DNA from: Bacillota bacterium
GTDB lineage: Bacteria > Bacillota > Clostridia > TANB77 > CAG-508
Length of the DNA: 64,000 bases
Direction of reading: 5' to 3'
Assembly (NCBI GenBank): GCA_963928415.1
Contig: CAWVEX010000023.1
Location: 10-64,009, forward strand
In this document: positions 1 through 64,000 of the stretch, piece by piece
Position numbering within the stretch: the stretch's first letter is position 1
Layout of the letters: every line of letters begins with the position of its first letter
The notes under the pieces: generated by a model
Database searches by the model: none
What the model saw: only the letters and a program-made list of their open reading frames with translations
Told to the model about the DNA's origin: nothing
Made by a program: the position numbers and the translations under genes

Positions 1-96
1 GTTCTTTTAGTAGTACTTAAACTACCGCAATTTTATTGGTTTCTCAAAAGATTCATTGTTTACTTTTCAATGTACTTTTTGTTCCTGACCGGAACG
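1..96 (-). other. 5' leader of a transcript leaving the window leftward (resembles an rRNA-operon leader)
   Basis: It lies just downstream of a consensus promoter on the minus strand. There is no ORF. The minus-strand RNA contains CATTGAAAAGTAAACAATG, which resembles the TTGAAAACTAAACAA motif of Firmicute rRNA leaders. A GTTCC/GGAAC hairpin sits at 81-95. The rRNA itself is outside the window. Confidence 0.35.
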
Positions 97-102
97 TTTT
101 TT

Positions 103-131
103 ATTATACTATATTGCCTTTTAAATGTCAA
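103..131 (-). promoter_or_regulatory. Sigma-A promoter P2: TTGACA, 17 nt, TATAAT
   Basis: Plus-strand tgtcaa at 126-131 and attata at 103-108 with a 17-nt spacer. An A/T-rich UP-like tract lies upstream. Confidence 0.6.
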
Positions 132-250
132 CATATTTTTGAAATATTTTTTAATTTTTTTAACAGTTTAAAGGGCAAAATAAAAAACTAGTTTTTGCTG
201 TAATTTGTTCTTATGTAGTATCTCTTAACTAATTTCCTTCGTACGAATAT

Positions 251-279
251 ATGATAACATGAATTTAATATTAAGTCAA
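251..279 (-). promoter_or_regulatory. Sigma-A promoter P1: TTGACT, 17 nt, TATCAT, in tandem with P2
   Basis: Plus-strand agtcaa at 274-279 and atgata at 251-256 with a 17-nt spacer. The flanks resemble those of P2 (121-165 versus 268-312). Confidence 0.45.
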
Positions 280-509
280 CACTTTTTTTGAATTTTTTTA
301 ATATTTTTTGTAAGAATTTAAAAATTTATTTTTATGCATACTTTACAATAATTTTTTTCCTAAAAAACTCTAAGTATATTTTGAATTTTTATGGAAATAA
401 TTATCTTAAAAGATAAATTTTGTTTATATATTTTTTACTGTATTATTTTTTAACTACACTTTGTGATAGTAATTCTTTATAAAATATAAACATTTTAAGG
501 AGGTTTTCT

Positions 510-1283
510 TTGATAAACAAGGTTGAAATTTGCGGTGTTAATACTGCTAAATTACCTGTACTATCAAATGAAGAAAAAAATGAACTATTAAATAAAATAA
601 AAAATGGAGATGAAAAGGCAAGGCAAGATTTTATTAATGGTAATTTAAAGTTAGTTTTAAGTGTTATAAAAAGATTTAGATTTAAAGCTGAAAATGCTGA
701 TGATCTTTTTCAAGTTGGTTGTGTTGGATTAATTAAAGCATTAGATAATTTTGATTTATCTCAAAATGTACAATTTTCTACTTATGCTGTTCCTATGATA
801 ATTGGTGAAATTAGAAGATATTTAAGAGATAATAATCCTATTAGAGTTAGTCGTTCTATGAGAGATTTAGCATATAGAGCTTTAATGATTAAAGAAAGTA
901 TTACTAAAAAAACACAGAAGGAACCAACTATTGAACAAATTGCTAAAGAATTAGGTGTTGATAAAGAAGAAATTGCTTTTAGTTTAGATGCTATTCAAGA
1001 TCCTGTTTCTCTTCAAGAATCTGTTTATGGAGATAATACCGATAACATATATATAATGGATCAAATAAGTGACAAAAAAAACACTGATGAAAAGTGGACT
1101 GAAAATATTGCACTTAGTGAAGCTATGAAACATCTTACAAAAAAAGAAAAAGTTATTATATCTAAAAGATTTTTTGAATGTAAAACTCAAATGGAAGTTG
1201 CTGATGAAATAGGAATATCTCAAGCTCAAGTTTCTAGATTAGAAAAAACAGCAATTAATCACATAAAAAGGTTTTACAAATAA
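510..1283 (+). CDS. sigG: Forespore RNA polymerase sigma factor SigG
   Basis: Near-collinear with remembered B. subtilis SigG: NKVEICGV..KLPVL, DDLFQVGC.GL, FSTYAVPMIIGEIRRYLRDNNPIRVSRS, GISQAQVSRLEK. TTG start 7 nt after AAGGAGG. Confidence 0.9.
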   Translation: MINKVEICGVNTAKLPVLSNEEKNELLNKIKNGDEKARQDFINGNLKLVLSVIKRFRFKAENADDLFQVGCVGLIKALDNFDLSQNVQFSTYAVPMIIGEIRRYLRDNNPIRVSRSMRDLAYRALMIKESITKKTQKEPTIEQIAKELGVDKEEIAFSLDAIQDPVSLQESVYGDNTDNIYIMDQISDKKNTDEKWTENIALSEAMKHLTKKEKVIISKRFFECKTQMEVADEIGISQAQVSRLEKTAINHIKRFYK

Positions 1284-1433
1284 TTTTTAATATATTAATT
1301 CTTTTGGTTTTATTAATAACTAATAATATTTTTACTTCATAATTTCTTCATATAACTAATATAATTATATAGTAAAAAATTTAACTTATATTTTTTCTTT
1401 GTTATATTAATATATGAAAGGTATGGTGATTTT

Positions 1434-1668
1434 ATGGGGCAAAAAGGAATGGATTTTAGGCATAAAGAAGTTATAAATATTAGGGATGGTAAAAAGCTTG
1501 GTTATGTTCAAGATGTTTGCGCAGATTTGCAATCCGGAAGTATTACCTCAATTATAGTTCCACGGAACAAGCAAACCTTTTAGTATGTTTGCAGGAAACA
1601 ATGAAATTGTAATAGAATGGAATAAAATAAAATGTATCGGTGAAAATGTAATTTTAGTTGAAATTTGA
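1434..1668 (+). pseudogene. YlmC/YmxH-family PRC-barrel sporulation protein, split by a +1 frameshift near 1561-1566
   Basis: Frame 1 reads MGQKGMDFRHKEVINIRDGKKLGYVQDVCADLQSGSITSIIVPRNKQTF and stops at 1581-1583. The +1 frame continues GTSKPFSMFAGNNEIVIEWNKIKCIGENVILVEI and stops at 1666-1668. Joined, they resemble YlmC (V.N...GKKLG...D, I.W..I.KIGEDVILV). Confidence 0.6.
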
Positions 1669-1699
1669 TTTTACGTTGGGGACAGTCCCCAACGTAAAA
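1669..1699. terminator. Perfect 14-bp hairpin between the convergent ylmC and sigE genes (bidirectional terminator, GGGGAC-core palindrome)
   Basis: ttttacgttgggga, loop cag, tccccaacgtaaaa. The A/T runs within the two stem arms would serve as the U-tract on either strand. It abuts the sigE stop codon at 1700-1702. Confidence 0.7.
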
Positions 1700-2416
1700 T
1701 TATCCTGTTTTGCTCAATATTTCTTTTTTCATTTTATTTATTATTTTTTTTTCTAGTCTAGATATATAACTTTGAGATATTCCAAGCATATCAGCTACTT
1801 CTTTTTGTGTTTTTTCTGTCCCTGTTTTAAATCCAAATCTTAATTCCATTATATTTTTTTCTCTACTATTTAATTTAGATATAGAAACTTTAAGTAGTTT
1901 TTTATCAACTTCATCTTCTATACCTCTTGAAGTTATATCATCATCAGTTCCTAATATATCTGAAAGAAGTAATTCATTTCCATCTCCATCTTGATTTAAT
2001 GGTTCATCTATAGAAATTTCACTTTTAAGTCTATTACTTCTTCTTAGATGCATAAGTATTTCATTCTCAATACATCTTGATGAATATGTTGCAAGTTTTA
2101 TATTTTTATCACTATTAAAAGTATTAACTGCTTTCATTAATCCTATTGTTCCAATAGAAATTAAATCTTCAAGACCAACTCCTGTGTTTTCAAATTTTTT
2201 AGCTATGTATACAACAAGTCTTAAATTATGTTCTACTAATTTCTTTTTAGCATCACTATCTCCATTAGATAATTTTTCTATTTCTACTGCTTCTTCTTTT
2301 GCATCTAATGGAGCTGGCAGGTTATCATTTCCACCTATATAAAATATGTTTTCAAAATCTTCATCTTTTTGAATGTACTTTTCGTACATTTTGCTTAATA
2401 TTTCTAAAATTTTCAT
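1700..2416 (-). CDS. sigE: Pro-sigma-E, mother-cell sporulation sigma factor
   Basis: A pro-sequence is followed by [18 protein letters not shown] (compare YYIGGSEALPPPL). Also [15 protein letters not shown] and [13 protein letters not shown]. It lies directly downstream of spoIIGA. Confidence 0.9.
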
Positions 2417-3278
2417 CTTGGCTTTCTCCTTCTAATAATTCCAAACCTATTAGCGCATGATAGTCTTTACTTATTTTTTTATCATACATTCCAATTATGA
2501 CATTATAAATATATTCCTCTTTATCTTCATACTCTATTTTTACAAAGTCTGGTTTTACTCCTATTAACATTCCATTTTGTTTTCCAATTGAATTGAATGG
2601 AATTATTTTTAATTTTAATTTTTCTATGTTTTCTTCATCACCTCCTATAATTTTTTCTAAATCTATATTGCATAAATTTTTTACCTTCCCTTTTTCTACA
2701 ATTATTACAGGCTTATTAGTTATTGGATCTTTTAAAGTATTTCCTGAATCTAAATATGCTTTTACTTCAGTTTTTTGTCTATTTATACATATTTCTAAAT
2801 TACATATCATATCTTTTTTCTTTAATTGCCTTTTATTTATTTGAAATGCTATTTGTATTACGAAAAATCCAAGAAGTCCAGCTATTATTGTCATTTTCAT
2901 TGGATATGTTCCAACTAATACTCCGTCTTTAAATACTATACTTTTAGGGCTTATCATATAAAGTAATGCTAATGCGCATCCTCCCATTACAAATGATGTT
3001 AGATAAAAAAGCAATATAGTTTTCAACATTTTTCTTACATTTTGTGGATTAAATGCTATATATATCATTATTATCGATAATAATATTTTCATAAATAAAT
3101 TTGAATATATTGGAATTATATTTAAATATGAAATAATCGCATATGCTCCTCCAAATATACTTGATAAAATAAGTCTTAACTGTTTTATTTGGATTTTTTG
3201 TATAAATCCTGTTGCAAATAATATAATGTAATTCATAAGTAAGTTTTCTATGAAAACTATATCTAAGTAAATTGTCAT
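2361..3278 (-). CDS. spoIIGA: Sigma-E processing aspartic peptidase SpoIIGA
   Basis: Multi-pass membrane N-terminal half, a DSGN motif ([22 protein letters not shown]), and its position upstream of sigE. The 3' end overlaps the annotated sigE start by 56 nt. Confidence 0.85.
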
Positions 3279-3428
3279 TTAAGTTTCCTTTTCTAATTAT
3301 TATTCCTAGTTTAAATTTCTCTTGTATATTTTTATTTTGTCCTTATAGTATGTTATTTATTTTGTTATTGTTATTTTAGAATTAATTAACTAAAAAAGCT
3401 GTCATATTTATGGACAAAAAAATAAAAA

Positions 3429-3450
3429 ATGAGCGACTTTTTTCGCTCAT
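3429..3450 (-). terminator. Rho-independent terminator hairpin, third of three after ftsZ
   Basis: atgagcga / tcgctcat 8-bp stem with A and T runs on both sides. Confidence 0.6.
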
Positions 3451-3465
3451 TTTTTCAAAAACAAA

Positions 3466-3494
3466 AACCCAAAAGGGACGTTCCTTTTTGGGTT
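3466..3494. repeat. 29-nt GC-rich palindromic element, copy 1
   Basis: aacccaaaagggacgttcctttttgggtt. It folds as a hairpin and is followed by a T-run on the minus strand. Confidence 0.8.
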
Positions 3495-3545
3495 AAAATC
3501 AGAAAAGAAACATTACCTTTGTTCTTTTGTGATATATACAGTAAA

Positions 3546-3574
3546 AACCCAAAAAGGAACGTCCCTTTTGGGTT
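3546..3574. repeat. 29-nt palindromic element, copy 2, the exact reverse complement of copy 1
   Basis: aacccaaaaaggaacgtcccttttgggtt equals the reverse complement of 3466-3494. It starts 6 nt past the ftsZ stop. Confidence 0.8.
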
Positions 3575-3579
3575 TTATT

Positions 3580-4686
3580 TTATTTTCCTAAATTTTTATT
3601 CTTTTTTAAGAATGGTGGTATGTCTAAGTAATCTGTTCCACTATCACTATTTGGAACTGGTGTTGATGATTTTGTTGGCCATGCTGATTTTCCTATTGTT
3701 GTTTCTTTTGCACCTGGTTCTTTATCAAATCCTGTTGCAATAACAGTAATTACTATATCTTCATCTAGGCTCTTATCTATTACTGCACCAAAGATAATAT
3801 TAGCTTCTGGATCAACACTTCTTTGTACAAGTTCAGCTGCTGTATTTACTTCATGTAATCCTAAGTTTTCACCACCAGTTACATTTATAATAACACCTCT
3901 TGCACCTTCTATAGTTGTTTCTAGAAGTGGGCTTTGGATAGCTTGTTTTGCTGCATCTTCTGCTCTATTTTCTCCAGATGCTCTACCAATACCCATGTGA
4001 GCCATACCTGTATTAAGCATTATAGTTTTAACATCTGCAAAGTCTAGGTTTACTAAACCTGGTACTTTTATTAAGTCAGATATACCTTGAACACCTTGTC
4101 TTAATACATCATCTGCCATTTTGAAAGCTTCTACTATTGATGTTTTTCTATCTATTATTTGTAATAATTTATCATTTGGTATTACTACTAATGTATCTAC
4201 TTTTCCTTTAAGACTTTCTATTCCTCTTTCAGCTTGTGTAAGTCTTTTCTTTCCTTCAAATGTAAATGGTTTTGTTACTACTGCAATTGTAAGTATTCCC
4301 ATTTCTTTTGCAATACCTGCTACTATTGGAGCTGCACCAGTACCAGTTCCACCTCCCATACCAGCTGTTACAAATACCATATCTGCGCCTTTTATAGCTT
4401 CAGATATTTCTGATTTGCTTTCTTCTGCTGCTTGTGCACCAATATCTGGGTTAGCACCTGCACCTAATCCTCTAGTTATTTTTTCTCCTATTTGAATTTT
4501 TGTTCCAGCTTTAGATAAAAGTAATGCTTGTCTATCTGTGTTTACAGAAACAAATTCAACGCCTTCTATTCCTGAATCAACCATTCTGTTAACAGCATTA
4601 TTACCTGCTCCTCCAACACCTATAACTTTTATTATAGCTGTATCTTCTGTTCCGTAATTTTCATCATAGTTATTATCCATCAACAT
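3580..4686 (-). CDS. ftsZ: Cell division GTPase FtsZ
   Basis: [17 protein letters not shown], the [10 protein letters not shown] tubulin signature, and NLDFADV. Confidence 0.97.
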
Positions 4687-4749
4687 AAAGCTTTCCTCCT
4701 AATATATTTATAAATTGTTTAATTGCTTAACTTTGCATTTATTTATATT

Positions 4750-5976
4750 TTACGAATAAAAGAATTCTTTTACTTTTTCAATTAAATTTTTTAAGAACCC
4801 TTTATCTGAATTTATATCTAAACTGCTTGATACATTTTTTGCAAATGGTCTAGATGCAATATATCTAACTAAAGCATAAGCTGTTGCATAATTTGGCTTT
4901 ATTAGACTTGCAATTTTGTTGTTTGCCATTTTTACAGGGATGTTTAATGTTATTTTTCCAACAATATCGCTTTTACTAATATTTGTTATACCTTGTCCAG
5001 TTATTACAACAGTATTTATATTTTGTTTAATTCCTTGATTTGAAATATCTGCATTTACTATTTCAAACATTTGCTCAACTCTTGCCTCTATTATTTCAAC
5101 AATTTCTGAGCTCTTTACAATTTTATTATTTTCATCTTTTGCTGTATTTAAAACTACATCTGTATCATTATCTATGTATGATTTAAGTGCTAAGCCATAT
5201 TGTCTTTTTAATCTTTCCGCTTCATCAAGTGATATTCCTAGAACTACCGCAATATCGTTAGTAATATTATTACCTCCAACTGGAATTGAATTAGTGTATA
5301 CATATCTATCTCCATCGAATACACCTATATTCATTGTTTCAGCACCAATATCTAGTAACATCACATAGTCTTTTTGTTCCATTGCATCTAGAATAAGATT
5401 CTTTTCTGCTAATGTTATTGGTACCATTCCATCTATATCTACATCTACTTTTTTAAATATATTAGTAATGGCTCTCATGTAATCTTTATCAGCTAGAATT
5501 ATTTGTGCATTTAGTGTAAATTTACCACTAAATGTCCCTATTGGGTCATCGACTTTTCTTCCATCTTCTAATACAAATTCATTTATTACTATATCTATTA
5601 TTTGTTTTCCTTCAGGTATATCTATATCTTTTGCTTGCATTAAGCTACTAGATACATCTCTTGCTGATATTCCCGAATATTTATCTTTAGCCTCTTTTGT
5701 AACACTGTTTTGTACAATGGTAACATATTTTCCTGGTATTGTTATATATGCTGAATTTATCTTCATATTCATCTCTTTTTCAGCTTCTTTTATTACATAT
5801 GAAATAGATTCGCTTAATGATTGTTCATCAACTATCTTGCCCTTTTGTATGCCATTGCTTTTTTTGCTGGTGTTACATATTACTTCAATCTGATTAAAGT
5901 TATTGACTTCACCTACTACTAAGCTAATCTTAGATGCACCGATGTCAATACTCACTATTATGTCACCTATAGCCAA
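4750..5976 (-). CDS. ftsA: Cell division protein FtsA (actin-like ATPase)
   Basis: N-terminal IVSIDIGASKISLVVGEV phosphate-1 motif, about 400 aa, directly upstream of ftsZ. Confidence 0.85.
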   Translation of the reverse strand: MAIGDIIVSIDIGASKISLVVGEVNNFNQIEVICNTSKKSNGIQKGKIVDEQSLSESISYVIKEAEKEMNMKINSAYITIPGKYVTIVQNSVTKEAKDKYSGISARDVSSSLMQAKDIDIPEGKQIIDIVINEFVLEDGRKVDDPIGTFSGKFTLNAQIILADKDYMRAITNIFKKVDVDIDGMVPITLAEKNLILDAMEQKDYVMLLDIGAETMNIGVFDGDRYVYTNSIPVGGNNITNDIAVVLGISLDEAERLKRQYGLALKSYIDNDTDVVLNTAKDENNKIVKSSEIVEIIEARVEQMFEIVNADISNQGIKQNINTVVITGQGITNISKSDIVGKITLNIPVKMANNKIASLIKPNYATAYALVRYIASRPFAKNVSSSLDINSDKGFLKNLIEKVKEFFYS

Positions 5977-6182
5977 AGCAAATACCTCCAGTCTGCCTTA
6001 ATTTTTTCTAGTAAGCATATTATTATATTTTTCGAAAAAAGTCAATAGAATTAGACATATTTTTGTAATAATTTTGTAACCTGTTTGTAATAAATTGTCT
6101 AATTAATTTTTTTGCGTAAAACTTAATTATTTATGCTTATATTTTTATACCCAATTAATTCTCTTTGCTATATTTATACTTT

Positions 6183-6623
6183 TTAATTTTCTTTGTTTTG
6201 CTTTAAGTTTTTTCTTTTTTCTGAAAATTTTGATAAATAATATCTACGTATAATTCCTAAATTATTAAACATCCTTCCTACAAATACTATTATAGCAGCT
6301 AAATAAATATCTACATTTAATTTTTCTCCTAAATAAGTAAGAAGCATTGCTAATATTGCATTTACGAAAAAACCTGAGATAAATACTTTCATATCAAAAT
6401 TCTTTTTTATATTAGATGCTATTCCTCCAAACACTGAGTCAAGTGCTGCTACTATTGCTATTGCTAAATATTGTGATACAGTATAAGGTATTGTTGGAGT
6501 TAAAAATCCTATAATTACGCCTAATATGCATCCTACAATTATTGCTATTATCATCATAATATTTTTTCCTTTTATATGTTTATTTCTAAACATACCCTTT
6601 CTTTTATTTTTTCTTTTATTCAA
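6183..6623 (-). CDS. sbp: Small basic membrane protein Sbp (DUF1290)
   Basis: YLAIAIVAALDSVFGGI...FISGFFVNAILA...IRRYYL resembles remembered B. subtilis Sbp. It holds the conserved position between the DUF881 genes and ftsA. Confidence 0.75.
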   Translation of the reverse strand: MNKRKNKRKGMFRNKHIKGKNIMMIIAIIVGCILGVIIGFLTPTIPYTVSQYLAIAIVAALDSVFGGIASNIKKNFDMKVFISGFFVNAILAMLLTYLGEKLNVDIYLAAIIVFVGRMFNNLGIIRRYYLSKFSEKRKNLKQNKEN

Positions 6624-7413
6624 CTTCTTTTAAGTATTTATTATCTAATTCTCCATTATAAGCTTTAATTTCAATATTGTTGTTTTGCTCAACTTCTATT
6701 GCCATTCCATTTGCTTTCATTTGATCAATATATCCACTATTTTTTATACTAAGTGTACTCATTAAATATGTTGGATCACCTATTGCTTTTATAACATATG
6801 GTGATGTTAATCTTACATTTCCATAAAGAATAATTAGTCCATCATTTAATGTTACAATATCTGCTAAATTTATTATTCTATTATCATTTATAGAAATAGC
6901 TTCTGCACCTGCATATTTTAGTTCATTTAGCAAAAGTATTAAATCATCAGCTATATATGTATAAAGAGCTTCATCTGTATCCGTTAGTGTTACAATTACT
7001 CCTTTTCCTTTTACATTAGTAAGCCCAAGTAGAGTTTTTGCTTGATTTACTTCACTATCTAAAAGTTCTGTTGTCTCTTTATTTTCATTTATTGCAGTTT
7101 CATATTCATTTATTGTATTTTGATTTGCATTATATTGTTCCATTGTTTCTTCATATTTAGATTTATAACTTGCTATTTGTGTTCTTAATTCATCATCTCT
7201 TAAACCTTCTAAATCTAATTGTTTAGACTCATCAACTGTTCTAACTTGTAAAAATATTGATGCTATAAGAACCAAGGTAATAATTCCAGAAACTATGGAT
7301 AAAACTAAAGTTGCTCTATTTATAGGCTTTTTTTCTTTCTTTATTTTCTGCTTTTTAGAGTTTTCTTCTTCTTTTCTTTTAATATCATTTTTTTGATTTT
7401 TCTCTTCTTCCAT
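6616..7413 (-). CDS. DUF881 (YlxW/YlxX-like) division-cluster membrane protein
   Basis: One TM segment, a coiled coil, then LNELKYAGAEAISINDNRI. It is a paralogue of the next gene and has a K/E-rich N-terminal tail. Confidence 0.7.
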   Translation of the reverse strand: MEEEKNQKNDIKRKEEENSKKQKIKKEKKPINRATLVLSIVSGIITLVLIASIFLQVRTVDESKQLDLEGLRDDELRTQIASYKSKYEETMEQYNANQNTINEYETAINENKETTELLDSEVNQAKTLLGLTNVKGKGVIVTLTDTDEALYTYIADDLILLLNELKYAGAEAISINDNRIINLADIVTLNDGLIILYGNVRLTSPYVIKAIGDPTYLMSTLSIKNSGYIDQMKANGMAIEVEQNNNIEIKAYNGELDNKYLKEVE

Positions 7414-7453
7414 ATTTTCTATCGCAAATTTAATTTATGCGAATTCCTCCTTT

Positions 7454-8167
7454 CTACTCATCATCTTTTGCATATTTAAAGCTTAATGCTCCTGTATATT
7501 TTGATATTTGTATATTATTAGATTTTTTTGTTTCGACTTGTATAGATCTTGCTTTTAAACCATAAGTATATCCACCAGCTCTTGTGATTGCTCCATACAA
7601 GCTTTCCTGATTTCCAATTGCTTTTATAATAAAAGGTGAACCAACCTTGTTTCCATTTATTAAAATTACATTACCTGCACAAGTTATTGCTGTTGTGCTA
7701 ACTATTCTTTCATCATTTATTGATATAGCTTCTGCTCCTGCATTTGATAATTCATTTACTAAGCTTCTTAAATCTGAGTCGTGTACTATTAAATTATTCA
7801 TATCTATTGCATTAGTTGTTTGCATACTATCAGTTACAGTTAAAGTTATTCCTTCACCAGTAACATCTGTAAGTCCTAATATTTGATTATATGTTTTTAA
7901 TTCATTTTGCTTTTCTTCAGAGCTATTACCATTTGCAGTTGATGTTTTTCTTAATTCTTCTAGCTTTTCTACTGATTTTTCTAAGTCCGCTTCTGCATTA
8001 TCTGACTTTTCTTTCCATTCTAGCAAACTATCTTTTAATTCGCTATTAGCAAATGCTTGCGATACTGCTGAATTTTCACCTTGCATAGTTCTTATCTGTA
8101 TTGTAAGAGCAGTAGCTAAAACTATACAAACTAGTCCTATAGCTATATATGCATTTTTATTTTTCAT
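7454..8167 (-). CDS. DUF881 (YlxW/YlxX-like) division-cluster membrane protein
   Basis: VNELSNAGAEAISINDERIV and GSPFIIKAIGN motifs, with synteny next to divIB. Confidence 0.7.
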   Translation of the reverse strand: MKNKNAYIAIGLVCIVLATALTIQIRTMQGENSAVSQAFANSELKDSLLEWKEKSDNAEADLEKSVEKLEELRKTSTANGNSSEEKQNELKTYNQILGLTDVTGEGITLTVTDSMQTTNAIDMNNLIVHDSDLRSLVNELSNAGAEAISINDERIVSTTAITCAGNVILINGNKVGSPFIIKAIGNQESLYGAITRAGGYTYGLKARSIQVETKKSNNIQISKYTGALSFKYAKDDE

Positions 8168-8218
8168 TGTTTTGCTCCTTTCATCATTTTATTTAACTAA
8201 ATTAAGATTTTTCATATT

Positions 8219-9346
8219 TTAAACTTTCTGTCTAAAAAATGGATATTTTTCATTTAAATTCATATTTACAAAAATCTCTCCTGCATTGCCTTTTTCTTTA
8301 TCTAGTATTGCTTTTACATATAACATTCTTGTCTCTATATTTGAGCAATCTCCTAAATAGACTGTTTTTTGTTCTGAATCTAAATATAATGTATAGTTAT
8401 TAGCATCTTCTATATTAATTGTTGTTATTAAATTATCTATTTCATTAGTTTTAGCAGATGCTGTTATTCTAAGTACTGTATTTAATTTTTCTAAGTCATT
8501 TTCACATAATCTTTTTCCAGGAACTATCTCACTTTGATTAGTTTCATATCCTGTTATTTTTGATAGTCCATCTTTTGTATTTGCAGATATTTCTAATATG
8601 TAACCTTGATTATCTATATATGCATATGAACTTCCGTACTCTAACATATATGTTGCCACTCTTTCTGTTATAACAAATGTTATTGTGTCTGGCAGAGTTC
8701 TTTTTATTTCTACTGACTTTACATATGGATTTTCTTTTATTGCTGAAATTGTATCTTTATTAGATACTTTAAATAAATTCATATCTTTTTTTACTTTAGA
8801 TAAGCTTATTATTTGTTCTGCAGAAATACCATTGTTACCTTGAACTTGTATATTTTTTATATTAAATACTGGTGAAAGCATTAAATATATAATAATTCCT
8901 GCAATTACAGCTAAAAGTATAAAAAACTTTATTACATTTTTTATTCTTCTATTTCTTTTTATTTGTTCTTCTGTAAGTCTTGCTTTTTTTGTCTGCTTAG
9001 CTCTTTTTCTTCTAAGCTTGTCCTGTCTCTTTTGTTCTTTTAATAGTTCTTTTTCTTTTGTTCTTTTTTCTTTTAATTTTTCTTTTTTTATCTTTGCTAA
9101 TTTTTTCTTATCTATATGTTTTACATCATTTTCTCCAATAAAATGATCTTCTTCAAATTCTGCTTTTTTTATTGGCTTTTTTCTTTTTTGAGCAGTTTTG
9201 GTTACTTTTTTTCTTGGTACTTCACTATACACTTGCTCATCAAAATTAAAAATGCCATCTTTCTTTACATTTTTCTTATCATTTATCTTTTTGTTCTTTT
9301 TTATTTTTTTAGCCACCTTTTTATTTGGCACTTTAGTTTTTGGCAT
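8219..9346 (-). CDS. divIB: Cell division protein DivIB/FtsQ with a long, highly basic N-terminal extension
   Basis: One TM segment followed by a POTRA-like FNIKNIQVQGNNGISAEQI. Roughly the first 140 aa are K/R-rich low complexity. Confidence 0.7.
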   Translation of the reverse strand: MPKTKVPNKKVAKKIKKNKKINDKKNVKKDGIFNFDEQVYSEVPRKKVTKTAQKRKKPIKKAEFEEDHFIGENDVKHIDKKKLAKIKKEKLKEKRTKEKELLKEQKRQDKLRRKRAKQTKKARLTEEQIKRNRRIKNVIKFFILLAVIAGIIIYLMLSPVFNIKNIQVQGNNGISAEQIISLSKVKKDMNLFKVSNKDTISAIKENPYVKSVEIKRTLPDTITFVITERVATYMLEYGSSYAYIDNQGYILEISANTKDGLSKITGYETNQSEIVPGKRLCENDLEKLNTVLRITASAKTNEIDNLITTINIEDANNYTLYLDSEQKTVYLGDCSNIETRMLYVKAILDKEKGNAGEIFVNMNLNEKYPFFRQKV

Positions 9347-10603
9347 TTATACCACCTTTTCTTTTTTTATATTAGCTCCTAATTTATTAAGCTTTTCGTC
9401 TAAATTTTCATAACCTCTTAAAATGTATTCTATATTTTCTACTCTTGTAATTTCATCTGCCATTAAGCCTGCAATGACCAGAGCTGCTCCGCCTCTTAGG
9501 TCTTTACTCATTACATCTTTTCCATGCAAAACATCTACACCTGTAATTTCAAGCATTTTTCCATTTTCTTCTATATTAGCTCCCATTCTTATAAGTTCTT
9601 CTGCATACTTAAACCTATTTTCAAATATATTCTCCTCTAATATTGATTTTCCTTCTGCCTTTGTAAGAATAGCCCCCATTATTGGTTGCATATCTGTTGG
9701 AAATCCCGGATATGGTTCAGTTGCTAGTTTTATTGCTTTTAACCTTTTAGGAGCTACTAATTTTATTGTACTTCTATTTATAGATACCTTACAACCCGCT
9801 TCTTTTAAAGAATATAAAACGGTTAACAGGTTTTCTGGATTTGCTCCTTTAATAGTAATTTTTCCACCTGTTCCTGCTACTGCACAAAGTAAAGTTCCTG
9901 TTTCTATTCTATCTGAAATAATTTTATATTGAACTTTATGTAAGTTCTTAACTCCAAATATTGTTATTTCTGAAGTTCCTGCTCCATATATTTTAGCTCC
10001 CATCTGATTTAAGCATTTTGCTAAATCTTTTATCTCAGGTTCTTTTGCCGCATTAGTTATATGTGTTGCTCCTTTTGCATATACTGATGCTAAGATAATG
10101 TTTTCAGTTGCACCTACACTTGGAAATTTTAACTTTATCCTCTTTCCTATAATTTCCTTGCATTTGCAACTTATAACATCTCCTTCTTCATCGATGTCTA
10201 TTCCTAACTTTTTAAATGCATCTAGATGTAAATCAATAGGTCTTGCTCCTATATTGCAACCTCCTGGGAATGCAAATGTAGCTTCTTTAAATCTTCCTAT
10301 AATAGCACCTGCTAAAACAACTGTTGAACGTAACTTATGCATTAAATCTTTTGGAATTGTTGTTTTATTCATATTTTTACTACATATTGTTATTTTATCA
10401 TTTTTCTTATCGACTGTGCAACCTAATAACTTCAATATTTCTAATGTTATTTTTGTATCTTCTATATTAGGAATATTGTATAAAGTCACAGGTTCTGGGT
10501 TTAATATTGCTGTTGCTATTATTGGAAGTGCAGCATTTTTTGAACCTGATGCTTCTACTTTACCAGATAGCCTAGCATTTCCTTCAATTATGTAACTTAA
10601 CAT
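9347..10603 (-). CDS. murA: UDP-N-acetylglucosamine 1-carboxyvinyltransferase
   Basis: SGSKNAALPI, an active-site Cys in FPGGCNIGARPIDLH, and 418 aa. Confidence 0.95.
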   Translation of the reverse strand: MLSYIIEGNARLSGKVEASGSKNAALPIIATAILNPEPVTLYNIPNIEDTKITLEILKLLGCTVDKKNDKITICSKNMNKTTIPKDLMHKLRSTVVLAGAIIGRFKEATFAFPGGCNIGARPIDLHLDAFKKLGIDIDEEGDVISCKCKEIIGKRIKLKFPSVGATENIILASVYAKGATHITNAAKEPEIKDLAKCLNQMGAKIYGAGTSEITIFGVKNLHKVQYKIISDRIETGTLLCAVAGTGGKITIKGANPENLLTVLYSLKEAGCKVSINRSTIKLVAPKRLKAIKLATEPYPGFPTDMQPIMGAILTKAEGKSILEENIFENRFKYAEELIRMGANIEENGKMLEITGVDVLHGKDVMSKDLRGGAALVIAGLMADEITRVENIEYILRGYENLDEKLNKLGANIKKEKVV

Positions 10604-10689
10604 ACTATTATCTCCTTTCTTACTGATATATAGTATGTTTTATGTTACTTAATTGTGTATATTACTTTTAATAATTATAAACTACTTTT

Positions 10690-13600
10690 TTAAGCTGTTT
10701 CTTCTCTAAGTTTTATTGATAATAGTTTACTTATACCATTTTCCTCCATAGTTACTCCATAAACTGTATCGGCTGCTTCCATAGTACCTTTTCTGTGGGT
10801 AATTACTAAAAATTGTGTTGTATTGCTAAATTTCTTTAAGAATTCAGCAAATCTATATACATTTACATCATCTAGTGCCGCTTCTATTTCATCTAATATA
10901 CAAAATGGTGCTGGGTTTATTTTTAGTATTGCAAAAAGTAACGCAATTGCAGTTAATGCTTTTTCTCCACCAGATAAAAGCATCATATTTTGAAGTTTTT
11001 TTCCTGTTGGCTGAGCTTTTATATCTATTCCACACTCTAAGATATTATTTTCATCTTCTAATATTAGTTCTGCTTTTCCTCCACCAAATAATTCTCTAAA
11101 TACTTCATTAAAGTTTTTATTTATTAAGTTAAATTTTTCTTTAAATTGCTCTTTCATTGTTTTAGTCATTTCTTGAATAATATCTCTTAATTTTGCCATG
11201 GTATTTTCTAGGTCTAGTCTTTGCTCACACATAGTTTCATATCTTTCTTTTGTCTTTTTATATTCTTCTATGCTATCTACATTTACACTACCAAGTTCTT
11301 TTATTTGGCTATGTAATTCATTTACTCTTTTTTGAGTTTCTTGCATATTTGTAGGTTGCACATAATCTTTTGCATTATTTGGTGTTATTTCATACTCGTT
11401 CCATAATTCATTTATAGTGTCTGAAATATCCTGTTCTATTTTAGTTTTATTTATACCAATTTTGACTAATTGTTCTTTTACATCTTGTATTACAGCAAAT
11501 TGCTTTTCTATATTCTTTTCTAATTCATCTAATTTATTATTTTTACTATTTTTGGTATTTTTTAATTCTTCTATCTTTTTTGTACTTCCTGATGCTTCTT
11601 CTCTTATTTTTTCTATATTATTTTGCAATTCAGCAATATTTGACTTTATTGAAGCATTTTGTTCTTCCATTTTTTCAATTTGTTGCTTTTTATTTTCTAT
11701 TGATTGTTTTTCATTTGCTATACTTTGTTCTATCCTATCTATAATTTCATCCATTGAAGAAGAACTTTCATCAAATGATGACACTGATATTTTTAAATTT
11801 GTAATATCTGCATTTAAATCATCTATATATTTTTGATTATCTTTATTTAATAAAGCAAATTCCTCTATCTCTTTTGAAATGCTTTCTATTTGAACTGTAA
11901 TACTTTGTATTTCCTCTTGTATACTTTTCTTTTTATCTATTGCGGTTTGCTTTTTAATTTCTAATTCTTCTTTTTCACTATTTAATTTTTCTTTTCTTGA
12001 TATTATAGAATTGATATTTTCTTCTAATTGAATAACTTTTTCTTTTTCTCTAGCATATGTTATTTCTATTTCTTGTAATTTTTTTGTGTTTTCTTCTATT
12101 TCTTTAGAAGTTTCATCTAAAGTTATTTTTTCTTTTTCTTGTTTTAAGATTTCTATTTTTTCATCTAAATCTTTTATTTCTTTTTCTAGCTTTTTAATTT
12201 CTTCAGTTCTTCCTAAAATATTTGCAGTTTTCTTATTTACAAAACCACCAGTTATTGCTCCAGATGCATTTATAATATCTCCATCTAGAGTTACAATTCT
12301 GAAAGAATATTTATTTTCTTTAGCTAGTTTTATTGCTGTATCTATATTATCTGTAACAACTGTTCTACCTAATAAATTTTGAACTATTCCTTCATACTCT
12401 TTTTTATATTTTACTAAATCTGATGCTATACCTATAACTCCATTTATGCTTTTTAAGTTATCTATCTTTTTGCCATGAATAGTAGTTATAGGTAAAAATG
12501 ATGCTCTTCCTAGTTTATTTACCCTTAAATATTCCACTAATTTTTTAGCTTCATCTTCATTGTCTGTAACAATATTTTGCATACTTGAGCCTAAACACAT
12601 TTCTATTGCTGTACTATATTTTTCTTCTGTTGATAATATATTTGCAAGTACACCATGAACACCTTTTTTTAAACTTGAATTATTATCACAAGCAATCAAT
12701 AATTCTTTAACTGATTTAGTATATCCTTCTTTTTCTTTCTCTGTTTCTACTAAAAAGCTATGTTTACTATTTTCAATTCTTTTATTATCTATTAAGTTAT
12801 TGATTTTTATATCTAAGTCTTTTAATTTTGCATCTAAAAATAGTTTTTCTTCTTTATATTTTTGTACTTTTTCTTCTATTTGCTTTTTTTCATTTTCTAT
12901 TTTTATGAAATCCGAGTTAATATCATTTTTGCTCATTCTCTTTTCATCAAGTTCTGATATAACTGATGATAACTCTTTTTCTGTTTGCTTTTTTCTTGTT
13001 TCATAATTTTCAAGATTAACATCTTGCTCAGTTATTTCTTTTTCAAGACTATATTTATTTTCTTTTAAATCTTCTACTTTCTTTTTCTTTTCTTCTATTT
13101 CTAATTCTTTTGCTGATAGCTTTTGATTTAATTTATTTAACTCTTCTTCTTTTTCTTCTAATTCTTTTGCAAATTTTTCTTTATTTTCTTTTAAATTTTC
13201 TTTTTTAGAAAGCTTTCCTTGTTTTTCTTCTTCTAATTCAGATATATTTATATTACTGTTTGTTATTTCATTTTCTAATCTATTTTTATTTTCACTATTA
13301 TTAGAAATTTTTTCTTTACTTACATTTATTTCTGAATTTATTCTTTCAATCTTATTTTCACTTTCAAACCCAAGTGTTTGCAATCTTTCCATTTCTGTTG
13401 AAATTTCTTCAATTTGCGTCTTTAAGTCTTGCTTTAAGTCTTGCATTTTTTCTAATTTATCATTTTCATCTTCACTTTGGCTTTCGAAAATATCTTTATT
13501 CTTTTCTAATTCTTCTAGCTTTTGTTTATATGTATTTATTCTTAATACAAATAGACCAACTTCTATATTTTTTAATTCTTCTCTTAAACTTAAAAATTTT

Positions 13601-14238
13601 CTTGCCTTTTCTGATTGTAATTTAAGTGGTTCAATATTCGATTCAATTTCAGATAATATGTCATTTATTCTAACTAAATTTAACTTAGTCTGTTCTAACT
13701 TTTTTTCTGATTCTTCTCTTCTAGTTCTGTATTTTACTATTCCAGAAGCTTCTTCAAAAATTTTTCTTCTATCTTCTGATTTATTACTTAATATTTCATC
13801 TATTTTTCCTTGGCTTATTATTGAATAACCATCTTTTCCAATTCCTGTATCCATAAATAGTTCTAATATATCTTTAAGCCTACAAGGTACTTTATTTATG
13901 AAATATCCTGTTTCACCTGTTCTATATAATCTTCTTGTTACTGTTACTTCTGAAAATTCAACAGGTAAAGAGCCATCAGTGTTATCTATCACCATATTTA
14001 CTTCTGCAAAACCTAAAGATTTTCTATTTTGTGTTCCTGCAAAAATAATATCTTCAGATTTAGAGCCTCTAAGTGATTTCATACTTTGTTCACCTAAAAC
14101 CCATCTAATACTATCTACAATATTACTTTTGCCAGATCCATTTGGTCCTATTACTGCTGTTATTCCTTTTTTAAATTCAAATACTGTTTTATCTGCAAAT
14201 GACTTAAATCCTTGCATTTCTAGTTTTTTTAAGTGCAT
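10690..14238 (-). CDS. smc: Chromosome condensation ATPase SMC
   Basis: Walker A GPNGSGKSN, long coiled coils around a hinge, C-terminal LSGGEKALTAIALLFA and Walker B FCILDEIEAALD. Confidence 0.95.
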   Translation of the reverse strand: MHLKKLEMQGFKSFADKTVFEFKKGITAVIGPNGSGKSNIVDSIRWVLGEQSMKSLRGSKSEDIIFAGTQNRKSLGFAEVNMVIDNTDGSLPVEFSEVTVTRRLYRTGETGYFINKVPCRLKDILELFMDTGIGKDGYSIISQGKIDEILSNKSEDRRKIFEEASGIVKYRTRREESEKKLEQTKLNLVRINDILSEIESNIEPLKLQSEKARKFLSLREELKNIEVGLFVLRINTYKQKLEELEKNKDIFESQSEDENDKLEKMQDLKQDLKTQIEEISTEMERLQTLGFESENKIERINSEINVSKEKISNNSENKNRLENEITNSNINISELEEEKQGKLSKKENLKENKEKFAKELEEKEEELNKLNQKLSAKELEIEEKKKKVEDLKENKYSLEKEITEQDVNLENYETRKKQTEKELSSVISELDEKRMSKNDINSDFIKIENEKKQIEEKVQKYKEEKLFLDAKLKDLDIKINNLIDNKRIENSKHSFLVETEKEKEGYTKSVKELLIACDNNSSLKKGVHGVLANILSTEEKYSTAIEMCLGSSMQNIVTDNEDEAKKLVEYLRVNKLGRASFLPITTIHGKKIDNLKSINGVIGIASDLVKYKKEYEGIVQNLLGRTVVTDNIDTAIKLAKENKYSFRIVTLDGDIINASGAITGGFVNKKTANILGRTEEIKKLEKEIKDLDEKIEILKQEKEKITLDETSKEIEENTKKLQEIEITYAREKEKVIQLEENINSIISRKEKLNSEKEELEIKKQTAIDKKKSIQEEIQSITVQIESISKEIEEFALLNKDNQKYIDDLNADITNLKISVSSFDESSSSMDEIIDRIEQSIANEKQSIENKKQQIEKMEEQNASIKSNIAELQNNIEKIREEASGSTKKIEELKNTKNSKNNKLDELEKNIEKQFAVIQDVKEQLVKIGINKTKIEQDISDTINELWNEYEITPNNAKDYVQPTNMQETQKRVNELHSQIKELGSVNVDSIEEYKKTKERYETMCEQRLDLENTMAKLRDIIQEMTKTMKEQFKEKFNLINKNFNEVFRELFGGGKAELILEDENNILECGIDIKAQPTGKKLQNMMLLSGGEKALTAIALLFAILKINPAPFCILDEIEAALDDVNVYRFAEFLKKFSNTTQFLVITHRKGTMEAADTVYGVTMEENGISKLLSIKLREETA

Positions 14239-14262
14239 AATTTTTGCCTTTCGTTTTTTATT

Positions 14263-14928
14263 TTAATCTATATATTTTTTTATATATTTTAATGAACTTT
14301 CTAATTCAAATAGCTCATTATTATCTATTGTTTTATAATAATCTTTAATACTTAAATTATCGCTTATTTTCTTTATTGAAATTAGTGGTATATTATATAA
14401 ATCTGCAAGTAAAGATACTGAATGAAGTTCCATATCAAAAACAACATTTTCTTTTATATCTGTACTATTTACAAATGATTCAGCAGAATAACATGGCAAT
14501 TTTTCAAGTTCCTCTATAGTAATTAAATCTTGACCCCCTAAATCATCCATACTGTATTTTTGTTCTCCTTGAATGTCCCATTCTAAATTATATGATTTAT
14601 TTATTGATACATAGTTTCCAATTTTGCAATTTACTGAACCTGCATATCCAAGGTTTATAATTAAATCTGGTTTATCATTTTGGCATAAATATTTAGTAAG
14701 ACCAATTGCTGTTTTTTGTTTTCCTATTCCAGTAATTAATATAGTTATTTTTGTTTCGTTTTCGTTTTCAATTTTCTTATCTGATTTTAATATTATATAA
14801 TTGTCATTTTCCTTAATATTTTTTATTTGTAAATCAACATCACTTTTTTTATCATTAATTAAATTTAATGTTTTTGCTATTTGTATTCCTTCTTTTTTCA
14901 TTGCACAATGTATTAAAATATTTTTCAT
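14263..14928 (-). CDS. Divergent MTA/SAH-nucleosidase-like protein (PNP_UDP_1 fold)
   Basis: ITGIGKQKTAIG, DLIINLGYAGS and FDMELHSV...ISD follow the MtnN/Pfs motif order, with an N-terminal insertion. Confidence 0.5.
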   Translation of the reverse strand: MKNILIHCAMKKEGIQIAKTLNLINDKKSDVDLQIKNIKENDNYIILKSDKKIENENETKITILITGIGKQKTAIGLTKYLCQNDKPDLIINLGYAGSVNCKIGNYVSINKSYNLEWDIQGEQKYSMDDLGGQDLITIEELEKLPCYSAESFVNSTDIKENVVFDMELHSVSLLADLYNIPLISIKKISDNLSIKDYYKTIDNNELFELESSLKYIKKYID

Positions 14929-15221
14929 ATCTATCCCTACTTTTAGTTTTATATTTTTAATCTTTTATTTTGCATTTTTATATTGGATTTTTTATTTTAC
15001 ATTTAATATATTAATTTTATATTTTTTATTTTTTATTTCATATTTGATTAAACATATTTTAAGCCATTTCTTGGCTTTTATATCATATTATCACAAAAAG
15101 TTTCTTTTGTCATCAAAATTTAATATTGTTTTTTATAATTTTTATTGTTTTTTTAATATGGTTTATGTATAATAATTTTAAATTACTAATTTTTTATAAA
15201 TTTTTTTGAAAGGTATAAACA

Positions 15222-16160
15222 ATGTTAGAAGAAAAATATGATTTTTATAGTCCATCTAATTTAAAAGTTCATGAGCTAGACACAGCTATAAAGGATCACT
15301 TAGTTGTTATGGATAGTCTAGATTTTTTTACAAAAAGACATAGTGAAAATGTAGCTAATTTAGTCGGAAGAATATGTGAATATATGCATTGCAATAGTCA
15401 ATTTACAATACATTGTGTAATAGCTGGTTATTTACATGATATAGGTAAACTTTTCATTCCTAAGGAAATAGTAAATAAACCAGGAAAATTAACTGATGAA
15501 GAATATGAAATAATGAAAAGCCATACTACTCTAGGTTATAAGTATTGTATGGATGATTTAGCCTTAAGACCATATTCTGATGGTCCTTGGTACCACCACG
15601 AATCTCTTAATGGGACTGGTTATCCAAGAGGATTGCGTAAACCAGACATTCCTTATTCAGCTCAAATTATTCGTGTTGCTGATGAATATGATGCTATTGT
15701 AACTAAAAGGCAGTACACAACCCACATAAATATTTCTCAAACATTAAGAGAACTTATACAAGATGCTCAGCCTAGTCAAGATGTTATTGCTCTAGATCAA
15801 TTAAAGCAAAATGAAAGGCTTGGAAAAATAAATCCAAAACCTTTAAAAGCATTATTCAAAGTTGTAATTGATGATACTTTATATGAAATTAGTTGTGTTA
15901 TGAATTATGTTAATTATATTAAAGATCAAATTAAGAGATTAAAAACAGTGCAAAAATATGAAAGCAAAATGAATAACACCAAAAAGCCACAAACTAAAGA
16001 CTATTATAAAGCTGGTATGCAACTTCTTTTTCAGCCAGGTGAAAATCAAGAAAATTATACTCAAGTTCTTGCTGAATATGAAAATGCTTTAATAATTAGA
16101 AAAGATAGAATAGACAAGTTATATGATGAAATTAAAATAATAAAAAAATTAAAAGTTTAA
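15222..16160 (+). CDS. HD-GYP domain phosphohydrolase (putative c-di-GMP phosphodiesterase)
   Basis: AGYLHDIGK and HHESLNGTGYPRGL motifs. The C-terminal 120 aa or so are unassigned. Confidence 0.8.
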   Translation: MLEEKYDFYSPSNLKVHELDTAIKDHLVVMDSLDFFTKRHSENVANLVGRICEYMHCNSQFTIHCVIAGYLHDIGKLFIPKEIVNKPGKLTDEEYEIMKSHTTLGYKYCMDDLALRPYSDGPWYHHESLNGTGYPRGLRKPDIPYSAQIIRVADEYDAIVTKRQYTTHINISQTLRELIQDAQPSQDVIALDQLKQNERLGKINPKPLKALFKVVIDDTLYEISCVMNYVNYIKDQIKRLKTVQKYESKMNNTKKPQTKDYYKAGMQLLFQPGENQENYTQVLAEYENALIIRKDRIDKLYDEIKIIKKLKV

Positions 16161-16166
16161 TTGTCA

Positions 16167-16201
16167 AAAGAAAGCTCCAAAGATATTTTAGAGCTTTCTT
16201 T
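16167..16201. terminator. Bidirectional terminator between the HD-GYP and surface-protein genes
   Basis: aaagaaagctc / gagctttcttt 11-bp stem with flanking A/T runs. Confidence 0.7.
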
Positions 16202-16311
16202 TTATTTATTTTTATATGTTTTTATTTTTAATTGTTTTTTATATTTTTATATTTTTAATTTTTAATTTTAATTATTTTTTCTTTTTTATTTTAATCACTT
16301 AGTAATATTAC

Positions 16312-18468
16312 TTATTCTTTAGCATCATTTTTATTATTCTTCTTTTTTATTATTATAGCAATAATTATGGCAAATGCTGTAAGTATTATAATAAATGGTA
16401 TTGCATTAAATACAAATGCTCCGGTTCTTGGCATAATTACTAATTCATTCATATCTTCATTATCTTCAAGAGTAGTTTCAGTTAATTTTTCAGAATCAAT
16501 TTTTACATATGCCTTTATATCTCCAGCAATATCTACATCATTATTTTTTTGTAATATAACTTCATATTCTCTTGTTTGCCCTATATCTAAATCTTCTACT
16601 TTATATTTAGCTATATTATCTATTTTTTTCCAATCTGCATTTTGAATAGAAAATCCATCTGGTATAGTAAATGTAATATATCCGCTTCCCATTCTTTCTT
16701 GATTATTTGTTACTTTTATTATGTAATGTATTTGTAAAGAAGAATTTTTATTTGCATCTCTAATTTCAGTTTCTATTTTTCCTATTTTACCATTTAAACC
16801 ATAATAGTTACCTTTAATATATGCTTTGCTTAAATTCATTTCTATTTGTAAATTAAACTTTAATTTTTGATAATAGTAATTTAATGTAATATCTTCTTTT
16901 TTTATTGTAACAGTTTCATTTTCAGGTTTTTCTACTAATTTATAGTCTTCATATTTTCTTTCTTCTGAAGTAAATGAATCTCCTTCATGAAGCACTTCCT
17001 TTACATTATCTATAATTTTACCTGTATCTTTATCTATATAATTTACATTTACATTTGATTTATGTATATAATAGTAAATTACATTTATTTTATCTCCTTT
17101 CATTATTCCTGAAGTGCTACCTTCTACTTTTGTAAAATCATAGTTTTCTATATTTTTTTGTTCTGAAGTATATTTATCTCCTGATTTTCCATTTAATATA
17201 ACTCTATCAGATATTTCTTCTTTTGTTACTTCATCTACGTATTTAACTGTTACATTTGTATTTTTTGCATAATAATAATTTACAGTTTGCAAATCTTCTG
17301 TTAATGTAAAGCTTTCATTTTCTGGCTTTTTTACTAAAGTATATCCTTCAATATTTTTTGCTTCAGTATTTACTATTTCTCCTACAGGTCCACTTTGACT
17401 ATTAGTATCTAATGTTTTATTTGTATCTATATCTATATAATTTGCTTGAACTCCACCACTTTGTAAATTAAATGTTACAAATAAATTTGAGTCTCCTCCT
17501 GCTCTTTCCATATAGAAAAGTGTTAAAGTATGTTTACCTTGTGATAACATTCCATCCTGGAATGCTGTTTTATGTACGTCTTTTTCATTTTGATTAGTTT
17601 CTGGGTTATATATGCTTTCATAATATACTTCATTTTTTGCAAAATTAATATTTCCTTTTAATTTAATATGACATCCACCCAAATCTAACACTAATTTGTC
17701 ATCAACATAAACCCATACATCATCATCACCTGAGAAATTAAATATCATATCTTCTAATTCATTTGTTTCTGTATTCCTTACTTTTCCATCACTTGTCATT
17801 ATAAATGGTATTTCTATTTTTGCTGTAAAGCCTAAATCTCTGTTTCTACCAATTGTTGTATCATCATAACATTCATTAAATGGATAAAATCCGCTCCTTT
17901 TACCTTTATGTAATTTGAATGTTTTTGTATTATAGTCTTTTTGTACATGGTATTCATCACTATCAAAACTATAATATCCATTTTCTTGTTTTAAGAAAGG
18001 AAATTTCCAATTACTTAATACTTGGTTATAAATATATGTATTATTATTTGTTGATGGAAAAAAGCTTGTTCCATTTGTATATTTATCTACTATAGATAAA
18101 GTTCCATTTACTAATTTGTCTTTTGCTAATCCTTGTAATACACCTTGTGAATCTCCATATTGATTTAATCCTACAAATCCATTTTGAATTCCACCTATGC
18201 ACATTCCTTCTGTTGATGCCATAAGCATTGATTTTTCATCTAATTCATATCTTTGGTCCATTGGTAATTGATAATATTCATTCCAATGCATTCCTCTTTG
18301 TTCTGCATTATATTCTTCTCTATTAATCTTTGTAAAAGTTGCATTAACATATTTTACTTTATCTTCTGATATATTTTGGCAAATAGTTGCAGCCATAGTT
18401 TTGCTGTACATTGCACATATAGCCATAAACAAAAATGCAATGGTCAATATTTTCATTTTTTTCTTCAT
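16312..18468 (-). CDS. Cell-wall-anchored surface protein: signal peptide, fibro-slime/PA14-like domain, three MucBP-like repeats, C-terminal sorting signal
   Basis: FSGDDDVWVYVDDKLVLDLGGCH (fibro-slime motif). Three repeats of about 67 aa each end in NYYY/IYYY. The C terminus is MPRTG, a hydrophobic stretch, then KKKNNK. Confidence 0.75.
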   Translation of the reverse strand: MKKKMKILTIAFLFMAICAMYSKTMAATICQNISEDKVKYVNATFTKINREEYNAEQRGMHWNEYYQLPMDQRYELDEKSMLMASTEGMCIGGIQNGFVGLNQYGDSQGVLQGLAKDKLVNGTLSIVDKYTNGTSFFPSTNNNTYIYNQVLSNWKFPFLKQENGYYSFDSDEYHVQKDYNTKTFKLHKGKRSGFYPFNECYDDTTIGRNRDLGFTAKIEIPFIMTSDGKVRNTETNELEDMIFNFSGDDDVWVYVDDKLVLDLGGCHIKLKGNINFAKNEVYYESIYNPETNQNEKDVHKTAFQDGMLSQGKHTLTLFYMERAGGDSNLFVTFNLQSGGVQANYIDIDTNKTLDTNSQSGPVGEIVNTEAKNIEGYTLVKKPENESFTLTEDLQTVNYYYAKNTNVTVKYVDEVTKEEISDRVILNGKSGDKYTSEQKNIENYDFTKVEGSTSGIMKGDKINVIYYYIHKSNVNVNYIDKDTGKIIDNVKEVLHEGDSFTSEERKYEDYKLVEKPENETVTIKKEDITLNYYYQKLKFNLQIEMNLSKAYIKGNYYGLNGKIGKIETEIRDANKNSSLQIHYIIKVTNNQERMGSGYITFTIPDGFSIQNADWKKIDNIAKYKVEDLDIGQTREYEVILQKNNDVDIAGDIKAYVKIDSEKLTETTLEDNEDMNELVIMPRTGAFVFNAIPFIIILTAFAIIIAIIIKKKNNKNDAKE

Positions 18469-18593
18469 ATAACTCCTTTGCTACAAACGAAAACCATCCC
18501 TAGAGTTCGTTTATTAAATTTATTGGGATACTTGGAATAATTTAAGACTTAAATTATATTGATAAAAATTAAATTAGAAATTTAATTGTTTTC

Positions 18594-18622
18594 ATTATAC
18601 ACCACATTATGGTAATTGTAAA
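18594..18622 (-). promoter_or_regulatory. Sigma-A-type promoter of the surface-protein gene: TTTACA, 17 nt, TATAAT
   Basis: Plus-strand tgtaaa at 18617-18622 and attata at 18594-18599. It gives a 5' UTR of about 120 nt containing a hairpin at about 18488-18518. Confidence 0.5.
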
Positions 18623-18626
18623 GAAA

Positions 18627-18657
18627 AATCGTTCGCCATAAATCGACATAATTTGAC
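18627..18657. promoter_or_regulatory. 31-nt motif of three 10-bp-phased TGTCRAA-like repeats, copy A
   Basis: aatcgttcgccataaatcgacataatttgac. On the minus strand this reads TGTCAAA-tta-TGTCGAT-tta-TGGCGAA. By hand alignment 24 of 31 positions match 32127-32157. Confidence 0.45.
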
Positions 18658-18712
18658 AAAGTAAAAAGATAGCTAAAAAATTCTTTTTGAATTTTAAAAC
18701 TATCTTCTTTTC

Positions 18713-19066
18713 TTATATTTTTTCTAAACCTATGCTTACTTCAAGTGCATTATTAATTTGATGCATTAAATTTTCATCATCAATATGCCCTATTTTTTCT
18801 TTTAGTCTACTTTTATCTATTGTTCTTACTTGTTCTGCTAAAACTACTGAATTAGTTTTTAATCCACCATTTTGTGAACCTATTTCTATATGAGTTGGTA
18901 GCTTAGTTTTTCCCATTTGTGATGTAATTGCTGCTGCTATAACAGTTGGACTATGTTTATTTCCTAAGTCGTTTTGTATTATTATAACTGGTCTAATACC
19001 TCCTTGCTCTGAGCCTACAACTGGACTTAAATCTGCATAAAACATATCTCCTCTTTTTATATTCAT
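18713..19066 (-). CDS. mazF: MazF/PemK-family endoribonuclease toxin (EndoA/NdoA orthologue)
   Basis: Collinear with remembered B. subtilis EndoA: KRGD..YADLSPVVGSEQGG.RPV..IQND.GN..SPT.I.AAIT.Q..K.KLPTH.EI. 117 aa and intact. Confidence 0.9.
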   Translation of the reverse strand: MNIKRGDMFYADLSPVVGSEQGGIRPVIIIQNDLGNKHSPTVIAAAITSQMGKTKLPTHIEIGSQNGGLKTNSVVLAEQVRTIDKSRLKEKIGHIDDENLMHQINNALEVSIGLEKI

Positions 19067-19106
19067 ATTTACTCTCCCAATAATAAAATTGAGATGAAAT
19101 ATATTT

Positions 19107-19718
19107 CTAAATGTTTAATTCTATCTCATTATATATTATGTCTACTTTTAATTCGTTGTTAACATCATATATTTTTAAATTTTTTGGTTTTAAACTTGCC
19201 TTATCTATGTAAAGAATTTGTTTATTGTTATATTTGTTTAGTTTTGGCATATAAGTCATCTGTATTTTTCCATCTTCTTCTTTTATTTCTTTATCTTCTG
19301 CATTTCTATATCCTTCTATAAATGAAGTAAGAAATAAAGAATTTGTCGTAACATATGGATAATTTTCATATACCTTGTTTAAATTATATTGTGTGTTTTT
19401 CACAGTTATTATTCCATTTTCATATATTATTTCCATTCCAGCTAAACTTTCAGGTAATAAGGCTAATTGCTTAGAATAACTTCCACTTTTTACTTCTTGC
19501 TCAAATTCATAAAAGTTTGTATTTTTATTACTTATAACTGTTACTTTAATTTTTGCTTTATATGATGTTACATTTAGAATATATTGTTCAATCTCTTGTA
19601 TATTTTTATTATTTCCATTTTGCTTAGTTTTATAATTTGAATTTATAAAAAAACTAAATATTAATAAAGAAACAATTATAATAATTAAAAATGCAATAAT
19701 TTTAAACCATTTTCCCAT
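19107..19718 (-). CDS. Membrane-anchored hypothetical protein, possibly YdcC/LolA-like
   Basis: N-terminal TM or signal anchor followed by a predicted beta-rich body. The assignment rests mainly on remembered B. subtilis synteny (ydcC-alr-ndoAI-ndoA). Confidence 0.35.
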   Translation of the reverse strand: MGKWFKIIAFLIIIIVSLLIFSFFINSNYKTKQNGNNKNIQEIEQYILNVTSYKAKIKVTVISNKNTNFYEFEQEVKSGSYSKQLALLPESLAGMEIIYENGIITVKNTQYNLNKVYENYPYVTTNSLFLTSFIEGYRNAEDKEIKEEDGKIQMTYMPKLNKYNNKQILYIDKASLKPKNLKIYDVNNELKVDIIYNEIELNI

Positions 19719-19822
19719 AAAGCTTTCCTTTCACATACTTATGTATAAAAAAATATTGAAGTAAAGTACCTCAATATTATTTTTATTCAAAAGAATTGCC
19801 TTATATGAATATATTAAAATAA

Positions 19823-20794
19823 TTAATTTAAAGAATTAAAATATTCTTTTAACATATTTTCTACTTCTATTTTACGATCTAAATGATTTATTTTATCTCT
19901 TGCACTTGATGCTCCTGGAAGTCCTTTTAAATAGTAACTAATATGCTTTCTCATTTCTCTTACTCCAGTATATTCTCCTTTTTCTTTTACTTCTAATTCA
20001 ATATGTTTTAAAATTGTTTCTAATATTTCTTTATTAGGAATTTCTCTTATATATCCATTTTCTAAATATGTTCTTATTTGTTCTAAAAGCCAAGGTTTAC
20101 CTAAAGTTGCTCTACCTATCATTATACCGTCACAACCAGTTTCTTCAAATATTCTTTTTGCGTCTTGTGGAGTTTTTATATCTCCATTTCCTATTACTGG
20201 TATACTTACATTTTCCTTTACTTTTTTTATAATATTCCAATCTGCTACTCCTGTATAATATTCACTTCTAGTTCTTCCATGAATTGAAATAGCACTTGCT
20301 CCTGCACTTTCTATTGCTTTTGCGGCATCTACAGCAACTATATGTTCACTGTCCCAGCCTTTTCTTATTTTTACTGTTACTGGAACTGAAGAATTTTTAA
20401 CAACAGTCTTAACTATTTCATAAACTTTATCTAAATCTAAAAGTAGCCTGCTTCCATCTCCATTTTTTACAACTTTTGGTGCGGGGCATCCCATATTAAT
20501 ATCTACAATATCTGCAATTTTACTAACATAATTAGCCCCATAAGCCATAGATTCTGTATCACTTCCAAATATCTGAGCAGATACAGGTCTTTTTTCACCT
20601 TCCATATTTAATAATTGCTTAGTTTTTTCATCATTATAATATAGAGCTTTGCTACTTACCATTTCTGTTACAACCAATCCTGGATTATATTTCTCACAGA
20701 CAAGACGAAAAGGCAGGTCTGTTAAGCCTGCCATTGGTGCTAATATTATATTATTTTGTAATTCTACATTTCCTATTTTTAATTTTTTTAACAT
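19823..20794 (-). CDS. dusB: tRNA-dihydrouridine synthase
   Basis: LAPMAGLTDLPFR, DINMGCPAPKV, HGRTR, and 323 aa. Confidence 0.9.
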   Translation of the reverse strand: MLKKLKIGNVELQNNIILAPMAGLTDLPFRLVCEKYNPGLVVTEMVSSKALYYNDEKTKQLLNMEGEKRPVSAQIFGSDTESMAYGANYVSKIADIVDINMGCPAPKVVKNGDGSRLLLDLDKVYEIVKTVVKNSSVPVTVKIRKGWDSEHIVAVDAAKAIESAGASAISIHGRTRSEYYTGVADWNIIKKVKENVSIPVIGNGDIKTPQDAKRIFEETGCDGIMIGRATLGKPWLLEQIRTYLENGYIREIPNKEILETILKHIELEVKEKGEYTGVREMRKHISYYLKGLPGASSARDKINHLDRKIEVENMLKEYFNSLN

Positions 20795-20817
20795 CTCTTA
20801 TTCTCTTTATTTTACAA

Positions 20818-21924
20818 TTATTCAATAAAAATTGCTTTTTGTCTCCTACCACTTATATTAAGTAAAATAGCTATCATTATTAAATTACTTAAAAGTGAAC
20901 TTCCACCATAACTAACAAATGGTAGTGGAACACCTGTAATAGGTAAAAGTCCTATTGTCATTCCTATATTTTCTGTCATATGGAATAAAAATATTCCGGC
21001 TATACCTATTGCTATAAATGAGCCCAGGTTGTCTTTAGCTGTTTTAGCAACATACATTGCTTTTGTAATAAGTATTACATATACTATTACTATTGAAGCT
21101 GCTATTAAAAATCCCATTTCTTCGCCTATAACTGAGAAAATAAAGTCAGTAGTTTTAGGACTTAAATATCCAAGTTGAGTTTGGTTACCTTTTAAAAGTC
21201 CCATTCCAAGAAGTTCACCTGCCCCTATTGCAAGTTTTGATTGAGTTAAGTTATATCCTGCACCTCTTGGATCTAAATCTTGGTTAAAAAATACTTCTAT
21301 TCTCTTTTTAGCATGTTCTGGTAATACAAAAAAGTACAATAACGGTAATGAAATTGCTATAATTAAAAAACCTGCTATTATATATTTTTTATCTATACCA
21401 GCTACAAATAACATAAGTATAAATGCAACGCAAAATGCCATTGCTGTACCATAATCAGGTTGTTTAACTATTAGAAGAACTGGTATACCTATAATTGCTA
21501 ATAAAATAAGTAACCTTGTTGGTCTACTAATTTCTTTTTTACCTTTAGCTGTCATTTTTGACATTACTAAGGCTAAAACCATTATAACAAATATTTTAGA
21601 AAACTCTGCTGGTTGCAAAGTAAAAGAACCAAATGAGTACCAACTTGTAGCTCCATTAATAGGCTTAGTAAAAAGAACTCCTATTAATAATATGATTAAA
21701 ACTGCATATAAAATAGGTGATATCTTTGCAATAGTTCCATAATCAACTAATATAAAGGCAATAATAAATGGTATGCTAATTCCAAGCCATAAAATTTGCT
21801 TTTTAAACTCATCATATTCTGTATTCTGAGTTGCCGAAAAAAGAGCAATCAATCCTATTACAATTAATAGGATTGTGCATATTAATATTGACCATTCTAT
21901 ATTTTTAGATAATCTTTTTTTCAT
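20818..21924 (-). CDS. rodA: SEDS-family peptidoglycan polymerase (RodA-like)
   Basis: About 10 TM segments, TDFIFSVIGEE, PLPFVSYGGSS, downstream of minDE. Confidence 0.8.
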   Translation of the reverse strand: MKKRLSKNIEWSILICTILLIVIGLIALFSATQNTEYDEFKKQILWLGISIPFIIAFILVDYGTIAKISPILYAVLIILLIGVLFTKPINGATSWYSFGSFTLQPAEFSKIFVIMVLALVMSKMTAKGKKEISRPTRLLILLAIIGIPVLLIVKQPDYGTAMAFCVAFILMLFVAGIDKKYIIAGFLIIAISLPLLYFFVLPEHAKKRIEVFFNQDLDPRGAGYNLTQSKLAIGAGELLGMGLLKGNQTQLGYLSPKTTDFIFSVIGEEMGFLIAASIVIVYVILITKAMYVAKTAKDNLGSFIAIGIAGIFLFHMTENIGMTIGLLPITGVPLPFVSYGGSSLLSNLIMIAILLNISGRRQKAIFIE

Positions 21925-21932
21925 CTATTCCT

Positions 21933-22652
21933 CTATTTCTTTTTATTAGACTTTTTTGCTTTTGATTTAGAATTCTTTCCTTTTTTCGAATTAGATTTTG
22001 TTGAAATTTTTTCTGTTTTTGTTTTTGAAGAATTTTCTTTTTTTTCTTCAGAAGTTTCTTTTAATTCTTCTTTTTTCTCTTCAACTTTTTCTTCATTTTT
22101 CTCAATAACTTCTGCATTTTCCTCTACAGCAGTTTTCTCAGAAGAGTTTTCGGCTACATCTGTATTTACAACATTTTCTTCTACTTCATTATCTAGATTA
22201 TTATCCTCTATTTTTTCTTGATTATTCTCTGTTTCATTTATTTTCTGAGAGTTTTCTTCTTTTGGAGAATTTTGAGATGCGTTTTTCACATCTTTTGCAC
22301 TATTTATTGCATCTCCATAAGCTATATTTTTCTTATCATTTTTTATACTTATTATAGGAATATTCGCATATAATGCAGGGGCTCCTGTTGTTCCATCACT
22401 ATTTTGTTTATTAGTTAATCTTACATCTATTTCTTTTTCATCTACATCTATGTATTTTTTAATAACATCTATTATTTCTTGTCTCATCATATCTAAAAAG
22501 TCTGCTGAGACATTTGCTCTATCTTGCATAAGGACTAAGTGTAATCTTTCCTTTGCTTCATCTTTATTAGTTTTACCATCTAATTGTTCTGTTTTTTTAT
22601 TTAGTTTTTTGAAAAATCCCATAATGTTTTCAAACATTCCTATTTCCTCCAT
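21933..22652 (-). CDS. minE: MinE topological specificity factor with a C-terminal low-complexity extension of about 130 aa
   Basis: FFKK...AKERLHLVLMQDR...IDVIKKYIDV matches MinE. The likely true start is the ATG at 22637, 9 nt after GGAGG. The tail is E/K/N/S-rich. Confidence 0.75.
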   Translation of the reverse strand: MEEIGMFENIMGFFKKLNKKTEQLDGKTNKDEAKERLHLVLMQDRANVSADFLDMMRQEIIDVIKKYIDVDEKEIDVRLTNKQNSDGTTGAPALYANIPIISIKNDKKNIAYGDAINSAKDVKNASQNSPKEENSQKINETENNQEKIEDNNLDNEVEENVVNTDVAENSSEKTAVEENAEVIEKNEEKVEEKKEELKETSEEKKENSSKTKTEKISTKSNSKKGKNSKSKAKKSNKKK

Positions 22653-22658
22653 TGCATA

Positions 22659-23453
22659 TTATTTTTTAAAATTTCTTTTTAATTTGCTCCAAAATCCTTC
22701 TTTTTTTCTTCCAGGTATTGTTACTTCTACATTCTCGCCTAATATACGTCTTGCTATTTCAATATAAGCTTTTCCTGATGGAGCCTTTTTATTTGATACT
22801 GCAGGCTCGCCTTTATTAGTTTGAGTTATAATATATTCATCTTCTGGTACAACACCAATTAGGTCTATTGATAATAAATCTAAAATATCTTCTACATCCA
22901 TCATTTCTCCTCTTTTAACCATTTCTGGTCTTAGACGGTTAATTATTAATTCTGGATTTTTTATTTCTGATGCCTCTAAAAGTCCTATTATTCTATCTGC
23001 ATCACGAATTGAAGATATTTCAGCATTTGTTACTACAATTGCTCTATCTGCTCCTGCTATAGCATTTTTAAACCCTTGCTCAATTCCTGCCGGGCAGTCT
23101 ATTAAAATATAATCAAATTCCTCTTTTAATTTTCCTGTTAGTTCTCTCATTTGTTCTTCGTTAACTGCACTTTTGTCTCTAGTTTGGGCTGCTGGTAATA
23201 AAAATAAATCTGTAAATCTTTTATCTTTTATTAGAGCTTGTCTTAATTTACATTTTCCTTCAACAACATCTACGATGTCATATACTATTCTGTTTTCTAG
23301 TCCCATTACAACATCAAGGTTTCTTAAGCCAATATCTGTGTCTACTAACACAACTTTTTTGCCTCTTAAGGCTAAAGCTGCACCTACGTTTGCTGTTGTT
23401 GTTGTTTTGCCTACTCCGCCTTTTCCTGATGTTATAACTATAACTTCACCCAT
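22659..23453 (-). CDS. minD: Septum site-determining ATPase MinD
   Basis: Deviant Walker A SGKGGVGKTTT, then DTDIGLRNLD, and 264 aa. Confidence 0.95.
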   Translation of the reverse strand: MGEVIVITSGKGGVGKTTTTANVGAALALRGKKVVLVDTDIGLRNLDVVMGLENRIVYDIVDVVEGKCKLRQALIKDKRFTDLFLLPAAQTRDKSAVNEEQMRELTGKLKEEFDYILIDCPAGIEQGFKNAIAGADRAIVVTNAEISSIRDADRIIGLLEASEIKNPELIINRLRPEMVKRGEMMDVEDILDLLSIDLIGVVPEDEYIITQTNKGEPAVSNKKAPSGKAYIEIARRILGENVEVTIPGRKKEGFWSKLKRNFKK

Positions 23454-23509
23454 AACTTTCCTCCTTGCAAAATTTTACATATATATTATATTTGCATTTG
23501 CCTCAAAAG

Positions 23510-24988
23510 TCAATGACTTTTCCTATTTATATCACAATAAAACTCTACTCCTTCTTCGTGATTTTTAACCCCATATTCATTATTGTAATTATTCATAATA
23601 GCTTTTACCAAAGCTAGACCTATTCCTGTACCACCACTATTTCTATTTCTTGAGGAATCTATTTTATAAAATCTTCCCCATATCTTATTTATGTATTCTT
23701 TAGGAATGTTTTCTCCTGTATTATACACATATAATCTTACTTTATCTTTTTTATTTTCTGTCCTTATTATTATCTTCTTTTCACCATTTTTCTCTTCTGC
23801 ATGTTTTATAGCATTTGTTAAATAATTACTTACTACTTGTTCTATGTATTCTTGATCTGCATATACTATTATTTTTTTATTAGAATCAAAATCTACTTTT
23901 ATATTATTTTCTTTTATAACTACAGTATTTCTCCTTAATTCTTCTTTTATAAGCTCAGTTAGATTAAATTCTGTATCATTAAACTTTCTTTCTTGATATT
24001 CTAGTTTCATTAATTCTAATAATCTTTTTACCATTAAATCCATTTTATTAGATTCATCTAAAATAACTTCAGCATAAAATTTTCTTGATTCTTCATCTGA
24101 ATTTACATTTTCTAATAATCCTTCTGCATAACCTTGTATAAGTGCAATAGGAGTTTTTAATTCATGAGATACATCTGAAATAAATTGTTTCCTCATTTCA
24201 TCTATTTTAGATTTTTCTTCTATATTTTGCTCTAATTTAGAGTTGTTACTTCTTAATCTATTTATTGTAAGTTCTAGTTTATCTGACATCTCATTTATGT
24301 TTCTTCCTAGCATATTTATTTCATCTTCAGTATCAGATATTCTAAATCTTTGGCTAAAATCTAAATTGGCCATCCTTTTTGTTAATTTATTTAGTTGTAA
24401 AATTGGTTTTGTAAATTTATTTGCAATAACAGATGCAATTATTGCTGCAATTATAATCATAAGTACACCTATTATTAAGAGTAAATCATTAGATACTCTA
24501 ACTGTAGCTTTTATAGGTTTTACTTGAATTTTTATATATGCAGTATATCCATTATCTAAGCTTGCTTTTAACATAAGGTATTGATTATCTTTTGCATCTT
24601 CTATGCTTTGAACTATAACATTATTACGAGAATAAATTATTTTATTTCTACTACCATATATTGATTCTAATTTATTTACATTTTCTATTATTTCTTGATT
24701 AGAACAATATTCAACATTCAAATTTTCATCTAATATTAATATGTCTATATTATTTGTTTTTTCTTGCTCTCTTAGTTTATCATCAATACTATATAAAAAT
24801 ATCCCGTTATAATATTTATTTATTTCATCACATATATTAATTGCAGTATTAGTTTTAGAATATATATAAAATGTTTCTAAAACTACATTATTGATAATAA
24901 CTAAGCAAAATATAATAAGCACTATGGAAATACATAGTGTTCCAAATAGTCTGAATCTAATTGATTTAAATGCTTTATTTATTTTCAT
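23510..24988 (-). CDS. Sensor histidine kinase (2 TM, HAMP, HisKA, HATPase_c)
   Basis: H-box FISDVSHELKTPI and G-box GGTGIGLALVK. It overlaps the regulator gene by 1 nt. Confidence 0.9.
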   Translation of the reverse strand: MKINKAFKSIRFRLFGTLCISIVLIIFCLVIINNVVLETFYIYSKTNTAINICDEINKYYNGIFLYSIDDKLREQEKTNNIDILILDENLNVEYCSNQEIIENVNKLESIYGSRNKIIYSRNNVIVQSIEDAKDNQYLMLKASLDNGYTAYIKIQVKPIKATVRVSNDLLLIIGVLMIIIAAIIASVIANKFTKPILQLNKLTKRMANLDFSQRFRISDTEDEINMLGRNINEMSDKLELTINRLRSNNSKLEQNIEEKSKIDEMRKQFISDVSHELKTPIALIQGYAEGLLENVNSDEESRKFYAEVILDESNKMDLMVKRLLELMKLEYQERKFNDTEFNLTELIKEELRRNTVVIKENNIKVDFDSNKKIIVYADQEYIEQVVSNYLTNAIKHAEEKNGEKKIIIRTENKKDKVRLYVYNTGENIPKEYINKIWGRFYKIDSSRNRNSGGTGIGLALVKAIMNNYNNEYGVKNHEEGVEFYCDINRKSH

Positions 24989-25665
24989 TATTTAACCTCA
25001 AATTTATAGCCTACTCCTCTAATTGTTTTTATATATTTTCCTTTTTTTCCTAATTTATGTCTAATCTTTTTTATATGACTATCTATAGTTCTTGAATCCC
25101 CATAATAATCATAATTCCATACATTATTTAGTATCTTATCTCTAGATAAAGCTACATTTTCATTATCTAACAAGTATTTTAATAATTCATATTCTCTTAA
25201 GCTAAGTTCAATTTGCTTTCCATCAACAGATACAGTTCTTCCTTCAGTATTTATCTCTATGCCACCATAATTTTTGTTTTCTTTTTGCTTTCCTTCAGTT
25301 CTATTTAATATTGCCTTAATTCTTGCAACTAATATTTTAGGGCTAAATGGCTTTGAAATATATTCATCCACTCCAAGTTCAAATCCAAATAATTCATCTT
25401 GTTCTTCTCCTCTTGCAGTAAGCATTATTACTGGCACTTTTGATTCTTGTCTAATTTGTCTTAAAACAGACCAGCCATCTAATTTAGGCATCATTACATC
25501 TAGTAAAATTAAATTTATTTTGTTTTTATTCTCATCAAAGACTTTAATTGCTTCTTCTCCATCTTCCGCTTCTAATACCTTACAGTTTTCTTTTAATAAA
25601 AAATCTTTTACTAGTTTTCTCATTCTAAATTCATCATCTACAACTAATATAGTGGTATCTTCCAT
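24988..25665 (-). CDS. OmpR/PhoB-family response regulator
   Basis: Receiver domain ILVVDDE...LDVMMPKLDG and a winged-helix C terminus, TIRGVGYKF. Confidence 0.9.
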   Translation of the reverse strand: MEDTTILVVDDEFRMRKLVKDFLLKENCKVLEAEDGEEAIKVFDENKNKINLILLDVMMPKLDGWSVLRQIRQESKVPVIMLTARGEEQDELFGFELGVDEYISKPFSPKILVARIKAILNRTEGKQKENKNYGGIEINTEGRTVSVDGKQIELSLREYELLKYLLDNENVALSRDKILNNVWNYDYYGDSRTIDSHIKKIRHKLGKKGKYIKTIRGVGYKFEVK

Positions 25666-25803
25666 AAAATCATCCTTTCTTTAATGTAAAAAATAATATA
25701 TTGTACTATTAAAATTTTTTCTAATAATAATATTTTACATCAATATTATGTCTATTATGTGAATTTCAGTTATATGTTTGCATTATTTATTTTTATGGAA
25801 CTA

Positions 25804-27000
25804 TTATTTTTCTTTTGCATCAGTAATTTTTACAGGCTTTATATGTTTTGATTGCTTATGGTTATCTCCATTGTTTTTGTGATTCATCTTAGAATACATT
25901 TTTCCTTCAATATCTGATTTAATGTATATATTTTGACCAGGATATGCAAGTTTAATATCTTGAGTTTCTAATATATTAAGTAAAGTCAAATTAATTTTAT
26001 TACAAAAATCTTGGTATTCACCATAAGCTGTAATTTTTGTTTCTAGATAAATATATACATTAATTCCATCATCTTTAATCTCATTAAAATGTACGCTTAC
26101 TGAATTTTTTATTATATCTTTGTTGTACTTTAATATGAATCTAATTCTATTTAAAACTTTTTCTACTGTTACTTCTTCTGTCTCTAGTGGTAATTTAAGA
26201 TTTGCCTTATATATTCTTTTATTTATTACTCCCCAGTTTACAATATTTTGTGAACTAATAGCTGAATTTTGAAGAGTTATTATTGTATCTTCTGTTGTTC
26301 TTAATTTAGTACTTCTAAATGTAATATTTTCTACAGTACCAGATACATCCCCTATTTCAACCCAATCACCAATTGAAAATGGTTTATCCCCAAATATAGC
26401 TAAACCTGAAAATACATCTTTAAATGTATCCTGAGCAGCTAGAGCAATAATTGCAGTACTTAATCCTAATCCTGTTAAAATTCCGCCTAAATCATAATTA
26501 AATTCCTTTAGTGTTAAATATGCAGCTAAGATGTATAAAACTACCCTTATTGTTTTGTTTATAATATTTATCATTGGGTCATTTGCTTTATCTTTAAATT
26601 TAGATGATAATATCTTACCATTAGAAAAAATATCTGAAACAGTTTTTGCTATTATCCAAATAATTGCTATCCTATATATTTTACTTACAAAACTATTTAA
26701 ATTTTCATTTAGTCCTATTATTCTTATAGCAAATAATATACCTGTAGCTATAAAGAAATATTTTAGAGCATTATATACAATTCCTTCTTTTAATTCCTTT
26801 TTTGTTTTTTTCCAACCAAATATTTTAGCTATTGCATAGCTTATAAATGGACTTATTATAACTGTAAAAATAATTGCAACTATACAAATAATTACATTTA
26901 TTACTTGAGTTAACTCAATTGACTCAATCCATTCTATTAATTCATTAATTTTATCCATTAATGCTTTTCCTTTCGTATTAATTATGACTGTATTATACAA
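25804..27000 (-). CDS. Mechanosensitive ion channel, MscS family
   Basis: TM helices followed by PFSIGDWVEIGDVSGTVENITFRSTKLRT (MscS beta domain). Confidence 0.8.
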   Translation of the reverse strand: MYNTVIINTKGKALMDKINELIEWIESIELTQVINVIICIVAIIFTVIISPFISYAIAKIFGWKKTKKELKEGIVYNALKYFFIATGILFAIRIIGLNENLNSFVSKIYRIAIIWIIAKTVSDIFSNGKILSSKFKDKANDPMINIINKTIRVVLYILAAYLTLKEFNYDLGGILTGLGLSTAIIALAAQDTFKDVFSGLAIFGDKPFSIGDWVEIGDVSGTVENITFRSTKLRTTEDTIITLQNSAISSQNIVNWGVINKRIYKANLKLPLETEEVTVEKVLNRIRFILKYNKDIIKNSVSVHFNEIKDDGINVYIYLETKITAYGEYQDFCNKINLTLLNILETQDIKLAYPGQNIYIKSDIEGKMYSKMNHKNNGDNHKQSKHIKPVKITDAKEK

Positions 27001-27054
27001 TATATTTTTAAAAATTTCATCAGTTTTTAGATATTTTTCATTTATTATTTTCTC

Positions 27055-27084
27055 TTGTCAATCTATTTTTTTGTGTGATATAAT
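27055..27084 (+). promoter_or_regulatory. Extended -10 sigma-A promoter of the amylase gene: TTGTCA, 18 nt, TGaTATAAT
   Basis: ttgtca at 27055-27060 and tataat at 27079-27084, preceded by tga. Confidence 0.55.
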
Positions 27085-27107
27085 ATTTTTGAAAGAGGTA
27101 AAATTTA

Positions 27108-28574
27108 ATGAAAGAAACTAATGATACAATGATGCAATATTTTGAATGGTATATGCCAAATGATTGTATGCTTTGGAAAAGCCTTCTTAATGTTGGAAAA
27201 GATTTAAAAAAATTGGGAATAAACTATCTTTGGCTTCCACCATGTTTTAAATCAGCTGGTGGAATTAATGATACTGGCTATGGAGTATATGACCTATATG
27301 ATATGGGTGAATTTATGCAAAAAGGTAGCATTCGCACTAAATATGGGACTAAACAAGAATATTTAGATGCAATTAAATATTTGCAAAAAAGTGGTATTAA
27401 AGTTTTAGCAGATATTGTTTTAAATCACAGGTTTGGAGCTGATGAAAAAGAAGAAATTATTGCATATAAAGTTAATCCTAATAATAGGAATGAAGTTATA
27501 GGAACTTATAGAACTATTGAAGCTTGGACTAAATTTACATTTCCAGGAAGAAATAGTAGATACTCAGATTTTAATTTAGATTGGTCACACTTTAATGGTA
27601 TAGATTATGATGACAAACAAAAAGAGCATGGCATTTTTAGATTTTATGGAAAACATTGGAGTGATGATGTAGATAAAGAGCTTGGCAATTATGATTATTT
27701 AATGGGCTGTGATGTTGATTTTAATAATTTAGATGTTGTTGATGATTTATTTAGTTGGGGAAAATGGTTTTTAAATGAGACTAATGTTGATGGTTTTAGA
27801 TTAGATGCAATTAAACATATCCGTTCATCATTTTACAAAAGATGGCTACATGATTTAAAAAATGAAACAGATAAAGATTTATTTACAGTAGGTGAATATT
27901 TTAGTTGTAATGTTGATTATTTAATTAATTACTTACAAAAAAATGATGAGGTAAATACTTTATTTGATGTTCCTTTACATGATCATTTTAAAATAGCATC
28001 TGAAAGTTTTGGCCATTATGATATGAGAAAACTTTTTGAAGATACTCTAGTAGATAAAAGACCTACTAAAGCAGTAACTTTTGTAGATAACCATGATACC
28101 GAACCTGGTCAAAGTCTAGAGTCTTGGGTAAAAGATTGGTTTAAGCCTCTTGCCTATGCTTGTATTTTACTAAGAGAAGATGGAATACCTTGTATATTTT
28201 ATGGAGATTATTATGGAATACCTTTTAAAAATATTGCTCCAATGAAAGAAATATTAAATATTATGCTTTTAGCTAGAAAATATTTAGCTTATGGAAAACA
28301 AAGAGATTATCTAGATGATGCTAATATTATTGGTTGGACTCTAGAAGGTGATTATTATCATCAAGATTCAGGTATGGCTGTTATACTAAGTGATGCTGAT
28401 GGTGGATGCAAATATATGAATGTTGGTAAAAATCTAGCAAATAGCATTTTATATGATTGTACTGGAAATGTAAAGGAAACTGTATATGTAGATAAAGATG
28501 GTAATGGTATTTTCTATGTAAATGGTGGTAGTGTTTCTGTATGGATAAAAAAAGATAATATGTATAATTTATAA
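27108..28574 (+). CDS. Cytoplasmic GH13 alpha-amylase
   Basis: MMQYFEWY, DIVLNHR, GFRLDAIKHI, FVDNHD. No signal peptide. Confidence 0.9.
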   Translation: MKETNDTMMQYFEWYMPNDCMLWKSLLNVGKDLKKLGINYLWLPPCFKSAGGINDTGYGVYDLYDMGEFMQKGSIRTKYGTKQEYLDAIKYLQKSGIKVLADIVLNHRFGADEKEEIIAYKVNPNNRNEVIGTYRTIEAWTKFTFPGRNSRYSDFNLDWSHFNGIDYDDKQKEHGIFRFYGKHWSDDVDKELGNYDYLMGCDVDFNNLDVVDDLFSWGKWFLNETNVDGFRLDAIKHIRSSFYKRWLHDLKNETDKDLFTVGEYFSCNVDYLINYLQKNDEVNTLFDVPLHDHFKIASESFGHYDMRKLFEDTLVDKRPTKAVTFVDNHDTEPGQSLESWVKDWFKPLAYACILLREDGIPCIFYGDYYGIPFKNIAPMKEILNIMLLARKYLAYGKQRDYLDDANIIGWTLEGDYYHQDSGMAVILSDADGGCKYMNVGKNLANSILYDCTGNVKETVYVDKDGNGIFYVNGGSVSVWIKKDNMYNL

Positions 28575-28583
28575 TAGTCAAAA

Positions 28584-28616
28584 AAACTTTCAATATGTAT
28601 AAAATATTGAAAGTTT
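28584..28616. terminator. Bidirectional terminator between the amylase and cyclophilin-like genes
   Basis: aaactttcaata / tattgaaagttt 12-bp stem with A and T runs on either side. Confidence 0.7.
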
Positions 28617-28647
28617 TTATTTATTTATTTTTTTATTTATTTAATAC

Positions 28648-29187
28648 TTATTTTTTTAAAGAAAATGTTACAGTTACATCTCCTTTACCTAATATTTCTT
28701 TTAACTCATCTTGAGTTATGTCTACTATTCTACCTAATTTAGTAAAATTCCAACTATTAGTATCATAATAAATTGTTATTGAATTTCCTTGATATAAGAT
28801 TAAATCTCCTGCTTCAGTTGCAATTTGCTTGTCATTTCTAGGAAGGCTAAATCCTAAGTTTCCTACTTTTTCAAAACTTCCATAATCACTCATATTTATT
28901 GTAATATCATTTTGTTTTAGTCTTTCTGCTAGCGCTACTGCTGATGAATTATTTTCCAATATTGCAGTTAATGTTCTATTATTAACTTTTATATAAATTT
29001 GCATAGTTTCTTCTATCTCCTCATTATTCTTTATTTCTTCATCTATATTGTTATTAAAATTTTCAATAATATTACCCGGATAAAAATTTTGCTTGCTATT
29101 TTTATTTTTAATAAAACTTATAATAATTATTCCTATTAAAAATATAATTGCTATAAAAATAATTATCTTAATTAGTAATTTACTCAC
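28648..29187 (-). CDS. Membrane-anchored cyclophilin-like-fold protein
   Basis: N-terminal TM segment, then LENNSSAVALAERL...GDLILYQGNSITIYYD, typical of the Cyclophil_like2 family. GTG start 8 nt after GGAGA. Confidence 0.55.
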   Translation of the reverse strand: MSKLLIKIIIFIAIIFLIGIIIISFIKNKNSKQNFYPGNIIENFNNNIDEEIKNNEEIEETMQIYIKVNNRTLTAILENNSSAVALAERLKQNDITINMSDYGSFEKVGNLGFSLPRNDKQIATEAGDLILYQGNSITIYYDTNSWNFTKLGRIVDITQDELKEILGKGDVTVTFSLKK

Positions 29188-29463
29188 CTAATTTTTCTCC
29201 TATTTATTTTAAATATGTTTTATCCCATTTATTGACTAACTTTAATTTTTCTTCCATTTTTAACATTCCTCCCTTGTTTTTATTTTTTATTTATTATACA
29301 AGTTAGAGTAAACTTTAAGTAAAGTATTTTATAAAATTTTATAGATTATATTTTATTCTAAAAAATGTATATGATATTAACATATTTTATGCCTCCAAAT
29401 TAATGTTTCTCTACTTAAATTTCAAAAATTTTTTAATTATTTATTTTTATATTACTCATCAAA

Positions 29464-30135
29464 TTAACCTACAATTTTTGGCTTTTTATTGCCTTTTGTT
29501 GCCTCTATAGCAGATAATGCAATTTCTTTACAATATGGGCAATTTATACTATTTAAGCTTTTTTGAAAATATATTGCATCATATCCATAAGCACAAGCCT
29601 GTAATAAAAATTCTAATTGGTCAACATTTTTTATAAATTTTGCTTCATCTGTTTCTAACTTTTCATATTCTTCCCATATTTCTAAATAGTCGTTGTTTTC
29701 ATCTAATGTTTGTAATACTTTTAATATTGCTTCTTTTTCTTTAATATGCTTAGCTTCTTTAGTTATATTATCATATGGAGTATAATCTCCAGCATATACT
29801 TCTCCAAGTTCATGTATAATTCCCATTTTTATACATTTTAGAACATCTAACTTTAGCTTGTTGGATTCTATTATAGTTAATGCCAAAAGTGCTACTGAAA
29901 ATGAGTGATCTGCTATTGATTCACATTTTTTTTCAAACTCTAATCCTATTCTTACCTTTAGCCATCCTTGTCTATATATGTTTTTTAATTGATTGTATTT
30001 CATATAAAATGATAGTATATTATTATCAATCTTTTTAAATTTTTCATATGGATTTGTATCTTTTATATAATTTTGATTATTTTCATCTTTTAAAATTTCC
30101 ATTTTGTTTTCCTCCATAAAAATTCTTATTTTCAT
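29464..30135 (-). CDS. HD-domain hydrolase (YfbR-like 5'-nucleotidase family)
   Basis: ESIADHSF...HELGEVYAGDYTP HD motif. Confidence 0.65.
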   Translation of the reverse strand: MKIRIFMEENKMEILKDENNQNYIKDTNPYEKFKKIDNNILSFYMKYNQLKNIYRQGWLKVRIGLEFEKKCESIADHSFSVALLALTIIESNKLKLDVLKCIKMGIIHELGEVYAGDYTPYDNITKEAKHIKEKEAILKVLQTLDENNDYLEIWEEYEKLETDEAKFIKNVDQLEFLLQACAYGYDAIYFQKSLNSINCPYCKEIALSAIEATKGNKKPKIVG

Positions 30136-30798
30136 TTAACTTACTCTATAATGCCCTATAATATAATCTTTATCATATAATTCTAAAACATCTTCTTCAT
30201 AATTGATTTGTCCAGGATAAGCATGATGTATTAAAAACGGTACTCCATTTCTATTTCTTTTATCAGATATAATTCCTATATGATCTTTAAAAACAATTAT
30301 ATCTCCACCCTGCCACTTCTCTATTTGCTTTAAATCTGTTGTAAGTGATATACTATTGTTTTTAAAATATACATCTAAGTTTTTTACTCTTCTAAAATCA
30401 ATATTTTTGTCTATTACATCAATATCATATTTTTCTTTATTATTAATAATATCTTCATTTACGAGTTCCATTAAGTCGTATCCTGCATTTTTTAATGCAA
30501 ATGCTACAACATCTGTGCAAACTCCATATCCATCATCAGGATAACCTGTTCCATAATATTTACTTTGATATTTTGGTTTTGTAGAAACATATTCTTTAGC
30601 ACTATTTAATATATCTGTTTGGTCATCTATTCCGTCATTATCTTTATCTACACTACTTTTATAGTCCTCAATATAAAAATTCCTATTAACATATTCTTTA
30701 TGAGGTATTATATTAATTATATATAATAATATAATTAGTATAATAATAAAAATTATAACAATACCTGATATTAAAACTACTTTTGCTTTTTTATTCAT
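30136..30798 (-). CDS. DUF1287-like membrane-anchored protein
   Basis: N-terminal TM segment, then YGVCTDVVAFALKNAGYDL and GDIIVF...HIGIISD. Confidence 0.5.
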   Translation of the reverse strand: MNKKAKVVLISGIVIIFIIILIILLYIINIIPHKEYVNRNFYIEDYKSSVDKDNDGIDDQTDILNSAKEYVSTKPKYQSKYYGTGYPDDGYGVCTDVVAFALKNAGYDLMELVNEDIINNKEKYDIDVIDKNIDFRRVKNLDVYFKNNSISLTTDLKQIEKWQGGDIIVFKDHIGIISDKRNRNGVPFLIHHAYPGQINYEEDVLELYDKDYIIGHYRVS

Positions 30799-30818
30799 TC
30801 TTTACTCCTACAAATATA

Positions 30819-31574
30819 TTATCCTACATTTTCTATATCTTCATCTATTTCTTGAACTTTTATATTTTTTGCAATTAATGCTTTTATTTTTATTCCATCT
30901 TTTTTAAACATTTTTTCATGTTCTGTTTCTATATTTTCTTCTCCTAGCCAAAAGTCTTTTTCATTTGCTAGGTCATAAGTTATCTTTTCAATTTCAAAAC
31001 CAGTATCTTTAAAATAATTTATAGAGTCTTCAAACAAATAATTATCATCTGTTTTAAAAAATATTTCTCCACCTTTTGCTAAAAATGTTTTATATTGCAA
31101 AAGCTGTCTTGGATGAGTTAATCTTTTTTTATGGTGTTTGCCTCTAGGCCAAGGATTACAAAAATTAATATATATTCTTTCAATATTATCTTTTTTACCA
31201 AATATATTAGAAATTAGTGCAATATCATAACGAGTAAGTCTTAAATTAGTTACAACTTTTTGTTTTTCAATTTCATCTTCTATTTCTTCTCTATCTATTG
31301 TATTTCTTATACCAAACTCTTTTTCTACATTTCTTTTTGCTATTCCAAGCATACTATCTACTAAATCAATTGCTATATAATTAATATTTTTTTCTTTATT
31401 TGCTCTAGCCATTTTAGCTATGAAATTTCCTTTACCACAACCAAGTTCTAGATATATTTTGTAATCATTATCAAATGCAGTTTTCCACTTATTTTTGTAC
31501 ATTTGTGGATTATCTATATAAAAAGGACTAGTAATTAGTTCTTCTCTTGCCCATGGTTTAAATCTTATTCTCAT
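30819..31574 (-). CDS. trmB: tRNA (guanine46-N7)-methyltransferase
   Basis: LELGCGKGNF SAM motif, NFCNPWPRGKHHKRRL-like NFCNPWPRGKHHKKRL, and an acidic internal insertion. Confidence 0.85.
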   Translation of the reverse strand: MRIRFKPWAREELITSPFYIDNPQMYKNKWKTAFDNDYKIYLELGCGKGNFIAKMARANKEKNINYIAIDLVDSMLGIAKRNVEKEFGIRNTIDREEIEDEIEKQKVVTNLRLTRYDIALISNIFGKKDNIERIYINFCNPWPRGKHHKKRLTHPRQLLQYKTFLAKGGEIFFKTDDNYLFEDSINYFKDTGFEIEKITYDLANEKDFWLGEENIETEHEKMFKKDGIKIKALIAKNIKVQEIDEDIENVG

Positions 31575-31746
31575 CTATTTTCCTCATTTAATATATTTAA
31601 GATTTATTTTATGCTCTTAAATATACTCTTTCTTATATATTTTCTTTATATATGTTTATTTTACCAAATATTTAGGCTTTTTTCAATTTTTTCTAATATT
31701 TAAAATTATTATTTTATATAAAATATGTTTAAATAATTATAAAAAT

Positions 31747-31783
31747 AAAGTTCATATAAACTTTAAAAGCTAATATGAACTTT
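31747..31783 (-). terminator. Rho-independent terminator on the minus strand
   Basis: aaagttcatat / atatgaacttt 11-bp stem. A T-run follows only on the minus strand (ATTTTT). Confidence 0.65.
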
Positions 31784-31801
31784 AAATATATATTAAAAGG
31801 A

Positions 31802-31968
31802 TTGTAGAGGAAACTTTCTTTTAGCTTTTGGGGGGCACTAATTTTTTATAGGAATAATTTTTAAGGATACAAATCAAGATTTTGAAATATAATTTTGTAA
31901 TACTTTAGTGAAAAAAATTACAACTAAACAAATCTACAATATAATTATTCTTAAGTTTCCTCTACAAG
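31802..31968. repeat. Perfect 15-bp inverted repeat flanking 137 bp
   Basis: ttgtagaggaaactt (31802-31816) and aagtttcctctacaa (31954-31968). The interior holds further partial complementarity and a ttgtaat/attacaa hairpin. Confidence 0.8.
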
Positions 31969-32082
31969 ATTAAAAACTTATTTAAATAAATATGGATTTT
32001 TTAAATCAAGAAAAATTTTATAGAGAATCTAATTTATTGAAAAAAATTAATAAGATTATTTTATGCTTGTTAGCATAAATAT

Positions 32083-32111
32083 ATAATATATTATTTTCCA
32101 TTAAATGTCAA
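32083..32111 (-). promoter_or_regulatory. Sigma-A promoter: TTGACA, 17 nt, TATTAT
   Basis: Plus-strand tgtcaa at 32106-32111 and ataata at 32083-32088. Confidence 0.5.
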
Positions 32112-32126
32112 TAGTTTTTGGTATAT

Positions 32127-32157
32127 AATCGTTCGACAAATTTTGACACTATTTGAC
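32127..32157. promoter_or_regulatory. 31-nt motif of three phased TGTCRAA-like repeats, copy B (near-consensus CtsR box plus a TGTCGAA Spo0A-type box)
   Basis: The minus strand reads AGTCAAA-tag-TGTCAAA-att-TGTCGAA. The first two heptads fit (A/G)GTCAAA-NAN-(A/G)GTCAAA with one mismatch. Confidence 0.45.
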
Positions 32158-32219
32158 TTTTTTCTTAATATTTGAACTAAATTTGATTTTCTTAACATAA
32201 AAAATTATACTTTATCCTG

Positions 32220-32248
32220 TTGTAATTGCCAAACTTTTGTGCTATAAT
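32220..32248 (+). promoter_or_regulatory. Extended -10 promoter of the DUF4364 gene: TTGTAA, 17 nt, TGcTATAAT
   Basis: ttgtaa at 32220-32225 and tataat at 32243-32248, preceded by tgc. Confidence 0.55.
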
Positions 32249-32284
32249 GTGATAGAATTTATAAATGCAAGGAGTTGAAAATAA

Positions 32285-32830
32285 TTGAAAATTACATCTG
32301 ATAGTGAAACATTGGCTGAAAATAAAGTATTAATATTATATGTACTAGATACAGTAAAAAAGCCAATTACAAATGATGCTTTGTATAGTGTCGTTAGCTC
32401 TGCTATAGACTTAAATTATTTTTACTTTCAACAATTTTTATTAGATTTAATTGAAGCAAAATTTGTTGTGTGCTATACAAAGGAAACTCAAGATGTATAT
32501 AAGCTTACAGAAGCTGGCAAAAACACTTTAGATTTAACATTAGACATATTACCAGGTATTATTAAATTAAGAGTTGACACTAATTTAAAAAGTAATATTG
32601 AAATGTTTGAAAATGCTCAGTCCATAGTTTCTGAATATACTCCTAAAAGTGAAAATGAATATGAAGTTATTTGTAAAATTATAGAAGATAATGAAATTAT
32701 CTTTGAAATAAAAACTTTTGCTTATTCTAGAGACCAAGCACAAAATATTGTTGATAATTGGAAGAAAAATGCTACTAACTTATATCCAAAACTTATTGGA
32801 TTATTAACTAAAAATGATGAACAAAAATAA
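32285..32830 (+). CDS. DUF4364-like protein
   Basis: NKVLILYVL...PITNDALYSVV...YFYFQQFLLDL fits my recollection of DUF4364. TTG start 10 nt after AAGGAG. Confidence 0.45.
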   Translation: MKITSDSETLAENKVLILYVLDTVKKPITNDALYSVVSSAIDLNYFYFQQFLLDLIEAKFVVCYTKETQDVYKLTEAGKNTLDLTLDILPGIIKLRVDTNLKSNIEMFENAQSIVSEYTPKSENEYEVICKIIEDNEIIFEIKTFAYSRDQAQNIVDNWKKNATNLYPKLIGLLTKNDEQK

Positions 32831-32916
32831 TTTGTTTTTTAATTTTATATATAAAAATAAAAGTATATAATAAATTTATTTTACTATATACTTTTATTTT
32901 TTATTTAATCACTCTT

Positions 32917-34191
32917 TTATTTAAATAATCTCTCTTTTATCTTACTTATTTCTATTATTTCTTTTTCTCCTGTTTTAGTATTTTCTAATTCTGCTTTACC
33001 ATCTTCTACTTTATCTCCTAAGATAACCATATATGGAGTTCCAAGTATTTTGCAATCTTTCATTTTAGCTCCCATAGACATATTATCTCTATCATCTAAA
33101 ATAGCTCTTCCTTCAAAAGAATTATATAATTCTTCCGCTTCTTTTACTTTTTCCATATTGTCTAATTTAGGTATTATTTGAACTATATATGGAGCTACCT
33201 CCTTTGGTAAAGATACTCCAGTTACATTTCCTCTTTCATCTTTTATAACTGAATTTTCATAAATTGCTGCAACTAATCTACTTACTCCTATACCATAGCA
33301 TCCCATATAGTATGGCTTTTTAGTATTGTCCTTATCTATAAATCCAATATCCATTGAATCAGAATATTTAGTACCTAATTGGAATATATGTCCTACCTCA
33401 ATAGCTTTAGTTGTCTTTAAATTAGAAATATCTTCTATACCATATTCTTCTTTTAGATACTCTTCATAGTTTTCTTTCTCTAAAACTTCTGTATTTAAGG
33501 CTATCTTTCTTTTTTCATCATATAGGATTGTATCTTCTCCAATAGGTGATACTAGCATAAATTCTTCGCTCTTTTTTCCACCCATTGCACCATTATTTGC
33601 AATAACTGGTAATAATTCTATTCCAAGCATTTTCCCTATTTTTATATATGCATTTCTTACATTTTCATAAGATTTTTCTAATCCTTTTAAATCTGTATCA
33701 AAGCTATAAGCATCCATCATTAAGAAAGATCTTCCTCTTAATAGATAACCTCTTGTTCTGATTTCATTTCTATATTTCTCACCTATTTGGTAAACTGTAG
33801 CTGGCATATGTTTATATGATTTTAATTTTTCTGCTACAAATTCTATACAAGCCTCTTCTGCTGTTGGAGCTAAGCATAAGTCTCCCCTATCTGATTTTAC
33901 AACAAGCATTGTTCCATCATCTACATATGTATCCCATCTACCTGACTTTTTCCAGATTGTATCTGGTTGAAGTGTTGGTAATTGTATTTCTATACATCCA
34001 ACTTCATTTAAACATTCTTCTATTATTCTTTCTACATTTCTTTTAACAAGCATCGTAATATTATTATATCCAAATATACCTGTACCATATTGAACTAATT
34101 GTCCTGATTGAAGTAACATATCTTGTGCTGGGTACATTTCATCTAGTTTGTTTACTCTCATTGTACCTAATCCTGCTTTTGATAATTTCAT
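32917..34191 (-). CDS. proS: Prolyl-tRNA synthetase, short form lacking the INS editing domain
   Basis: Class II motifs RGRSFLMMDAYSF and GCYGIGVSRLV lie only about 135 aa apart. 424 aa in total. Confidence 0.85.
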   Translation of the reverse strand: MKLSKAGLGTMRVNKLDEMYPAQDMLLQSGQLVQYGTGIFGYNNITMLVKRNVERIIEECLNEVGCIEIQLPTLQPDTIWKKSGRWDTYVDDGTMLVVKSDRGDLCLAPTAEEACIEFVAEKLKSYKHMPATVYQIGEKYRNEIRTRGYLLRGRSFLMMDAYSFDTDLKGLEKSYENVRNAYIKIGKMLGIELLPVIANNGAMGGKKSEEFMLVSPIGEDTILYDEKRKIALNTEVLEKENYEEYLKEEYGIEDISNLKTTKAIEVGHIFQLGTKYSDSMDIGFIDKDNTKKPYYMGCYGIGVSRLVAAIYENSVIKDERGNVTGVSLPKEVAPYIVQIIPKLDNMEKVKEAEELYNSFEGRAILDDRDNMSMGAKMKDCKILGTPYMVILGDKVEDGKAELENTKTGEKEIIEISKIKERLFK

Positions 34192-34308
34192 ATTTATATT
34201 CCCTTTTAATATGCTTATATAATTTAAAAAATAATAAAAATTTCTATAAAAGCATATCCTTTCTTTTATATTTCTTATTCTTTTTTTATTTTATAATTTC
34301 TTTATTTC

Positions 34309-34926
34309 TTAATTATTCTCTTCTTTACCTTTCGGTTCTGGAGCCTCATTAGTTTCCTTATTTTCTACATTTTCTTCTAATTCATCTATAACAATTTGTC
34401 TATTGCTATCTAACTTATATTTTGGAAGTTCTGGTAAATCTTTTAGGCTATTTAACCCAAACATTTTTAAAAATTCATCTGTTACTTTATATGTCATAGG
34501 TTTACCTGGTAAGTCTGCTTTTCCAGCTTGTTCTATTAAGTTATATTCAAGCAATCTATATATAGATGCTGATGAATCTACTCCTCTTATTGTATCAACA
34601 TCAGCTTTAGTAGCTCTGCTATTATATGCAATTATACTAAGTACCTCTAGAGATGCTTGAGATAATGTTGGTTTTGATCCTTTACTAAACATAGGATAAA
34701 TATATTCATGGTATTCTTTTTTTGATGCTAATTGATAACCGTCTTCAACGCGTACTATTTCTAAACCTCTACCTACAGATTCATATTCCTTTTCTAAATC
34801 TGCTATACTAGAAATTATTTCATCTGAATTTACTTCAAGTAATGACATAAGTTCTCTTATTTTTACTACTCTTCCTGAGGCAAATAGTATTGCTTCTATT
34901 ACTCCTTTTATTTTTTCTTTTTCCAT
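34309..34926 (-). CDS. scpB: Segregation and condensation protein B
   Basis: IEAILFASG...V, EVLSIIAYNSRATKADVDTIRGVDS, PGKPMTYKVTDEFL. Confidence 0.9.
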   Translation of the reverse strand: MEKEKIKGVIEAILFASGRVVKIRELMSLLEVNSDEIISSIADLEKEYESVGRGLEIVRVEDGYQLASKKEYHEYIYPMFSKGSKPTLSQASLEVLSIIAYNSRATKADVDTIRGVDSSASIYRLLEYNLIEQAGKADLPGKPMTYKVTDEFLKMFGLNSLKDLPELPKYKLDSNRQIVIDELEENVENKETNEAPEPKGKEENN

Positions 34927-34927
34927 T

Positions 34928-35326
34928 TTATTTTCCTTTATTATTTACATTCATATATTCTTCTATAAATTTCTCAAGTTTTGCTGCTGTATGACATGAA
35001 ATACAATGTGCTAATTTTTCTGTTTCTTCATCAACTAAATGAGGGTCAGTTTTTATAATCTCTTCTAAAAACTTTTTGAATAATTTATGCCTTCTTTCGA
35101 TATATTTAGCCCTTGCTATTCCTTCTTTAGTTAAATTTATATTTTTATATTTTTCGTAGTTTATGAGCCCTTGGTTTTTTAATTGGTTTAATGCATTATT
35201 AGTACTAGCTTTTGTTACTTCCATTTTATTTGCAATATCTGTAACTCTAGCTCCATCATTATTGCTAGATAATAAATATATAGCATATAAATATTCTTCT
35301 AATGAATCTGTCATTTTGTACTTCAC
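34928..35326 (-). CDS. DtxR/MntR-family metal-dependent repressor (short form)
   Basis: EEYLYAIYLLS...ARVTDIANKMEVTKASTNNALNQLKNQGLI...RRHKLFKKFL. Confidence 0.8.
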   Translation of the reverse strand: MKYKMTDSLEEYLYAIYLLSSNNDGARVTDIANKMEVTKASTNNALNQLKNQGLINYEKYKNINLTKEGIARAKYIERRHKLFKKFLEEIIKTDPHLVDEETEKLAHCISCHTAAKLEKFIEEYMNVNNKGK

Positions 35327-35379
35327 CTCTTTATATTTTATAATTCTAGCTTTTAATAATGGTTTTGCTGTATTAAAAA

Positions 35380-35772
35380 TTAATTATCTAATTTTATTTC
35401 TTTAGGCTTAATCTTCTTTACTGCAATAGCATTTGTTTGAGCTTCATTCCATCTCATAACTCTTATATTTTTATATGTATCTAAAACTTTAGAATATTTA
35501 TCTCTTTCATCTTCCCACACTGTTGATGGAATTTTATCAAAACTATCAAACATCTTTTCAGCTTCTGTTAAATATATTATTTGTTCTTGTGGAGACATTT
35601 TATCATATTTTTGAGCAAATCTTACTAAGCTATCTAGTTTTTGGTTTGCATCAATAAAACTGAAAAAGTCCTTAACTTTAATTCCAGCCATACGAATTTG
35701 CATTATAGCTATTACAATTAATATTACAATAAACATTACAAGTATAAATATTACTGCTAATGCCTCCGTCAT
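35380..35772 (-). CDS. Hypothetical N-terminally anchored membrane protein
   Basis: ORF with one N-terminal TM segment. I recognise no motif. Confidence 0.4.
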   Translation of the reverse strand: MTEALAVIFILVMFIVILIVIAIMQIRMAGIKVKDFFSFIDANQKLDSLVRFAQKYDKMSPQEQIIYLTEAEKMFDSFDKIPSTVWEDERDKYSKVLDTYKNIRVMRWNEAQTNAIAVKKIKPKEIKLDN

Positions 35773-35906
35773 ATCTTTCTCCTTATCTTTAGATTTTGCT
35801 ATATTATATCATTAAAATATAGACATTGCAATATTTTGTTAGCAATGCATTTTTCTATAGAATTTAACATTTAATATATTTTTTAATTTATTTTTTGTTT
35901 TTTAAT

Positions 35907-36449
35907 TTATCTATCTTTTTCTAATCCACTATCTTTAGCACTTTCATTTTCACATTTTTTATTACCAGTATCTACATCTTTTACAGCACCAGTAAACATT
36001 CCCATTCTTTGGCCACCTAAAATATCTGTTAAAAATCCATCTCCTATTACTATAATATTTTCTGGATCTAATCCCATTTCAGTACTTGCTTTTATAAATG
36101 GTTTTCTTCTAGGTTTAAATGCATGAGGCATATAATTTATACCTATTTTTTTTGCAAACTTCTCAATTCTGTCATTTTTGTTATTAGATACCAAATATAT
36201 TTTTAGCTCTCTACTTAAAAGTTTTAAAGTTTTTACTACACTTGGTGGTACAAATTCTAGTTCATGAAGTATTGTTCCATCAACATCTATTATCATTCCA
36301 CCTATTCCATATTCACTTTTTAATCTTTTTATTTCTTCTAAGTCTATTTCATTTATATTATTGTATTCTATATCTGGTTTTAAATTTTTTCTTACTAATT
36401 TATTTAACGCTAAAACAAATTTAGTATATATTTTTCCTTGTAAAGACAT
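35907..36449 (-). CDS. YqeG-family HAD phosphatase
   Basis: GMIIDVDGTI (the DxD-like HAD motif I), LVSNN, and IGDGFLTDILGG. Confidence 0.7.
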   Translation of the reverse strand: MSLQGKIYTKFVLALNKLVRKNLKPDIEYNNINEIDLEEIKRLKSEYGIGGMIIDVDGTILHELEFVPPSVVKTLKLLSRELKIYLVSNNKNDRIEKFAKKIGINYMPHAFKPRRKPFIKASTEMGLDPENIIVIGDGFLTDILGGQRMGMFTGAVKDVDTGNKKCENESAKDSGLEKDR

Positions 36450-36556
36450 TCTTTCACCTCGTCTTTTAATTATACCATATATTTAGTAATATTTATACAC
36501 TTTTTATAAAAAATCAAAGACTTACACTAGAATATTTCTAGCATAAGCCTTTCTTA

Positions 36557-38986
36557 TTATGCAACAATGATTTCATCATCTTTTGCAGTCACTTTTGCTT
36601 CTTTCTTTATTTTGCCATCTAACATTGCTTCTGCAATTTTATCTTCAACCATTGTTTGTATTGCTCTTTTTAGAGGTCTTGCACCAAAACTCTTATCTGT
36701 TCCTTTTTTAGCAACTAAGTCTTTTGCCTTTTCATCAACAGTAAGTTTTATTCCTTGTTCTTTTAGTAGTTTTGCTACATTATTTAGCATAATATCTACT
36801 ATTTTTCTAATTTGGTCATCCTCTAATTTATGGAATACTATTATTTCATCTATACGGTTTAAGAATTCTGGCTTAAATTCTTTTTTAAGTTCTCCCATTA
36901 CATCTTTTTTGATGTCTTGGTATTCTTTTTCACCGCTTTCTTTTTCTTCTATAAATCCTAAAGTCTTCTTATCTGTAATTAATTTTGCTCCTACATTTGA
37001 TGTCATAATTATTACAGTATTTTTGAAGTTTACTGTTCTTCCTTGTGAATCTGTAAGTCTACCATCATCTAATACTTGAAGAAGCATATTCATTACATCT
37101 GGATGTGCCTTTTCTATTTCATCAAATAGTATTACTGAATATGGTTTTCTTCTTACTTTTTCAGTAAGCTGACCTGCTTCATCATAACCAACATATCCTG
37201 GAGGTGAACCTATTAATTTTGCAACGGAATGTGATTCCATATATTCTGACATATCTATCCTAATTAGTGAATCTTCACTACCAAATAGATTTTCAGCTAA
37301 AGCCTTTGAAAGTTCTGTTTTTCCTACACCTGTTGGTCCTAAGAATAGAAATGATCCAATTGGTTTATTAGGATCTTTTAGTCCCATTCTACTTCTTTTT
37401 ATAGCTTTTGCAACAGCGGATACTGCTTCATCTTGTCCTATTACTCTTTTATGCAAATTAGCCTCTAAGTTTTTAAGTTTATCATTTTCGCTTTGAGAAA
37501 CTTTTGTAACTGGTATTCCTGTCCAACTAGATATTACATTTTGAATATCTTCTTCTTTAAGTGTTGATACATTTTTGCTACTCTTTGTTTCCCACTCTTT
37601 TTTAGCATTTTCTAATTCTTTCTTTTTACTATTTTCTTTATCTCTTATTTTGGCAGCTTTTTCAAAGTCTTGAACTCTTATTGCTTCTTCTTTTTCTTTG
37701 TCTAATTTTTCAATTGTATCTTTTAATGCTTTAAAGCTATCTGGCTCCGTGTAACTTCTCATTCTAACTTTTGAAGCCGCTTCATCTATTAGGTCTATTG
37801 CTTTATCTGGTAAATATCTATCATTTATATATCTAGATGATAATTCTACTGCTGATTTAATTGCTTCATCAGTTATTTTTACATTATGATGTGCCTCATA
37901 TTTATCCCTTAAACCATATAGAATTTGAATAGTTTCTTCTTCTGTTGGTTCATTAACAGTAACAGGGCTAAATCTTCTTTCTAATGCTGCATCTTTTTCA
38001 ATATATTTTCTATATTCTTTTAATGTAGTAGCACCTATTAATTGAATTTCACCTCTTGCTAAAAGTGGTTTTAAAATATTAGCTGCATCAACTGCTCCTT
38101 CTGCAGAACCTGCTCCTACTATTGTATGAATTTCATCTATAAAAATTATAACATCTCCTGCTTTTTTTACTTCTTTTAAAGCTTTTTTAATTCTTTCTTC
38201 AAAGTCTCCTCTATATTTTGCACCAGCAACCATACTAGCTATATCCATACTTACTACTCTTTTATCTTTTAATGTTTCTGGTACATCTCCTGCTACTATC
38301 TTTTCTGCTAATCCTTCTGCTACTGCTGTTTTACCAACACCAGGTTCACCAATTAAGCAAGGGTTATTTTTTGTTCTTCTAGATAATATTTGTATTACTC
38401 TTTGAATTTCTTCTTTTCTACCTATTACAGGATCTAGTTTACCTTCTTTAGCCATTTTGGTTAAATCTGATCCATATTGATTTAAAGTTGGAGTTGAGTT
38501 ATAGCTTCCTTTATTTGATTGATTAGAATTTTCAGTATTTTCTTCTCCTTCTTCACTTAGAACTTTTACAAGTTCATTATACAGACTTTGAGGATTTACA
38601 TCTTCTTCTAGCATTATTCTAGTTGCAACACAATCTCCCTCTTTCATTATACCAATTAGTAAATGTTCTGTCCCTATATATTCTGTTCCTAATCTTCTTG
38701 CCTCTAAAAATGCATTTTCAATTACTCTTTTAGTTCTTGGTGTAAAACTAATTTCATTGCTATCTTCTATTGATTCTCCAACACCTACAATTTCTTCAAT
38801 TGAATCTTTTACTTTTTCTGCTGTAAGGTTTTGGTTTTGTAAGACTTTACTTGCAACACCTGTGCCTTCTTCAACTAAGCCATAAAGCAAATGTTCTGTT
38901 CCGATATAGTTATGTCCTAATTCCATAGCTATATCTTGAGCATACTCTAAGGCTTTTTCTGCTCTTGCAGTAAATTTATAATACAT
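36557..38986 (-). CDS. clpC: AAA+ chaperone ATPase ClpC
   Basis: Clp N repeats, two Walker A sites (GEPGVGKTA and GPTGVGKTE), a UVR-like linker, and its position in the operon with ctsR, mcsA and mcsB. Confidence 0.95.
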   Translation of the reverse strand: MYYKFTARAEKALEYAQDIAMELGHNYIGTEHLLYGLVEEGTGVASKVLQNQNLTAEKVKDSIEEIVGVGESIEDSNEISFTPRTKRVIENAFLEARRLGTEYIGTEHLLIGIMKEGDCVATRIMLEEDVNPQSLYNELVKVLSEEGEENTENSNQSNKGSYNSTPTLNQYGSDLTKMAKEGKLDPVIGRKEEIQRVIQILSRRTKNNPCLIGEPGVGKTAVAEGLAEKIVAGDVPETLKDKRVVSMDIASMVAGAKYRGDFEERIKKALKEVKKAGDVIIFIDEIHTIVGAGSAEGAVDAANILKPLLARGEIQLIGATTLKEYRKYIEKDAALERRFSPVTVNEPTEEETIQILYGLRDKYEAHHNVKITDEAIKSAVELSSRYINDRYLPDKAIDLIDEAASKVRMRSYTEPDSFKALKDTIEKLDKEKEEAIRVQDFEKAAKIRDKENSKKKELENAKKEWETKSSKNVSTLKEEDIQNVISSWTGIPVTKVSQSENDKLKNLEANLHKRVIGQDEAVSAVAKAIKRSRMGLKDPNKPIGSFLFLGPTGVGKTELSKALAENLFGSEDSLIRIDMSEYMESHSVAKLIGSPPGYVGYDEAGQLTEKVRRKPYSVILFDEIEKAHPDVMNMLLQVLDDGRLTDSQGRTVNFKNTVIIMTSNVGAKLITDKKTLGFIEEKESGEKEYQDIKKDVMGELKKEFKPEFLNRIDEIIVFHKLEDDQIRKIVDIMLNNVAKLLKEQGIKLTVDEKAKDLVAKKGTDKSFGARPLKRAIQTMVEDKIAEAMLDGKIKKEAKVTAKDDEIIVA

Positions 38987-39086
38987 ATTAATACACTTCC
39001 TTTCTTAACTTTTATATTTTTAGTTTTTATATGTTACCTTTATTTTTTTGTATTATTAATTTTAAATTTCTTAATCTTAATAAATA

Positions 39087-40103
39087 TTAATCTTCATTTG
39101 TTATTTGTTTTATAACTTCACACCTTGAAGCTTCTTGGTCTATTACAGATAATTTAGTACTTAGTCTTTTTTGCATATTTGCAGGTTTAGTAAATAGCAT
39201 AAGCTCTCTAATCTTTTTATCATTAAGCTCTTTAATTATTCCCAAATCTGTTCCTAATTTAACTTTAGATAAAAGATCTATTGTTTCTTCCTCGCTTAGT
39301 CTTCTTGCATTAACTAATATACCATAACTTCTATATACTTCATCTTCAAGTTTTAGTGAATTTCTAGTTAAGTATTTTCTTGCTAATCTTTCTTGATCTA
39401 TTATTTTTTGTGCAAGTAAATTTAAGTTTTTAGCAATTTCTTTTTCTGTTATACCCAAAGTTTGATTATTTGATACTTGATATACATCGCCTTCAGCTTT
39501 ACTTCCTTCTCCATAAAGTCCTCTTACATTCATACCTAAGTTGTTTATAATATTTAGCATTTTATTTAAGTTACCTGTCATTTGAAGAGCTGGTATATGT
39601 ACTAATGTAGATATTTTAAGACCTGTACCTACATTAGTTGGACAAGCTGTTAAGAAGCCATATTTTTCGTGATAGCTATATTGTACTAAATTTTCAATCT
39701 TTTCATCTATTTCAATTGCTAAGTTTAATAAATTATCTATATCTAATCCTGAAGTAAATACTTGTAATTTTATATGGTCTTCTTCATTTACCATTATACA
39801 GATATTTTCTTCATCATTTATAATTATGGCTGTATATGGCATCTTTGTTTTTGCAAAATCTGGACTAATTAAATGTTTTTCAACTAAACTTTGTTTTGTA
39901 ATAGAGTCCATATCATCTAGGCTTAGAAATTTTAAGTTATATCCTAAAAGAGGTGTTATTTCTTTCATCTTATTATAAACTTCTTTTAATTCATCTTTTG
40001 AAGCTCTAGTAATAAAGGGGATTCCTTTAATATTTCTAGATAATCTTACTCTAGTGCTTATTACAACATCAGATTCTTTACCATTTTGTAAATACCAATT
40101 CAT
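39087..40103 (-). CDS. mcsB: Protein arginine kinase McsB
   Basis: RVRLSRNI, NEEDHIKLQV, CPTNVGTGLK (phosphagen-kinase fold). Confidence 0.9.
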   Translation of the reverse strand: MNWYLQNGKESDVVISTRVRLSRNIKGIPFITRASKDELKEVYNKMKEITPLLGYNLKFLSLDDMDSITKQSLVEKHLISPDFAKTKMPYTAIIINDEENICIMVNEEDHIKLQVFTSGLDIDNLLNLAIEIDEKIENLVQYSYHEKYGFLTACPTNVGTGLKISTLVHIPALQMTGNLNKMLNIINNLGMNVRGLYGEGSKAEGDVYQVSNNQTLGITEKEIAKNLNLLAQKIIDQERLARKYLTRNSLKLEDEVYRSYGILVNARRLSEEETIDLLSKVKLGTDLGIIKELNDKKIRELMLFTKPANMQKRLSTKLSVIDQEASRCEVIKQITNED

Positions 40104-40651
40104 TATTTATTCATCTCCTTTATCTTATCTCTTATTTTTGCAGCATCTTCATATCTTTCTTCTTTTATAGCTTTGTCTAATTCTTTTTGTAACTCTTCTA
40201 ATTTTGAGCTTTTTTCATCTTTGCTATTTTCATTATTTTTAGATGCATTTTTGCTATTCTTTTTATTTAATAGCTCATCAACATTTTTTGCACCTCTACC
40301 TATATGTTTTGCTGTACCATGAAGATTTTTTAATAATGAATCAATTGGTCCTGAGAATGTATCATAACAATCACTACATCCAAACATTCCAGTATTTATA
40401 AAGTCATTATATGTCATTCCACAAGTTTTGCATTTAGCATTATCTATGCTAAAGCTAGGAAGTAAAGAACTTTCTGCATAATCATTAAAGAAATCTCCTA
40501 AAAAACTTGTGAAATCCATTGGAATATCTATTCTATCTACTCCAAGTTTTCTAGCACATTCTGAGCATAGATTAAGCTCCTTTCTAACACCATTAATTAT
40601 TTGAGTATATTTTACATTTGCTTCATTTTTACCACAATTTTGACACAACAT
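40103..40651 (-). CDS. mcsA: McsA (zinc-finger and UVR-motif activator of McsB)
   Basis: CQNCGK...CSEC and CKTCG...CSDC cysteine pairs, with a C-terminal UVR-like LDKAIKEERYEDAAKIRDKI. Confidence 0.8.
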   Translation of the reverse strand: MLCQNCGKNEANVKYTQIINGVRKELNLCSECARKLGVDRIDIPMDFTSFLGDFFNDYAESSLLPSFSIDNAKCKTCGMTYNDFINTGMFGCSDCYDTFSGPIDSLLKNLHGTAKHIGRGAKNVDELLNKKNSKNASKNNENSKDEKSSKLEELQKELDKAIKEERYEDAAKIRDKIKEMNK

Positions 40652-40698
40652 AATAATTACCTCCTTTTAAATTATTTAGTCAAAATAACTTTGAATTT

Positions 40699-41142
40699 TT
40701 ATACTAAATTAATTAGCATATTTTTAAATATTCTTGCTCTTAGCTTATCTTTTGTTTCTTTTGGCAAATTAAGTACATTATCACTTGTAGCTGCTTTTAT
40801 TAATTTTGCCTCTTTTTCATTTATAATGTTATAGTCTAAAAAGTTCTTAACAAATATTTCAATTTCTTTTGCTGTTATAGAATTTCCTATACTATTAATG
40901 ATATGCATTATATAATCACTATGAGTAATATTAACTTTTCTAATTTTTATGCATCCTCCACCACCTCTTGAGCTTTCTACATAGTAGCCTTGCATTGGTG
41001 TAAATCTGGTAGATATAACATAGTTTATTTGTGATGGTACACAATTAAAATGTTCTGCTAGGTCATTTCTTTGTATTATTGCTAAATCATCATCTTCTAA
41101 CATATCTTTTATAAAATCTTCTATTACATCAGATATTCTCAT
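40699..41142 (-). CDS. ctsR: Class III stress-gene repressor CtsR
   Basis: ISDVIE.FIK, QRNDLAEHFNCVPSQINYVISTRFT, YYVESSRGGGGCIKI. Confidence 0.9.
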   Translation of the reverse strand: MRISDVIEDFIKDMLEDDDLAIIQRNDLAEHFNCVPSQINYVISTRFTPMQGYYVESSRGGGGCIKIRKVNITHSDYIMHIINSIGNSITAKEIEIFVKNFLDYNIINEKEAKLIKAATSDNVLNLPKETKDKLRARIFKNMLINLV

Positions 41143-41235
41143 ATTACTCCCCTCTTTTCTGCTTCATATTATTAAGCTAGTTAATTCTATATATATTTAT
41201 TTTGCTATTTCAATTTTCGACATTTTCCTATTTTA

Positions 41236-41259
41236 TTTGACTTTGACTTTCTTTGACTT
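41236..41259 (-). promoter_or_regulatory. CtsR operator
   Basis: The minus strand reads AAGTCAAA-GAA-AGTCAAA-GTCAAA, a perfect match to (A/G)GTCAAA-NAN-(A/G)GTCAAA plus a third GTCAAA. It lies 5 nt downstream of the -10. Confidence 0.85.
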
Positions 41260-41264
41260 TTAAT

Positions 41265-41293
41265 AGTATATACCCAATTTTGTAAATTGTCAA
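41265..41293 (-). promoter_or_regulatory. ctsR operon sigma-A promoter: TTGACA, 17 nt, TATACT
   Basis: Plus-strand tgtcaa at 41288-41293 and agtata at 41265-41270. Confidence 0.75.
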
Positions 41294-41432
41294 TAGTTTT
41301 TAGATAATATTTTTTATATTACATTTTTGTTACATTATTTTGGTAAATTTTTAATTAATTTTTTCTTGACGATTTATGTCTAAATATGCTATTATTTAGG
41401 CATAAAATATTTTTTAAGGGGAGGGAATATTT

Positions 41433-41855
41433 ATGTATTCATCTTATTATTCAAAGAATTTATTAAGTTCTTCTAGCAGTGCAGTAAATTCATCTGTTTG
41501 GATAATAGTATCTATTATACTTGCTATTGTTGGTGGAATCTTAATTTATTTCTTATTCTTAAGTAAGAAAAATGAAGGAAAATTCAATGGTTTTGTTGGA
41601 TGGCTTTATGATTTCCTATCATTTAAGAAAATGTTTATGGAAGCATTATTAAAAATTACATATTTAATAGTTGCTATATACATTACACTTTCTTCATTTG
41701 CATTTATTAGTACAAGCTTTGTACTATTCTTAGCAATGTTAATTATAGGAAATGTTGTTGCAAGATTAGTTTATGAATTTTCTTTATTACTTCTTGTTAT
41801 TTGCAGAAATACAACTGAAATTAACAAAAAGTTATCTAAAAAAGATAATAAATAG
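41433..41855 (+). CDS. DUF4282-like small membrane protein
   Basis: Three predicted TM segments. LYDFLSFKKMFMEALLKITYLI resembles the DUF4282 core. Confidence 0.4.
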   Translation: MYSSYYSKNLLSSSSSAVNSSVWIIVSIILAIVGGILIYFLFLSKKNEGKFNGFVGWLYDFLSFKKMFMEALLKITYLIVAIYITLSSFAFISTSFVLFLAMLIIGNVVARLVYEFSLLLLVICRNTTEINKKLSKKDNK

Positions 41856-41961
41856 TAAATATAGCACCTCTAGCTAAAGAGGTGCTTTTTTTATATTTTT
41901 TATTCATATTTACAATTCTAACACATATATTTTAATAAATTTATGTGTAAGGAGATGTCTT

Positions 41962-42591
41962 ATGGAAAATGATTCAAATAATTCTTCTAATGATGAATTC
42001 ACAAAAGTAGACTTTATGGATGGAACTCAAAATTGTAAGAATTTCTTTTCTTCTTTTTTTAGTAATCCTATTAAAACATTAAAAAATATTAGTCAATCTA
42101 AACACAATTTATTTTTTAACACTTCTATTATTATACTTCTTTTTTGGGTATTAATTATGTTTTTTAATGCTCTATTTAGTACTACTAATTCTAGTAATGG
42201 ACTTTATATTTTCTTAACTGCTGTTAGAGATTTAACTATTCCTATAATCTCTGTTGGATTTATGGCTCTTATTATTTATTGTATTGATCCTAATAAAGAT
42301 GAAAAATGTAATCTAACTAATACTATAACCTCTGTAATTGTTTGTAAAATACCAGTTATTATTGCAAGCTTTATATCTCTAATTAACATAGTATCTAATA
42401 AAGCTTACTATATTACTAATCCAATTACTTATTTTTGCCTTAGTTTAAGCATTCTTTTAACTTATTTTGCTATAAAATATTTATATAAAGAATGTGAAGA
42501 TTTTAAGTCTTTTAAAAAATTTATGGTAGTTTACGGTATCTTTTATGGTGTATATTTAATTTTATCTTTTTTAGGTATTTATATGGTATAA
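41962..42591 (+). CDS. Hypothetical multi-pass membrane protein
   Basis: ORF with 4-5 hydrophobic segments. SD AAGGAG upstream. Confidence 0.35.
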   Translation: MENDSNNSSNDEFTKVDFMDGTQNCKNFFSSFFSNPIKTLKNISQSKHNLFFNTSIIILLFWVLIMFFNALFSTTNSSNGLYIFLTAVRDLTIPIISVGFMALIIYCIDPNKDEKCNLTNTITSVIVCKIPVIIASFISLINIVSNKAYYITNPITYFCLSLSILLTYFAIKYLYKECEDFKSFKKFMVVYGIFYGVYLILSFLGIYMV

Positions 42592-42694
42592 TTATTTTCT
42601 CTTTTCTATTGAAAAATTTTGTATTTACATATATAATGTAGGTGAAATCTTTAGGATTTCACTTACGATTCGTTCAATAGAAAGGAGAATTTTT

Positions 42695-43225
42695 ATGAAT
42701 TTAAATATTACTGGAAAGGATTTCGAACTAACAGATTCTATTAAAAGTTACATTACTGAAAAGATTGGTAAACTAGAGAAATATTTTGGTAGTGATTTTG
42801 ATGCAGTTGCTACATTAAAAATAGAAGGAAACAATCAAGTAGCTGAAATAAGAGTAAATATTGCTAGTGAAACTTTTAAAGCTGCAACAGCAAGCAAAGA
42901 CTTGTATGCTTCAGTTGATAAAGATATAGAAATATTAGAAGGACAAATTAGAAAGAACAAAACTAAAAAAGATAAACAAAATATGGTTGAAACAATAAGA
43001 ATGAATAATCAACCAAGCTCTGAAAAAGTAGAAGATGATGGTGAAATTATAAAAACTATTTATTATAGCATAAAACCTCTTACTCAAGAAGATGCTAAGT
43101 TAGTTCTAGAAGGAGATGCTAAGAATAAATTCTTACCATTTATAAATGTTGAAACTAACCAAGTTAATGTAATATACAAATTAAAAGATGGCAAAAATTT
43201 TGGTATATTAGAGCCAGAAGCCTAA
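42695..43225 (+). CDS. hpf: Ribosome hibernation promoting factor, long form
   Basis: MNLNITGKDFELTDSIKSYI..K..KLEKYF plus a C-terminal dimerisation domain. 176 aa. Confidence 0.9.
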   Translation: MNLNITGKDFELTDSIKSYITEKIGKLEKYFGSDFDAVATLKIEGNNQVAEIRVNIASETFKAATASKDLYASVDKDIEILEGQIRKNKTKKDKQNMVETIRMNNQPSSEKVEDDGEIIKTIYYSIKPLTQEDAKLVLEGDAKNKFLPFINVETNQVNVIYKLKDGKNFGILEPEA

Positions 43226-43234
43226 AAATAAATT

Positions 43235-43261
43235 AAGCTATGAATTTTAGATTCATAGCTT
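43235..43261 (+). terminator. hpf terminator
   Basis: aagctatgaat / attcatagctt 11-bp stem followed by TTATTTT. Confidence 0.7.
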
Positions 43262-43322
43262 TTATTTTGTAATTTTTAATTTTAGATTATTTTTTTGATT
43301 TAGATTATTTTTATAAATTATA

Positions 43323-43345
43323 AAACACCCTATAATAGGGTGTTT
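43323..43345 (-). terminator. rpsT terminator
   Basis: aaacacccta / tagggtgttt 10-bp stem with a 3-nt loop. A T-run follows on the minus strand. Confidence 0.7.
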
Positions 43346-43350
43346 ATGTA

Positions 43351-43722
43351 TTATTCTGCTTTTTTAGTTGTCTTTTTTGTTGTAGCTTTTTTTGGAGCTT
43401 CTTTTTTCTCTTCAGTAGCTTCAACTTTTGCTTCAGCTTTCTTTGCTGGAGCTTTTTTAGCTTCAACCTTAACAGCTAATTTGCTTTCAAGTCTTGATTT
43501 TTTTCTTGAAGCTGCATTCTTAGAAATAACTCCTTTTGAGCAAGCACTATCTATTTTACTTTTTGCTTTAGATAATAATTCTACAGCTTCTTTATCTCCA
43601 TTGTTGTTTGCTGCTTCATATTTCTTTATAGCTGTTTTACATTCTGATTTTATCATATTATTTCTTTTTGTTTTAGTTTCTGCAACTTTAACTCTTTTTA
43701 TAGCTGATTTAATATTTGGCAT
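43351..43722 (-). CDS. rpsT: 30S ribosomal protein S20 with a K/A/E-rich C-terminal extension
   Basis: [12 protein letters not shown]...[14 protein letters not shown] at 43722, 6 nt after GGGAGGTG. The track's GTG start at 43731 lies inside the SD. 123 aa. Confidence 0.9.
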
Positions 43723-43909
43723 GTTTTGCACCTCCCTTTAGTGTATTAAACTATAACATATGATATTATAGCATAGTTTTTCGTATATGACAAGTATTTG
43801 AAGAAAAAAAGTTTATTTGACATAACACAGTTAATTGAAGAAAGTAACTTCTATTCATAATAATAATTTGAAGCTATACGAAATTGCGTTTATTTTTTTA
43901 CAAAATGTA

Positions 43910-43939
43910 TTGACTTTTGTTAATAAAAAGAGTTATAAT
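43910..43939 (+). promoter_or_regulatory. Promoter of the type III TA cassette: TTGACT, 18 nt, TATAAT
   Basis: ttgact at 43910-43915 and tataat at 43934-43939. Confidence 0.6.
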
Positions 43940-43979
43940 GAATATAATAATAAAGATACACAATGTATCTTGTTCAAAT

Positions 43980-44082
43980 CAAATGTTAACCGCCACCCTG
44001 TTGGCGAGATATAAATGCACAGGTGAGCAAATGTTACTCGCAACCCTACTTGCGACAAATAAATGCGTAGGTGGACAAATGT
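43980..44082 (+). ncRNA. ToxI/CptI-like antitoxin RNA: two 48-nt tandem repeats plus a 7-nt partial third
   Basis: Repeat A is 43980-44027 and repeat B is 44028-44075, with 36 of 48 positions identical by hand alignment. CAAATGT recurs at 44076-44082. The region is GC-rich relative to its flanks, and compensatory changes preserve a hairpin and a pseudoknot. Confidence 0.75.
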
Positions 44083-44090
44083 AGCAAGAA

Positions 44091-44116
44091 ATCTACCCTT
44101 AAAAGGTAGATTTTTT
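44091..44116 (+). terminator. Intrinsic terminator between the repeat RNA and the toxin ORF
   Basis: atctacc / ggtagat 7-bp stem with a 7-nt loop, followed by TTTTT. Confidence 0.7.
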
Positions 44117-44134
44117 GTTAGAAATGAGGTTATA

Positions 44135-44605
44135 ATGAAAGTAGAAAATGGGAAATTTTATTTTATAAAAGATAATTTTTTTGATTTATTTAAAGATTAT
44201 AAATTAATGCAAAATAAGGAAAATGGAAATAAAAGACCATGTTATTTTTGTTTTAACGATATAGAAGATGAACGAATAGTATGGTTTGTCCCAATATCTA
44301 GTAAAGTCGAGAAGTATAAAGCTATATATGAGAATAAAAAGAAAACTAGAAAAAAAGTTTATAATTTTGTTTTTGGTAAAGTATTAGGAAAAGAAAAAGC
44401 ATTTTTAATTCAAAACATATTTCCGACGACAGAAGAATACATAGAAAGTAAATATCAAAGTAGAAATCAAGATGTAGAAATAACAGAAAGTTTAAAAAAT
44501 GAAATAATAGAAACCTCTATGAACGTTATACATTTAGCTCTAAAAGGTATTAATATTCCGTTTTATGATATTATAGAAATGAAGAAGATACTAATATATA
44601 ATTAG
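44135..44605 (+). CDS. ToxN/AbiQ-superfamily type III toxin (endoribonuclease), 156 aa
   Basis: SD GAGGT lies 4 nt before the ATG at 44135. KFYFIKDNFFDLFKD...RPCYFCF...VWFVPISSKVEKYK parallels the ToxN/AbiQ N-terminal pattern (KFYTI..YI.YL...RP.IGI...YF.PLSSPK). Size and context both fit. Confidence 0.7.
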   Translation: MKVENGKFYFIKDNFFDLFKDYKLMQNKENGNKRPCYFCFNDIEDERIVWFVPISSKVEKYKAIYENKKKTRKKVYNFVFGKVLGKEKAFLIQNIFPTTEEYIESKYQSRNQDVEITESLKNEIIETSMNVIHLALKGINIPFYDIIEMKKILIYN

Positions 44606-44659
44606 TACCTTCTTTTTATACTTAAATATTATTCATTCACAAAGTTAAGTTTAACTAAA

Positions 44660-44866
44660 CTATCTTAATTGAGATTCAGCTTGTTGAATTAATTTCTTAA
44701 CCATGTTTCCGCCTATTTTACCAGCGTCTCTTGCAGATATATTTCCATTATAACCATCTTTTAATGAAACACCAACTTCGTTAGCTACTTCATATTTGAA
44801 TTTGTTAAGAGCATCTGTTGCTTCTGGAACTGCTTTGTAATTGCTGTTGCTTGATGAATTTGCCAT
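44660..44866 (-). CDS. Alpha/beta-type small acid-soluble spore protein
   Basis: KFKYEVANEVGV.L...YNGNISARDAGKIGGNMVKKLI. The likely start is MANSSS (44866), after AGGAGGTG. Confidence 0.85.
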   Translation of the reverse strand: MANSSSNSNYKAVPEATDALNKFKYEVANEVGVSLKDGYNGNISARDAGKIGGNMVKKLIQQAESQLR

Positions 44867-44896
44867 TACGTTCACCTCCTAAAAGTTTTTGTTGAA

Positions 44897-44929
44897 AAGT
44901 ATGTTTTCCTTTTCAATATATATGATGCT
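44897..44929 (-). promoter_or_regulatory. Possible forespore (sigma-G/F-type) promoter of the SASP gene
   Basis: The minus strand reads GCATC, about 20 nt, then CATACTT. The -10 resembles CATACTA, but the spacing is not ideal. Confidence 0.3.
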
Positions 44930-44967
44930 CATTTATTTTGTTTTTAAACTGGTAATTTGTGGATTTT

Positions 44968-46407
44968 TTATTTTTTTAATTCTTCTAGGAACATTTCATT
45001 AAGCATTTTAGGATTTGCTTTTCCTTTTGTTTGTTTCATTGCTTGTCCTACTAAGAATCCAAGTGCTCTATCTTTTCCTGCTTTATAATCTGCCACTGAT
45101 TGCTCATTTTCTGATAAAACTTTTAGAACAACTTCTTTTATAGCATTTTCATCAGATATTTGAATCCATCCTTTTTCTTCAATTATTTTGCTTGGAGATT
45201 TTGGATTTTCAAATAATTCATCTAAGACTTTTTTACCAATACTTGAACTTATTGTTCCTTTATCTATTAATGTTACCATTTCTGCTAATTCTTCTGCAGT
45301 AAAAGGTATATCTTCTGGTTCTAATTCTTTTTCATTTAATATTCTTGCTACATCTGAATTTAGCCAGTTACATACTGCTTTATAATTTTTAGAAATTTCT
45401 CCTGCTTTTTCGAAAAAGTCTGATAAATATTTTGATGAAGTTATACTATTACTATCTTTTTCAGAAAGACCATATTTATTCATATATCTTTCTTTTCTTG
45501 ATTCTGGCATTTCTGGAAGTTGTTTCTTTATATTTTCAATATATTCATCTGAAAGTTTTATTGCAACTAAATCAGGTTCTGGGAAATATCTATAATCTTG
45601 AGAATCTTCCTTATTTCTCATAGGGAATGTTCTTCCTTCTAAATCATCCCATCTTAAAGTTTCCTGTTCTATTTTGTTTCCATGCTCTAATTCATAAATT
45701 TGTCTTTCTTTTTCATATTCAATTGCTCTTGAAATTGATTTAAAAGAATTCATATTTTTCATTTCTGTACGAGTTCCAAAAGGCTCGCCAAATTTATGTA
45801 CAGACACATTGACATCAGCTCTTAATGAACCTTCTTGCATCTTACAATCTGAAACTTCTATATATTGAAGTATTGATTTTAGCTTTTTTAAATATCTATC
45901 TACTTCTCCAGTTGATCTTAAATCTGGTTCCGATACTATTTCAATTAGTGGAACACCTGCTCTATTTAAATCTACTAAACTTCCTGAACCAAATTCATTA
46001 TGATTTAGTTTTCCTGCATCTTCTTCTATATGAATTCTAAGTATTCTTATTTTTTTAGGATTACCAAAATCATCTTCTATTTCTATATATCCATGATTGC
46101 AAAGTGGTTTATCGAATTGTGATATCTGATAAGATTTAGGTAAATCTGGATAAAAATAATTTTTTCTATCATTTTTACTATCTTTTGAAATTTCACAGTT
46201 TGTAGCTAAGCCTGCTTTTACTGCATATTCCACTACTTTTTCATTAAGTACTGGAAGTGCTCCTGGAAGTGCCATACATACAGGACATATATGTGTATTT
46301 GGTTCTGCTCCAAATTCTGTTGGGCATGAACAAAATATTTTTGTTTTTGTTGATAATTCTGCGTGAACTTCTAATCCAACAATTAGTTCATAATCTTCTA
46401 CTGCCAT
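44968..46407 (-). CDS. gatB: Asp/Glu-tRNA amidotransferase subunit B
   Basis: YELIVGLEVHAELSTKTKIFCSC, NRAGVPLIEIVSEPD, 479 aa. Confidence 0.95.
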   Translation of the reverse strand: MAVEDYELIVGLEVHAELSTKTKIFCSCPTEFGAEPNTHICPVCMALPGALPVLNEKVVEYAVKAGLATNCEISKDSKNDRKNYFYPDLPKSYQISQFDKPLCNHGYIEIEDDFGNPKKIRILRIHIEEDAGKLNHNEFGSGSLVDLNRAGVPLIEIVSEPDLRSTGEVDRYLKKLKSILQYIEVSDCKMQEGSLRADVNVSVHKFGEPFGTRTEMKNMNSFKSISRAIEYEKERQIYELEHGNKIEQETLRWDDLEGRTFPMRNKEDSQDYRYFPEPDLVAIKLSDEYIENIKKQLPEMPESRKERYMNKYGLSEKDSNSITSSKYLSDFFEKAGEISKNYKAVCNWLNSDVARILNEKELEPEDIPFTAEELAEMVTLIDKGTISSSIGKKVLDELFENPKSPSKIIEEKGWIQISDENAIKEVVLKVLSENEQSVADYKAGKDRALGFLVGQAMKQTKGKANPKMLNEMFLEELKK

Positions 46408-46480
46408 CTAATTTCCTCCTTTTTATTTTTTAATAGTATAAAAATTTGCATTGTTTTGTTATTGTTCATTATCCTTTGTT

Positions 46481-48130
46481 TTACCTGCCATCGTCTTGTT
46501 CTTCATCACTGGATTTTCTACCGTCTCTTACTATTGTATTGTTTCCTGTTTGAGAGTATTTTATCTTGTCTACTTTATATTTCTTCAAATAATTTTTATT
46601 GTAAAATTTTGTATTATTTGATTTATCATAACTATTCAAGTTATCCTTTATTTTTTCGTATTCTCTTTCAATTCTATCATAGCAATTTTTTAATCTATTT
46701 ATTATTCCTATTTGGCCTATGTCAAAATTTTCATTATACCCTAAAACATTCCTATTACTGTTCATGTAATCTGATATTCTGTTTAATATAGTGTCTCTTA
46801 AATTTGTTTTCAATATATTATCCAAGACACAAGCAAATTGAATTACTGTCGTTATTCTCTTCCTATCATTCTCGCTAAGGTACCATCCATCAGACACTAC
46901 TGTTTTTCCAGTTTCCGAGTCTAAATATCTTATTCTATCAATGTCACTTTTGCTACCCGAATATTTACCATAGAAATGAATTATAGTCTTATCTCCTACT
47001 TTATCAATAAAACTTATATTATAACATTCATTATCTGCAATAATATGTATGCTTTTCATAAAGTCCATGACTACTAATTTAGAATCTGGCAAATATACCA
47101 ATTTTAAATTTTTATTATCTAACCTTTTTCTTTCAAATTCTTCTCTTTGTTCTTTTGTAATAAATTTAGCTAACCAATCTAAAGATATTTTGTCTATATC
47201 TTCTTCTTTTAGTGGAAGTGTAGGTTCTATTGGTTCTACTGATTTTTCAGTTTCTTTTGGTTTTGTTCCAAAATAATCTCTTATTCTCCTAAAAATACTT
47301 TTCTTTTCCTTTGCTATTGCCAAAGCTGTTGTTTCAAGTTCTTCTGTTTTTTCTTCTCGTGAATTATTTTGCTGTATATTAGCACCTCTTATGGCTTCAT
47401 TTTGGTTTTGTACATAACTTAAAAGTTTCCATATTTCATCATCTGCAAATGCTTCTTTTCCACTCATTAATTTATACTTTATTCTTTCTAAGACATTACT
47501 AACCTGTGGAGTAGTATTTTGAGATAATCTATTTATTTCACCATTTAAGAATATTGTAAGACCTGGTATATCTTGTCCTGATATTTCAAACTCATCTATT
47601 GCACCTTCTCTTACTCTTCTTACCATAAAGTTACCATATAAATTGTATAAAGCTTTTTCTATTTTATCTCTATCTTCAAAACTATATTGTGAAATTGAAC
47701 TATCATAAGTTTGTTTTAATTTTTCAAATTCAGTTTCATAATCTTCTAAAGACAGTTTCTTACCATCTTTTTGCATATCTTGTATTTGTTGAAATATTGC
47801 TTGTCCTTTACTTTCTAACACCTTTTGATTTCCGTCATTTTTCTTATATGCATCTAGTTCTAGATTTAACTCAGTATATTTTGAGTAAAATTCCTGTTGA
47901 CTACTTATATGCAATAAAGCATTATATTTTTTTAATAAGCCTTCTGCCGCTTCTGAGTCATACAACAATATTTGAGATATTTCTACTTGCAATGGTTTTA
48001 ACATTGTTTCATATACTGTATTTCTTTGCTCTTGTGTAAACTCTATATCACTCTCAAGTTCTAGTTTTGGTCTTAACATTTCATTAAAATCTGGTAAACT
48101 TCCATTAGAAAAGCTATCTTCTTCTTTCAT
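46481..48130 (-). CDS. Hypothetical 549-aa protein inserted between gatA and gatB
   Basis: Long uninterrupted ORF. AAGGAGGAG SD, with the ATG 12 nt after the gatA stop. No TM segment, signal peptide or domain motif that I recognise. The N-terminal half is helical and E/K/Q-rich, and the C-terminal half appears mixed alpha/beta. Confidence 0.6.
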   Translation of the reverse strand: MKEEDSFSNGSLPDFNEMLRPKLELESDIEFTQEQRNTVYETMLKPLQVEISQILLYDSEAAEGLLKKYNALLHISSQQEFYSKYTELNLELDAYKKNDGNQKVLESKGQAIFQQIQDMQKDGKKLSLEDYETEFEKLKQTYDSSISQYSFEDRDKIEKALYNLYGNFMVRRVREGAIDEFEISGQDIPGLTIFLNGEINRLSQNTTPQVSNVLERIKYKLMSGKEAFADDEIWKLLSYVQNQNEAIRGANIQQNNSREEKTEELETTALAIAKEKKSIFRRIRDYFGTKPKETEKSVEPIEPTLPLKEEDIDKISLDWLAKFITKEQREEFERKRLDNKNLKLVYLPDSKLVVMDFMKSIHIIADNECYNISFIDKVGDKTIIHFYGKYSGSKSDIDRIRYLDSETGKTVVSDGWYLSENDRKRITTVIQFACVLDNILKTNLRDTILNRISDYMNSNRNVLGYNENFDIGQIGIINRLKNCYDRIEREYEKIKDNLNSYDKSNNTKFYNKNYLKKYKVDKIKYSQTGNNTIVRDGRKSSDEEQDDGR

Positions 48131-48142
48131 TGCTCCTCCTTA

Positions 48143-49615
48143 TTATTTTTTGAATGAAGGTTTATGATTTTCTCTAAACTTGATTTCTTGTTCAAATTTA
48201 TATGCAACATTTAGTATCTTTTCTTCTTCAAATCTATTTCCTATTAATTGCATTCCTACTGGCATTCCATTACTATCTACTCCACATGGAAGTGATATTG
48301 CAGGAACACTTGCAATATTTATAGATACAGTACATATATCTGCTAAATACATTTCTAGTGGATTATTGCATTTTTCTCCTATCTTAAATGCTGTTGATGG
48401 AGATACTGGAGTAAGCAATACATCATATTTACTAAATGCTTTATTAAATTCATTTTTTACATATGTTCTAACTTTTTGAGCTTTTTTATAGTAAGCATCA
48501 TAATATCCTGAAGATAATACATAAGTTCCAAGTATTATTCTTCTTTTTACTTCATCTCCAAATCCTTCAGTTCTTGAATTTACATATAATTCTTTTAATG
48601 AATTAAAGTCTTTTGCTCTATATCCATATCTTATTCCATCAAATCTACCTAGGTTTGAACTAGCTTCTGCACAAGCAATAATATAATAAGCTGCAAGTGA
48701 TGCTTTAGCTACATCAAGTGAAGTTTCTTCTACTGTAGCTCCTAACTTTTTATATGTTTCTATTGCTTTTTCTAACTGTTCTTTTACCTCTTTATTTATT
48801 CCCTCTCCAAAGAATTCCTTAGGTACACCAATTTTTATTCCAGTTAAATCTTTTTCTAGATTTTTTGTATAATCTTTTTTCTCTATATTATATGATGTAC
48901 TATCTTTTTCATCATGTCCAGCTATTATATTTAAAAGCATTGCACTATCTTTTACATCTTTAGTTATTGGTCCTACTTGGTCTAAAGATGAAGCAAAGGC
49001 AACTAGTCCATATCTGGAAACTAATCCATAAGTTGGTTTTAATCCTACAACTCCACAAAATGCTGCTGGTTCACGAATTGATCCACCTGTATCACTTCCA
49101 AGTGCCCATGGAACTAAATCACCTGCAACAGCAGCTGCACTACCACCTGATGAACCGCCTGGAACTCTATTTAAATCCCATGGGTTATGTGTAATTTTTA
49201 TAGCAGAATTTTCTGTTGAGCTTCCCATTGCGAATTCATCCATGTTTAGTTTTCCAAGGCTTATTATTCCTTCTTTATTTAATTTTTCTACAACTGTTGC
49301 ATCATAAGGTGATACAAAGTTTTCAAGCATTTTTGAACTACAAGTTGTTTTAACACCTTTTGTGCATAGGTTGTCCTTAATTCCTATAGGAATACCAGCA
49401 TACTTAGATAATTCTTTATTTTCTTTTCTTTCTTCATCTATTTTTTTAGACTCATTTAATGCCTCATCAGTTGTAAGTGTTACAAAAGCATCAACATCTT
49501 TTTCTTTTTCATTAATTCTATCTATGTAAGCTTTTGTTATTTCTTCTGATGTTAATTCATTATTTTTTAATTTTTCCACTAACTCATGTACTGTAAGATT
49601 TGTAATACTCTCCAT
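48143..49615 (-). CDS. gatA: Glu-tRNA(Gln) amidotransferase subunit A
   Basis: Amidase signature [12 protein letters not shown]. 490 aa. Confidence 0.95.
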
Positions 49616-49631
49616 TCCTCTGCTTCCTTTC

Positions 49632-50228
49632 TTAAAGTTTTTGTGATTCTTCTTTCCAGTCTAATAACTCTTTTAATTCTTTTTGAACATCTTCTAAGTT
49701 TCTACAATTATCTATGTTCACAACATGAATGTTTTTATACTTTTCTTTAATTTCTTCTGCTAATTTTAAATATTCATTTTGTTGATTTACACTGCTTTGT
49801 TTTTCAAATTTTGTGTATTTTACTTTTGCTTTTCCTGCTCTATCTAATCTTGTAACATATTCATCCTCATTACTTAAGTATAATGTTATGTAATAAATAT
49901 CAAAGTCCATTTGAGATAATCTGTTTAATAATTTATTATATACATCTGTAAATGAATAATCCTTAAAACCTAATCTACAATAAATTTCTTCTGTAAAAAA
50001 TGTTCTATCAAAAAGTAAATTTATACTTTTATTTTGCAATTTTTCTATATAATCCATTAAGTCCTCATACATTACTTTTGCTTTTTCTTTTCCTGCTTTA
50101 GTTATATCTGCTGTTCCACTTAATCTGTATAAATTTGTATATGGTATTACTTTTCTAATATAATCTGTTATTGTTGTTTTTCCTGCTCCTTGTGGTCCTT
50201 CTACTATTATTATTTTTGAGTTTGACAT
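49632..50228 (-). CDS. P-loop NTPase / nucleoside(tide)-kinase-like protein inserted between gatC and gatA
   Basis: Walker [12 protein letters not shown] at residues 9-19. Its size of about 200 aa and LFDR...E motifs resemble the dNK/TMPK fold. Specificity is unknown. Confidence 0.55.
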
Positions 50229-50284
50229 TTGTTTTATTCCTTATACTATAATTTAGGTTTTAGTAAGTTCTACCTATAAACTTT

Positions 50285-50572
50285 TTAGTTTAATACTTTT
50301 GGTATTTTGAACATGTTTCTTTCTTTTTCTGGTGCATTTTCCATAATGCCTTCTTTGTTATCAAAATCAACTATTTCATCTTTTCTAAATACATTTGAAC
50401 TATCATTTGCACCAATAGTTTCATCAAGCTCATCTAAATTCATTGAGTTTAATAATTCAGTATAATTTAATATATCTTGCAAATTATTTAAATATTTGTC
50501 TATTTCTTCATCTTTAATTTTTATATCTGCTAAATTTGCAATATGCAATAACTCTTCTTTACTAACTGTCAT
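50285..50572 (-). CDS. gatC: Asp/Glu-tRNA amidotransferase subunit C
   Basis: VSKEELLHIANLADIKI.DEE... The likely start is the ATG at 50572, after AAAGGA. The track start at 50593 would overlap the upstream gene. Confidence 0.85.
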   Translation of the reverse strand: MTVSKEELLHIANLADIKIKDEEIDKYLNNLQDILNYTELLNSMNLDELDETIGANDSSNVFRKDEIVDFDNKEGIMENAPEKERNMFKIPKVLN

Positions 50573-50585
50573 TATTTTTTCCTTT

Positions 50586-51005
50586 CTAATCAATTTGATT
50601 TACAATATTTTCACTAATATTATTTCTATTTATTTCATTAGTATTTGTAGTATTTTCAGCTATGTTTTCTGCTTTATTTTGAGCTTTATCCTCTAAGTTA
50701 TTTTCAATACTATTAGCATTATCATAAAAGCTCTCTAAACTATATACAGATGCTTGTCCTTGTGCATTAGATGTCTCATTATATCTGTCTTTTATTTCTT
50801 CATAAATAGCATTCATATCTCCATCATATGCATTGGAAATTCTTTCAGTTTCCTCTAACTGAGCTCTTCTTCTAGATGTAGTATATATAAAAAAGCTTGA
50901 AAGAATTATTACTATAAAAAATATTGTTGCTACTACTATCATTGTTACAGAACCTTTTTCACTTTGTTTCATTTGTTCCTCTCTTTCTAGTGAATTTTTG
51001 ATCAC
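50586..51005 (-). CDS. Small membrane-anchored protein with a TadE/G-like N terminus
   Basis: SEKGSVTMIVVATIFFIVIILSSFFIY resembles the Tad pseudopilin-type N-terminal anchor. The C-terminal part is an N/E-rich tail. Confidence 0.35.
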   Translation of the reverse strand: MIKNSLEREEQMKQSEKGSVTMIVVATIFFIVIILSSFFIYTTSRRRAQLEETERISNAYDGDMNAIYEEIKDRYNETSNAQGQASVYSLESFYDNANSIENNLEDKAQNKAENIAENTTNTNEINRNNISENIVNQID

Positions 51006-51040
51006 TTTTTATTTTATATAATTTTGCAGTAGTTTTTATA

Positions 51041-53140
51041 TTATTTTTCTTTTTTTGATGTAGTTTTTTCTTTTGATGTAGTTTTTGTCTTTGTTTTAGC
51101 TTTTGTCTTTTTTGTTTTTGCTTTTTTTGTCGTTTTCTTTTTTTCTTTTGTTTCAGGTTCCCACTTTTCACCTAATTTTGGTTTATTCCAAGATATATAG
51201 TTGCAAGATTTTGGATTATTCTCACAAATATAATAATTTTTACCTCTTTTTGTTTTTCTTACTTGTACTGTTCCTCCACATACAGGGCAAGGTACATCTA
51301 TTTTTTCCACATAAGGTTTTACATTTTTACATTCTGGGTATCCTGGGCAAGCTAAGAATTTGCCATATTTACCGTACTTTACGACCATCATTCTACCACA
51401 CTTTTCACATGGAATATCTGTAACTTCTTCTTGCAATTTTACATGTTCTAATTCTTTATCTACTTTTTCCACTTCTTGTTCAAAAGGTGTGTAAAACTCT
51501 CTTATAACTTGTTTCCAAGGTTCTTTTCCTTCTGCAATTTCATCAAATTGATTTTCAATGTCTGCTGTAAATTCTACATTGATTATATCTTTAAAATTTT
51601 CTGTTAATAGTTTATTTACTACTTTTCCTAAATCTGTTGGAACTAGTTGCTTTTTTTCTTTTTGTACATATCTTCTATCTAATATAGTAGATATTATTGT
51701 TGCATAAGTACTTGGTCTACCTATTCCTTTTTCTTCTAATGCTTTTACTAAACTTGCTTCAGTATATCTTGCTGGTGGTTCTGTAAAACTTTGTTTTGCA
51801 TCTAATTTTTCTTTTTTTACTTCTTCATTAACTTTAAGTTCAGGAATTTGACTTTCTTCATCTTCATTTTTGGCATCATCTCTATCTTCTACATACAATG
51901 TCATAAATCCTTTAAATTTAAGAGTTTGTCCACTTGCTTTAAAATTATAATTATTTGCATCAATATTTGCTGATATTGTATCATATATTGCTTGTGACAT
52001 TTGACTTGCTATAAATCTATTATATATTAATCTATATAATTTATATTGGTCTGGGGTTAATGAATCTTTTATTTTTTCTGGTTCTAAATCAATATATGTT
52101 GGTCTTATACCTTCATGAGCATCTTGAGCTCCAGATTTTGTTTTATAATATCTATTTTCATAAAATTTAGCACCATATTTATTTGTAATATGCACTTTAG
52201 CAGCAGCTCTTGCTTCTTCTGAAATTCTTGTAGAGTCTGTTCTCATATAAGTAATAAGTCCAACTGTTCCTCTGCCTTCAACTTTTACTCCTTCATAAAG
52301 TATTTGTGCAACTTGCATAGTTTTCTTAATTGGAAAACTTAATTTTCTTGATGCTTCTTGTTGCATTGTACTTGTTGTAAATGGTGGAGCTGGAGTTCTT
52401 TTCTTTTCTCCTTTTTTTACATCTGTTACTATATATTTTGCATTTTTTAAGTTTTCTAATATTTCATCTACTTCTTCTTTTTTGTGTAAATCTATTTTTT
52501 TGCCATTTTTCCCATAAAATTTAGCAATAAATTTTTCATCATCTTTAGAAAGAGTAGCTATTATGTTCCAATATTCTTCAGGAATAAATTTTTCTATTTC
52601 ATTTTCTCTATCTACTATTAATTTTACTGCTACTGATTGAACTCTTCCAGCTGATAAACCTCTTTTTACCTTCTTCCAAAGTATAGGGCTTATTTTGTAT
52701 CCTACTATTCTATCTAAGACTCTTCTTGCTTGCTGAGCATCTGTTAAATTTTTATCTATTTTTCTTGGCTTTTTAATAGATTCTTTTACAGTTTCTTTTG
52801 TAATTTCATTAAATGTAACTCTACAAACTGCATCTTCAGGTATGCCTAAAAGATATGCTAAATGCCATGCAATAGCTTCTCCTTCACGATCAGGGTCGGT
52901 TGCTAAATACACTACTTTTGCATTTTTAGCATCTTTTTTTAAACTATTTATTAAACTTGCTTTTCCTCTTATATTAATATATTGAGGTTCAAAGTCGTGT
53001 TCTACATCAATGCCTAGTTTTGATTTTGGCAAATCTCTAACATGTCCCATTGAAGCAACAACTTTTACGTTGCTTCCCAAAAACTTTTTTATTGTATTAG
53101 CTTTTGATGGTGACTCAACTATTATTAATTTGTCTGCCAT
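51041..53140 (-). CDS. topA: DNA topoisomerase I with a K/T-rich C-terminal tail
   Basis: TOPRIM domain LIIVESPSKA...ATDPDREGE, an active-site region, and two C4 zinc ribbons (CEKCG...CPGYPEC and CPVCG...C). Confidence 0.95.
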   Translation of the reverse strand: MADKLIIVESPSKANTIKKFLGSNVKVVASMGHVRDLPKSKLGIDVEHDFEPQYINIRGKASLINSLKKDAKNAKVVYLATDPDREGEAIAWHLAYLLGIPEDAVCRVTFNEITKETVKESIKKPRKIDKNLTDAQQARRVLDRIVGYKISPILWKKVKRGLSAGRVQSVAVKLIVDRENEIEKFIPEEYWNIIATLSKDDEKFIAKFYGKNGKKIDLHKKEEVDEILENLKNAKYIVTDVKKGEKKRTPAPPFTTSTMQQEASRKLSFPIKKTMQVAQILYEGVKVEGRGTVGLITYMRTDSTRISEEARAAAKVHITNKYGAKFYENRYYKTKSGAQDAHEGIRPTYIDLEPEKIKDSLTPDQYKLYRLIYNRFIASQMSQAIYDTISANIDANNYNFKASGQTLKFKGFMTLYVEDRDDAKNEDEESQIPELKVNEEVKKEKLDAKQSFTEPPARYTEASLVKALEEKGIGRPSTYATIISTILDRRYVQKEKKQLVPTDLGKVVNKLLTENFKDIINVEFTADIENQFDEIAEGKEPWKQVIREFYTPFEQEVEKVDKELEHVKLQEEVTDIPCEKCGRMMVVKYGKYGKFLACPGYPECKNVKPYVEKIDVPCPVCGGTVQVRKTKRGKNYYICENNPKSCNYISWNKPKLGEKWEPETKEKKKTTKKAKTKKTKAKTKTKTTSKEKTTSKKEK

Positions 53141-53157
53141 TATATGTTTCCTTTCTT

Positions 53158-53186
53158 AACCCAAAAGGGACGTTCCTTTTTGGGCG
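53158..53186. repeat. 29-nt palindromic element, copy 3
   Basis: aacccaaaagggacgttcctttttgggcg is identical to copy 1 apart from the last three nt. Confidence 0.8.
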
Positions 53187-53200
53187 TTATTTTTTATTTT

Positions 53201-53229
53201 AACCCAAAAAGGGACGTCCCTATTGGGTT
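53201..53229. repeat. 29-nt palindromic element, copy 4 (GGGACGTCCC core)
   Basis: aacccaaaaagggacgtccctattgggtt. Its right arm overlaps the last three codons and the stop of murG. Confidence 0.8.
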
Positions 53230-54326
53230 ATTTCTTTATATATTTTTTCTTCTACATTTTGTATTGCCATTTTACGAGCATTATTGCCCATTTGTTCTAA
53301 TTTTTTTCTATCCCTTGTTAATTCGTTTATTGTAGCATTTAAAGCCTCTGCTGTCAAGTTTTTGTCTAGTATCACCTTTGCAGCATCTTTGTTTTCTAAT
53401 GCTCTTGCATTATATTCTTGATGATTTTCTGCAGCATATGGAAATGGTATAAAAATTGCAGGCTTTCCTACATTTTCTATTTCTGTTACTGTCATTGCTC
53501 CGCTTCTTGCTACAACTAAATCTACTATATTCATTATTTCTTCCATATTATATATGTATGGCATTACTTTTATACCATCTAATTTATCTATGTCCATATT
53601 TACTTTTTTTAATTCTTCTTTTACTTTTTCATATTGCTCTGGACCTGCTGACCAAATTATTTGGTAATTAGAATTTAACTTGTTTTTTATTATATCTGCC
53701 ATACTTTTATTTATACTCTGAGCGCCTTGGCTACCACCAAAAACTAATACTAATGGCTTTTCTTTTTCAAATCCTAATTCTTCTTTTTTATTTTCTATTT
53801 TTTCTTTAGTAAAATCTATTTTCTTAACTTTTGTTGGTGTTCCTGTATAAACAACATTTTTAGCTTTTGGTAGTCTTTTTTCTGCTTCTTTAAATCCAAC
53901 TAAAATTTTCCTTGCATTTTTTGAAAGCATTTTAGTCGCTACTCCAGGAAGTACATTACTTTCATGTATTATGTATGGTATTTTTAACTTTTTAGCTGCT
54001 AAACATACAGATATACAAATATATCCTCCTGTCCCTATTACTAAATCTGGTTTAAATTCTTTTAATATATTTTTAGCTTCAGTAATAGAATGAATTGTTT
54101 TTGCTAATCTTTTTATATTTTTCAAACTTAATTCTCTAGATATACCATAAGAATCTATTGTTCTTAATTCGTAACCTGCTCTAGGTACTAGATTAGTTTC
54201 CAATCCTCTTTTTGTACCAATAAATATTATTTTAGAATTTGGCTGCTCTTTCATTATTTTATTAGCAATTGCAATTCCTGGATTTATATGTCCACCAGTT
54301 CCGGCCGCTGCTATTACAACTTTCAT
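53220..54326 (-). CDS. murG: Lipid II synthase MurG (UDP-GlcNAc transferase)
   Basis: AAGTGGHINPGIAIA, GGSQGA, EQ..NA. 368 aa. Confidence 0.95.
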   Translation of the reverse strand: MKVVIAAAGTGGHINPGIAIANKIMKEQPNSKIIFIGTKRGLETNLVPRAGYELRTIDSYGISRELSLKNIKRLAKTIHSITEAKNILKEFKPDLVIGTGGYICISVCLAAKKLKIPYIIHESNVLPGVATKMLSKNARKILVGFKEAEKRLPKAKNVVYTGTPTKVKKIDFTKEKIENKKEELGFEKEKPLVLVFGGSQGAQSINKSMADIIKNKLNSNYQIIWSAGPEQYEKVKEELKKVNMDIDKLDGIKVMPYIYNMEEIMNIVDLVVARSGAMTVTEIENVGKPAIFIPFPYAAENHQEYNARALENKDAAKVILDKNLTAEALNATINELTRDRKKLEQMGNNARKMAIQNVEEKIYKEITQ

Positions 54327-54370
54327 AAAGCCTCCTTATTTTACAAAAAGGTCCGTCCCCAACATAAAAT

Positions 54371-55570
54371 TTATATTTTCTTTGCTGATCTTGAAATATT
54401 CATAAGTATTCCCATTGATGCTAAAAGTATAACTAATGAGCTTCCACCATAACTTAAGAATGGAAGTGATATTCCTGTATTAGGCATTGAATTAGTTACA
54501 ACAGCAATATTTAATATTACTTGTATTGCAATTAATGCTGTTATACCTATTGCAATTAAACTTCCAAAGTTATCTTTAGCTCTTAATGCTATAAGTACTC
54601 CTCTTATTATTAATATTGTAAATAGAGTTAATACTATTGCACAACCTACAAATCCTAATTCTTCTGCTAAAATTGCAAATATAAAGTCATTATGTGCCTC
54701 TGGTATGTATAAATATTTTTGAGTACTTTCACCTAATCCTACTCCAAATAATCCTCCTGAACCTATTGCATATAGTCCTTGAACAGTTTGGTAAGATGTT
54801 CCACTTGTATTTGCCCAAGGGTCAAGCCATGCTAAAATTCTATCAGATCTAAAGCTGCTCATTAATTTATCTTTTAAAAATGGAAATGCAAGTATTGCTA
54901 CTCCTAATGCTCCACCAGCAAGGCTAAGTAAATATCTTATTTTGCATCCACTCATTATTATCATAATTATTGTTACTGTTCCAATTATTATACCTGCACT
55001 TAAATGGTTTTGTACGAATAGTAAAATTAAAATTGGTATTCCAACTGCAATTAAAGGTTTAATGCACGCTTTCCACATTCCTTGAATTTTATTATTAGGG
55101 TCACTATAATATCCTGCAACCCATATTATTAATCCAATTTTAGTTATTTCAGATGGTTGAATTCCAATACCTATATATATCCATCTTCTCGCACCATTTG
55201 CTCCAGAGCCTATTACTGGAACTAATACTAGGAATAATATTGCAACTGAAAGTACATATATTGCTTTATATAGTTTTTTATAAAAATCGTAATTTAATTT
55301 TGATAATGATACCATAGCAATTAAACCAATAGCCGCTGCCAAACATTGTGTTCTAAAATATGTATACCAATTTCCTGATTCTGCAATAGCTGATGGGCTA
55401 CTTGCAGAAAGCACCATTACTAATCCTAATGCTACTAGCATTAAGACTACAATTAGTAATGGTAAATCTACTCGATTTCCAGATATTAAAGAAGATAAAT
55501 TAATTTTGGTTTTTGAAGCATTTGAGTTACTTCTTTTCTTTTTAGTAACTTTTTTAGTTGCCATATGCAT
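54371..55570 (-). CDS. ftsW: SEDS-family protein FtsW/SpoVE
   Basis: About 10 TM segments, NDFIFAILAEELG, LPFLSYGGSS, positioned between mraY and murG. Confidence 0.85.
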   Translation of the reverse strand: MHMATKKVTKKKRSNSNASKTKINLSSLISGNRVDLPLLIVVLMLVALGLVMVLSASSPSAIAESGNWYTYFRTQCLAAAIGLIAMVSLSKLNYDFYKKLYKAIYVLSVAILFLVLVPVIGSGANGARRWIYIGIGIQPSEITKIGLIIWVAGYYSDPNNKIQGMWKACIKPLIAVGIPILILLFVQNHLSAGIIIGTVTIIMIIMSGCKIRYLLSLAGGALGVAILAFPFLKDKLMSSFRSDRILAWLDPWANTSGTSYQTVQGLYAIGSGGLFGVGLGESTQKYLYIPEAHNDFIFAILAEELGFVGCAIVLTLFTILIIRGVLIALRAKDNFGSLIAIGITALIAIQVILNIAVVTNSMPNTGISLPFLSYGGSSLVILLASMGILMNISRSAKKI

Positions 55571-55609
55571 TTGCTCATCATTCCTTTAAATTATTTTATA
55601 TTATATTTT

Positions 55610-56587
55610 TTAAATTGCCATTATTCCAACCATACACATTATTAATGTAATTATACTGAAAATTGAAACAATTTTGTTTTCTTTCCAACCAGATAATTCA
55701 AAATGATGGTGTATTGGAGCCATTTTAAATAATCTGTTTCCGGTTTTTTTGAAATATATAACTTGTAAAATTACTGATGCTGTTTCTATAACAGGTATTA
55801 TTGCTATTATTATTAATAATAGTGGTAATTTTAAGTATAGTGCTATTCCTGCTATTGCTCCACCTAAAAGTAGAGATCCAGTATCTCCCATAAATACCTG
55901 TGCTGGATGTAAATTAAATAATAAAAATCCTAGTGCTGAACCTATTATTATGCATCCAAATATTGTTGTTTCTTTTATATCCCATATAATTGAAATAACT
56001 GTTAAACAAGTAAGTATAATAGTTGTTACACTTGTAGATAATCCATCTATACCATCTGTTAAATTTACTGCATTTGTTGTAGCTAATATAACTATAACTG
56101 CAAATGGTATATAAAACCAAAGTGGAAGCACTATATATTTGTCAATAAATGGTATATATATATCTGTTCCATTTTCAAAGTTAAATACTAACATTACAAC
56201 ATATGCTACTGCTATAATCATTAGTCCTAACATTTTAAGTCTTGGGCTTAGTCCATCAGTATTATGCAAAACTACCTTTTTAAAATCATCTATAAATCCT
56301 ATTAGTCCAAATCCTATTGTTACAAATACCATTGGTAATAGTCTTGTTGCTATTTCTGGTTCATCTGTTGCATAATCTATATATAAAAATGCACTAAGTA
56401 AAATTGTTGTTATTATTAATATTAGTCCTCCCATAGTAGGAGTTCCTTTTTTCTTTAGATGTGATTTTGGTCCGTCTTCTCTTTCAGACTGTCCTACTTT
56501 TAACTTTCTAAGTATAGGTATTACTATTAGTGATATTATTGTGCTTGCTACAAAAGATAATAATAATATCTTTATTTGAAAACTCAT
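55610..56587 (-). CDS. mraY: Phospho-N-acetylmuramoyl-pentapeptide transferase
   Basis: KKGTPTMGG, NAVNLTDGIDGL, MGDTGSL, APIHHHFE. Confidence 0.95.
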   Translation of the reverse strand: MSFQIKILLLSFVASTIISLIVIPILRKLKVGQSEREDGPKSHLKKKGTPTMGGLILIITTILLSAFLYIDYATDEPEIATRLLPMVFVTIGFGLIGFIDDFKKVVLHNTDGLSPRLKMLGLMIIAVAYVVMLVFNFENGTDIYIPFIDKYIVLPLWFYIPFAVIVILATTNAVNLTDGIDGLSTSVTTIILTCLTVISIIWDIKETTIFGCIIIGSALGFLLFNLHPAQVFMGDTGSLLLGGAIAGIALYLKLPLLLIIIAIIPVIETASVILQVIYFKKTGNRLFKMAPIHHHFELSGWKENKIVSIFSIITLIMCMVGIMAI

Positions 56588-56638
56588 TTGTATTTCCCCC
56601 TAAGCGTTATTATAACGTTTATATGTTTATTACTACTT

Positions 56639-58132
56639 TTATTTTTTAGATTGTTCTTTTTGCATTTCATCGATTATTTGTGCTACTATTTCTCTTTCAT
56701 CATAGTGATGTTTTACATGATTTATTTCTTGATAAGTTTCATGTCCTTTACCTGCTAATACTATAATATCATTTTTATTAGCCATTTTTATAGCTTTTCT
56801 TATTGCTTCAGTTCTGTCTACTATGCATTCATATCTGTTACTTGTTTTCTTAATTCCTTCTTCAATTTCTTTTACAATAGTTTCTGGATCTTCTGTTCTT
56901 GGATTATCTGATGTAATTATTGTATATGCAGCTATTTTTCCAGATATCGCTCCCATTAGAGGTCTTTTAGTTTTATCTCTATCTCCACCACATCCAAAAA
57001 CAGATATTACTCTACCTCTAGTATATGATTTTACTGCTTGTAATATGTTTTCTAAACTTTCTGGTGAATGAGCATAATCTATCATAATTGTTAAACCTAG
57101 CTTATTATCAACAAGTTCACTTCTTCCTGGAACTTTTACTGTTTCTAAAGCAGATTTAATATTTTCTGTTGAGCATCCTAATTTTTCTGCAACAGAAATT
57201 GCAGCTAAACTATTATATACACTAAACCTACCAGGTATATCTGTTTTTATTCTTTCATTTTTTCCATTTACTTTAACTCTAAAATCTACATATGAATTAG
57301 TAATTGTTATATCTTTTGCTAAAATATCACTTTCATTATCTATTCCATATGTTCTAAATATACAATTAGGAGCAAGTTTTGGTACTCTTATTGTATTAAT
57401 ATCATCTACATTTATAAATCCATATTTGCACATTTTAAATAACTTAACTTTTGAATTAAAATAGTCTTCCATATCTGGATGTTCTTTTGGACTTATATGA
57501 TCTTCTGAAAAGTTTGTAAAAATTCCTATATTAAAATCTGTACCATCTACTCTATGTAATTTTAAACTTTGTGATGAAACTTCCATTACACAAGCTGTGC
57601 AGCCATCTTTAACCATTTCAGCAAATAAACTTTGAAGTTTAATACTATCTGGTGTAGTTCTATCACTATCTTCTAATTTTCTGCTACCTGAATAAGCAGC
57701 AATTGTTCCAATTAAACCTGTTTTTATTCCTTGTTTTTCTAGAATTGATTTAATCATAAATGTTGTTGTTGTTTTTCCTTTTGTACCTGTAATACCTATT
57801 ACTTGCATTTTTCTAGAAGGATTACCATAGTAATTACAAGCACACATTGCTGTTGCTATTCTAGAGTCTGGTGATGTTATTAAAACTATATCTTTAGGAA
57901 TATTTTCCATTACTTCTTTTAGTTCTGATTCGTCTATTAAAATAACTTTAGCTCCATTTTCTATAGCATTTGTTATGTATTTATGACCATCTGTGTCAAA
58001 TCCTTTTATTGCTATAAACATATCCCCTGGCTTTATGCTTCTAGAATCTGTGCTTATGTTATTTACTTCTAGTTCTAAATCTCCTTTTGCTTTTAATCCA
58101 TCAATTCCTGCAATAATATTTTTTAAATTCAT
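56639..58132 (-). CDS. murE: UDP-MurNAc-tripeptide synthetase MurE (meso-DAP type by its DNPR motif)
   Basis: GITGTKGKTTT, DYAHSP, SDNPRTEDP. Confidence 0.9.
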   Translation of the reverse strand: MNLKNIIAGIDGLKAKGDLELEVNNISTDSRSIKPGDMFIAIKGFDTDGHKYITNAIENGAKVILIDESELKEVMENIPKDIVLITSPDSRIATAMCACNYYGNPSRKMQVIGITGTKGKTTTTFMIKSILEKQGIKTGLIGTIAAYSGSRKLEDSDRTTPDSIKLQSLFAEMVKDGCTACVMEVSSQSLKLHRVDGTDFNIGIFTNFSEDHISPKEHPDMEDYFNSKVKLFKMCKYGFINVDDINTIRVPKLAPNCIFRTYGIDNESDILAKDITITNSYVDFRVKVNGKNERIKTDIPGRFSVYNSLAAISVAEKLGCSTENIKSALETVKVPGRSELVDNKLGLTIMIDYAHSPESLENILQAVKSYTRGRVISVFGCGGDRDKTKRPLMGAISGKIAAYTIITSDNPRTEDPETIVKEIEEGIKKTSNRYECIVDRTEAIRKAIKMANKNDIIVLAGKGHETYQEINHVKHHYDEREIVAQIIDEMQKEQSKK

Positions 58133-58142
58133 AAATTATTTC

Positions 58143-58163
58143 GTGATATATTTTTTATATCAC
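58143..58163 (-). promoter_or_regulatory. 8-bp hairpin separating the murE SD from its start codon
   Basis: The minus strand reads GGAGGG-aaa-GTGATATA-aaaaa-TATATCAC-gaaataattt-ATG. No SD sits at the normal distance from the ATG. Confidence 0.5.
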
Positions 58164-58305
58164 TTTCCCTCCTTAATAATATTTGCCGTAATTAAACTTT
58201 TTCCTTTATATTCTTTCTTTTTTATTTATAAAAAATTACGGTTTATCATCTTATTCAATTGCTTAAAATGATACTTATTATATTATATAACTTATTTTAT
58301 TAAAA

Positions 58306-58336
58306 AAACAAGATTATATGCGAAATAATCTTGTTT
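58306..58336. terminator. Bidirectional terminator downstream of the AgrC-like kinase gene
   Basis: aaacaagattat / ataatcttgttt 12-bp stem flanked by A7 and T7 runs. Confidence 0.75.
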
Positions 58337-58377
58337 TTTTAGAATTATTTACTTTTATTTTTAACTAAAAAATTTTA

Positions 58378-59361
58378 TTACCAATTATATATTTCTAATT
58401 GTTGTTTAAATATTTTATTATCTTCTCTTGAAGTAGTTAATCTTAAGTTATCATTTTTTGCTACAATTTTATTTACTCTCCATAAACCTAATCCATGTCT
58501 TTTTTTATCTTTTTTAGTTGTAAATCCCTTTTGCTTTAATTTAGATAAATCTAATAATGTATTTTTAAATGGATTTTCTATTATTACTAAATTTCTATTA
58601 TTATATTTATCTTTTATAAATTTAATACTTATTTCTTTGTTATCACATTCTTTTGTTGCTTCTATTGCATTATCTATTAATATTCCTAAGACTCTGCACA
58701 ATTCATATGTTTTAATTTTTAAAACATTTAAATCAACATATACTCCAACAGTTATATTTATTCCGTCTTTTTTAGCTTCTAAATATTTGTTATTAATTAA
58801 GTTATATATAGCAGGATTAGTATTTCCTAGTTTTTCAAAGTCTTTGGTATTTTGTATTCCTTTGCAATCGCTCATAAATTCATTGTACATATTAGTTAGC
58901 CCATCCATATCTTTGGCTTGAATATATCCGCCTAACCCTTGCATTATATTTTTCATATCATGTCTAAAAGAACGGATATCTTCAAAGCTTTCCATTAGCC
59001 TAGTATTATTTCCTTCTAGTTCATTTACTTTATTTTGTTCATTTTTTAATTTAATAGTTTTTTTAATATTTATTATTGTTATAGAATAATATGAAATAAT
59101 TAAGATGATTGCTATAATATAAATTGTTGATGGAAATGATTTGAGCACATAAAAAAGACCTATTGTATTTATAAAAGTAAGAATTAATAAAATTATACTT
59201 GACGCAATAATTTGCTTTTTTCTATCTGAATTTAAACACTCTTTAGCTAATATTTTATTTTGTATAACTAATGTTATTGCTGTATATATTGCTATAATTA
59301 TGCATATAAGTACAGCTTTATTGTCCAATAATGTAATATTCATATTTTTCTCCTCTACCAA
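58378..59361 (-). CDS. AgrC/ComD-like (HPK10, GHKL) membrane histidine kinase, orphan
   Basis: 3-4 TM segments, H-box FRHDMKNIM, N-box GILIDNAIEAT, and G-box HGLGLWRV. Confidence 0.75.
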   Translation of the reverse strand: MVEEKNMNITLLDNKAVLICIIIAIYTAITLVIQNKILAKECLNSDRKKQIIASSIILLILTFINTIGLFYVLKSFPSTIYIIAIILIISYYSITIINIKKTIKLKNEQNKVNELEGNNTRLMESFEDIRSFRHDMKNIMQGLGGYIQAKDMDGLTNMYNEFMSDCKGIQNTKDFEKLGNTNPAIYNLINNKYLEAKKDGINITVGVYVDLNVLKIKTYELCRVLGILIDNAIEATKECDNKEISIKFIKDKYNNRNLVIIENPFKNTLLDLSKLKQKGFTTKKDKKRHGLGLWRVNKIVAKNDNLRLTTSREDNKIFKQQLEIYNW

Positions 59362-59458
59362 CCATATTTTTCCATAATCAATATGATATTACATTATTAG
59401 ACATTTTGCAATAGTTTTTGACAATATTTTACAAATTGTTAATATAAATTTAGTAATT

Positions 59459-60046
59459 TTATCTTTCGCCAATATGTTCATTCTTAATTTTTTCTAAAAT
59501 TTTTTCATTTGGTTCATATTCTCTAATTTCGCAATTTTTAAGTGATATTGATTGTAGATCATTATTAGCTGGGAATCCATTAAAATAGCATTCTATTGCT
59601 TGTGCCACTCCTCCGTGAGTTACAAGTACTATATTTTTCCCCATATATCTATATATTATTTTATCTAAACAATCTGATACTCTTTTGAACAAAGCCTGAA
59701 CAGGTTCAACATTAAATTTATTGTAGTTTTTTTGATAATCCAATAGCATTCTTATATTACACTCTTCACTATTATGCTTTCCTTCCAAATCTCCAAAACT
59801 TCTTTCAATTAGTTCTTGTTCAATTATTGGTTTTACTCCTGTAACTTTTTCTACAAATTTTGCTGTTTCTTTTGCTCTAATAAGTGGTGAAACTAAAATA
59901 ACATCCACAGGAATTCCTTGGAACTGTTTGGCCGTATCTTCTGCTTGTTTTAATCCCACTGAATTTAGTGGTATATCTTTCCTTCCCTGAAACACATTTT
60001 GAACATTATAATCTGTTTGACCATGTCTAATTACATAAATTTTCAT
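59459..60046 (-). CDS. Histidine phosphatase family protein (GpmB/CobC-like)
   Basis: IRHGQTDYN catalytic RHG motif and a downstream TH(G)G motif (VTHGGV). Confidence 0.8.
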   Translation of the reverse strand: MKIYVIRHGQTDYNVQNVFQGRKDIPLNSVGLKQAEDTAKQFQGIPVDVILVSPLIRAKETAKFVEKVTGVKPIIEQELIERSFGDLEGKHNSEECNIRMLLDYQKNYNKFNVEPVQALFKRVSDCLDKIIYRYMGKNIVLVTHGGVAQAIECYFNGFPANNDLQSISLKNCEIREYEPNEKILEKIKNEHIGER

Positions 60047-60079
60047 CTTTTCCCTTTCTATGAATTATTTGTACAATAT

Positions 60080-61132
60080 TTATTGCATTTTATCGATAAT
60101 CTCTTTATTTACTTTTATCATATTTTCTCTTTCTACATCAGTTAATTGTTGTCTATATTCTTTTATTTCCTTTATTTTTTTAATAGCTTCATCATAATTA
60201 TGGGAATTTATGATATTATATAACTCATCGAGTTTTTCATTTACAATAAATACTTTATACTTTTCTTTTTGTTTAAAGTACCAATCAAATAATTCTAATA
60301 TATCTAATAATTCACTATCGTTTTTAATTTGGTTAGTATCTATAATTTTACATATAATATATGGCATTATTCTTGCGCAGAAAAATCTGTAGTAACCAAT
60401 ATTATTCGTTTTACTAAAAATATTGTATATTAATTTATATGATTTATTTATTTTTTCAAAATACTCCTTTGAGCAATTAGTAGAATTTGTTTCATTTTTA
60501 GCATTTTGTCTATAATTGTATATAACATCTTTAATAATATATCCTTTAGGAGAATATGTGTAACAATATGTAGTAAAAATTGCATCTTCTGCTAAATATC
60601 CTTCTTTAAATCTTATGTTGTTATTATTTATAAAATCACTTCTAAATAATTTAATACACATAGCAGATGTCATTAGTAAAAAAGATTTTTTATAATCATT
60701 AAGTTCTATATATGAATCTTCACAAATATCTAAACAAGGCTTGTCCCACTTTTTGCCATCGTGAGTTGTGAATCTATAATTTGCCATTACATAATTCGTA
60801 TTTGCCTTTTTTATAGCATTGTGTAATAGTTCACAAGCATTTTCTTCTATAAAATCATCAGAATCTATAAATGTAATATATTTTCCAGTAGCATTATCTA
60901 TTCCACAGTTTCTAGCAGTGGAAGTTCCTCCATTTTCTTTATGTATAACTTTTATTCTACTGTCTTTTTTTGCATATTCATCACAAATTTTTCCTGAATT
61001 ATCTTTTGAACCATCATCAACAAGAAGTATTTCTATATCTTTATAAGTTTGATTTAATGTAGATTCAATACATTGTTCTAAAAAATCTTCAACATTATAT
61101 ACTGCTATTATAATTGAAATAGTTTCATTCAT
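60080..61132 (-). CDS. Family 2 glycosyltransferase
   Basis: SIIIAVYNVEDFL, LVDDGSKD, and a DSDD (DxD) motif. Confidence 0.8.
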   Translation of the reverse strand: MNETISIIIAVYNVEDFLEQCIESTLNQTYKDIEILLVDDGSKDNSGKICDEYAKKDSRIKVIHKENGGTSTARNCGIDNATGKYITFIDSDDFIEENACELLHNAIKKANTNYVMANYRFTTHDGKKWDKPCLDICEDSYIELNDYKKSFLLMTSAMCIKLFRSDFINNNNIRFKEGYLAEDAIFTTYCYTYSPKGYIIKDVIYNYRQNAKNETNSTNCSKEYFEKINKSYKLIYNIFSKTNNIGYYRFFCARIMPYIICKIIDTNQIKNDSELLDILELFDWYFKQKEKYKVFIVNEKLDELYNIINSHNYDEAIKKIKEIKEYRQQLTDVERENMIKVNKEIIDKMQ

Positions 61133-61178
61133 AAATAATATCTACCTTTCTTTTTTTCAATTTTTCAATATTGTAATA

Positions 61179-61832
61179 TTATTTTATGTAATTGGCTCTT
61201 TTTAAAATAGCACGAATCACTTCTTTTGCCATATCAGAAAGTGCATGCCATGATTGTGAATTGTTTTCAATTCTTCCTACATGAACTTCTTTTATTTTTG
61301 GTGTTAACTTAATAACATCTAATAATATTCCTATATCTACTCCATAATCTTTTTCAAATACTAGTTTTTCAAATAATTCTTTTTTACCTGCTATTATTCC
61401 ACTTAGTGGTTGCTCAAATTTATACATCTCTGGAAATAATAAATCTAATAAAGGTTTAACTACAAGTTCTGTAACTCGTCCACCGCTTCTTTCAAAAGCA
61501 GATTTTATAAAATCTGCTTCATTATTAATTATTGGTGTAACCATTGTTGTAATTAAGTCATCTATATATACTCCTAAGTCTCCATCCACAAATATAATAA
61601 TACTCCCCTTAGCATATTTAAGACCTTCCTCCATTGCATATCCTTTACCTTGTTTGTTGCAATGAACTAATTTAACCTTTTTCTCTATTGCTATATCTGA
61701 CGTTCTATCTGTAGAGCAATTATCAACTACTATAATTTCAATGCGTGACTTTGTTTCTTTTAGTTTATCAATCGTTTGTCCTATTCTTTCTTCTTCATTA
61801 TATGCTGGGATAATAACACTAATTAATTCCAT
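61179..61832 (-). CDS. Family 2 glycosyltransferase (short, soluble type)
   Basis: SVIIPAYNEEERI, VVDNCSTD, FVDGDL. Confidence 0.75.
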   Translation of the reverse strand: MELISVIIPAYNEEERIGQTIDKLKETKSRIEIIVVDNCSTDRTSDIAIEKKVKLVHCNKQGKGYAMEEGLKYAKGSIIIFVDGDLGVYIDDLITTMVTPIINNEADFIKSAFERSGGRVTELVVKPLLDLLFPEMYKFEQPLSGIIAGKKELFEKLVFEKDYGVDIGILLDVIKLTPKIKEVHVGRIENNSQSWHALSDMAKEVIRAILKRANYIK

Positions 61833-62041
61833 ATCTATTATTTCCTTTCTAAATAGCTCAACACCATAATTATAGCATATTTTAGATATTTATGTCAAAC
61901 AAGTTTCAGTTTACATATGTGTTCCATTTTATATATTTATATACATTAATATTAGATAATAATAAACCCAAAAAAGTTTAAAATTAATAAATATTTAAAA
62001 AATAATTATTGAAGTTAAAGTATCAGAAAATTAATATTTTA

Positions 62042-62070
62042 AATGGCCACAATTCGCATTTGTGGCCATT
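62042..62070. terminator. GC-rich hairpin just downstream of the PBP gene
   Basis: aatggccaca / tgtggccatt 10-bp stem. A clear T-run is present only on the plus strand, so its function as a minus-strand terminator is uncertain. Confidence 0.4.
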
Positions 62071-62078
62071 ATTTTGTA

Positions 62079-63848
62079 CTATTCACTTTTTTGCACTTCT
62101 AAATATGGAAGTATTTCACTAAAAATTTGCCCTGCGACTGGTGCTGCTACACCACCGCCTTGGTGTCCTCCTTCTCCAGTTGGATTGTATAATGTAATTA
62201 GTATAACTACTTCTGGGTCTTCTATTGGTGCTGTTCCAATAAATGATGTTACATATTTTCCTGTATTTACACCATCTTCAGATGTACCTGTTTTTCCTCC
62301 TATAGAATATCCTGTAACTTTTGCATTTTTTCCAGTTCCTTCGTCAACAACTGTTTGCATCATACTTAATACATTTTTTGCAGTTTCTTCAGATATAACT
62401 CTATCTCCATGAACAGGCTCTATATTTGTAACTTTTTTATTTCCATTTTCATCTACTTCGGTATTACTTATAATTTGTTTTACCACTCTTGGTTTTGTGT
62501 ACACTCCTCCATTTGCAATAGTAGATAGCATTGTAGCCATTTGTATTGGTGTTACTTCAAATCTCTGACCAAATGCAATTGTTCCTAGTTCTACTGGTCC
62601 TACTTTATCCTCCTTTAAAAATATTGAAGATGCTTCTCCAGGAAGATCTATTCCTGTTGTTTTAAAAAATCCAAATTTATTTAAATATTCATAATATTTG
62701 TGCACTCCTATTTTTTGTCCTAGTCCAATAAACACAGGGTTGCAAGAGTTCATTAATGCTTGCCTTAAACTCTCAGGCCCATGTGGATTATAATATCTCC
62801 AGCACTTCATTTTTACACCTGCAACATCAATATATCCAATACAGGTAAATTCACCTGCCTTATCTGTTGTAGTTATTCCTTCTTCTAGTGCTGATGAAGC
62901 TGTTACTAATTTAAAAGTTGAACCTGGTTCATAAGTATCAGATATTGCTTTATTACGCCACAGGCTTTGCATTTGCTTAGTTTGTTCTTCTTTAGATAAA
63001 CTTTCATCTACTGCAAATGGGTCATTTAAATTATAGTCAGGATAGCCTGCTAACGCTAAAATATCTCCAGTTTTTGGGTTCATTATTATTACATTTCCAC
63101 CATCTGTACACTTATTGTCAATACAAGCTTCTTTTAAATATTTCTCTGCTATACCTTGAATTGTAGCATCTATTGTTAAAACCAAATCATCTCCATCCTG
63201 TGGTTCATTATATTCTTCTGGATTATCCTCTATTGTTCCACCTGATGCATCTGTAACTTTACTTATTGACCCTGATTTTCCTTTTAAATATTCATCATAT
63301 TTTGCCTCTATTCCGTTTAATCCTTGATTATCTGAACCGCAAAAACCTATTACTTGTGAAGCTAGATCATTTAATGGATAATACCTTTTTGAATCTTCAT
63401 CAATATTTATTCCTTCAGTTATATTATTTTCTACTAGCCACTCTCTTAATATATTTGTTTTATCCTTATCTACCTTTCTTACTATTGTTTCTATTGATGA
63501 ACGTTTTTTTACTTTTTTTAATACTGATTCATAATCTAGTTCAAATATTTCACTTAATTTTTTAGCTACTTTTTCTTTGTCTTCATCTTTTATATGTGTA
63601 GGATTTACAGTAACAGTTTCAACTGAGCTACTTACAGCAAGCACTACTTTTCCTGTTGCATCATAAATTGTACCTCTTTTACTACTAATAGCTCTATCCG
63701 ATGTTTGCTGAGCATATGCTTTTTCTTTAAGTTCTGGGCCATCTACAAATTGAATATATCCTATTCTTACTAATAATGTTACCATTAGTATAATAGTTAA
63801 AAACATAGTATTCTTCATTCTCTTTCTAACACTTAATTTACCAATCAT
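62079..63848 (-). CDS. Class B penicillin-binding protein (SpoVD/FtsI-like transpeptidase), no PASTA domains
   Basis: N-terminal TM segment, then the STFK, SCN and KTGT motifs in order. Confidence 0.9.
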   Translation of the reverse strand: MIGKLSVRKRMKNTMFLTIILMVTLLVRIGYIQFVDGPELKEKAYAQQTSDRAISSKRGTIYDATGKVVLAVSSSVETVTVNPTHIKDEDKEKVAKKLSEIFELDYESVLKKVKKRSSIETIVRKVDKDKTNILREWLVENNITEGINIDEDSKRYYPLNDLASQVIGFCGSDNQGLNGIEAKYDEYLKGKSGSISKVTDASGGTIEDNPEEYNEPQDGDDLVLTIDATIQGIAEKYLKEACIDNKCTDGGNVIIMNPKTGDILALAGYPDYNLNDPFAVDESLSKEEQTKQMQSLWRNKAISDTYEPGSTFKLVTASSALEEGITTTDKAGEFTCIGYIDVAGVKMKCWRYYNPHGPESLRQALMNSCNPVFIGLGQKIGVHKYYEYLNKFGFFKTTGIDLPGEASSIFLKEDKVGPVELGTIAFGQRFEVTPIQMATMLSTIANGGVYTKPRVVKQIISNTEVDENGNKKVTNIEPVHGDRVISEETAKNVLSMMQTVVDEGTGKNAKVTGYSIGGKTGTSEDGVNTGKYVTSFIGTAPIEDPEVVILITLYNPTGEGGHQGGGVAAPVAGQIFSEILPYLEVQKSE

Positions 63849-64000
63849 TATTTTTCCTTCTTTAATAAAATTTATTTTCTTAAGTAAATTTTATTAAAAT
63901 AAATAGAAAAAAAGAACTAGAAAGAGTAAATAAAAAAACACTAATAATAAATTATTTAAATTAATTAGAAAATATTTGATTAATATATATAATATTTTCC

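Follow-up and report, generated by a model that had tools for sequence, protein, structure and literature searches.

A probable CptIN-family type III toxin-antitoxin module with two non-identical antitoxin repeats at the rpsT-SASP site of an uncultured gut Clostridium

Introduction

Type III toxin-antitoxin (TA) systems comprise three families, which are defined by toxin sequence. What kind of element is the small cassette that lies between rpsT (S20) and an SASP gene in the window, the 64-kb stretch of DNA analyzed here, to which family does it belong, and how did it come to lie there? A preliminary description made from the sequence alone had taken it for a type III TA cassette nearest to the two-repeat, roughly 45-nt CptI arrangement, possibly a variant family member, with N-terminal parallels to ToxN/AbiQ and a role in defense by abortive infection. 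[quoted passage not shown]

Layout of the locus

The locus consists, in order, of a promoter, two 48-nt repeats followed by 7 nt of a third, an intrinsic terminator, a Shine-Dalgarno (SD) sequence and a 156-aa open reading frame (ORF) (Table 1), and every element of the preliminary description proved to lie where it had been placed. The picture of an isolated plus-strand cassette in a minus-strand region holds for the flanking rpsT and SASP genes, both of which are on the minus strand, but breaks down just upstream, where hpf and an ORF of 209 aa are read from the plus strand. What had been described as a 7-bp hairpin with a T-run is real but stronger, with a 9-bp core stem that is extendable to 15 bp (-17.4 kcal/mol, z = -6.9). 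The two direct repeats are likewise present, but the description had passed over the differences between them, which affect 12 of 48 positions (75% identity).

Table 1. Coordinates of the features of the locus and its insertion site (positions in the window).
Feature	Position	Strand	Details
Sigma-70-type promoter	43910-43939	+	-35 TTGACT 43910-43915, 18-nt spacer, -10 TATAAT 43934-43939; 11/12 consensus
Hairpin in the 5' leader of the antitoxin RNA	43953-43971	+	8-bp stem AAGAUACA/UGUAUCUU, z = -3.6
Repeat array	43980-44082	+	period 48, 2.1 copies, 78% matches
Predicted CptI antitoxin unit 1, 48 nt	43980-44027	+	junction motif AAAUGU 43981-43986
Predicted CptI antitoxin unit 2, 48 nt	44028-44075	+	junction motif 44029-44034
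Start of third unit, CAAAUGU	44076-44082	+	invariant junction motif, third occurrence
Intrinsic terminator separating antitoxin from toxin	44083-44119	+	core stem 44089-44097/44105-44113; T-run 44111-44116
Shine-Dalgarno sequence GAGG	44126-44129	+	5 nt ahead of the ATG at 44135
cptN toxin gene, 156 aa + stop, predicted endoribonuclease	44135-44605	+	profile, PDB match, predicted fold
Inserted segment, 752 bp	43830-44581	+	missing from empty-site strains 98-99% identical elsewhere and from the outgroup
Pre-existing SASP gene terminator hairpin	44582-44614	-	also present in empty-site strains

Because promoter-like sites in this AT-rich region are no more numerous than in shuffled sequences, the support for the promoter lies in its conservation: TTGAYN-17/18-TATAAT recurs in relatives (50 of 74 unique upstream regions), and nucleotide homology to the relatives begins at ~43896-43903, just 5' of the -35 box. 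Both the leader hairpin and the hairpin at the terminator position are kept in place in relatives with differing stem sequences; the former may stabilize the transcript or belong to a discarded leader. The SD sequence of relatives reads (T/A)GAGG or AAGGAG. A program-made ORF list gave a 180-aa ORF from 44063, with a start inside repeat 2; the SD, conservation and profile alignment all support 44135 as the probable start of a 156-aa protein. Over-extension of these toxin ORFs by gene callers, through the terminator into the repeats, was seen routinely, and the proteins are labelled hypothetical.

The toxin

The toxin ORF matched the NCBIfam CptIN equivalog NF047359 over profile positions 1-150 of 150 with 167.9 bits (cutoff 90, E 1.3e-49), its sole NCBIfam family match at E <= 1, and residues 4-141 matched CptN of Eubacterium rectale in the PDB (4RMO_A) with E 3.4e-19. 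An AlphaFold model reached a pLDDT of 38 when the alignment held 11 close homologues alone and 87.4 once the E. rectale clade was added. The top PDB match of the latter model was again 4RMO_A (TM 0.83/0.83, rmsd 2.6 Å), the next best being MazF/Kid toxins at TM ~0.46-0.49; AbiQ (4GLK) appeared at rank 50 with TM ~0.55. The CptN fold consists of a twisted antiparallel beta-sheet with helices around it and is nearer Kid than ToxN; a resemblance of CptN to Kid was noted by Rao et al. (PMC4627078). A Pfam search of the toxin gave no ToxN_toxin match at E <= 1, only a sub-threshold CTD9, and the PADLOC models gave no match; CptN appears to lie outside the coverage of both libraries. Profile search and structural comparison thus bear out the proposed placement near CptIN, while the N-terminal parallels to ToxN/AbiQ find no support at the family level.

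Residues S55, S56, R34 and Y107 align to the active-site residues S51/S52, R30 and Y104 of the E. rectale toxin (CptN_Er), in which the tyrosine stacks against the 3' end. They show no variation among 33 sequences drawn from two clades that are 31-38% identical to each other. R53 of CptN_Er is K57 in our toxin, at a position that also varies inside the E. rectale clade. Asp81 and Ser85, which read the scissile adenine in CptN_Er, the solved member (PMC4627078), align to L84 and K88; these substitutions are clade-wide and not peculiar to the window's locus, and D81/S85 are a specific property of the solved member, not a family-defining one. Together with a differing junction motif, L84 and K88 imply that the cleavage site would be read out differently in this clade. 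Frameshifted or interrupted toxin ORFs occur in some relatives, for example L017, L041, L045 and L054.

The antitoxin repeats

The signature of the repeat unit is found at exactly two places in 64 kb, where 0.03 occurrences would be expected. In unit 1, stem S1 (43991-43995/44002-44006) is joined through the single-nucleotide loop L1 (C43996) to stem S2 (43997-44001/44019-44023), and loop L2 (44007-44018) holds AUAUAAAUG at 44009-44017; in unit 2 the corresponding elements are S1 44038-44043/44050-44055, L1 C44044, S2 44045-44049/44067-44071 and L2 44056-44066. Three stem pairs carry compensatory double changes between the two units, all stem pairs are kept in both units, and each unit alone keeps the fold. 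Across 66 unique units of relatives, the pseudoknot pairing holds in 97.1% of cells, compared with 28-49% when the partners are slid; 8 of the 11 pairs show double changes, compensatory cells number 93 where shuffles give 35 +/- 5, and RNAalifold independently recovers S1. This covariation supports the predicted fold of each unit, an H-type pseudoknot like that of CptI in which L1 is a single nucleotide and L2 is long and rich in A, and upholds the earlier likening of the repeats to CptI. L1 is an invariant single C and the adenines of L2 are near-invariant, whereas the position matching the outward-facing kink nucleotide U30 varies freely. The L2 of the solved E. rectale CptI, which we read from an E. 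rectale-type locus found by protein search and contig look-up, recurs verbatim in L2 of unit 1.

The sequence AAUGU is invariant at all three junctions across the 66 unique units, and we propose that the third copy of the motif may let two complete units be released. Placement of the cleaved bond by analogy with GA/AAG (slash, scissile bond) of CptI_Er was considered and ruled out: because D81/S85 are not kept and the junction differs, the cleavage site is not transferable by homology. An Rfam search at E <= 10 returned only chance matches around the terminator, among them a weak match to Phe_leader (20 bits, gathering score 55) that reflects the terminator only; Rfam thus contains no curated CptI family.

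The presence of two non-identical units, each conserving the fold, is unusual for cptIN. Between clades, the units at position 1 share 78.3% identity with each other and 76.5% with those at position 2, values that do not settle the order of unit and clade divergence; a U-A versus C-G signature at the S1/S2 junction is the sole support for a split of the units that predates the split of the toxin clades.

Insertion at the rpsT-SASP site

Since the rpsT-SASP site is empty in near-identical strains (98-99%), the cassette is, as judged from this comparison, a recent, horizontally acquired insertion of 752 bp in an uncultured gut Clostridium. The empty site reads GACATAACA(C/T)A-AA-AGAAGATAC. The insert holds the whole cassette except the last eight toxin codons; these (KKILIYN and the stop) come from the plus-strand reading of the SASP terminator, whose T-run after the hairpin (minus strand) was removed by the insertion. 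The replaced tail lies past the last conserved helix and reads KKIL, comparable with the ...EMK(K/N)ILL of native tails.

The insertion ends showed neither a target-site duplication nor a terminal inverted repeat, and no recombinase was found at the insertion within the window. Positions 43830-43895, the 66 nt at the left end of the insert, lack conservation in relatives belonging to other species, none of which reveals a donor context for them. We rejected an origin of the empty sites by deletion, with the TGAAGAA(A/G) repeats (43836 and 44580) as its ends: the predicted product mismatches the empty-site sequence, and the outgroup L088 is likewise empty.

The whole cassette layout is kept in 80 loci from other species, in none of which (0/80) it stands in the rpsT-SASP context; the closest relative, P0002, occupies the same slot as the window's cassette. 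A serine recombinase lies within 3 kb in 33 of 83 loci, and in many relatives the ~700-bp module adjoins a large serine recombinase. Eleven contigs encode the identical toxin protein, and the same slot also carries a variant (96%) with an intact ORF.

Discussion

Our results place the locus in the described CptIN family as an added member. The suggestion of a variant family member is not sustained: because a 48-nt repeat, 2.1 copies and a 156-aa toxin all keep within the limits recorded for cptIN (40-48 nt, 1.9-3.4 copies, 45-213 aa; PMC3401426), no new family is called for. The window's locus shares with the family as surveyed there in 2012, with 33 listed loci, a chromosomal position in Firmicutes/Clostridia; its 48 nt are the upper limit of repeat length in that survey, which predates the sequencing of the metagenome-assembled genomes of uncultured gut Clostridia that make up this clade.

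The nearest characterized system is CptIN of E. rectale (4RMO; Rao et al. 2015, PMC4627078), which has the same locus order with ~2.1 repeats, a toxin of the same fold (TM 0.83) and the same Ser-Ser/Arg/Tyr active site at an identity of only ~33%, and an RNA with the same H-type pseudoknot, coaxial S1/S2, 1-nt L1, long A-rich L2 and an L2 core, AUAUAAAUG, identical to that of unit 1. It differs in a unit of 45 nt against 48 nt here, where L2 is 2-3 nt longer and the single-stranded linker between units is longer as well, in an L1 that is G instead of C, in a junction reading UUGA/AAGUUU instead of (N)AAAUGU, and in repeats that are 100% identical as opposed to 75% here. Non-identical repeats are known from tenpIN, which likewise has two tandem, pseudoknot-capable repeats with a conserved A-stretch but belongs to a different toxin family, the toxin here being CptN by profile and structure; the 2025 survey regarded such repeats as a tenpIN peculiarity and left the function of both repeats open (PMC12283969). 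MazF and Kid, type II toxins with a common core fold, act as dimers with a protein antitoxin and have no upstream repeat RNA, unlike the locus described here.

Is the cassette still a TA system, or might it be a decaying or domesticated remnant of CptIN ancestry that has lost TA function, its toxin inactivated by the chimeric C-terminus and the altered base-reading residues? The eight codons borrowed from the SASP terminator and the absence of D81/S85 of CptN_Er would fit such decay, as would the truncated CptN genes with full repeat sets listed by Blower et al. (PMC3401426) and the broken ORFs of L017, L041, L045 and L054. Yet the ORF spans all 150 positions of the profile, its catalytic residues are all intact, the replaced tail begins only after the last conserved helix and its KKIL resembles the native ends, L84/K88 are shared by the whole clade, the protein recurs unchanged on 11 contigs and as an intact 96% variant in the same slot, and all stem pairs persist in both RNA units. 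We regard a remnant as very improbable, and we assume that the toxin is fully active with its chimeric C-terminus.

Two further readings concern the identity of the parts. ToxIN of Pectobacterium atrosepticum and AbiQ of Lactococcus follow the same logic of promoter, repeats, terminator and endoribonuclease toxin with a self-processed pseudoknot antitoxin, and since type III toxins share a broad fold, in keeping with the 4GLK match at TM ~0.55, membership of that family might be considered. However, ToxI has a 36-nt unit, triplex interactions and a 3:3 hexamer, and its toxin a kinked helix and no profile-level similarity to ours; neither Pfam ToxN_toxin nor PADLOC matched the ORF, CptIN was the only curated family match, 4RMO was the top structural match by a wide margin over AbiQ at rank 50, and the RNA is predicted to form the duplex-only pseudoknot of CptI, with its single-nucleotide L1 and long A-rich L2, in place of the 31-46-nt architecture of ToxI. 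We give this assignment next to no weight. It is also hardly credible that the repeats are an attenuator- or riboswitch-like leader acting in cis on the downstream ORF and not an antitoxin acting in trans: a structured 5' region, a terminator and an ORF would indeed be laid out in the same way for transcription attenuation, but a homologue of the ORF product has been crystallized with exactly such a repeat RNA, the essential L2 loop motif is identical, duplicated units with invariant junctions suit processing into monomers and not a switch between alternative structures, and the fold shows no sign of anti-terminator pairing.

For a CptIN module we propose the following model. A single promoter would yield a transcript with a small hairpin followed by two CptI units bounded by three AAAUGU motifs, and the strong terminator would halt most transcripts ahead of the toxin gene, leaving antitoxin RNA in excess, with read-through providing the cptN mRNA. 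CptN, a Kid/MazF-fold endoribonuclease, would cut the precursor at the junction motifs into two 48-nt RNAs, which in a CptIN system would terminate in a 2',3'-cyclic phosphate and would each form an H-type pseudoknot with coaxial S1/S2 and the A-rich L2 in the minor groove of S1. Toxin and processed RNAs would then close into an inactive ring, probably of two CptN and two CptI as in 4RMO, a 2:2 stoichiometry with which two units per locus is compatible; if transcription stopped or the RNA decayed, free CptN would cleave cellular (or phage) RNAs and arrest growth. Neutralization of such a toxin would be expected from its cognate RNA only. Transcript, termination and pseudoknot in this model correspond to architecture visible in the sequence, and precursor cutting, ring formation and toxin release are carried over from the solved CptIN of E. 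rectale on grounds of homology.

The toxicity, RNA processing and biological role of the locus are likewise properties that we infer. Selfish retention or DNA stabilization and phage defense are about equally likely as roles. The earlier attribution to defense or abortive infection goes beyond what has been established for CptIN: neither of the two systems tested protected E. coli from phages, but they did stabilize plasmids (PMC3401426, PMC4627078, PMC5086642), and the experimental support within the family is for stabilization only.

To our knowledge, all characterized toxIN and cptIN systems form symmetric complexes from identical repeats. It is conceivable, though we think it rather unlikely, that this CptIN clade follows a two-RNA rule and that the module entered without a recombinase, by joining at short similarity. 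Units 1 and 2 would then be separate, positionally conserved lineages whose fold is held by compensatory changes of their own, and the ring would be asymmetric, with one RNA of each unit bridging the two toxins, and might be put together in cis from a single precursor; recombinase-free entry would have left natural pairs of filled and empty strains.

The conceptual gain is small, CptIN being already described and its structure solved. CptI RNAs could not be aligned by Blower et al. (PMC3401426), and the natural sequences collected here now support the CptI pseudoknot by covariation, together with a putative A-minor L2 motif that is conserved between toxin clades sharing only about a third of their residues. 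They also point to a cptIN lineage with systematically non-identical repeats, each unit of which would be independently under structural selection. Lastly, the near-isogenic filled and empty strains in gut metagenomes may constitute a natural experiment on the role of CptIN, if isolates can be obtained.

Toxin identity and cassette layout

Searches of Pfam and PADLOC with the toxin ORF returned nothing useful; the profile search proposed in the preliminary description gave a full-length match to the NCBIfam equivalog NF047359 ("type III toxin-antitoxin system CptIN family toxin") at 167.9 bits (curated cutoff 90). Among solved structures, only Eubacterium rectale CptN (CptN_Er, PDB 4RMO; E 3.4e-19) is significantly similar in sequence. 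AlphaFold prediction from 11 close homologues only was unusable (pLDDT 38), while a two-clade alignment to which the E. rectale clade had been added (31-38% identity between clades) gave a model with pLDDT 87.4 and pTM 0.84. Structural comparison of this model, also proposed earlier, placed 4RMO_A first (TM 0.83 both ways, 2.6 Å, full length), followed by MazF/Kid toxins (TM ~0.46-0.49), with AbiQ only at rank 50, so that the resemblance to ToxN/AbiQ originally noted is limited to the shared broad fold. This order agrees with the description of CptN by Rao et al. (PMC4627078) as Kid-like and without the kinked helix of ToxN/AbiQ. The active-site residues S51/S52, R30 and Y104 of CptN_Er (PMC4627078) correspond to S55/S56, R34 and Y107 of the window toxin and are invariant in both clades. 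D81 and S85, which read the scissile adenine in CptN_Er (PMC4627078), align with L84 and K88, so substrate readout is probably different from that of CptN_Er.

Sequence, repeat, promoter and hairpin scans bore out the cassette of promoter, repeats, hairpin and ORF previously described.

Features of the cptIN cassette and its surroundings
Feature	Position	Strand	Remarks
Insert	43830-44581		752 bp, replacing 1-2 nt
Promoter TTGACT-18 nt-TATAAT	43910-43939	+	11/12 consensus matches
Tandem array	43980-44082	+	Tandem Repeats Finder (TRF): single array, period 48, 2.1 copies, 78% matches
Terminator hairpin preceding ORF		+	strong; stem ≤15 bp, -17.4 kcal/mol, z = -6.9, then T-run
SD GAGG	5 nt upstream of ATG 44135	+	
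Toxin ORF	44135-44605	+	156 aa
Neighbours		minus (rpsT, SASP)	rpsT (S20), SASP gene, then gatB
S20 C-terminal extension	43351-43470	minus	3' part of rpsT; long, Lys/Ala/Glu-rich; coding DNA made up of short, imperfect 12-15-nt tandem repeats
549-aa ORF	46481-48130	minus	between gatA and gatB, within gatCAB operon
198-aa P-loop kinase-like ORF	49632-50228	minus	between gatC and gatA; unusual gatCAB operon interruption

Support for the promoter comes from conservation and not from the scan, since promoter-like sites around the cassette, an AT-rich stretch, are no commoner than in shuffles (8 sites, with 8.6 expected); nucleotide homology with relatives starts at ~43896-43903, and of the 74 unique upstream regions of relatives 50 contain TTGAYN-17/18-TATAAT. 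The 64-kb window has just two matches to the unit-signature pattern, where 0.03 would be expected. A mechanical ORF list gives a 180-aa ORF opening at 44063, within repeat 2, and over-extension to 180-225 aa is common among database entries of toxin relatives: starts are called inside the antitoxin repeats (window 44063-44605; entries P0002-P0068) where ~156 aa would be expected. All entries of the toxin family are unnamed or "hypothetical" despite the curated NCBIfam model.

Two further ORFs interrupt the nearby gatCAB operon. The 549-aa ORF matches no Pfam, NCBIfam or PADLOC family and is polymorphic, being carried by the window and two other contigs (L087, L093) and absent from five others (L084, L086, L089, L091, L092), where gatA lies directly upstream of gatB. 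The 198-aa ORF matches dTMP kinase and AAA_14 only weakly, and in PADLOC its matches are at noise level.

Antitoxin RNA pseudoknot

An H-type pseudoknot was tested on an alignment of 66 unique repeat units. It comprises a first stem (S1) of 5-6 bp, a 1-nt loop (L1), a second stem (S2) of 5 bp that directly adjoins the 3' strand of S1, and an A-rich loop (L2) of 11-12 nt. Standard pairs fill 97.1% of cells across the 66 units, compared with 28-49% when the 3' partners are shifted by 1-3 columns; both sides change in 8 of 11 pairs, with 93 compensatory cells vs 35 +/- 5 in shuffles. RNAalifold, which does not predict pseudoknots, independently recovered S1, and an Rfam search found no family for cptI-type repeat RNA.

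The topology is that of the E. rectale antitoxin CptI_Er, in which duplex stems stack coaxially, L1 is a single base, the long A-rich L2 forms an A-minor twist and U30 kinks outward (PMC4627078). E. rectale-type cptI DNA, read from a contig coding for CptN of 97% identity, has a 45-nt unit in 2.1 copies with 100% identity between copies. In the register set from the residue numbers in PMC4627078, L2 of CptI_Er (A27-G35) reads AUAUAAAUG, and the identical nonamer occurs in window unit 1 at 44009-44017. In the aligned set of 66, this motif's adenines and the next U are invariant or almost so, while the position matching kink U30 is variable (T55/C8/A2/G1), the behaviour expected of a base without contacts. 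The window unit is 3 nt longer than that of CptI_Er because both L2 and the single-stranded linker are longer, a gain reduced in part by the lack of the 2-nt spacer that separates S2 from S1' in CptI_Er. The junctions also differ: E. rectale RNA is cleaved at UUGA↓AAGUUU (G44-A45) with a cyclic phosphate (PMC4627078), whereas in the 66 units the motif AAUGU is invariant and the A before it nearly so. The base-reading residues are different as well.

Family membership and relatives

The cptIN survey of Blower et al. (PMC3401426) reported repeats of 40-48 nt (mean 44.8) in 1.9-3.4 copies, toxins of 45-213 aa, and 33 of 33 loci on chromosomes, in Firmicutes, Fusobacteria and one archaeon. The window locus agrees on every point, its repeat length lying at the top of the range, so it is a CptIN member and does not represent the variant suggested earlier. 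The original type III reading, closest to the CptI arrangement, is thus supported and refined by the profile, the 4RMO match, the fold and the pseudoknot, and by sequence and structural model we assign the locus as a previously undescribed member of the known, structurally characterised CptIN family.

A scan of GTDB species genomes yielded 80 related loci (63-90% toxin identity), all in MAGs of uncultured gut Clostridia such as Clostridium sp. CAG:245. In 62 of 83 loci a repeat of 46-48 nt in ~2.1-2.2 copies is detected by TRF at an unchanged offset; the other 21 have both units, at a divergence too great for TRF. The order -10 box, 5' hairpin, AAATGT, unit 1, AAATGT, unit 2, AAATGT, terminator, SD and ATG is kept. 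Some copies are decaying: in one relative (L025) the toxin ORF no longer has its stop and continues as a 382-aa fusion, and in four (L017, L041, L045, L054) the toxin frame is interrupted. A CptI-like extra unit (CAAATGTTACTCGCCACCCTGTTGGCGAC...) comes after the toxin stop in L060, L061 and L077, ~20 nt on, and in L064; these loci may carry tandem cassettes or orphan antitoxin units. One MAG, BRZ_CS__bin95, carries two cptIN loci, one per toxin clade (L035 and L079; 89% and 64% identity to the window), and S2 of L079 unit 1 is altered at several pairs (CGUCAC...GUGAA), which is consistent with cognate-specific co-evolution.

According to a 2025 survey (PMC12283969), the toxI and cptI repeats reported so far are close to identical, and non-identical repeats are a tenpIN feature whose functionality was left open. 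Between the two window units there are 12 differences over 48 positions; seven of the differences lie in stems, six of them making up three compensatory double changes and one adding a pair. Unit-to-unit identity inside a locus has a median of 77% (range 61-90%, 67 loci), and inside each toxin clade first units are 86-89% identical to one another and second units ~95%, compared with only 74-81% between first and second. At the S1/S2 junction, 40 of 41 first units have a U-A pair and 25 of 25 second units a C-G pair. Each class alone keeps the fold (98.2% paired in first units, 95.3% in second), with double changes in 6/11 and 3/11 pairs, respectively. Repeats that are diverged but individually conserved are an atypical feature for cptIN.

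Insertion history and mobility

The insertion history is cleanly resolved. Contigs coding for an identical SASP protein are in part filled and in part empty at the site, with flanks 98-99% identical, and the more distant outgroup (L088) is empty too. The insert has neither a target duplication nor terminal repeats. The toxin ORF takes its last 8 codons and its stop from DNA that was already at the site: the hairpin that terminates the SASP gene on the opposite strand. At the join the native 3' end (GAAATGAA(A/G)AA(A/T)ATATTA...) and the target (AAAAGAAGATACTAA...) resemble each other, which is why the chimeric tail still reads KKIL, and which suggests entry by similarity-assisted illegitimate recombination. 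In a sibling lineage the same slot holds a 96% variant, and none of the 80 relatives of other species has rpsT or SASP near the cassette. A serine recombinase lies within 3 kb in 33 of 83 loci; in 23 of the 33, a gene just downstream is closely orthologous to that for a large serine recombinase of 531 aa (Resolvase + Recombinase + Zn_ribbon_recom). The cptIN module is thus often cargo of an integrative element. At the E. rectale-type locus (L094/L095, 399-1328) an RNA ligase gene (PF09414) lies directly upstream and a Peptidase_M15_4 gene downstream; an RNA-repair enzyme adjoining an endoribonuclease toxin may merit a look.

Proposed mechanism and role

The architecture is read in the sequence, and we infer the functional steps from ToxIN and CptIN biochemistry. 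Termination before the toxin would leave antitoxin transcript in excess, while read-through transcripts would yield CptN, which would cut the precursor at the junctions; the partial third copy (0.1) would supply the third junction needed for the release of two whole units. The 48-nt pseudoknots would then form a closed inactive complex with the toxin (2:2 in CptIN_Er; PMC4627078), and loss of transcription would set free the more stable toxin. Phage abortion has not been demonstrated for any CptIN, the systems of E. rectale and R. torques gave E. coli no protection against six coliphages, and CptIN_Er stabilised a plasmid (PMC3401426, PMC4627078, PMC5086642). We do not regard the label "defence locus" as established for this cassette; its mobile-element association and strain polymorphism fit either a selfish/stabilising or a defence role.

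Follow-up and report, generated by a model that had tools for sequence, protein, structure and literature searches.

Locus layout

The window, by which we mean the whole 64,000-nucleotide stretch of DNA that was analysed, carries at positions 43910-44605 a promoter, 2.1 tandem repeats, a terminator and a toxin gene, in the canonical order of a type III toxin-antitoxin locus. The individual features are given below, where S1 and S2 are the two stems of a repeat unit and L1 and L2 its two loops.

43910-43939, + strand: putative sigma-70-type promoter, TTGACT and TATAAT separated by 18 nt (11 of 12 positions match the consensus)
43953-43971, + strand: leader stem-loop of 8 bp with a 3-nt loop, between the -10 box and repeat A (-6.8 kcal/mol, z = -3.3)
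43980-44027, + strand: CptI repeat A (48 nt); S1 43991-43995 with 44002-44006 (CGCCA/TGGCG); L1 C43996; S2 43997-44001 with 44019-44023 (CCTGT/ACAGG); L2 44007-44018, containing AUAUAAAUG at 44009-44017
44028-44075, + strand: CptI repeat B (48 nt); S1 44039-44043 with 44050-44054 (CGCAA/TTGCG) and an optional sixth pair T44038:A44055; L1 C44044; S2 44045-44049 with 44067-44071 (CCTAC/GTAGG); L2 44055/6-44066
44076-44082, + strand: start of a third unit, CAAATGT, which gives repeat B its conserved A-rich 3' junction
44084-44118, + strand: intrinsic terminator hairpin and U-run, between the repeats and the toxin gene (-16.4 kcal/mol, z = -7.3)
44135-44605, + strand: cptN toxin gene, 156 aa, start MKVENG, with a GAGG ribosome-binding site upstream, 59 nt downstream of the repeat array

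Most related loci have the same arrangement of TTGAC... and TATAAT ahead of their repeats. At 43934-43948 lies a doubled -10-like motif, TATAATGAATATAAT, which stays near-verbatim in front of the repeats in groups of loci that have diverged in both repeats and toxins, and in some loci of the E. rectale type the -10 box is bracketed by an inverted repeat, CTTTGTAC...GTACAAAG. The leader hairpin likewise has a position common to most related loci while its stem sequences vary (GATAC/GTATC, GTAGATAT/ATATCTAC, GGTGGAT/ATCCGCT and AAGAACA/TGTTTTT); among the related loci compared it was not found in L011 nor in the group typified by L044, and the type III toxin-antitoxin papers cited here make no mention of such a hairpin as a component of the locus. 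Its role may be to stabilise the 5' end or to insulate the folding of repeat A.

The terminator was predicted from folding, the + strand terminator at 44084-44118 not being listed by a consensus terminator scan, and a GC-containing hairpin followed by a T-run occupies the same place in nearly all related loci. A nested minimum free energy (MFE) fold of the whole leader gave an uninformative long-range structure, the method being one that cannot represent pseudoknots.

The neighbours of the locus are housekeeping genes (S20, an alpha/beta-type SASP, GatB, HPF and CtsR). Only one related locus, L043, shares the S20/SASP/GatB neighbourhood and thus the locus is not syntenic across relatives. Further downstream an open reading frame of 549 aa (46481-48130, - strand), for which there is no Pfam match, lies between GatB (44968-46407) and an Amidase/GatA-like reading frame (48143-49615), where it splits the usually contiguous gatA-gatB pair.

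The toxin gene

The product of the gene at 44135-44605 belongs to the CptN protein family. Specifically, it scores 167.9 bits, over residues 6-153, against the NCBIfam equivalog model NF047359 (type III toxin-antitoxin system CptIN family toxin; cutoff 90), and phmmer matches it to the CptN chain of PDB 4RMO with E = 3.4e-19. The family assignment rests on these two matches because the remaining resources gave nothing usable: PADLOC had no model match for the toxin, Pfam had nothing above cutoff (the only hit, PF20285 with E = 0.076, lies below its own cutoff), and a search of 43700-44700 against Rfam, with E allowed to reach 10, returned chance-level matches only, with no ToxI or CptI family. 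The residues R34, S55, S56 and Y107 are invariant in 34 homologues; S55/S56 align with the SS dipeptide of the E. rectale toxin (residues 51-52) and Y107 aligns with its Tyr104.

A protein collection yielded 833 homologues of the toxin. The longest reading frame that contains cptN, 44063-44605, begins inside repeat B and runs through the terminator, and many database homologues are called as proteins of 180-225 aa, most likely because the start codon has been placed too far upstream, so that the call extends through the antitoxin region. CptN homologues of 31-46% identity are also present on 14 PLSDB plasmids (H1-H14), with carriers in Clostridium, Megamonas, Oscillibacter, Planococcus, Fusobacterium and Peribacillus, and all ten of the plasmid matches listed are annotated as "hypothetical protein"; a survey from 2012 had cptIN on chromosomes only. 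No CptN homologue was found in a search of a phage collection.

Published cptIN loci have 40-48-nt repeats, in 1.9-3.4 copies, and toxins of ~150 aa (PMC3401426, Table 2). The repeats described here (48 nt in 2.1 copies, on the strand of the toxin gene and directly upstream of it) fall inside these ranges, as does the 156-codon toxin reading frame. We consider it highly probable that 43910-44605 is a chromosomal CptIN type III toxin-antitoxin module that works by the mechanism proposed below.

Differences between the two repeats

Tandem Repeats Finder reports a single array at 43980-44082, with a period of 48, 2.1 copies and 78% matches. When the units 43980-44027 and 44028-44075 are compared directly, base by base, they differ at exactly 12 of 48 positions (unit positions 10, 11, 15, 21, 22, 24, 29, 31, 40, 41, 47 and 48). 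Six of the 12 differences form three compensatory pairs, in which 43994:44003 goes from C:G to A:T, 44000:44020 from G:C to A:T and 44001:44019 from T:A to C:G, and the other six (positions 10, 11, 29, 31, 47 and 48) belong to neither proposed helix; every proposed pair can form in both repeats, and none of the 12 differences falls in a column that is invariant among 48 aligned arrays. This agrees with an initial annotation of this DNA, which had counted 12 differences, six of them in three covarying pairs, and had placed the strings CGCCA/TGGCG, CCTGT/ACAGG, CGCAA/TTGCG and CCTAC/GTAGG where we find them. The pairs which it named for mutation need some adjustment, as the covarying stem pair is 43994/44003 and not 43995/44003, and within 43999-44001/44019-44021 the only positions that change are 44000-44001/44019-44020.

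On its own, the compensation seen in the window is suggestive and not conclusive. With the structure fixed on repeat A (ten pairs) and 12 random substitutions, the probability of at least three compensated pairs is 7e-4 and that of no pair being broken is 7e-3. A more liberal post-hoc null, in which any helix of at least 4 bp common to both units counts and wobble is permitted, gives P = 0.005-0.025. An all-Watson-Crick H-type pseudoknot with two helices of at least 5 bp arises in 5-6 of every 1000 dinucleotide shuffles of a unit.

A positive control for this kind of reasoning is provided by E. rectale CptI, a 45-nt H-type pseudoknot with coaxial S1 and S2 that was crystallised in complex with its toxin (Rao et al. 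2015, PMC4627078; PDB 4RMO). We took the E. rectale unit from the primer table of that paper, AAGUUUACCACUGACCGAUAUGUGGUAUAUAAAUGGUCGGGUUGA, which fits all residue numbers in its text except C6, which is a U (PMC4627078). The published S1 was not reproduced by our simple pseudoknot finder because of the limits which the finder sets on L1 and on the junction, and the fold was instead mapped from the residue numbers (PMC4627078). Among metagenome loci of the E. rectale type (L074-L153), many second repeats differ from the crystallised unit by A10G with U23C, G17A with C38U and C15U with G40A, changes which are compensatory at pairs inferred from the sequence together with the helix and loop boundaries given in the paper (PMC4627078). 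Thus, reasoning from compensation between repeats recovers helices that are consistent with a solved structure.

Covariation across species

A scan of one genome per species yielded 69 loci, nearly all with two repeats and a terminator upstream. The array of the window was aligned with 47 arrays of the two closest groups, whose toxins are 59-96% identical, giving an alignment (A2) that holds 40 distinct arrays and was built by MAFFT alone, with no structural information. The pairs tested were those of both helices in both repeats plus the optional sixth S1 pair, which makes 22 pairs and 875 cells.

Of these cells 96.1% are paired, a share that drops to 33-44% once the 3' partners are displaced by ±1-3 columns. 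Two-sided changes occur at nine of the 22 pairs (54 cells), and none of 500 shuffles reaches the observed value for cells paired, for two-sided changes or for the covariation score; the count of further pair types shows no excess over shuffles (470/500). Many of the aligned arrays are related, so that the cell counts overstate independent events, of which we estimate roughly eight or more. The S2 helices, which form the pseudoknots, are paired in 99.0% (repeat 1) and 99.5% (repeat 2) of cells, and S1 of repeat 1 in 94.9%. About one third of repeat-1 cells and more than 40% of repeat-2 cells lack the sixth S1 pair (unit positions 11:28), and the core of S1 is therefore taken as 5 bp.

The stems occur as distinct haplotypes, namely CGCAA/TTGCG, CGCCA/TGGCG and CGGAG/CTCCG for S1 and CCTAT/ATAGG, CCTGT/ACAGG, CTTGT/ACAAG, GTCAC/GTGAA, CCTAC/GTAGG and CCTGC/GCAGG for S2, with G·U intermediates also seen (for example CCTGT/ATAGG), and the S1 and S2 variants are reassorted among loci. 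Beyond the alignment, distant chromosomal CptN loci were parsed by the simple pseudoknot finder to the same element order with unrelated stem sequences, and the plasmid loci of C. perfringens, Megamonas, Oscillibacter and Planococcus show the same topology by eye.

We judge these comparative data, which are drawn from sequence, to be decisive for the fold. The initial annotation had held that selection acts on an RNA structure in which a hairpin loop pairs with the 3' tail and had named covariation at homologous loci as the check; such covariation is present, for both helices of both repeats, across the 40 distinct arrays, and its main claim is sustained.

Alternative explanations

One possibility is that the two non-identical repeats include just one functional antitoxin, the other being a degenerating copy, a question already raised for tenpI repeats (PMC12283969). 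The closest relatives do conserve repeat 2 much more strongly than repeat 1 (repeat B is nearly invariant in L001-L023), and published cptI repeats are described as nearly identical. However, repeat 1 keeps S1 and S2 paired at the levels given above through several compensatory changes, and it retains the invariant AAAUGU.A and GGUG tails as well as the L2 adenines, so that purifying selection appears to act on both units. We therefore regard a single working repeat as improbable.

A second possibility is that each unit forms a simple nested hairpin, as in the MFE fold of repeat B (unit positions 19-27 with 39-47), and that the pseudoknot covariation is a by-product. ViennaRNA does return this hairpin for repeat B (44045-44075, -12 kcal/mol, z = -2.2) and it fits most homologues, with 83.9% of cells paired in A2 overall and 92.8% in repeat 2. 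The helix is, however, rich in G·U pairs and shows no covariation, given that 490 of 500 shuffles pair as well and a two-sided change is seen in 2 cells only. Moreover, its pairs are disrupted in repeat A and in variants with CGGAG/CTCCG, the very cases in which compensation restores S1, and it leaves the joint change of positions 21 and 41 unexplained. The covariation in A2 belongs to the two-stem H-type pseudoknot, and the nested hairpin as the functional fold is very unlikely; before processing, the transcript may adopt it transiently as an alternative fold.

The repeats could also be sites that act at the level of DNA (iterons or operators), or decaying duplicates with no function whose complementarity is due to chance. 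Tandem repeats next to a promoter can be operators, and the post-hoc probability calculated from the window is just 0.005-0.025. Against this, two-sided compensation at nine pairs across species is unexpected for duplex DNA sites, the repeats always lie on the strand of the toxin and between promoter and terminator, the same architecture with unrelated stems is found beside distant CptN genes, and the E. rectale crystal shows toxin and RNA bound to each other (PMC4627078). The initial annotation had argued against both a protein-binding array and noise, and since pairwise compensation is expected from neither, we concur and give these readings hardly any weight. That the repeats encode a small repetitive peptide is the least credible reading of all and was rejected, for although the window has an open frame at 43917-44084 (55 aa) and a period of 48 nt equals 16 codons, stop codons interrupt the same frame in 32 of 48 homologous arrays, repeat 1 is 46, 47 or 49 nt long in 10 arrays and so shifts the frame, and the substitutions are compensatory in pairs, not codon-wise.

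Two kinds of pseudoknot in one array

Given that both repeats appear to fold as pseudoknots, it is of interest how they differ from each other. S2 differs between repeats 1 and 2 in all 40 distinct arrays, S1 is identical between them in 28 of the 40, and each repeat retains its own pseudoknot sequences across related arrays. Cross-pairing of a loop with the tail of the other unit would give 2-4 Watson-Crick pairs in nearly all arrays, compared with five for the cognate tail. Parsed or printed arrays, read by eye, show the same pattern of a differing S2 and an unchanged S1 in CptI lineages that are unrelated (the L044 group, Oscillibacter and Planococcus). On the C. perfringens plasmid pCP346-91 (L070), two unit types of 47 and 50 nt alternate at ~130-370, upstream of a CptN homologue, as a 97-nt super-repeat in 2.1 copies, and each type parses by eye as its own pseudoknot.

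These observations raise the idea that the repeats are kept different by selection and are not interchangeable drifting copies. If this is the case, orthogonal S2 helices could prevent mispairing of loops and tails between neighbouring units of the precursor or, alternatively, the complex could be an obligate hetero-pair in which an A-type RNA joins a B-type RNA. A single ancestral difference has probably been inherited by most of the 40 arrays, however, and the E. rectale locus that was crystallised has identical repeats. On balance we think that a selected difference is doubtful.

Comparison with the solved E. rectale CptI

The initial annotation had likened the fold to that of the ToxI and CptI antitoxins, and it is to CptI that the comparison leads, as the downstream gene is a CptN and the order of elements is that of the solved E. 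rectale RNA, namely S1, an L1 of one nucleotide (here a C), S2, the 3' strand of S1, an A-rich L2, the 3' strand of S2 and a tail. The two systems share the toxin family (E = 3.4e-19 and the NCBIfam CptIN model) and the layout of promoter, about two repeats, terminator and toxin, and both units have a single-stranded 5' tail with a similar AxGUU motif. In E. rectale, L1 is the single nucleotide G13 and L2 the nine nucleotides A27-G35 (PMC4627078). That L2 is A-rich and makes an extended A-minor twist along S1 with a kink at U30 (PMC4627078), and the mutations A29U and ΔU30 abolish antitoxicity (PMC4627078). The sequence of A27-G35, AUAUAAAUG, is found verbatim in repeat A at 44009-44017. The L1 is likewise one nucleotide in the units described here, the L2 is 11-12 nt long with adenines that are invariant in A2, and the equivalents of A29, A31, A32 and U34 (unit positions A32, A34, A35 and U37) are invariant or nearly so in that alignment; A-minor contacts of this strand would follow by analogy with E. 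rectale.

The dimensions are not the same, however. The unit is 48 nt here and 45 nt in E. rectale, L2 is 11-12 nt and not nine, there are no spacer nucleotides between the 5' strand of S2 and the 3' strand of S1, and the junction between units is longer (CAAAUG as against GA^AAG). With such differences, the tertiary contacts in their exact form and the 2:2 stoichiometry may not apply here. The stems have unrelated sequences, and the repeats differ by 25% here while the crystallised locus has identical repeats. The toxins are only ~35-40% identical over the aligned region, and Asp81 and Ser85, which in the E. rectale CptN read the scissile adenine, are not conserved, as they align with Leu and Lys in the toxin described here.

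Proposed mechanism

We propose a mechanism that builds on what is directly established at this locus, which is its anatomy, the family of the toxin, the covariation of S1 and S2 and the conservation of L2 and of the tails. Transcription from a single promoter would produce the short leader hairpin followed by the 2.1 tandem 48-nt cptI repeats. Most transcripts would end at the intrinsic terminator, with read-through giving the cptN mRNA, so that the repeat transcript would be in excess. The CptN endoribonuclease would then cut this transcript at its A-rich junction, which is single-stranded and conserved (...GGUG-NN-NAAAUGU...); the bond broken probably lies within AAAU and is either A^A or A^U. 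All arrays in A2 terminate in ...AAAT(G/A/T), the terminal partial repeats of all loci retain only (C/U/A)AA(A)U, and we infer that the junction at 44076-44082 is a cleavage site. The E. rectale unit is cut after A45 (PMC4627078), and when the 5' tails are aligned (AUGUUA here, AAGUUU in E. rectale) CAA^AUG becomes the more likely bond.

Cleavage would free units of 48 nt, ending after an adenine in a 2'-3' cyclic phosphate as expected of a CptIN system, each of which would fold as an H-type pseudoknot with an S1 of 5-6 bp, an L1 of one C and an S2 of 5 bp made by the S1 loop and downstream sequence, and the A-rich L2 (11-12 nt, ...AUAAAUG.) would lie along S1. The need to keep both stems would account for the three compensatory differences between repeats A and B. 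The single-stranded tails would bind CptN, the RNA would hold the toxin in a closed, inactive complex, and the toxin would be released when synthesis of the antitoxin RNA drops or its turnover rises. The proposal follows the E. rectale system by analogy as regards processing, the stoichiometry of the complex, the A-minor triplex between L2 and S1, and antitoxicity itself.

Relation to known systems

The best known type III systems invite comparison. In ToxIN (of Pectobacterium atrosepticum and Bacillus thuringiensis; also AbiQ) the toxin similarly cuts tandem RNA repeats into inhibitory pseudoknotted units, and a terminator sets the ratio of antitoxin to toxin. In contrast to the 48-nt unit found here, ToxI units are 34-36 nt long, with triplex cores, and assemble as heterohexamers; ToxI repeats are also more numerous and are identical. 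No ToxN or AbiQ chain is among the PDB sequence matches to the toxin up to E = 10, there is no significant Pfam match and no Rfam ToxI, and given also the 48-nt unit, a ToxIN identity was rejected.

TenpIN loci with non-identical repeats are similar in having two long non-identical repeats, each capable of forming a pseudoknot, and a conserved A-rich strand (PMC12283969), but their toxin belongs to a different family, and the tenpI pseudoknots are predictions made by inspection, while both helices described here have the support of covariation across species. A 2025 survey reported cptI repeats to be nearly identical and treated non-identical repeats as a feature of tenpI (PMC12283969), and the 2012 survey could not align CptI sequences (PMC3401426).

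The CptIN family and its fold are already known from a solved structure, so the assignment made here is unsurprising to a specialist, and our understanding of type III systems is unchanged by the locus. What appears modestly new is cross-species covariation support, from aligned arrays, for a CptI pseudoknot previously known from one crystal structure, as well as CptI repeats that are 25% divergent and yet, as judged from the same alignment, both apparently under structural selection. The consistent difference in S2 is modestly new too, and could reflect avoidance of mispairing or a hetero-pair and equally a single inherited difference. The work gives an annotation to a toxin gene that would otherwise carry no label, and to its non-coding partner, in a lineage of gut Clostridia with small genomes, and A2 could seed an Rfam-type family, Rfam having none that matches.

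Follow-up and report, generated by a model that had tools for sequence, protein, structure and literature searches.

The gatCAB genes form one of the most conserved and most contiguous operons in bacteria, and interbacterial toxins, Tse8 among them, are known to target GatCAB itself. Polymorphic modular proteins that swap variable C-terminal modules through recombination are represented by LXG/T7SS toxins, phage receptor-binding proteins, HsdS specificity subunits and CapRel-type fused sensors. Targeting helices of the kind found in MinD and FtsA (the latter covered by the Pfam model FtsA_C) provide a further point of comparison, as does Hp0100/QueH of Helicobacter pylori, which is specific to its lineage, stimulates GatCAB and makes an Asn-transamidosome more stable (PMC8406222).

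We analysed a 64,000-nt stretch of DNA from a member of the Clostridia (contig CAWVEX010000023.1; hereafter the window) in which an orphan-family gene, here called X, separates gatA from gatB (Table 1). The whole dataset consists of metagenome assemblies. The three gat genes have the same order and strand as in the canonical contiguous operon, but in this lineage up to three insertions break the operon, namely a kinase gene, X, and a GH3 or small membrane protein gene, with occupants that differ by strain. Searches of the literature turned up no report of an ORF lying between the gatA and gatB genes of Clostridia. The novelty concerns the X protein family and its fold, while its function is something that we only infer.

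Table 1. Features of the gatCAB operon and of gene X, with positions in the window
Feature	Position	Strand	Basis or remark
gatC, operon gene 1	50285..50593	minus	Pfam GatC 1.8e-14
P-loop (Tmk-like) kinase, 198 aa, between gatC and gatA	49632..50228	minus	Weak dTMP-kinase and AAA matches; PHROG 761 thymidylate kinase 8.9e-13
gatA	48143..49615	minus	Pfam Amidase 1.8e-161
Shine-Dalgarno of X, AAGGAGGAG	48133..48141	minus	Read from sequence, inside the 12-nt gatA-X spacer
X, orphan-family gene, 549 aa	46481..48130 (stop codon included)	minus	ATG-started ORF in ORF list
N-module of X, conserved, all-helical, aa 28-255	47366..48049	minus	AF2: nine helices, pLDDT ~70
Linker helix, aa 267-290 (TTALAIAKEKKSIFRRIRDYFGTK), conserved, amphipathic and cationic, candidate tether to the membrane	47261..47332	minus	Hydrophobic moment
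C-module of X, alpha/beta, aa 303-518	46577..47224	minus	4-stranded sheet plus helices; AF2 domain model pLDDT 87.6, pTM 0.80
Hypervariable core of C-module, aa 338-474	46709..47119	minus	Mean pairwise identity 17-51% (close alleles)
C-terminal tail of X, disordered, charged, ends EEQDDGR	46484..46576	minus	pLDDT below 50
X-gatB spacer, 73 nt	46408..46480	minus	No terminator-like site
gatB, last operon gene	44968..46407	minus	Pfam GatB_N 3.3e-121, GatB_Yqey 2e-52
Recombination tract common to window and L023	46600..48400	n/a	97.1% nt identity vs 87.9% in flanking genes, Fisher p = 1.3e-36

Gene X within the gatCAB operon

X is a genuine protein-coding gene. An initial sequence-only reading had noted a 549-aa ORF wedged between gatA and gatB, and its coordinates, both spacers, the Shine-Dalgarno and the peptides quoted from it were all confirmed. 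A run of 549 stop-free codons at 27% G+C has a probability of ~8e-22, and the ORF is intact in 17 of 17 loci of relatives. A spurious ORF or pseudogene is ruled out by purifying selection on the N-module together with the 112 homologous clusters described below. The G+C content of X (0.27-0.29) equals that of the adjacent genes, in agreement with the host-like composition previously judged by eye; this composition and the synteny rule out a recent foreign insertion.

The gatA stop codon TAA (48143-48145) and the ATG of X (48128-48130) lie 12 nt apart, relatives keep 12-27 nt between these two genes, and a minus-strand scan of the gatA, X and gatB intervals detected no terminator-like site. The short spacer, the Shine-Dalgarno and the absent terminator-like site predict that X is co-transcribed and translationally coupled with gatCAB. 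Promoter-like hexamers within X were disregarded because the promoter scan performed at chance level (49 sites seen against 58 expected), and the lack of any Rfam match in the whole window indicates an operon without a riboswitch or T-box.

The X family is rare, accounting in a set of 1.84 billion proteins for 112 clusters at 50% identity, and none of the 112 representatives carries an annotation. A scan of JGI metagenomes with alignment A1 gave no match, and a word-indexed search repeated with the wide alignment A2 recovered no further proteins and no fused domains. A small clade of uncultured gut-type Clostridia keeps X at the gatA-gatB position throughout: the order gatA-X-(0 or 1 gene)-gatB occurs in 16 loci from several species represented by metagenome-assembled genomes (L001-L015 and L023), across which identity of X falls from 91% to 37% and that of GatA only to 70%. 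In one further locus (L024) X stands immediately before gatB at 28% identity. The arrangement is not limited to a single strain. Members at 21-25% identity lie away from gat genes, in the contexts pth-rng-X (L016), X-ylxM (L017), X-folD (L025) and X-DivIC-like-X' (L022); the gat association thus holds at 28% identity or more and is absent at 21-25%. X is not mobile, as its chromosomal position is stable, its G+C is that of the host, and IMG/VR, INPHARED phages and PLSDB plasmids contain no relatives of it.

Other positions in the operon are also variable. The kinase gene that splits gatC from gatA, which goes beyond what the sequence-only reading had described, is replaced in L007, L009 and L010 by one encoding a Thymidylate_kin protein of 225 aa (Pfam 3.7e-19) with only 20% identity to the 198-aa kinase of the window, and the slot is vacant in L004, L006 and L013-15. 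In some relatives the slot between X and gatB is filled, either with a GH3 protein or with a membrane protein of small size, such as the 125-aa one after X in L004. Just past gatB lies a CptIN type III toxin-antitoxin, which is specific to the window.

These observations bear on the proposal that X is an accessory subunit of the transamidosome, or a regulator of it, peculiar to this lineage. Such a protein would bind GatCAB (or ND-AspRS, ND-GluRS or tRNA) so as to position it, for instance at the membrane, or to modulate it. The tight gatA-X-gatB placement, retained from 99% down to 28% identity, the predicted translational coupling and the purifying selection on the conserved N-module are consistent with such a partner, the basic linker of X could bind tRNA rather than membrane, and QueH, confined to its own lineage and connected in function with GatCAB, offers a precedent (PMC8406222). 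However, X is unrelated to QueH in sequence, it lacks enzyme-like conserved residues and is hypervariable, and neither X nor 40 relatives have similarity to GatC, GatF or QueH by Pfam and NCBIfam. Position alone is also weak evidence for a GatCAB link, since unrelated kinases and the GH3 protein occupy the same operon. The distant, gat-unlinked members argue further against a partner, as does a swapped hypervariable C-module, which is unexpected if the partners GatA and GatB are 92-93% identical. We consider this role, proposed in the sequence-only reading and favoured by synteny alone, to be unlikely.

Modular architecture of the X protein

The two-domain organization suggested earlier, a helical N-terminal part followed by an alpha/beta part, agrees with the AF2 model, in which helices span residues 33-255, disorder residues 250-300 and an alpha/beta module residues 300-518. 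Individual helices of the N-module have mean pairwise identities of 84-97% among close alleles, apart from helix 59-72 at 73%. Transmembrane segments are absent from X, as had been supposed, the highest Kyte-Doolittle mean over 19 residues being 1.07. An acidic terminus of the form EEQ(G/D)DGR recurs in close alleles.

The most distinctive feature of the linker, and a further addition to the earlier description, is its conserved amphipathic helix. Its helical hydrophobic moment of 0.83 is the highest in the window protein (rank 1 of 539), and the surrounding residues 266-296 carry a net charge of +4. The helix is kept in 40 diverse members, with a median moment rank of 1.3% and a positive net charge in all 40. 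Like the targeting helices of MinD and FtsA it is short, cationic and amphipathic and follows a disordered stretch, and the X helix KEKKSIFSRIKDFFG resembles KKGMMAKIKSFFG, which we take to be the end of B. subtilis MinD. For the equivalent segment of one relative (P0007), the Pfam FtsA_C match has an E of 0.004 and falls short of the threshold. Unlike the helices of MinD and FtsA, that of X is internal (aa 267-290) and becomes terminal only in natural short forms (P0140, P0146 and P0148), which consist of the amphipathic helix, there N-terminal, and the C-module; X also lacks an ATPase or actin-like domain. Binding to the membrane is a property that we compute from this helix and is to be read as predicted.

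The C-modules can be aligned across the family, with one predicted fold and the shared motifs YLPD, LDxIxxTN and FY. The C-module model gave no structural match in the PDB by Foldseek (best E 0.12, TM at most 0.2). More broadly, the sequence-only reading had recognised no domain in X, and this held throughout: searches against Pfam, NCBIfam, PADLOC and PHROGs yielded nothing above threshold, sequence searches of the PDB, run both with X alone and as a profile, returned designed repeat proteins only, and three Foldseek searches (PDB and BFVD for the full model, PDB for the C-domain) gave nothing at E < 1e-3, with TM values of at most 0.2-0.3 and no confident match to a characterised family. For 40 relatives, nothing above threshold was found family-wide in Pfam, PHROGs or PADLOC. 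PADLOC-DB 2.0 assigned no family to X and gave two scattered single-member matches among these relatives. Matches to MMTV_SAg, putidacin and phrog_34884 (the last at 9e-5 in only 3 of 40 members) were weak and not family-wide, and were taken as noise. No polar residue pattern of an enzyme type is conserved in 40 diverse members, where only I51 and W234 are invariant.

A constant helical N-terminal part joined to a variable C-terminal part is also the plan of LXG/T7SS-type polymorphic toxins, in which a delivery domain precedes a variable toxin, and the 125-aa membrane protein after X in L004 could be an immunity protein. We regard a toxin of this type as highly improbable. Forty members were without LXG, WXG100-like or toxin Pfam matches at E <= 0.05, the C-modules are all homologous and share the same motifs instead of being unrelated toxin folds, the locus has no secretion genes, and in the window gatB follows after 73 nt, leaving no space for an immunity gene. 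What X shares with LXG/T7SS toxins, phage receptor-binding proteins, HsdS and CapRel is the constant N-part, the cassette-replaced C-part and classes older than the host lineages. X differs from all of them in being non-homologous, in having C-modules of a single fold, in lacking an immunity gene, a secretion signal and an effector domain, and in residing in an essential operon and not in an island or phage.

Mosaicism and selection

The two halves of X have discordant histories. In a matrix of N/C incongruence, N-modules that are 98-99% identical are paired with C-modules of 23-51% identity, and two members (P0004 and P0011) carry a 97% identical C-module on differing N-types. Between the window and L010 a 650-nt block lacks DNA similarity, blastn giving none over ~46600-47150, with both sides 96-100% identical. 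The hypervariable core of the C-module is thus exchanged between strains as a cassette. Across the tract that the window has in common with L023, dS is 0.067 in X against 0.40-0.82 in its neighbours. Recombination tracts centred on X appeared in 2 of 6 comparisons, whereas topA, murG and gatB were uniform. A shufflon or invertase-driven switch is ruled out, as the window has no room for silent cassettes; the sole recombinase link of X is one 1.7-kb contig (L026), possibly chimeric.

The dN/dS ratio is elevated in X. It is 0.45-0.56 in the C-module, 0.18-0.21 in the N-module and 0.06-0.12 in the flanks, and reaches at least 1 only in short segments of the linker and tail. The C-module has a dS of 1.2 against a background of ~0.5, which indicates that its alleles predate the lineages that now carry them. 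As the averaged dN/dS of the C-module is below 1, relaxed constraint together with recombination could look similar.

Such relaxation would be expected if X were a housekeeping membrane-associated scaffold of the envelope, of division or of sporulation, with a weakly constrained C-module subject to ordinary recombination and an accidental position in the operon. A helix of the FtsA/MinD kind on a helical N-module without catalytic residues would suit this role, as would a dN/dS below 1 outside the short linker and tail segments, the DivIC-like gene that stands between two X paralogues in L022, and the dcw genes (mraY-ftsW-murG) and SASP gene close to the window locus. Against it, X resembles no known division or sporulation protein, and discrete, deeply diverged C-classes are shuffled on near-identical N-modules, with the same class on different N-types. 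This shuffling and the concentration of tracts on X fit balanced polymorphism better than drift, and we judge the scaffold to be a somewhat unlikely explanation.

A possible recognition role for X

The reading that we tentatively favour, while granting it less than an even chance, is that X works at the membrane periphery in recognition or as an adaptor and evolves under diversifying selection, and that the essential gatCAB operon serves it only as a secure expression platform. The conserved, acidic, all-helical N-module is followed by a basic disordered linker whose amphipathic helix would anchor X on the inner membrane face in the manner of MinD and FtsA. The beta-sheet core of the C-module is swapped between lineages by homologous recombination, with the conserved N-module plus linker and, at the opposite end, gatB as probable homology arms for cassette exchange. 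The C-module would bind a ligand that changes fast, for instance a protein of a phage or mobile element, or a partner specific to the strain, and X would be neither catalytic nor obligatory in tRNA transamidation. The earlier suggestion of a selfish or defence gene comes nearer to the mosaic, diversifying pattern observed here, but X is not mobile and belongs to no known defence family. The lack of any known defence, toxin, sensor or effector domain in X counts against recognition or a part in conflict. That X has stayed so stably beside gatA and gatB across deep divergence could also signal a real functional link to GatCAB.

A variant that joins both ideas, in which X would be a membrane-tethered, allele-switching sensor whose C-module reads phage or competitor proteins and whose N-module acts on or protects the amidotransferase, appears to us distinctly improbable. 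It would tie conflict sensing directly to the supply of Asn- and Gln-tRNA or to mistranslation.

Should X act in conflict or recognition, diversifying genes can find safe harbour in essential operons, a niche that searches of defence islands would miss. If it instead touches GatCAB, it would be the second lineage-specific transamidosome factor after QueH and the first polymorphic one. Either way, the C-module is a domain predicted with confidence and lacking a structural match, in a family that is annotated nowhere. The gatCAB operon in these bacteria tolerates up to three strain-variable inserts, and X has long been retained there even as one half of the protein is swapped in the manner of an antigenic cassette. 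A second clade shows the same trend, with GatA at 99% identity against 82% for the C-part of X.

Placement of X in the gat operon

The 549-aa gene that the sequence-only reading had placed between gatA and gatB, here called X, is confirmed in that position by ORFs, Pfam matches and sequence, with a 12-nt spacer and strong Shine-Dalgarno motif after gatA (minus-strand junction TAA-T-AAGGAGGAG-CA-ATG) and a 73-nt spacer before gatB. No terminator-like hairpin was found on the minus strand between gatA, X and gatB, and promoter-like hexamers were not enriched (49 observed vs 58 +/- 8 expected from shuffled sequence). The G+C content of X (0.27-0.29) equals that of neighbouring genes, in keeping with the host-like composition first judged by eye, and the chance of an open frame of 549 codons at such composition is ~8e-22. 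It is well supported that X is a real gene, a member of the operon, vertically retained, three-part and mosaic. The gatC and gatA genes are likewise parted by an inserted gene, which the earlier reading did not mention.

Coordinates of the gat operon and adjacent features in the window
Feature	Position	Strand	Evidence
139-aa ORF between topA and gatC	50586..51005	minus	
gatC	50285..50593	minus	Pfam GatC 1.8e-14
198-aa ORF, P-loop Tmk-like kinase, gatC-gatA slot	49632..50228	minus	
gatA	48143..49615	minus	Pfam Amidase 1.8e-161
X, 549 aa	46481..48130	minus	ORF listing
gatB	44968..46407	minus	Pfam GatB_N 3.3e-121, GatB_Yqey 2e-52
Small acid-soluble spore protein (SASP) gene	44660..44875	minus	
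CptIN-family type III toxin gene	43980..44605	plus	NCBIfam 2.1e-49, above cutoff

Architecture of X and its linker helix

The proposal that X lacks a known domain was upheld by searches of Pfam, NCBIfam, PADLOC and PDB sequences, none of which gave a match above threshold; PHROG yielded a weak match only, to a family of unknown function. Scanned one by one, 40 diverse relatives had no Pfam, PHROG or PADLOC family in common, and a profile search of PDB sequences returned designed repeat proteins only. Foldseek comparison of full and C-domain models with PDB or BFVD found nothing at E < 1e-3 (best PDB match of the C-domain model: E 0.12, TM <= 0.2). As no sequence or structure library places X, it is new as a family and as a fold.

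AlphaFold2 (27 homologues) reproduced the anticipated helical N-terminal part and alpha/beta C-terminal domain, with nine helices over residues 33-255 (pLDDT ~70), disorder in residues 250-300 and the C-terminal tail, and a well predicted C-part at 300-516 (pLDDT ~88). Modelled alone (67 sequences; pLDDT 87.6, pTM 0.80), the C-part has four strands (aa 370-417, full-length numbering) against helices and a 44-residue helix at its end. These parts are referred to as the N-module (aa 28-255), the linker motif (aa 267-290) and the C-module (aa 303-518). Only I51 and W234 are invariant across 40 diverse members, a handful of mostly hydrophobic positions being nearly so, and no enzyme-like set of conserved polar residues was found among them.

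A short motif in the disordered linker (window protein, TALAIAKEKKSIFRRIRDYFG; distant members, GIFQRIKQMFAR and GIFQRLGNLFRK) is conserved better than anything else outside the N-module. It has the top alpha-helical hydrophobic moment of the window X (0.83, rank 1 of 539) and a median rank in the top 1.3% across 40 members, and its net charge is always positive (+2 to +8), against an N-module pI of 4.7. The matching segment of a 68% relative, P0007, hits Pfam FtsA_C at E 0.004, below the gathering score; FtsA_C is the tail bearing the FtsA membrane-targeting helix. X has no hydrophobic segment of TM strength (KD19 maximum 1.07), as had been noted. Natural short forms (P0140, P0146 and P0148; 269-279 aa) comprise the linker helix then the C-module and nothing else, and P0099, P0108 and P0152 carry two C-modules. 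From the sequence we infer that the linker helix may tether X peripherally to the membrane, as the MinD/FtsA helices do.

Mosaic evolution and possible roles

Pairwise Nei-Gojobori dN/dS against six relatives was 0.06-0.12 for the flanking MurG, TopA, GatC, GatA and GatB (dS 0.32-0.84) and 0.35-0.72 for whole X, with 0.18-0.21 for the N-module (four evenly diverged comparisons) and 0.45-0.56 for the C-module. When ten close alleles are compared in pairs, mean identity is 84-97% in the N-module helices (H59-72: 73%), 92% in the PLPL...WLA segment and just 17-37% over the beta-sheet and next helix; the core as a whole (aa 338-474) gives 17-51%. The N-modules of P0006, P0011, P0013 and P0021 are 98-99% identical and their C-modules just 23-51%; P0004 and P0011 carry C-modules 97% identical on different N-types (88%).

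Between the window and the related locus L023, nucleotide identity is 97.1% over ~48400-46600 vs 87.9% in flanking genes (Fisher p = 1.3e-36), and dS is 0.067 in X and 0.40-0.82 in its surroundings. Against L010, identity is 96.8% from the gatA 3' end through the linker (p = 6e-23); over ~46600-47150 there is no detectable DNA similarity (amino acid identity 36%, dS 1.2), and identity returns to 98-100% at 46200-46400, mostly the gatB 5' end. A second clade shows a like trend (GatA 99%, GatB 98%, X N-part 98%, X C-part 82%). The C-module alleles predate the lineages carrying them and are exchanged by homologous recombination, for which the conserved sequences flanking them serve as arms. This pattern is the signature of balanced or diversifying polymorphism, the mean dN/dS of <1 being not by itself proof of positive selection.

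We tentatively favour a reading of X as a membrane-peripheral recognition or adaptor protein, a possible role in which the C-module would follow a fast-changing ligand and the essential gat operon would be the source of expression. That X is a scaffold under weak constraint, serving division, the envelope or sporulation, is somewhat unlikely; this would be consistent with the linker helix and some neighbour genes and fits the shuffled discrete allele classes more poorly. Comparison with known systems is possible for parts only: the likeness to MinD/FtsA tethers is confined to the linker helix, and polymorphic toxins, receptor-binding proteins and fused defence sensors share the constant-N, variable-C logic; when tested, X fell into none of these groups. 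That it is a polymorphic toxin is highly improbable, as this fails on domain content and an immunity gene is absent.

Distribution of the family and other variable slots

A word-indexed search recovered 42 relatives, all unannotated, and searching all of 1.84 billion cluster representatives with an HMM gave 112 at E <= 1e-3 (55 at E <= 1e-30), mostly of 500-570 aa; all come from metagenome assemblies. The family is rare. It was matched in 9 of 185,579 species-representative genomes, each a MAG titled uncultured Clostridium sp. or Clostridia bacterium. Relatives were absent from 50,697 phage records and 72,556 plasmids by tblastn, and from IMG/VR by pattern scan with tblastn confirmation. The family is limited to a few uncultured Clostridia, and the evidence is entirely computational.

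At 15 loci (X identity 91% to 37%), gatA lies directly upstream with spacers of 12-27 nt and gatB downstream with 0 or 1 gene intervening; in a 28%-identical member gatB begins 2 nt downstream. Members of 21-25% identity are found in other settings: X follows pth and an RNase E/G gene in L016, and precedes ylxM in L017 and folD-dprA in L025. Linkage to gat genes is therefore a trait of one subfamily and does not extend to the family at large. Also in this range, L022 (210-5448) holds tandem paralogues of 764 and 801 aa with two C-modules each; between them lies a DivIC-like gene of 153 aa, whose Pfam DivIC match (2e-4) is below cutoff. That X is a transamidosome partner, as first suggested, draws on synteny with gat genes and the precedent of QueH/Hp0100 (PMC8406222); it is unlikely in view of the unlinked distant homologues and the hypervariability of X beside GatA and GatB, which are 92-93% identical.

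On a 1.7-kb metagenome contig (L026:1-1682), the C-terminal portion of a large serine recombinase precedes an in-frame fusion between a 135-aa resolvase N-domain and residues 369-518 of an X allele resembling P0038; another X gene starts 25 nt past the fusion. This could represent tandem X copies plus a recombinase element, or else a chimeric assembly.

The gatC-gatA slot holds the 198-aa kinase in the window, L001, L008 and L023, a genuine Thymidylate_kin protein of 225 aa, sharing just 20% identity with that kinase, in L007, L009 and L010, and nothing in more distant relatives; the kinase is a second, independently variable insert. Depending on locus, the X-gatB slot is empty, or contains a membrane-anchored glycoside hydrolase family 3 (GH3; NagZ-like) gene in a more distant clade (L006:9650-10921; L011, L013, L015), replaced in L004 by a 125-aa polytopic membrane protein. 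The topA-gatC ORF has an N-terminal membrane helix (MKQSEKGSVTMIVVATIFF...); in relatives this N-terminus is joined to unrelated C-terminal parts in proteins of 101 to 543 aa, and it is a strain-variable membrane-anchored protein.

The SASP gene directly downstream of gatB, identified by a Pfam SASP match in the orthologous L001 gene (96% identical), indicates a spore-forming host. Between it and rpsT, just past gatB, the CptIN block (~43900-44580) is missing from 5/5 close relatives with contigs covering the region and is therefore a strain-specific insertion; a 48-nt x 2.1 tandem repeat upstream of the toxin gene is the expected RNA antitoxin array. At the distant locus L012, a 52%-identical CptIN lies directly after gatB.
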